From: Podarcis cretensis
Lineage: Eukaryota
DNA length: 64,000 bases
NCBI GenBank assembly: GCA_951804945.1
Contig: OX638151.1
Location: 85,188,001 to 85,252,000 of the forward strand
Reading direction: 5' to 3'
The notes beneath the pieces are model-generated. The model did not search any database. It was not told where the DNA came from and saw only the letters and a list, made by a program, of their open reading frames with translations. Shown here one piece after another: positions 1 to 64,000 of the stretch; positions within the stretch are counted from its first letter, which is position 1, and every line of letters starts with the position of its first letter. Both the position numbers and the translations under genes were made by a program.

Positions 1-290
1 GCACCTTAGAGACCAACTAAGTTTGTTCTTGGTATAAGCTTTTGTGTGCATGCACACGTTTTCAGATACAATGAAACAGAAGTCACCAGACCTTTATATA
101 TAGTGAGAGGGTGGGGAGGGGCATTACTCAGAAGGGTGGTAGGAATGGGTGATTGGCTGATAGGTGTGGTAAACCTGTTGGTCTTACAGGAAAAAGCAAG
201 GGATGAGATGGCCAAAAATAGCTTTATCATGTATAATGAAATAAGAATCCAATGTCTCTATCCAGACCAGGTCTCTTCATTAGTTTTCTA
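1..290 (-). mobile_element. Penelope-like retroelement 3' fragment
   Basis: Shares its terminal sequence with the copies at 3648, 24350 and 34064. The minus strand reads PGLDRDIGFLFHY (GIY-YIG C-terminus). Hammerhead motif is degenerate. Confidence 0.75.
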
Positions 291-1755
291 AAGTTGCTGC
301 CTTCATGGCATAGTGGACCCCTGCTGTTAAATCTTGGTTGCTGAATGAATAACACTGCATGTTTTATTGAGCATATGGTCAGTAATACCAGAAGTGGCTA
401 TTGGGGACTGCTTAGCCATTTTTTTAGAATCTTCCGTCTACTCAATTCAGTCACTGGGTTACTGATCACTGCACTTCTGTGTTGCATTTTGAACATATTA
501 GATGTGTGTTTTAAGTATAAAACATGTGTTTTGGGCACCTTTAACCAAGTATCCCCTCCTTCTCAAGTGTTAATGTATGTTCACATTCTCAAGGTGATTG
601 CTATTAGTAGTTTCACTTCTCCATCTGCGCTTTCCGCGGTCCTTTTTGAAAGTCCAAACTTAGGTTCTTTGATGCTGCTTGTACAAGGGATAGTAGAGAT
701 GCCTTTTGGGTTGGTTGTATCTGTGGGGTGGAGTACTTGGTCCTCTCATGGTAATTTATGCTGTCCTTCCTTCTTTTTCTGAAGCCTCCCAGGGGCTTGT
801 GGTGGTTTGTCTATGGAACTTTTTCTTACTCACTGTGTTATTTTTATGGTTGCAGTTTGTTTTTTATGAACTGCTGTGAGATCTTCATATGCCCTAAGTT
901 GTGTGCATGGTTTGTGGTGCAGAATTGCATTGTTGCAGTTGCAGAATTGGAGTTTTTAGTAGCTGTTCATGTCTGCAAAGTGGAGAAGATAACACTGTGT
1001 CCATTTCTCATCACCAGTTTGTCTTCCACTCAGTGATCCTGTTGTGTATTTCTTGTTGCTTGCATTCAGTATTCACGATCAATTTTTCCATAATGTTGCA
1101 GAGCGTGGAGCAGAGTAGTGATATGTGTGTTCCCCATCCTCTAGCTGCAATTCAGATGTGACTATGCAGCGTTGACTTATCGTGGCAATGTGTGCTGGCA
1201 TTTGTTTTTAGTTGTGGTGCTTCATAAATATGTGTTACCTGTTGATAAAACATGGCTTCTATTTCCATAGCAGAAGCATTGTAAGATACATTGAATCTGC
1301 AAGAACTGAAGTTGAGTAGGGATCTATGTAAAGTTGATGCAATAGAAATCCAGACCTGTTAGATGCTCAAAAAGGGATGCGCAGAATTGAACTGTGATAT
1401 ACTTTTTTTCTTGAGCTGCATGTGTGTTTTGATATTCACAAATACCTCCTGTAGGAATAAGCTTTCCAGTCATTTCAGTGGAAGGCACAGCAGTTCATGA
1501 GTATCAGTAATGTTTGCTTATTTTGAATTGAGCTTTAGAAAACCCTACTGGTATGAGAACTCTGCTTGTTCATTGAAGCTCCTGTGCCTGTGAGATGTTA
1601 CTAGACTTGGGAATTACTTGCTAGCATGCTTTTATTGTGCCACTTAATGTATTGGATTCCTATTGCTCATTGAGGTTTCTGAGTACTTCTGCAGTTTTCC
1701 TGTTCTTCCGTAAACTGGAAGGATATGTTTAGTTGTATGAAAAAATAGGTAAGTG

Positions 1756-1920
1756 TAAGAACATAAGAAGCCCTGCTGGCTCAAAGGCCCATCTAGTCTA
1801 GGACCCTGTTCACATAGTAGCCAACGGGATTCCTATGGGAAGCCTGCAGCAACACTCCTGCCACTTGTGTTCCCCTTCAACTGGCATTCAGAGGCCTGCC
1901 ACCTCTGATACTAGAGGAAA
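1756..1920 (-). mobile_element. CR1-type LINE 3' fragment
   Basis: aagaacataagaag...ctgctgg...ggcccatctagtc motif, as recalled for squamate CR1 3' ends. Confidence 0.5.
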
Positions 1921-3647
1921 AAAAATCAATCTTGGGAATGCCAATGATTTAAATAACTATCTGATAAAGCTACATGTCCCAAGTGTAGAATGCAAATCTA
2001 GACACTGCCAAATGCTTCTAAACATTGCTTCCCTAACTTGGTCACCAAATGGTCATTCATTCAATGGAAAACAAAGATGGGATCTGTTTGTGTAGACTGG
2101 GGACCCTTATTGTGAGTACAGATTCTTGTTTGTAAAGCCTTTTTTTGACTTTCTGCTAAAAATGTGAAAGTTGGGCGCACTCTGGCAGGTTCAATACTGC
2201 TCCTCCCACCCATGTTTTGGTAGAATGTGTGGCTGGAACATGTAAAGAAGCTGTCTGAAAAATGTAATCACACATCAGAAACCATTCAGTTTACATGCAT
2301 TATATCCATTCATTATGTTATTAATTAATTTTATGAAACAATGCCTTTTTAGAAATGGATTTTTTTCTGTCAGAAAAATATATCAGTGGACAATTTTCTG
2401 GCACACATCTGTAAGTATAGTAAGAATTAAATTAGACTCTTGGCAGCGGTAAATGCAGTTGCTAATTATGCTAGCACAACATTGAGGATGATTCATATAT
2501 GACCCTTACTATGATAGGTGTAGAGTTGTGTTGGGAAAGAAATATTTGTTTAGAAGTTCACGATAGTTGCTTTTCTGTCTGTGCTATAAGATTGCTTAGG
2601 GGAAGAAAAAGTTATAGCATTTGGCATTCTTGTTATGACGTAGCTGGCATAGTATTTTCTAGCTGTATATATTCTGCATACTGGATTGGAGCCAGATTAA
2701 TTTATTTGCACTTTGATTTTGAGTGAGAGTGTCAAGTATTTCTCAGAAAGCATATACAGAACAGGAAAAGATATGGAAAAAGACACCTAAGCTGATTTAA
2801 TGACTGGCACACTTCCTTTGCAATGAAGTACTAAAGCAGTTGCATTTCCTTGTTGAGAAAAAAGAGAGCGTGAGGGAATAAGGAAGTTGGTAACATTTTA
2901 TTCTTTTAGAGTGACACTGGTAGCTTTGAGGTTAAGGACTTTCTCAGTGGTAGCAACTGAGGATGATATTGGTAATAACAAGCTGCAGAAAGTTTTTGAA
3001 AATTGCATGTGCTATTGCATGGTTTATTTTCCTACTATCTATCGTGTTTTTAAATGGATTGAATTGTTCATTGTTTAGATCTTTTTAAAAAAGTTTTTTT
3101 TTAAAAAAACAACTGTGGCCTGTCTTGAATATCTGAGTAGACCAGAAAATAGAATATGAAATAATGTAAAAAATGCTTTTATTTACACTTACCAAAGCTG
3201 CCCTTTCAACTTTTCTGTTGTGAAGCTCTGCATATCACACTGCTGGGCACATTTACTTGCATACCCACACTACATCATACCTCATACAGAAGCTCTTGAG
3301 TTGTCCTGTTCTTCCAGGTCTTGTTTACAGCTCCTCTCATGTTGATTATTATAGCTGTGAAAGTTCCTAAGCCCATGTTGGGATGCCTCACTTTGTCCCT
3401 ACTTTCCAGTAAGTATTATAACCCTAGTTATATTTCTGGACCAGTCCAGACCAGAGTCTATTGTCCTGCATTCTATTTAAAGTAGTGACCAGCTGCATGG
3501 TTTGCAGCCTACTCTCCTATTAGTTGCTGCCTATAAAATGGGGATTCAGTTTATCACAATTATAATCCTTTTAGAGGTATTAACCACAGATTTGTGTGAT
3601 CCCTTATACTGTCATCTAAAGCTAGTGACAACAATCATATTTTATGT

Positions 3648-3793
3648 ATTCTTCAGTGTATCTGAAGAAGTGTGCATGCATACGAAAGCTCATACCAAGA
3701 ACTAACTTAGTTGGTCTTTAAGGTGCTACTGGAAGGAATTTTTTTATTTTGTTTTGACTATGGCAGACCAACACGGCTACCTATCTGTAACTG
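3648..3793 (+). mobile_element. Penelope-like terminal fragment with hammerhead motif
   Basis: 15-bp target-site duplication aatcatattttatgt (3633-3647, 3794-3808); homologous to the other PLE ends in the window. Confidence 0.85.
3658..3695 (+). ncRNA. Minimal type I hammerhead ribozyme motif
   Basis: GTAT-CTGAAGA-A-GTGTGCATGCATAC-GAAA-GCTC-ATAC: stem I GTAT/ATAC, CUGANGA and GAAA core boxes, stem II hairpin, palindromic AGCT in place of stem III. Confidence 0.7.
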
Positions 3794-4227
3794 AATCATA
3801 TTTTATGTGTGTTATACTTAGTCTTTTTTAACTTTTACTTCTAGCTTTGTGTCTCTGTTTACCTTAAAATCATATTGAGTTTGTTTTTGTTTTCCCCTAA
3901 ACCTTTTTCTGATTCCATCTGTTTGGAAGCATCTTCTCACTTTTTGGTTTTAATGCTTTTAGTGGCTGTGCTTGGTTATCATAGGAATGAGCCACACTGA
4001 ACCTTACTTAAACTTGTGTGCTCCCTCTCCTTTGGCATGGCTCTAACGAAGCTTTTGCTTCCATTTTTGATTACTTACAACTTGTCATTATGTCTAAATC
4101 CTAAACTTTTGTTAATCTTAACTATGGTTTGTTGCTTCAAACTATGCATACACCAGAGCCATGTTTTCATTTACTCATGGTTTTCTTGTTTGCTTTCTTT
4201 AATTGTCTGTTGCTATTACTTTAATTT

Positions 4228-4471
4228 CTCCTGGCAACCTAGCAGTTTGAAAGCACGTCAAAGTGCAAGTAGATAAATAGGTACCGCTCTGGCGGGAAGG
4301 TAAATGGCATTTCGGGCGCTGCTTTGGTTCGCCAGAAGCGGCTTAGTCATGCTGGCCACATGACCCGGAAGCTGTATGCCGGCTCCTTTGGCCAATAAAG
4401 CGAGATGAGCGCAGCAACCCCAGAGTCGGTCATGGCTGGACCTAATGGTTAACAGTCCCTTTACCTTTACC
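4228..4471 (+). mobile_element. Sauria SINE, 5'-truncated
   Basis: agtagataaataggtacc and gctggccacatgacccggaag motifs, ACCTTT tail, 13-bp TSD attactttaattt (4215-4227, 4472-4484). Confidence 0.88.
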
Positions 4472-5063
4472 ATTACTTTAATTTACAAATTCTAGGGAGT
4501 AAAAACTACATTTAAAAAACAACTAGTTTAACTACTTAAAATAAGTTTAAGCTGGTTTAGATTCATTGTTGTAAATTCAGTACTTACAACAAAAGTTTGT
4601 TGTTAAAAGCAGTTTGGGTGAGAGCTAATAACTGCAGGAAGCTCCTCTGCCACCACCAGTTCATGCTTGCTGAGAAGCTACTTGCAAATGTTGGAGAACC
4701 AGGAGCTATAATCAGAAGCATCAGTTGCAGAAATCCTAGTGCATGCACAAAAGTGCTTGAGGGGATGTATGGGGATATTTAGATGCTGTTGTTATTTGCA
4801 CACTTGTAATACAGTGCCACATTTTCAAGAATGAATTGAGTGCTTAGAAGGAGAATGAATTTCATCCCTCCAGATGATAGTTCCAATTGTGGTTATACTT
4901 TTCTCATGCAAACTAATTTATATCAGTTACGTTTATTTTTATGATTATGTGTGCATCTCCCCCATAGTAAAAAATATTTTTACTTTTATTGACAAGGAAA
5001 TAATACTTTTGAACCTCCACCCATGAAAGACCTATGCATTTGTGGTCCTTGTTTTGTCTAGAT

Positions 5064-5199
5064 CAGGCAAAGGCAACCTTCGGCCCTCTAGATGTTTTGG
5101 ACTACGGTTCCCATCATTCCTGACCACTGGTCCTGTTAGCTAGGGATCATGGGAGTTGTAGGCCAAAACATCTGGATGGCTGAAGATTGCCTTTGCCTG
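5064..5199. mobile_element. hAT (Charlie-type) palindromic MITE
   Basis: TIRs caggcaaaggcaa/ttgcctttgcctg; 8-bp TSD gtctagat (5056-5063, 5200-5207) matching the NTCTAGAN target preference. Confidence 0.88.
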
Positions 5200-8100
5200 G
5201 TCTAGATGTTTTGATGCTTGAATTGTCACACTCTTTGGGAACCTGATCAGTGTTACAAATTTGTATCCTGTCTTCCTGACTGACAATAAGACTTCTAAGT
5301 TATCTGAAAGTAGATGAAAACTGATACATATTAACAAATTAATAAGATTGTTTAAAGAGGAAGGACTGACTTATATTTAAAAAGGAAGAGGGGAACAGTG
5401 ATGGCACATGTTCTCTTCCTAGGCCTTAGATGTTGCCACTTCTGTGTCTGTTTCAACTGCTGTTCTCTGAAGGTTCCATGGAAACCATAGAGGATAGTAG
5501 ACCCCTCCCTTGTTTGTTACCTATAAATCAGGGCCAGGGAGTACCAGATGTTTCAGTCCCCAAGAGAATAGAGCATCTTCTCACATGAGCAGCTGGACAA
5601 TCAGCAACTCCTAGCGTTTTCTGATAATGGAGGCCTGATGAAGGTTCTGGGGGGGGGACGGTGATGGAAAATGTCCTGTCTCTGAGCTTTGCTACTGATG
5701 CTGTGATTCTTTCAACTGCTGCTTTTAAAAGTTCCATGTTGACACTATGGGTGAACAACACCTCTCCTCAAAAAAGTATGCTACCTTATAACCCATGATC
5801 AGCTACTGCCAGATAGTTTAGTAATCATCTGATGTTGCAGCTCCAGACTAGTTCACTCTAATGGTCCAGTATTTTTACCCTGATTCCTTCAGTTCCCCTA
5901 GTCACTGGCAAATGGGTACTGATTATAATTTTCATGGGGCACATGACTGAGTTCTTCCCTCCAGCCCCAAAGAATTTTTTTTCCACCCAGGATTACCTTC
6001 ACAGCTAAAGAAAGGATCAAAATTCTTCCCTGCAGGGAAGCAGTTGAATTGGTAGCAAGTACTTTTTAACTCTACAGTTTTTATTTGAAGTATTTTGGGA
6101 TGTCTAACCTCAGAAGTTCAGGATGGTGTCATTGGATACAGCCTTTCTCTCAATTACCCTTCAGGTAATTGATCATGCCTGATTCTCATGGCAATAGCCT
6201 CAGTCACAGCAACAGGCTTTGCCTCAGTTGCCCTTTCAGGCTGTGAGAGCATGGACAGAATTCATGATGAATAGATTAATCAGATGATGCTCAGTCATGC
6301 ACATTGTCCTTCTGCACAGCTCAAATTACCACCCATGTCTATGGATCTGTGGAGGAGGAGGATGGATCCAGCTGGCTGGCTAACTGGATCCAGAGGCTGA
6401 TAGCTTGTGAACTGACACAACAGCTAAGACTTCCTTTCTGTTCACCTGTTGTGGTGCTTCTTTCTGGAGATGATTTGGCCATCATGAGGCCCCTTTTATG
6501 TCTTTGCAAAAGCTATTCGACTGTGGGCTTAGTTTTCCGTCTTGTGAGTGCTCTTGGCAAGGTACTCTGCGAGTCCTGTTTGCTCCCCAGATTTCTGTGG
6601 CGGTGGTCATCACATGATTCTCATCAAGGTTGGGGAGTAGGTTGTGGGAAACTCATCATTTCTTCTTTGTGGTATGAGGCCCTTGAAATGTCCATAGTCT
6701 TCCACGCATTTTGGCCAGCAAGATTCCCCTTGGAAATATTTCCTCATAGCATAGCAACCATTTCCAGAATAAGTAATTAGAGAAGTATGGAATCAGGTGC
6801 TCTTGCCTCTGAACTTTAGCATAGCAGTGGGGCGTACACAGTGGCATCATTCCTACAGCAGTTGATCTCTGGGAGAGGATGATGATCTCGCAGGCTTCTT
6901 GGTCAGATGGGATGCTGATTGCACTGTGGTCCAATACTTGTTCCACTTCTGGGGATCTCTACCTCTGCTAACAACGAGTACCTCTAAATCTGTTGCTGAG
7001 CAACCATAGGTTGTTGGAGAATGCATTTCTTTTAAGGTGGGATGAATATTTCCTTTCATACTATCTTGCTGATAACAAGGACCATCATAAAGATAAGATG
7101 GACAAGATAGACTGCATTCTTTCCAAGACCGCCATGGTTACTACTGTTTGCTGGACTTTTCAGACCCTTCTCCTTCAGATTAAGAGCAGACTTGCCTTCC
7201 CAACAATGTCAGATCTCAAGATGATAGTCTATCGGGTCTTTCGGATGAGACTGAGGGCACACAAACAGCTCATGTGGTCTTCTCTAAGGATCTCGCCTGA
7301 CAAGGACCCCGGGGATGCTCTGGAAGAACAACAACCCTACAGAGAACTCCTTTACACCTGGGACCTGGAAGAACTCTGTTTCATTGCTGATTAAGCAGAA
7401 GTTTGTTTTTTGTTTTTTGCAGTTTTTCAAAGGGGCAGGGGAAACCTTAGGAGAAGTGGAAGTTTATGCAGTATTTTCTTATAAAACAAAACTTCTCTGC
7501 TTTAACAAAATAAAATGTATCATAACTTAGAATATAAAATTGCACCATTTAATATATTTTTTATGAAATTTAAAATGGTGAACTGTAAATATCCCAAGTT
7601 TTAGTCTGCTTCTGTGGTTGGTGCTCAGTTCTTACTCAAACTTCCAGATTTTTCCTTTCAGGCTCTGGAACCCATAGTTCCTGTTCCACCTTTTTCCTGA
7701 CCTTTTTTTAAATCATCCAGCAGGCCAGGGCAGTAAGTTACTTGTTTCCCAGTTTGTAGCCAGGTGTCTGTCACAGTCATTTTGAGGGAAAAGGTGGAAG
7801 GGACCATCTTTGAAAGCATTTCACTCATTCTAAAAGAAAAACATATTTCATAGGACACTCACCCACAATGTTCTCCCCACATTTCCCCTAGAAACATTTA
7901 AAATTTATTTTGGAGGGGAAATAATTCTTCCCTACTCTATCTCCGCTCCCCCAACATGGGTCTTGAGGTCTCTAACTTGACCTCTTTGGGCCTGGAGTAT
8001 TTGCTGCATATGCTGGAGGGTCTTCAGAGCAGGTCAGCAGCTTTTAGCCAGGATTTCTCAGTGGATCCTTTAAGTTCAGAAGCATTATGGCACTCAGTAT

Positions 8101-11040
8101 CAGGGTTGCGGGGAGGCAGGAGAAGGCTGCTCCTAACCCTAATGTTTCACTCATCTTTCACCTTCTCGGTTTCAGAGATTGCATTTCTGAAAGCCGAAGC
8201 AAACTATCACCTATTGACGAGGAACTGTAATGAAGGCTACACAAGTTCTTGTTCATCAGATCCTTGACCAAGTTTTTTAAACAAGTTTTTGTGTTTCCTC
8301 AACCTCTAAAAAGAGTGCTGCTGTTGAGTTCCCCACGACTCTCTATGACTTTCTTCAGAATGCTAAGCTGTAAAGGGCTCATAGAGGCCAATTTTGTTAC
8401 CCCAACATTTTGCGTCGTCCCCCCCATTTGACACTCTTTCCATAGTTTCTGGTGTATACTGAGTGTGCTCAGTCCTCATTCTGTTCTTGTGAGCTTTCCC
8501 TCCTGTACCTTCTGCAATCGTGCTACATCTTCACCCTTTCCCCCCCTCAGTGTCTCCAATTTGTCTCCATTGCTGTAGGTATGGTTTTCCTATTGGAGGG
8601 ATAATAAACCTTTTTGAAGCCATGCTAATTATCTTGGAGCAGTGAAATTCTTAGTTCCATCATGTATTTTATGTAAAAGTTTTTTATTTTTGCCTGTTCT
8701 GAATGTACTACCAGTATGTTCTGTTGGGTGGCCCTGAGATCAAGTATTAGGAGAGAGGACAAAATTTCTCTATCAGCTTTTTCTACACTGCATAAGTTTA
8801 TGCAACTGTCACACCTCACTTCTTAATCCTCCCAAACTAAAACACTGTAGCTCTTCCTTACAGGGGTGATGCTATAACCTCTTATTTTGGTTCTCATGTC
8901 ATTGTAAAAGATATGGTACTGGAAAAATCTAACATCTGACATGCTATTTTAAGAACAGTAACTACTTTTTATGTATTGTTTTAGTTCAATTTGCATTTAC
9001 TTACTTTTTGAGGATTATCTTAAATATGTTTTTAATGTTTCATATTTTATCAGTATTTTAATTTGTGTGGGTCGCTTATTTCTCTTGGTGAAAAGCGGAA
9101 TATAAATATAATATAATATTATTAGTTACTAGTGTCCTTTTTCTTGCTTGTTAATACTTAAGTAAGGCTCTAGAGGAATACATTAAAAATACATTCCCCC
9201 CCTCCTTATTCGGGGCCTTACTTTCTTGCTTCTAAAATTTTGCTTGCATATTGACTGACAAGCCTCATTCACAATCACAAAGGCATTTATATATATATGA
9301 TAGAAAAATTGAATTAAAAGAAAAGGGAGAAACCTTTTAAATTTTCTCTAGAAGCTATAACTGGTAGTGAGAAAAGCAAATAGAAGTAATTTTTCACTTC
9401 TAGAACTTTGGTTTTGATTTATTGTTATGCAAAGTGTGGCCAGAGCATGTTGTAAATTTAATTTAATTTCTTACTAAAAAGTTAGTGATGTCATTTAAAT
9501 CCAGCAGTTTGTGTTAATTCAAATCATGCCCCAATTGGTTTTTATCCATTCACTTCGGTGAGTACAGCAAAATATTCTCCTGTGCACTGTATCAGTATGA
9601 AAGGGGGAGGTGTGCCACTTTTTTCTTTTTCTTTTATAAAAAATAGTCTGTTAGATGTGTCGTTCTGCAGCAGTTGACAAAAGTGCAGTGAGAAAAACAC
9701 TACCACACCCATCTACAAAGGCAAGGTAGGGGGCGGGAGGACCCTTTAAAAACAAAAATTAGCTTTTTTAAAAAAAAAGATTATCTTTTGTGCAACTACT
9801 TCAGTGAGAAGGGAGAAAGCTGGGTTGCTTGTCACTGATTACGTCATAAATTGTCTCCTGTAGATTGATGAACTTGGATAATGACATTTACATGTGGCAA
9901 TTAAAATAATAATGAACATTTTTATCTGGGGAGGAGTACTGCATTTTCCTGCATTCTGAATATAATAACCTTGTAACTTAAGTGCTATTGAGAGAAAAGA
10001 CATGCAGATGTGCACACAAATTAGAAAAAATATTCTTTTAATATATAATAAACTAGTCATCTGGGAAAACCCATTGTTAAAAAGAGTATCATCACAATTG
10101 ATACTGTTTGAGTATTTTAACAAGAAGTGCATGAATTGCATGGTGGGGTTCATACTGAGAGGGAAAATACAGTACGGAAAAGTTTCCCCGCTGAGATATA
10201 AAGAGTACACAGTTCTGTCTTTGCAGATCCAAATTTGGCTGCATTTGCATGTAATGGTAAGCCAGGGTTTCTGGCGTATTGTGGTATACTATAAATAAAC
10301 AGTGTGCTAGTTCACACTGTGCGATCACTCCTGCTTTGCTTCTCCTCTGGTGCAGTAAACAATCCAGGAAGCCTTGGCTTTCCATTATGTCCAAACCCAA
10401 GGATCTTGGTTTGTTTCTCCCTAATAAGTCATGATCTATAAGTTAGCAACAAACCTATGGCTTAAAATTTGGCGAGAAACAAACCTCAATCCCTGGTTTG
10501 GTAGAACTGACTTTGGTAACTGCTCCTAGATTGTAGAGAAACAGACCACAAGCCTGGGTTCAGACAGCATTACAAACCAGACTGTGAGGCAGCCAGAGTA
10601 AGGGAGGTGGTCAAGGGAACTTCAGTGTGCTCTAGCACACTCATTCATACTAAATGAATCAGGCCTATGTATGTGCAGTGTTTTAACTATCAAAACACTT
10701 TAATGTTAATGCTAAATACTATTACTAAAATATGTCACCTTGTTTTCAAATTGACTCATTATGATACTGTGTATTCAATACTATTTCTGTAGTGATTCAA
10801 ATAATTTTGTTTGCAAAATCATAAACATTTTAAGCATTAGGTTAAGAAAAAATCAGTCTAGATTTTATTTGTTTGTGCACGTGAGTCCTCCTTTAAATAC
10901 TGCTTTCATTGCTGTGTATACTAGAAATCATAGAAGCATTTCAGGTGTCAAATACTGTCCCCCTTTCAAAACATCACCCCCCGATAGTTTTCTAAATTAA
11001 CAGAAGAGTATTGGATATTTAGCTCCTGGTTTCTTCTTAA

Positions 11041-56352
<45,312 letters not shown>

Positions 56353-57969
56353 CCAGCATTTAAAAATGCTAATAAACAGGTACAGCTGAGCAAGTGGTAG
56401 AACTAAGGATATCTGCTTTCTGCTGCTATTTACAAATGAGAATACGTTCTGATTTGGAAAAAGTATAGCAAAAACAAACCGAACATTTCTTTGAAAGAAG
56501 TATGTATTTTAAACTTTTGCTATTTATTGCCCTCCAAGTAGGTTATACATTTCAATTCACTTTGTTCAGTTGGTATTGAAGATTGTATAAATGGAAATTC
56601 TTGATTTGCAGAAATGTTACTGTAATTTTGGACAGTCAGTAACCTCTATTTGATTAAAATTGATAGAATTTTTAATGTAACAGACTGAGAACAGAACTCC
56701 TATTTTTGAATGAGCAAGGTACAGTACATTTGTATAGAGTGTAGTATCTGTGTTTTGCAGGATATTAGCAGAGTGTGGCAGTAAATGCCATTGAGAACAA
56801 ATGCAAAATTCCAAACATTGCTAATAAGATGTTTAATTTCAGTAGTAATTGGGCACACAGCTTTGTACAAACAAACCTAGTGCAGCTTGTTGGTTTATCT
56901 AGGTTCAGCCAGAGAGAAAAATCACACTATGTAGATATATATATCCACATTGGAAAAAGTTTGACTAATATGTCTAATTTTTCAGACCTTCATTCTCGTA
57001 TCAATCAAATCTCTGTTTATTGTGCCAAAGATTGAAAACCGGTGCAGTAGAAAAGTTTTTAGTGTCAGTGCAGCATACATTTTCCAATTATGCTTATGAA
57101 TCTATGTTCTAAATATACACTGTTCTGAAAAATTATCTCTACTGGTACTTTGTAGTAAAAACAATTAATGCACTGGTGGGATCCTTAGGCAAAATGTATA
57201 ACTGGGTTAAAGGATTCAAGGAAACTGCAGGAAAAGTGTGAGATTCTTATGTTTACGATGCGATCAGATTGATTGTTTATACAAATTGTGTTAAAACTGA
57301 CTAAAATTTTAAAAAGTGTCTGTGTATGTATATATTATGTACACAAGCACATAAATATATACAATATTACCCAGGAATAATTTTTTTCAGGACTTTTTAG
57401 ATAATACTAGATAAAATTTTAAAATGTCATACTTTTATTTTAAGGGGAAGATTGGTTATTTTCAATTATTAAAGATAAAAAGGCCAAATCACTTTTTATG
57501 CAATCATGTTTTATACAGTGTTCTCATTGCACATTGTTTTTCTGCACTTTTTACAGTGTACTTATCAAGCTGACATAAGTCAATATATACACCCTAAAGG
57601 AAAATCCCACTTAATGATTGTGCCTTGTAGTCTATTATTTTGTGCATCTTTAGTAAACTTAAGTTGTCTATTGTAAATGACTATATGACTTAGGGGAATG
57701 TATTGCTGTATGTACTGCTATGGAAAAAGAAACAGTTATTTATTTGTTTATGGTACATTTACTTATTTTATACCTTTAAAACAAAGTTTGTATTAAAACA
57801 AACTTTAATACAATTTCTATTGTTTGAAAGTATAGTCCAATTTAAAAGAAAACAAAATACATCTTTAAACAGTTGCATGGTACAAAAATGTAACCACACT
57901 TTTCATTGAACACTCTTTGGGAGAAGTAAGCCTCAATCTAGAGATGCAGATGTATACATACCTGTTCAA

Positions 57970-59088
57970 AAGATAATTGGTGCCGGCAGCCTAGCTGCTT
58001 GGATAGTAAAGATCTGAATATAAACCTCCCATGCTTCCACTGGTGGGGGAAATGTTAAAGGGGCTGCTTTTCCACCTCTCCAAACAGATTATTGGCTCTA
58101 CCATGTTGACAAAACACAGCTAAACCTTCGGTTACGTGAATATAATACTGGTAACAACACACACAAAACGTCAGGCTGTTTGTGACTATGTAACTTCTTT
58201 TTCAAAAACAACTCAGCATGTAATACACAATATCACAAGGTGTAATTCCATAAATCAAGAGAACATATTCTGATAAATTGAAGTCCAATGGATGGTCATG
58301 AGAGGCAGTCCATTCAGTTGTAAATTTGGCAAACAGGCAATAACCACGATATGGTATGCTTATCCTGTGGTGTTCCACATCTCACCGCTTTCAGGATTCT
58401 AGCGTTCTAGTGTTCCTTACATGCAGATAGCAGATGGAAAACTTGAAAGCATGGCACAACAAGGATTCCGGGATAATACCTTGTTTTGCCCCATCAGGCT
58501 TTGTCAGCCATACATACTCATAACTCTACCTATTATGTTCCATGTTTTCGGCACACAAGAATATGAGTATGCACAGCTGACGAAGCCAGATTGGGCGAAA
58601 CAAGGTATTATCCCGGAATCCTTGTCATGCCATACTTTCTAGCTTTCCATCTGATACCTACATGTAAGGAACACTAGAACGCTAGAATCCTCAAAGCAGC
58701 GAGATGTGGAACACCACAGGATAAGCATACCATATCGTGGTTATTGCCTGTTTGCCAAATTAATAACTGAATGGACTGTCTCTCCTGACCATCCATTGAA
58801 CTTTAATTTATCAGAATATGTTCTGTTGATTTATGGAATTACACATTGTGATATTGTATATTCCATGTTGAATTGTTTTTGAAAAAGAAGTTACATAGTC
58901 ACAAACCAGTATTATATTCACGTAACCTAAAGTTTAGCTGTGTTTTGCCAACATGGTAGAGCCAATAATCTGTTTGGAGAGGTGATAAAGCAGCCCCTTT
59001 AACATTTTCCCCGCATCAGGGGAAGCCTGGGAGTTTATATTCAGATCCTTATCCTCCAAACAGCTAGGTTAACGGCACCAGTTATCTT
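57970..59088. repeat. Long inverted repeat (foldback) in the PHIP 3' UTR
   Basis: 57970-58522 is the reverse complement of 58562-59088 (e.g. 58323-58383 pairs perfectly with 58701-58761). 39-nt loop; one 27-nt bulge. Confidence 0.97.
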
Positions 59089-62000
59089 ATGTTTTGTGTG
59101 TGTCTACCATTTTGGCAACATTGACAGTCTGTGTTAATATGTAGTTTCCAGTCCGGGTTTGAGGACTGCAGGTGGAAGCAACTTCAGGAACTATGTATGC
59201 AACACAGCTTTGTATGCAACTTGATACTCAGTTCATTAGTGCACATATGTTGCTCGCAGTTGATGGCATCTGAGGTTCAAGATTAATATGCATCTTTCAT
59301 CCATTTGTGTCCATGGCAATTGGTTCTTAAAATGCATTTCTGATTTTATCGCAAATACTCATAAACATCAAGATAATTCACTTTTATTTGAAGTAGACTA
59401 ATTGACGTTATGATCAGGCCAGTTTAGAATGTTTGGAGGCAGGGAAGATTCTGTTTTGGTTGGTTAGTTGCCATCACCATCTCCTCTAAATAACCCATAT
59501 TGGTTTGGCTTTTAAGAAAATATCTTCAACTAAGAGTATTTGCCAAATCGTGATTTACAGTAGAATAATAAATTCTACTGGCACTAGTCCTCCTTGGATA
59601 CCTATTTTCATTAGCATATTATAATTATGGGATTTGGGACACTGACTTATGTTTTTAAACATGCATTCTTACTAATATTGCAGACATTAAACATGAAAAT
59701 ATTTCAGCAGCCTATGTACAGTGATAGTTCATTTCACAATGGAAGCATTGCAGTAGATTTATCTGGTCCATTTAAGAATTTCACTGTTGATGAAGGCAAT
59801 CAATTTCAAATGTGTGATTTCCTTTTGTTATCTGCATTGTTATATAAAAGAAATTGGCAAAGCAAACATGAAACCCCATTACTGTAAGTTACTCCTTTTA
59901 TAACTATGTCCCACTTGGCATATATTTATGTATATACTTGTATACATCAAGTATGTGTATGTAACGTTGGAGAATGGAATAGTACACATCACCATCATAG
60001 TGTCTGAAAATTACACATTTCAGAACAAAAGAATCAAGTCTTATTTGCAGTACACAAATGTATTGTTCCCCATTCATGAATAATTTTGTACTAAGAATTC
60101 ACAAGCTTATTTTTTTTCTAACATTATTTTGGTAATACATTTGTGTGGAAACACTTAAAACTGTAATTGTGCTAGATATACTACATAAGTGTTTTAAATT
60201 GCATTGGTTTGACTTAAATTACTGTCATTGGTTAGATTTGACTGATTTGCAAAAAAAATATTGTACCAACACAGAAGAGCTTTTGATTTAGCACATTTTA
60301 ATATAAGCAATAAATACTGGTTCACTAACTTTTGGAGGGGGAAACCGTAATGAAATGTGTTATGGATAAAACTATTGAGAGCAAAGTAATATTTATTTTA
60401 TGGCACATTTACATGGAAAATACTATGTAGACACTCTTTCTGTTGGTAATTACAGATATTCACACAAGCAATTATCTTACAAACTTGGCAGTAATGAAAA
60501 CAAATGTAAAATGCAGTCTACTGATACAGCTTCTGATACAGAGCGGTCCATTAGTTCCATAATGCTGAACATTAAATTACTTCAATATTAACCAGTGGTT
60601 ACTATACAGCGATGTCTGATAGCAGCACATTCCATTTTCTTTGATTGGGAAATAAGTTCATTTTCACTCCAGTAATCAATCCCTTGTTTGGCTAAACGGG
60701 TTTGAAATTTAATTGTTTCCCAGGGATTAAGCTTGAATTACATTGGTATAATACTGGGTACTGAAGAAATGATCTTTATCATTGTGGTATGAGTAGCGAT
60801 GCAGCTTTACAAAACCCGTCTTCCTATAGTACTGCTGTGATGTAAACTTGCACAAAATTATTCGTACCATACTGTCAATTTTTCCATGTGTTGTTTAATA
60901 CTTTATCTTAGTTTGGATTGATCTTTGTAAAATACCAATTCAAAAGCATGTAGTACTTCTCAACGTTTAAAAATGAATGGGGACATAGTTTCAGTACATA
61001 AGTCATGTGCTGTGTTACGACTCTTTGTGAAATACCAATTTGAGCTTTCAGTTTCATGAGCTTTAGTACATCTAAAGTGATATTAAGACCCCAACCAGAA
61101 CTCCATACACACAGCTCTTAGTGTGTTGATTTCTGCAAAGAGCTGATCCTACTGTGCTGAAGAATGTGGATCCTTTGCTTTGAAGCAAGAGCTCCTGGTG
61201 GTCTATTTAATGAAAGCTTAAGGCCACAATCCAGTCGTGCCTTGCATCCTCAGGGCATGCAGGAGTTTCCTGCCATCCATCTCACCCACACCGGCCATCA
61301 GACTTCCCACAACTGGAGAGGTGCACTTGTGGGACAGCTGTGTCCTAGTGTGTGTAAGGGACCGACTGGATTGATCCTTATTGTAAATTTTGATGTATCA
61401 ATCTTGCATTTCATGTTCTTGGACCTAAGCAATCATCTGATAAAAGGGCTGTTCAGTTTCTGCTGTAAATAATGTACATATGTTTATAATTCAAAAAAGG
61501 TGTACATTTCATATATAGTGGCCAAGTCTGAAAATTATTTCTAATATAACAAAATCTGGTATTGTGTTTTTTTTTAATGTGCTAACTTTACATAATTACT
61601 CTTGGAATAATGGTGAAACAGAAAATTATTTTGTTGCTCTCATTTCCCCATTTGGTTCACAACCTTTTGGAATAAAAGGTACCCTCTGTTTCAGGAAGGT
61701 TACATTTATTTCAGGATATTTTTTGTTAAAGTACCGTAGATGTGAGATGGCATTTTGAAGATGGAAATAGCATATTTGCTGTTAAAGACCAAACCCCAAA
61801 TCTGCCTTTTTTAAAGGGTAAATAATTTAAGGAGCTATTTATATGAAAAATCATTTTTCTTTTGATACCAAAAAGGGAGCCAAATGCTGAATATTTGAAT
61901 TTTAAATAAATGCAGATAATTGCTTCAGGATATGGTATAAATTTTTGTTCATGATATAATTAGTGCTGAAAATTACTATACCTTTAAAGATACAGCACCA

Positions 62001-62551
62001 AATTTCTACACTTTCACATAAGACATTTAACATGGTATATTTATCTCAGATGCATGTTTTAAAAAGGATAGGCTATTGACACACATTTTGAAGTTACATT
62101 TTTGGACCATTACACTGCAAAAATTGAAAAGAAAGTGATTGAGTGAATACCTTAAATCTTGCCACTTAATGTTGAAACATATAATGTAGTGTAACTTAAG
62201 GAAATTGTCTGGAACATTGATTTTGAAACTGACACATTTTAAAGCTTTGCTTACTTTGTACAGTATGGTGTAAATCCCAAAAATGTTCATGTAACCAACA
62301 TACAGTTTTACAAGTTTAGGTTTTATCAAGGTTATTTTCTTTCTCTTCTGCTTTATCAAGTTATAAAGTGCAGTCTCACACCAGGATGAACAGTGCCCTT
62401 TCTTTTTGTACATATTGATCGAAACTTTTATTGTTATGTGAAACACTTACGTTGGTTTTGATGAATAATACTTGGAATCCTTTTATACAAACTAGAATGT
62501 ATGTGTATGAATTACTGTCACTGCAATGTAGTAACTACAAACCTATTTTTA

Positions 62552-62557
62552 AATAAA
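62552..62557 (+). terminator. Candidate distal polyadenylation signal
   Basis: AATAAA followed by tttttc and gctttgctttggtt U/GU-rich tracts; repeats resume just downstream. Confidence 0.6.
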
Positions 62558-64000
62558 TAGAAAACTCGTTTTTCTAAGCTGCTTTGCTTTGGTTATTAAA
62601 CTAATATAAATGTGTGAAGTACACAAGTTGTGTCTAAAAAGTTTCACCATACTGCAATCCTACGTTGACCCAAAAATAAGCCCCATCAAGTTCAATGAGT
62701 CTTAGTCCCAGGTAAGTTTCTACAGGACTGCAACCTCAATGACTTAAATATAAAGGATATTGATTGGCAACAAGAGCAATTTAGTTTCTTAACACAAATG
62801 CTCTAATGGAACTGGTAAATTTTACTACCATCATTACATGTGTGAGACAGCCTTACAAATTCTATTATCTAGAGATGTGTGATCAACTTTCTTTCTGAAG
62901 GCAGTTATTCTTAACAGGTGCATAGGCAGGTTTGATACTATAATATAAAATGGACATTGTCTTGGGCTAGGAGAATGAAAAACATCTGCATCATTTCCTT
63001 GTTAGGAAAAGCTGTCCGTCCCCATAACCTTGCTTCCTTACATTAGCAAAGCCGGAATAAATTCCACAAAAATAGCAAACTGCAGATGAAATACAAAAAG
63101 TGAATAATTCATACAGGTTGGAAAGTTAAAATTTTATTAAATTGGAGATTAAGAAACTATAGGCAGAGTTGTAAGTTCTATCCTTTTTGTTTAAACTGCA
63201 TTCCTTAATCTGTGAAACTATTCAAGCAGAAATCACTCGACACCTTGCCTAGTCTCACCACCAACACCCAAAAATTAGCAAGTTTTTCAGCAACAATGCA
63301 GTTTTACAGTATTTCCATCTCTTATTCAAAATTTCTTAACTCAATATTTGAAGGCCAGGAGCTTCTGGCATCCAAGGAATTTCTCCCCTGATAAAACTAC
63401 TCTCAGCAGAGATTTCTTGAACTACACTGACAATGTAGCATTTCACCAAATGCAATTTGTCCAGTGTAAAACACTGGAAAAAAGTTTCTGTCATCAGCCA
63501 TTAAGAAAAACCAAGTGGCCTTTATACAATTCTTCAAACTTGGGAGTAACTGGGTATCTGGACAAAACTGTTGCCCCACATACAAAGGTCTGAAAGACCT
63601 ATGTGAAGAAAGCATGCCTCCATTCATTTGCAAATCTGAAAATAATCCACATGTACAAAGAGCTCCTGCTTCCTGTTGTAGGAGACAACTTCCAAGTTTA
63701 CCTCTCTTAAGTTACCAAGCAAAAACTTTAAACTTCCTTGCTCCAGAAACACGCTAGAAGGGCAGACCAGTTCCTTAAAAACTAGTGTTCATTTAGTGTT
63801 TTCACAGTATATTTTAGTTTCAAATATTCATGATTTCCCTTAAAATGTGCAGTGCCTTGGAACGTAACCCCTGTGTATAAATTGGAAGTTGCCTGTATTT
63901 ACATTATCCTAAACAGTATATTAAAAATGTACTTCTATCTATGGCTTTCACAAGCATTCACTAGGTTGATTCCAAAGTTTATTTTATTCATGGAAGGAGC

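Follow-up and report, generated by a model that had tools for sequence, protein, structure and literature searches.

How did an inverted repeat of about 1.1 kb come to lie downstream of the gene PHIP in the lizard Podarcis cretensis, and does it now serve that gene as an RNA structure? Animal mRNAs are strongly depleted of long well-paired duplexes (Barak et al., PMC7006430), which are among their rarest features because of the resemblance to viral RNA (PMC7006430). We have followed the hairpin through its window, i.e. the whole stretch of 64 kb of genomic DNA that was analyzed, and argue that its origin is probably ordinary, an old insertion of a mobile element being the most likely account. 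The parts of the locus to which the text refers are, in window coordinates:

55702-56352, + strand: reading frame with the last PHIP coding exon and stop codon (86% identity to the PH-interacting protein of Varanus komodoensis)
57967-58522, no strand assigned: left arm of the inverted repeat, 556 nt, the inverted copy in the sense of the hammerhead-like motif described below (repeat search and alignment)
58151-58177, no strand assigned: AC-rich insert of 27 nt, left arm only (alignment)
58523-58561, no strand assigned: asymmetric loop or spacer of 39 nt (repeat search and alignment)
58562-59091, no strand assigned: right arm of the inverted repeat, 530 nt (repeat search and alignment)

Global alignment of the two arms (57967-58522 with 58562-59091, separated by the 39-nt loop) gave 479 matches and 49 mismatches, corresponding to 90.7% identity, and three gap events of 2 nt, 1 nt and 27 nt, the last of which is the left-arm insert. 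By the repeat search the arms were recovered as three collinear inverted blocks: 58178-58522/58562-58906 with 91% identity, 58045-58152/58905-59012 with 94% and the outermost one, 57967-58025/59033-59091, with 83%. The longest uninterrupted Watson-Crick helix runs for 61 bp from 58323; eight perfect helices reach at least 20 bp and three reach at least 33 bp, the latter number rising to four when G:U pairs are allowed on the sense strand. The hairpin RNA is predicted to fold with a minimum free energy of -806 kcal/mol when read from the + strand and of -849 kcal/mol when read from the - strand. The sequence-only reading had described a genuine hairpin of about 1.1 kb with a 39-nt loop and about 90% pairing, and the alignment bears this out, the 61-bp run lying exactly where it had been placed; the limits of 57970-59088 given there were confirmed, except that the repeat extends 3 nt further out on each side. 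Two short matches were seen at the right edge. The 13-mer 58157-58169, within the left-arm insert, is the exact reverse complement of 59091-59103, which straddles the right edge of the repeat; it is of low complexity and rich in CA/TG, and the match may be due to chance or may be a trace of template switching. Just beyond the right arm, 59103-59118 agrees at 15 of 16 positions with the reverse complement of 58945-58960, internal to the right arm. Short two-copy matches of this kind often arise by chance.

The identification of PHIP is based on the reading frame of the last exon, the protein product of which has many further squamate relatives. The hairpin starts 1,614 nt downstream of the PHIP stop codon and on the PHIP strand, which bears out this part of the sequence-only reading. 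Poly(A) hexamers are found before the hairpin at 56371, 56653, 57468 and 57792, with others after it, so that inclusion of the hairpin in the mature mRNA depends on the poly(A) site used. The mammalian PHIP 3' UTR is several kb long. It is plausible that the hairpin lies inside the mature PHIP mRNA, and its designation as a 3' UTR element is one that we infer from its position. The intron preceding the last PHIP coding exon contains a GC-rich block (54400-54950, 57% G+C vs 30-45% elsewhere), inside which several repeats, both inverted and direct, occur.

The arms are without protein-coding content. No Pfam domain was found in them, no look-alikes of their reading frames were found in the ESM Atlas, and searches of these frames against large protein libraries returned either nothing or only chance matches to translated CRISPR arrays. 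The entries P0066-P0071 of the representative protein library are such translated CRISPR arrays, with repeated VSIPYRGYSFFN-like units, and they catch short queries by chance. A former reading frame in the hammerhead sense is not supported: only two stop codons are common to both arms over 176 codons, but this result was equalled by 9% of column shuffles. Neither tRNA-like parts nor tandem repeats or sub-repeats were found inside the arms, and the only miRNA-type signals from Rfam on the hairpin were sub-threshold plant and animal miRNA precursor models, discounted because any perfect hairpin draws them. When an arm was compared by BLAST with the 64-kb window, the partner arm was the sole match and no second copy was detected, which agrees with the earlier remark that the arms are unlike the other repeats of the window. 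Exact-pattern scans of metagenome and viral contigs gave zero matches or chance 16-mer matches in microbial contigs. Another inverted repeat of the window, 150 bp long (5057-5206; 65-nt arms, 83% paired, 20-nt loop), looks like a MITE-type squamate repeat.

Palindromic sequences may be produced during assembly, when a long read is folded back on itself. Such artefacts exist: contig L058 from a soil metagenome (4,037 nt, GC-rich bacterial sequence) is a near-perfect palindrome throughout and is most likely an assembly fold-back, its palindromy accounting for its two inverted matches to a 16-mer of the hairpin. For the PHIP hairpin the chance of this explanation is next to negligible, because the arms are about 9% apart with a normal substitution spectrum as well as indels, and because words of the hairpin are present in related organisms. 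The latter was established by looking up sampled words of 57700-59400 in an index of public runs, none of which is recorded as RNA. Four runs (X1-X4) representing one organism, three samples and one study contained 68-88% of the sampled words, the highest value (88%) belonging to X1, which may be the window's own assembly sample, and 68-80% being reached by the runs of the two other samples; under five further organism labels 45-60% of the words were found. These shares exceed the 34% that the flanks alone could supply, so the relatives must also have hairpin sequence, and the hairpin is present in several related organisms. Six small, transcriptome-sized contig sets (X15-X20) from two further organisms contained 18-20% of the words of 57700-59400; if these sets are RNA, part of this interval is transcribed in relatives.

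Beside the centre of the hairpin each arm carries a motif resembling a hammerhead ribozyme:

58565-58637, + strand: hammerhead-like motif of the right arm (read from the sequence and recovered by a descriptor scan)
58447-58519, - strand: decayed mirror copy of the motif in the left arm (arm alignment and folding)

The right-arm motif starts 15 nt from the loop and reads outward from the centre. It comprises the core CUGACGA (58577-58583), an unpaired A (58584), a helix II of 3 bp in which GCC pairs with GGC (58585-58587 with 58594-58596), GAAA (58597-58600), a helix III of 6 bp (58600-58605 with 58620-58625) with a 14-nt loop, and a GUC cleavage triplet ending at 58626. The core of a type I hammerhead (CUGANGA and GAAA), the A15.1-U16.1 pair and a residue other than G at position 17 are thus all present within 58577-58626. 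In a type I hammerhead helix I is paired from the cleavage site, whereas in the right-arm motif it is imperfect, an A.G opposition at 1.1/2.1 beside the cleavage site being followed by 2 bp, a 2x1 loop and 7 bp. A descriptor asking for this core, for 3 bp or more in helix II and for 5 bp or more in helix III, with A-U as the closing pair of the latter and a non-G residue next to it, had the right-arm motif as its sole match in the 64 kb. Shuffled windows contained 0.23 matches each, or about 0.004 per 1.1 kb, an estimate of chance that is post hoc, as the motif had been spotted by eye after other ideas.

The Rfam hammerhead models gave no match on the hairpin at E <= 10, even with 221 nt alone as the input, a negative result of little weight, since the same models also miss the Penelope-type motif at 34.2 kb in this window. 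The mirror copy differs from the right-arm motif at four positions, two in the core (both CpG sites) and two in helix II; its helix II has 4 bp and is a better stem than that of the right arm, and when folded alone its lowest-energy structure is a three-way junction. Judged from these sequence features, 58565-58637 is a candidate hammerhead motif.

Motifs of this type are known from Penelope-like elements (PLE). PLE hammerheads have an unpaired base before helix II, and paired PLE motifs have been found on opposite strands at a distance of 100-700 bp (PMC4209133). The insertions are heavily 5'-truncated, often with an adjacent inverted and likewise 5'-truncated copy and a one-sided tail of 30-40 bp; where the target is microsatellite-like, the duplication is difficult to discern (Craig et al., PMC8557442). 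The PLE protein of a lizard cleaves and extends both DNA strands, unlike the enzymes of LINEs (Frangieh et al., PMC11167929), and this action on both strands predicts head-to-head double copies. Non-autonomous hammerhead-bearing PLE derivatives have lengths of 51-972 bp, and where they overlap exons these are mostly 3' UTRs (bioRxiv 10.64898/2026.07.22.740005).

Two PLE copies are present in the window itself. The one at 34064-34286 is a Penelope-type foldback flanked by a direct duplication of 14 bp (34050-34063 and 34287-34300); its arms (34101-34190 and 34201-34290) are 90 nt long, 99% paired and separated by a loop of 10 nt. At 8 nt from its centre there is a core of hammerhead type (CTGAAGA...CACGAAAGC), which reads outward, and a one-sided tail of 37 nt occupies 34064-34100. 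The other (24373-24441, - strand) is a single 5'-truncated copy of the same family, in which the hammerhead-type core has an extra unpaired base before helix II and the 5' end is a 6-nt palindrome.

The PHIP hairpin and PLE foldbacks, including that at 34064-34286, share several traits. Both consist of two inverted copies placed head to head, with a hammerhead-type motif, in the hairpin a candidate one, beside the junction on each strand, reading outward; both have an unpaired base before helix II (A 58584 in the hairpin, as in the PLE-type copy at 24.4 kb), non-coding arms, and AT-rich or microsatellite-like flanks. Two adjoining inverted copies of one element end, the mark of a PLE-type head-to-head insertion, are what the hairpin contains. 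They differ in size, the arms of the hairpin being about 550 nt long, i.e. about six times the roughly 90 nt of the 34.1-kb foldback, and its extent past the cleavage site being about 465 nt against about 90 nt in the Anolis PLE. The motifs differ as well: the minimal PLE hammerhead has a helix II of 7-8 bp and no helix III or one of 1-2 bp, a description that the hairpin motif, with 3-4 bp in helix II and a stable helix III of 6 bp, does not fit. The tail and the duplication of the 34.1-kb foldback have no demonstrable counterpart at the PHIP hairpin, and there is no sequence similarity between the hairpin arms and the two PLE copies of the window. The animal non-LTR retrozymes (bioRxiv 10.64898/2026.07.22.740005) resemble the hairpin in that the unit is non-coding, measures a few hundred bases and includes a motif like a type I hammerhead, and the length of the hairpin unit falls inside the range of retrozyme derivatives (51-972 bp); retrozymes, however, are defined by tandem head-to-tail units, and the hairpin is a single inverted pair.

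The position of the motif beside the centre, its unpaired base and the inverted-pair geometry point to a Penelope-like foldback insertion. We put the probability at about one half that a non-coding retroelement of the PLE/retrozyme kind, equipped with a hammerhead, inserted here long ago as two inverted 5'-truncated copies head to head; it would probably belong to a family that has no sequence match in the window. The silence of the Rfam models, the imperfect helix I, the unlike helices II and III, the long arms, and the lack of a tail or duplication and of a second copy count against it. Such an insertion would begin with cleavage of both target strands by the enzyme of the element. Reverse transcription primed on both cut strands would then give two copies joined head to head as a 1.1-kb palindrome, in which the 39-nt loop may represent the excess of one element copy over the other, and neutral decay of both arms would bring them to about 0.10 substitutions per site between them. 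Retroelement origin and double priming, like transcription of the element within the PHIP mRNA, are features that we infer.

The ends of the repeat and its base composition have to be set beside this scheme. The repeat ends lack any target duplication of at least 7 bp, the flanks agreeing at no more than 3 of 7 or 2 of 8 bases; the ends permit at most 2-4 bp (TT, or TGTT against TTTT). Further out, 57904-57919 and 59119-59133 make up a candidate duplication of 16 bp that was equalled in 29% of shuffles, the outward extension of the repeat was weak and not above that of shuffled flanks, and no one-sided tail could be demonstrated. The statement of the sequence-only reading that there is no obvious target duplication is supported, in that none could be demonstrated. 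From end to end the element is terminal inverted repeat, with the termini 5'-CA...TG-3'. The G+C content of its arms (41% and 39%) exceeds that of the surroundings (29-37%), every 1-kb window of the downstream sequence being lower, which speaks for foreign DNA rather than for duplicated local sequence.

Ends and composition of this kind could also belong to a foldback-type non-autonomous DNA transposon, a MITE-like element with long terminal repeats that was moved by a transposase and in which the hammerhead-like motif is a coincidence. The element is terminal inverted repeat throughout, with CA and TG at its ends, a duplication of 2-4 bp is possible, and the arms are non-coding and richer in G+C than the flanks. 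We nevertheless consider this origin unlikely, as it leaves the central motif unexplained and no second copy exists in the 64 kb; a foldback or MITE would have a target duplication of fixed length at the repeat ends, where only the 2-4 bp are available, and the exclusion of 7 bp or more speaks against the hAT, P, Mutator and Merlin types. The absence of a demonstrable target duplication, of a second copy in the window and of homology to other repeats would suit still another origin, in which template switching during replication or repair copied sequence downstream of PHIP in inverted orientation 39 nt away. We hold this to be distinctly unlikely: both arms surpass every 1-kb window of the surrounding downstream sequence in G+C, the motif exactly at the centre of symmetry would have to be a coincidence, and 550 bp would be large against the known short template-switch events. 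Of the two origins that had been proposed earlier, a foldback mobile element and a local inverted duplication, the former is thus favoured and the latter less so.

Whatever the origin, the hairpin might have been retained for a function, and the differences between the arms allow this to be examined. The 49 mismatches comprise 32 transitions and 17 transversions (ratio 1.9), six of the mismatches being in a CpG context, and the arms stand at a Kimura two-parameter distance of 0.10 from each other, i.e. about 0.05 per arm. At 1e-9 substitutions per site per year, a rate that is assumed and not measured, the hairpin would be some tens of millions of years old, in agreement with a repeat common to related species. 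The mismatches are spread roughly evenly: a perfect run of 61 bp has a probability of about 13%, and the excess of divergence in the outer 59 nt is only marginal (p = 0.05). Selection for pairing of the sense strand predicts more G:U than A:C oppositions among the transitions; the sense strand has 11 G:U and 21 A:C, a departure in the opposite direction that is not significant (binomial p = 0.11). The differences between the arms look neutral and nothing points to selection for structure.

It has been suggested that the hairpin is a regulatory module or an siRNA source, and a version of this idea independent of origin would make it a selected dsRNA module of the PHIP mRNA that acts as a target of ADAR or Staufen, as a nuclear-retention signal or as a source of endogenous siRNA. 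Long duplexes of this kind bind ADARs and other dsRNA-binding proteins by default. The hairpin is on the PHIP strand 1.6 kb past the stop codon, three of its perfect helices reach 33 bp or more (four with G:U on the sense strand), it is found in several related organisms, and the retention of a long duplex is unusual in view of the strong depletion of such duplexes from animal mRNAs (PMC7006430). We nonetheless judge selection for such a role highly unlikely, given the 21 A:C against 11 G:U on the sense strand, the better pairing of the antisense RNA (-849 vs -806 kcal/mol), a transition-to-transversion ratio and an even spread of mismatches that fit neutral decay, the several poly(A) hexamers that follow the stop codon ahead of the hairpin, and the poor handling of long 3' UTR hairpins by somatic vertebrate Dicer, as seen in mouse cells, where hairpins of more than 400 bp were poorly diced (Demeter et al., PMC6391682). 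The proposal of a module or siRNA source is not supported, nor is the further claim that this is the window's best candidate for an undescribed system: the selection test is opposite in direction, the substitutions look neutral, and the hammerhead-like motif is placed as in Penelope-type foldbacks.

If the PHIP transcript spans the element, about 520 bp of imperfect duplex would form in it: the left arm would be made before the right arm, which would zip onto it while emerging. Such a duplex would out-compete the hammerhead fold of about -17 kcal/mol, so the motif on the sense strand should stay inactive. Transcripts with comparable structures are known. Inverted Alu pairs (PMC7006430) likewise give a long intramolecular 3' UTR duplex from mobile-element DNA, with the difference that the hairpin, if transcribed, stems from one insertion and not from two independent SINEs, and that its duplex, at about 520 bp and with a loop of 39 nt, is far longer. 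The engineered MosIR-type transgenes with long 3' UTR hairpins (PMC6391682) have the same architecture, in which the 3' UTR of a polymerase II transcript contains an inverted repeat exceeding 400 bp, their hairpins being perfect and designed against a target and the PHIP hairpin being 91% paired. We give very little credence, slightly less than to the selected module above, to the notion that the hairpin belongs to the mature PHIP mRNA of lacertid lizards and has persisted there over tens of millions of years as a dsRNA module peculiar to this lineage, hyper-edited or bound by dsRNA-binding proteins, that holds the hammerhead of the sense strand inactive; were it true, opening of the hairpin by any agent could switch the stability of the PHIP mRNA.

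An old insertion of a hammerhead-bearing retroelement is the reading that we prefer, and the locus has its use under that reading too. A sense-strand hairpin of 520 bp, 91% paired, situated past a broadly used gene and common to several lizards is a useful natural case, which could show whether a long duplex is tolerated because it lies far from the main poly(A) site, because the RNA is edited or simply because it decays. If the hammerhead lead holds, Penelope-type foldback insertions would extend to arms of about 550 nt, and the known families would be joined by one with a stable helix III in its ribozyme.
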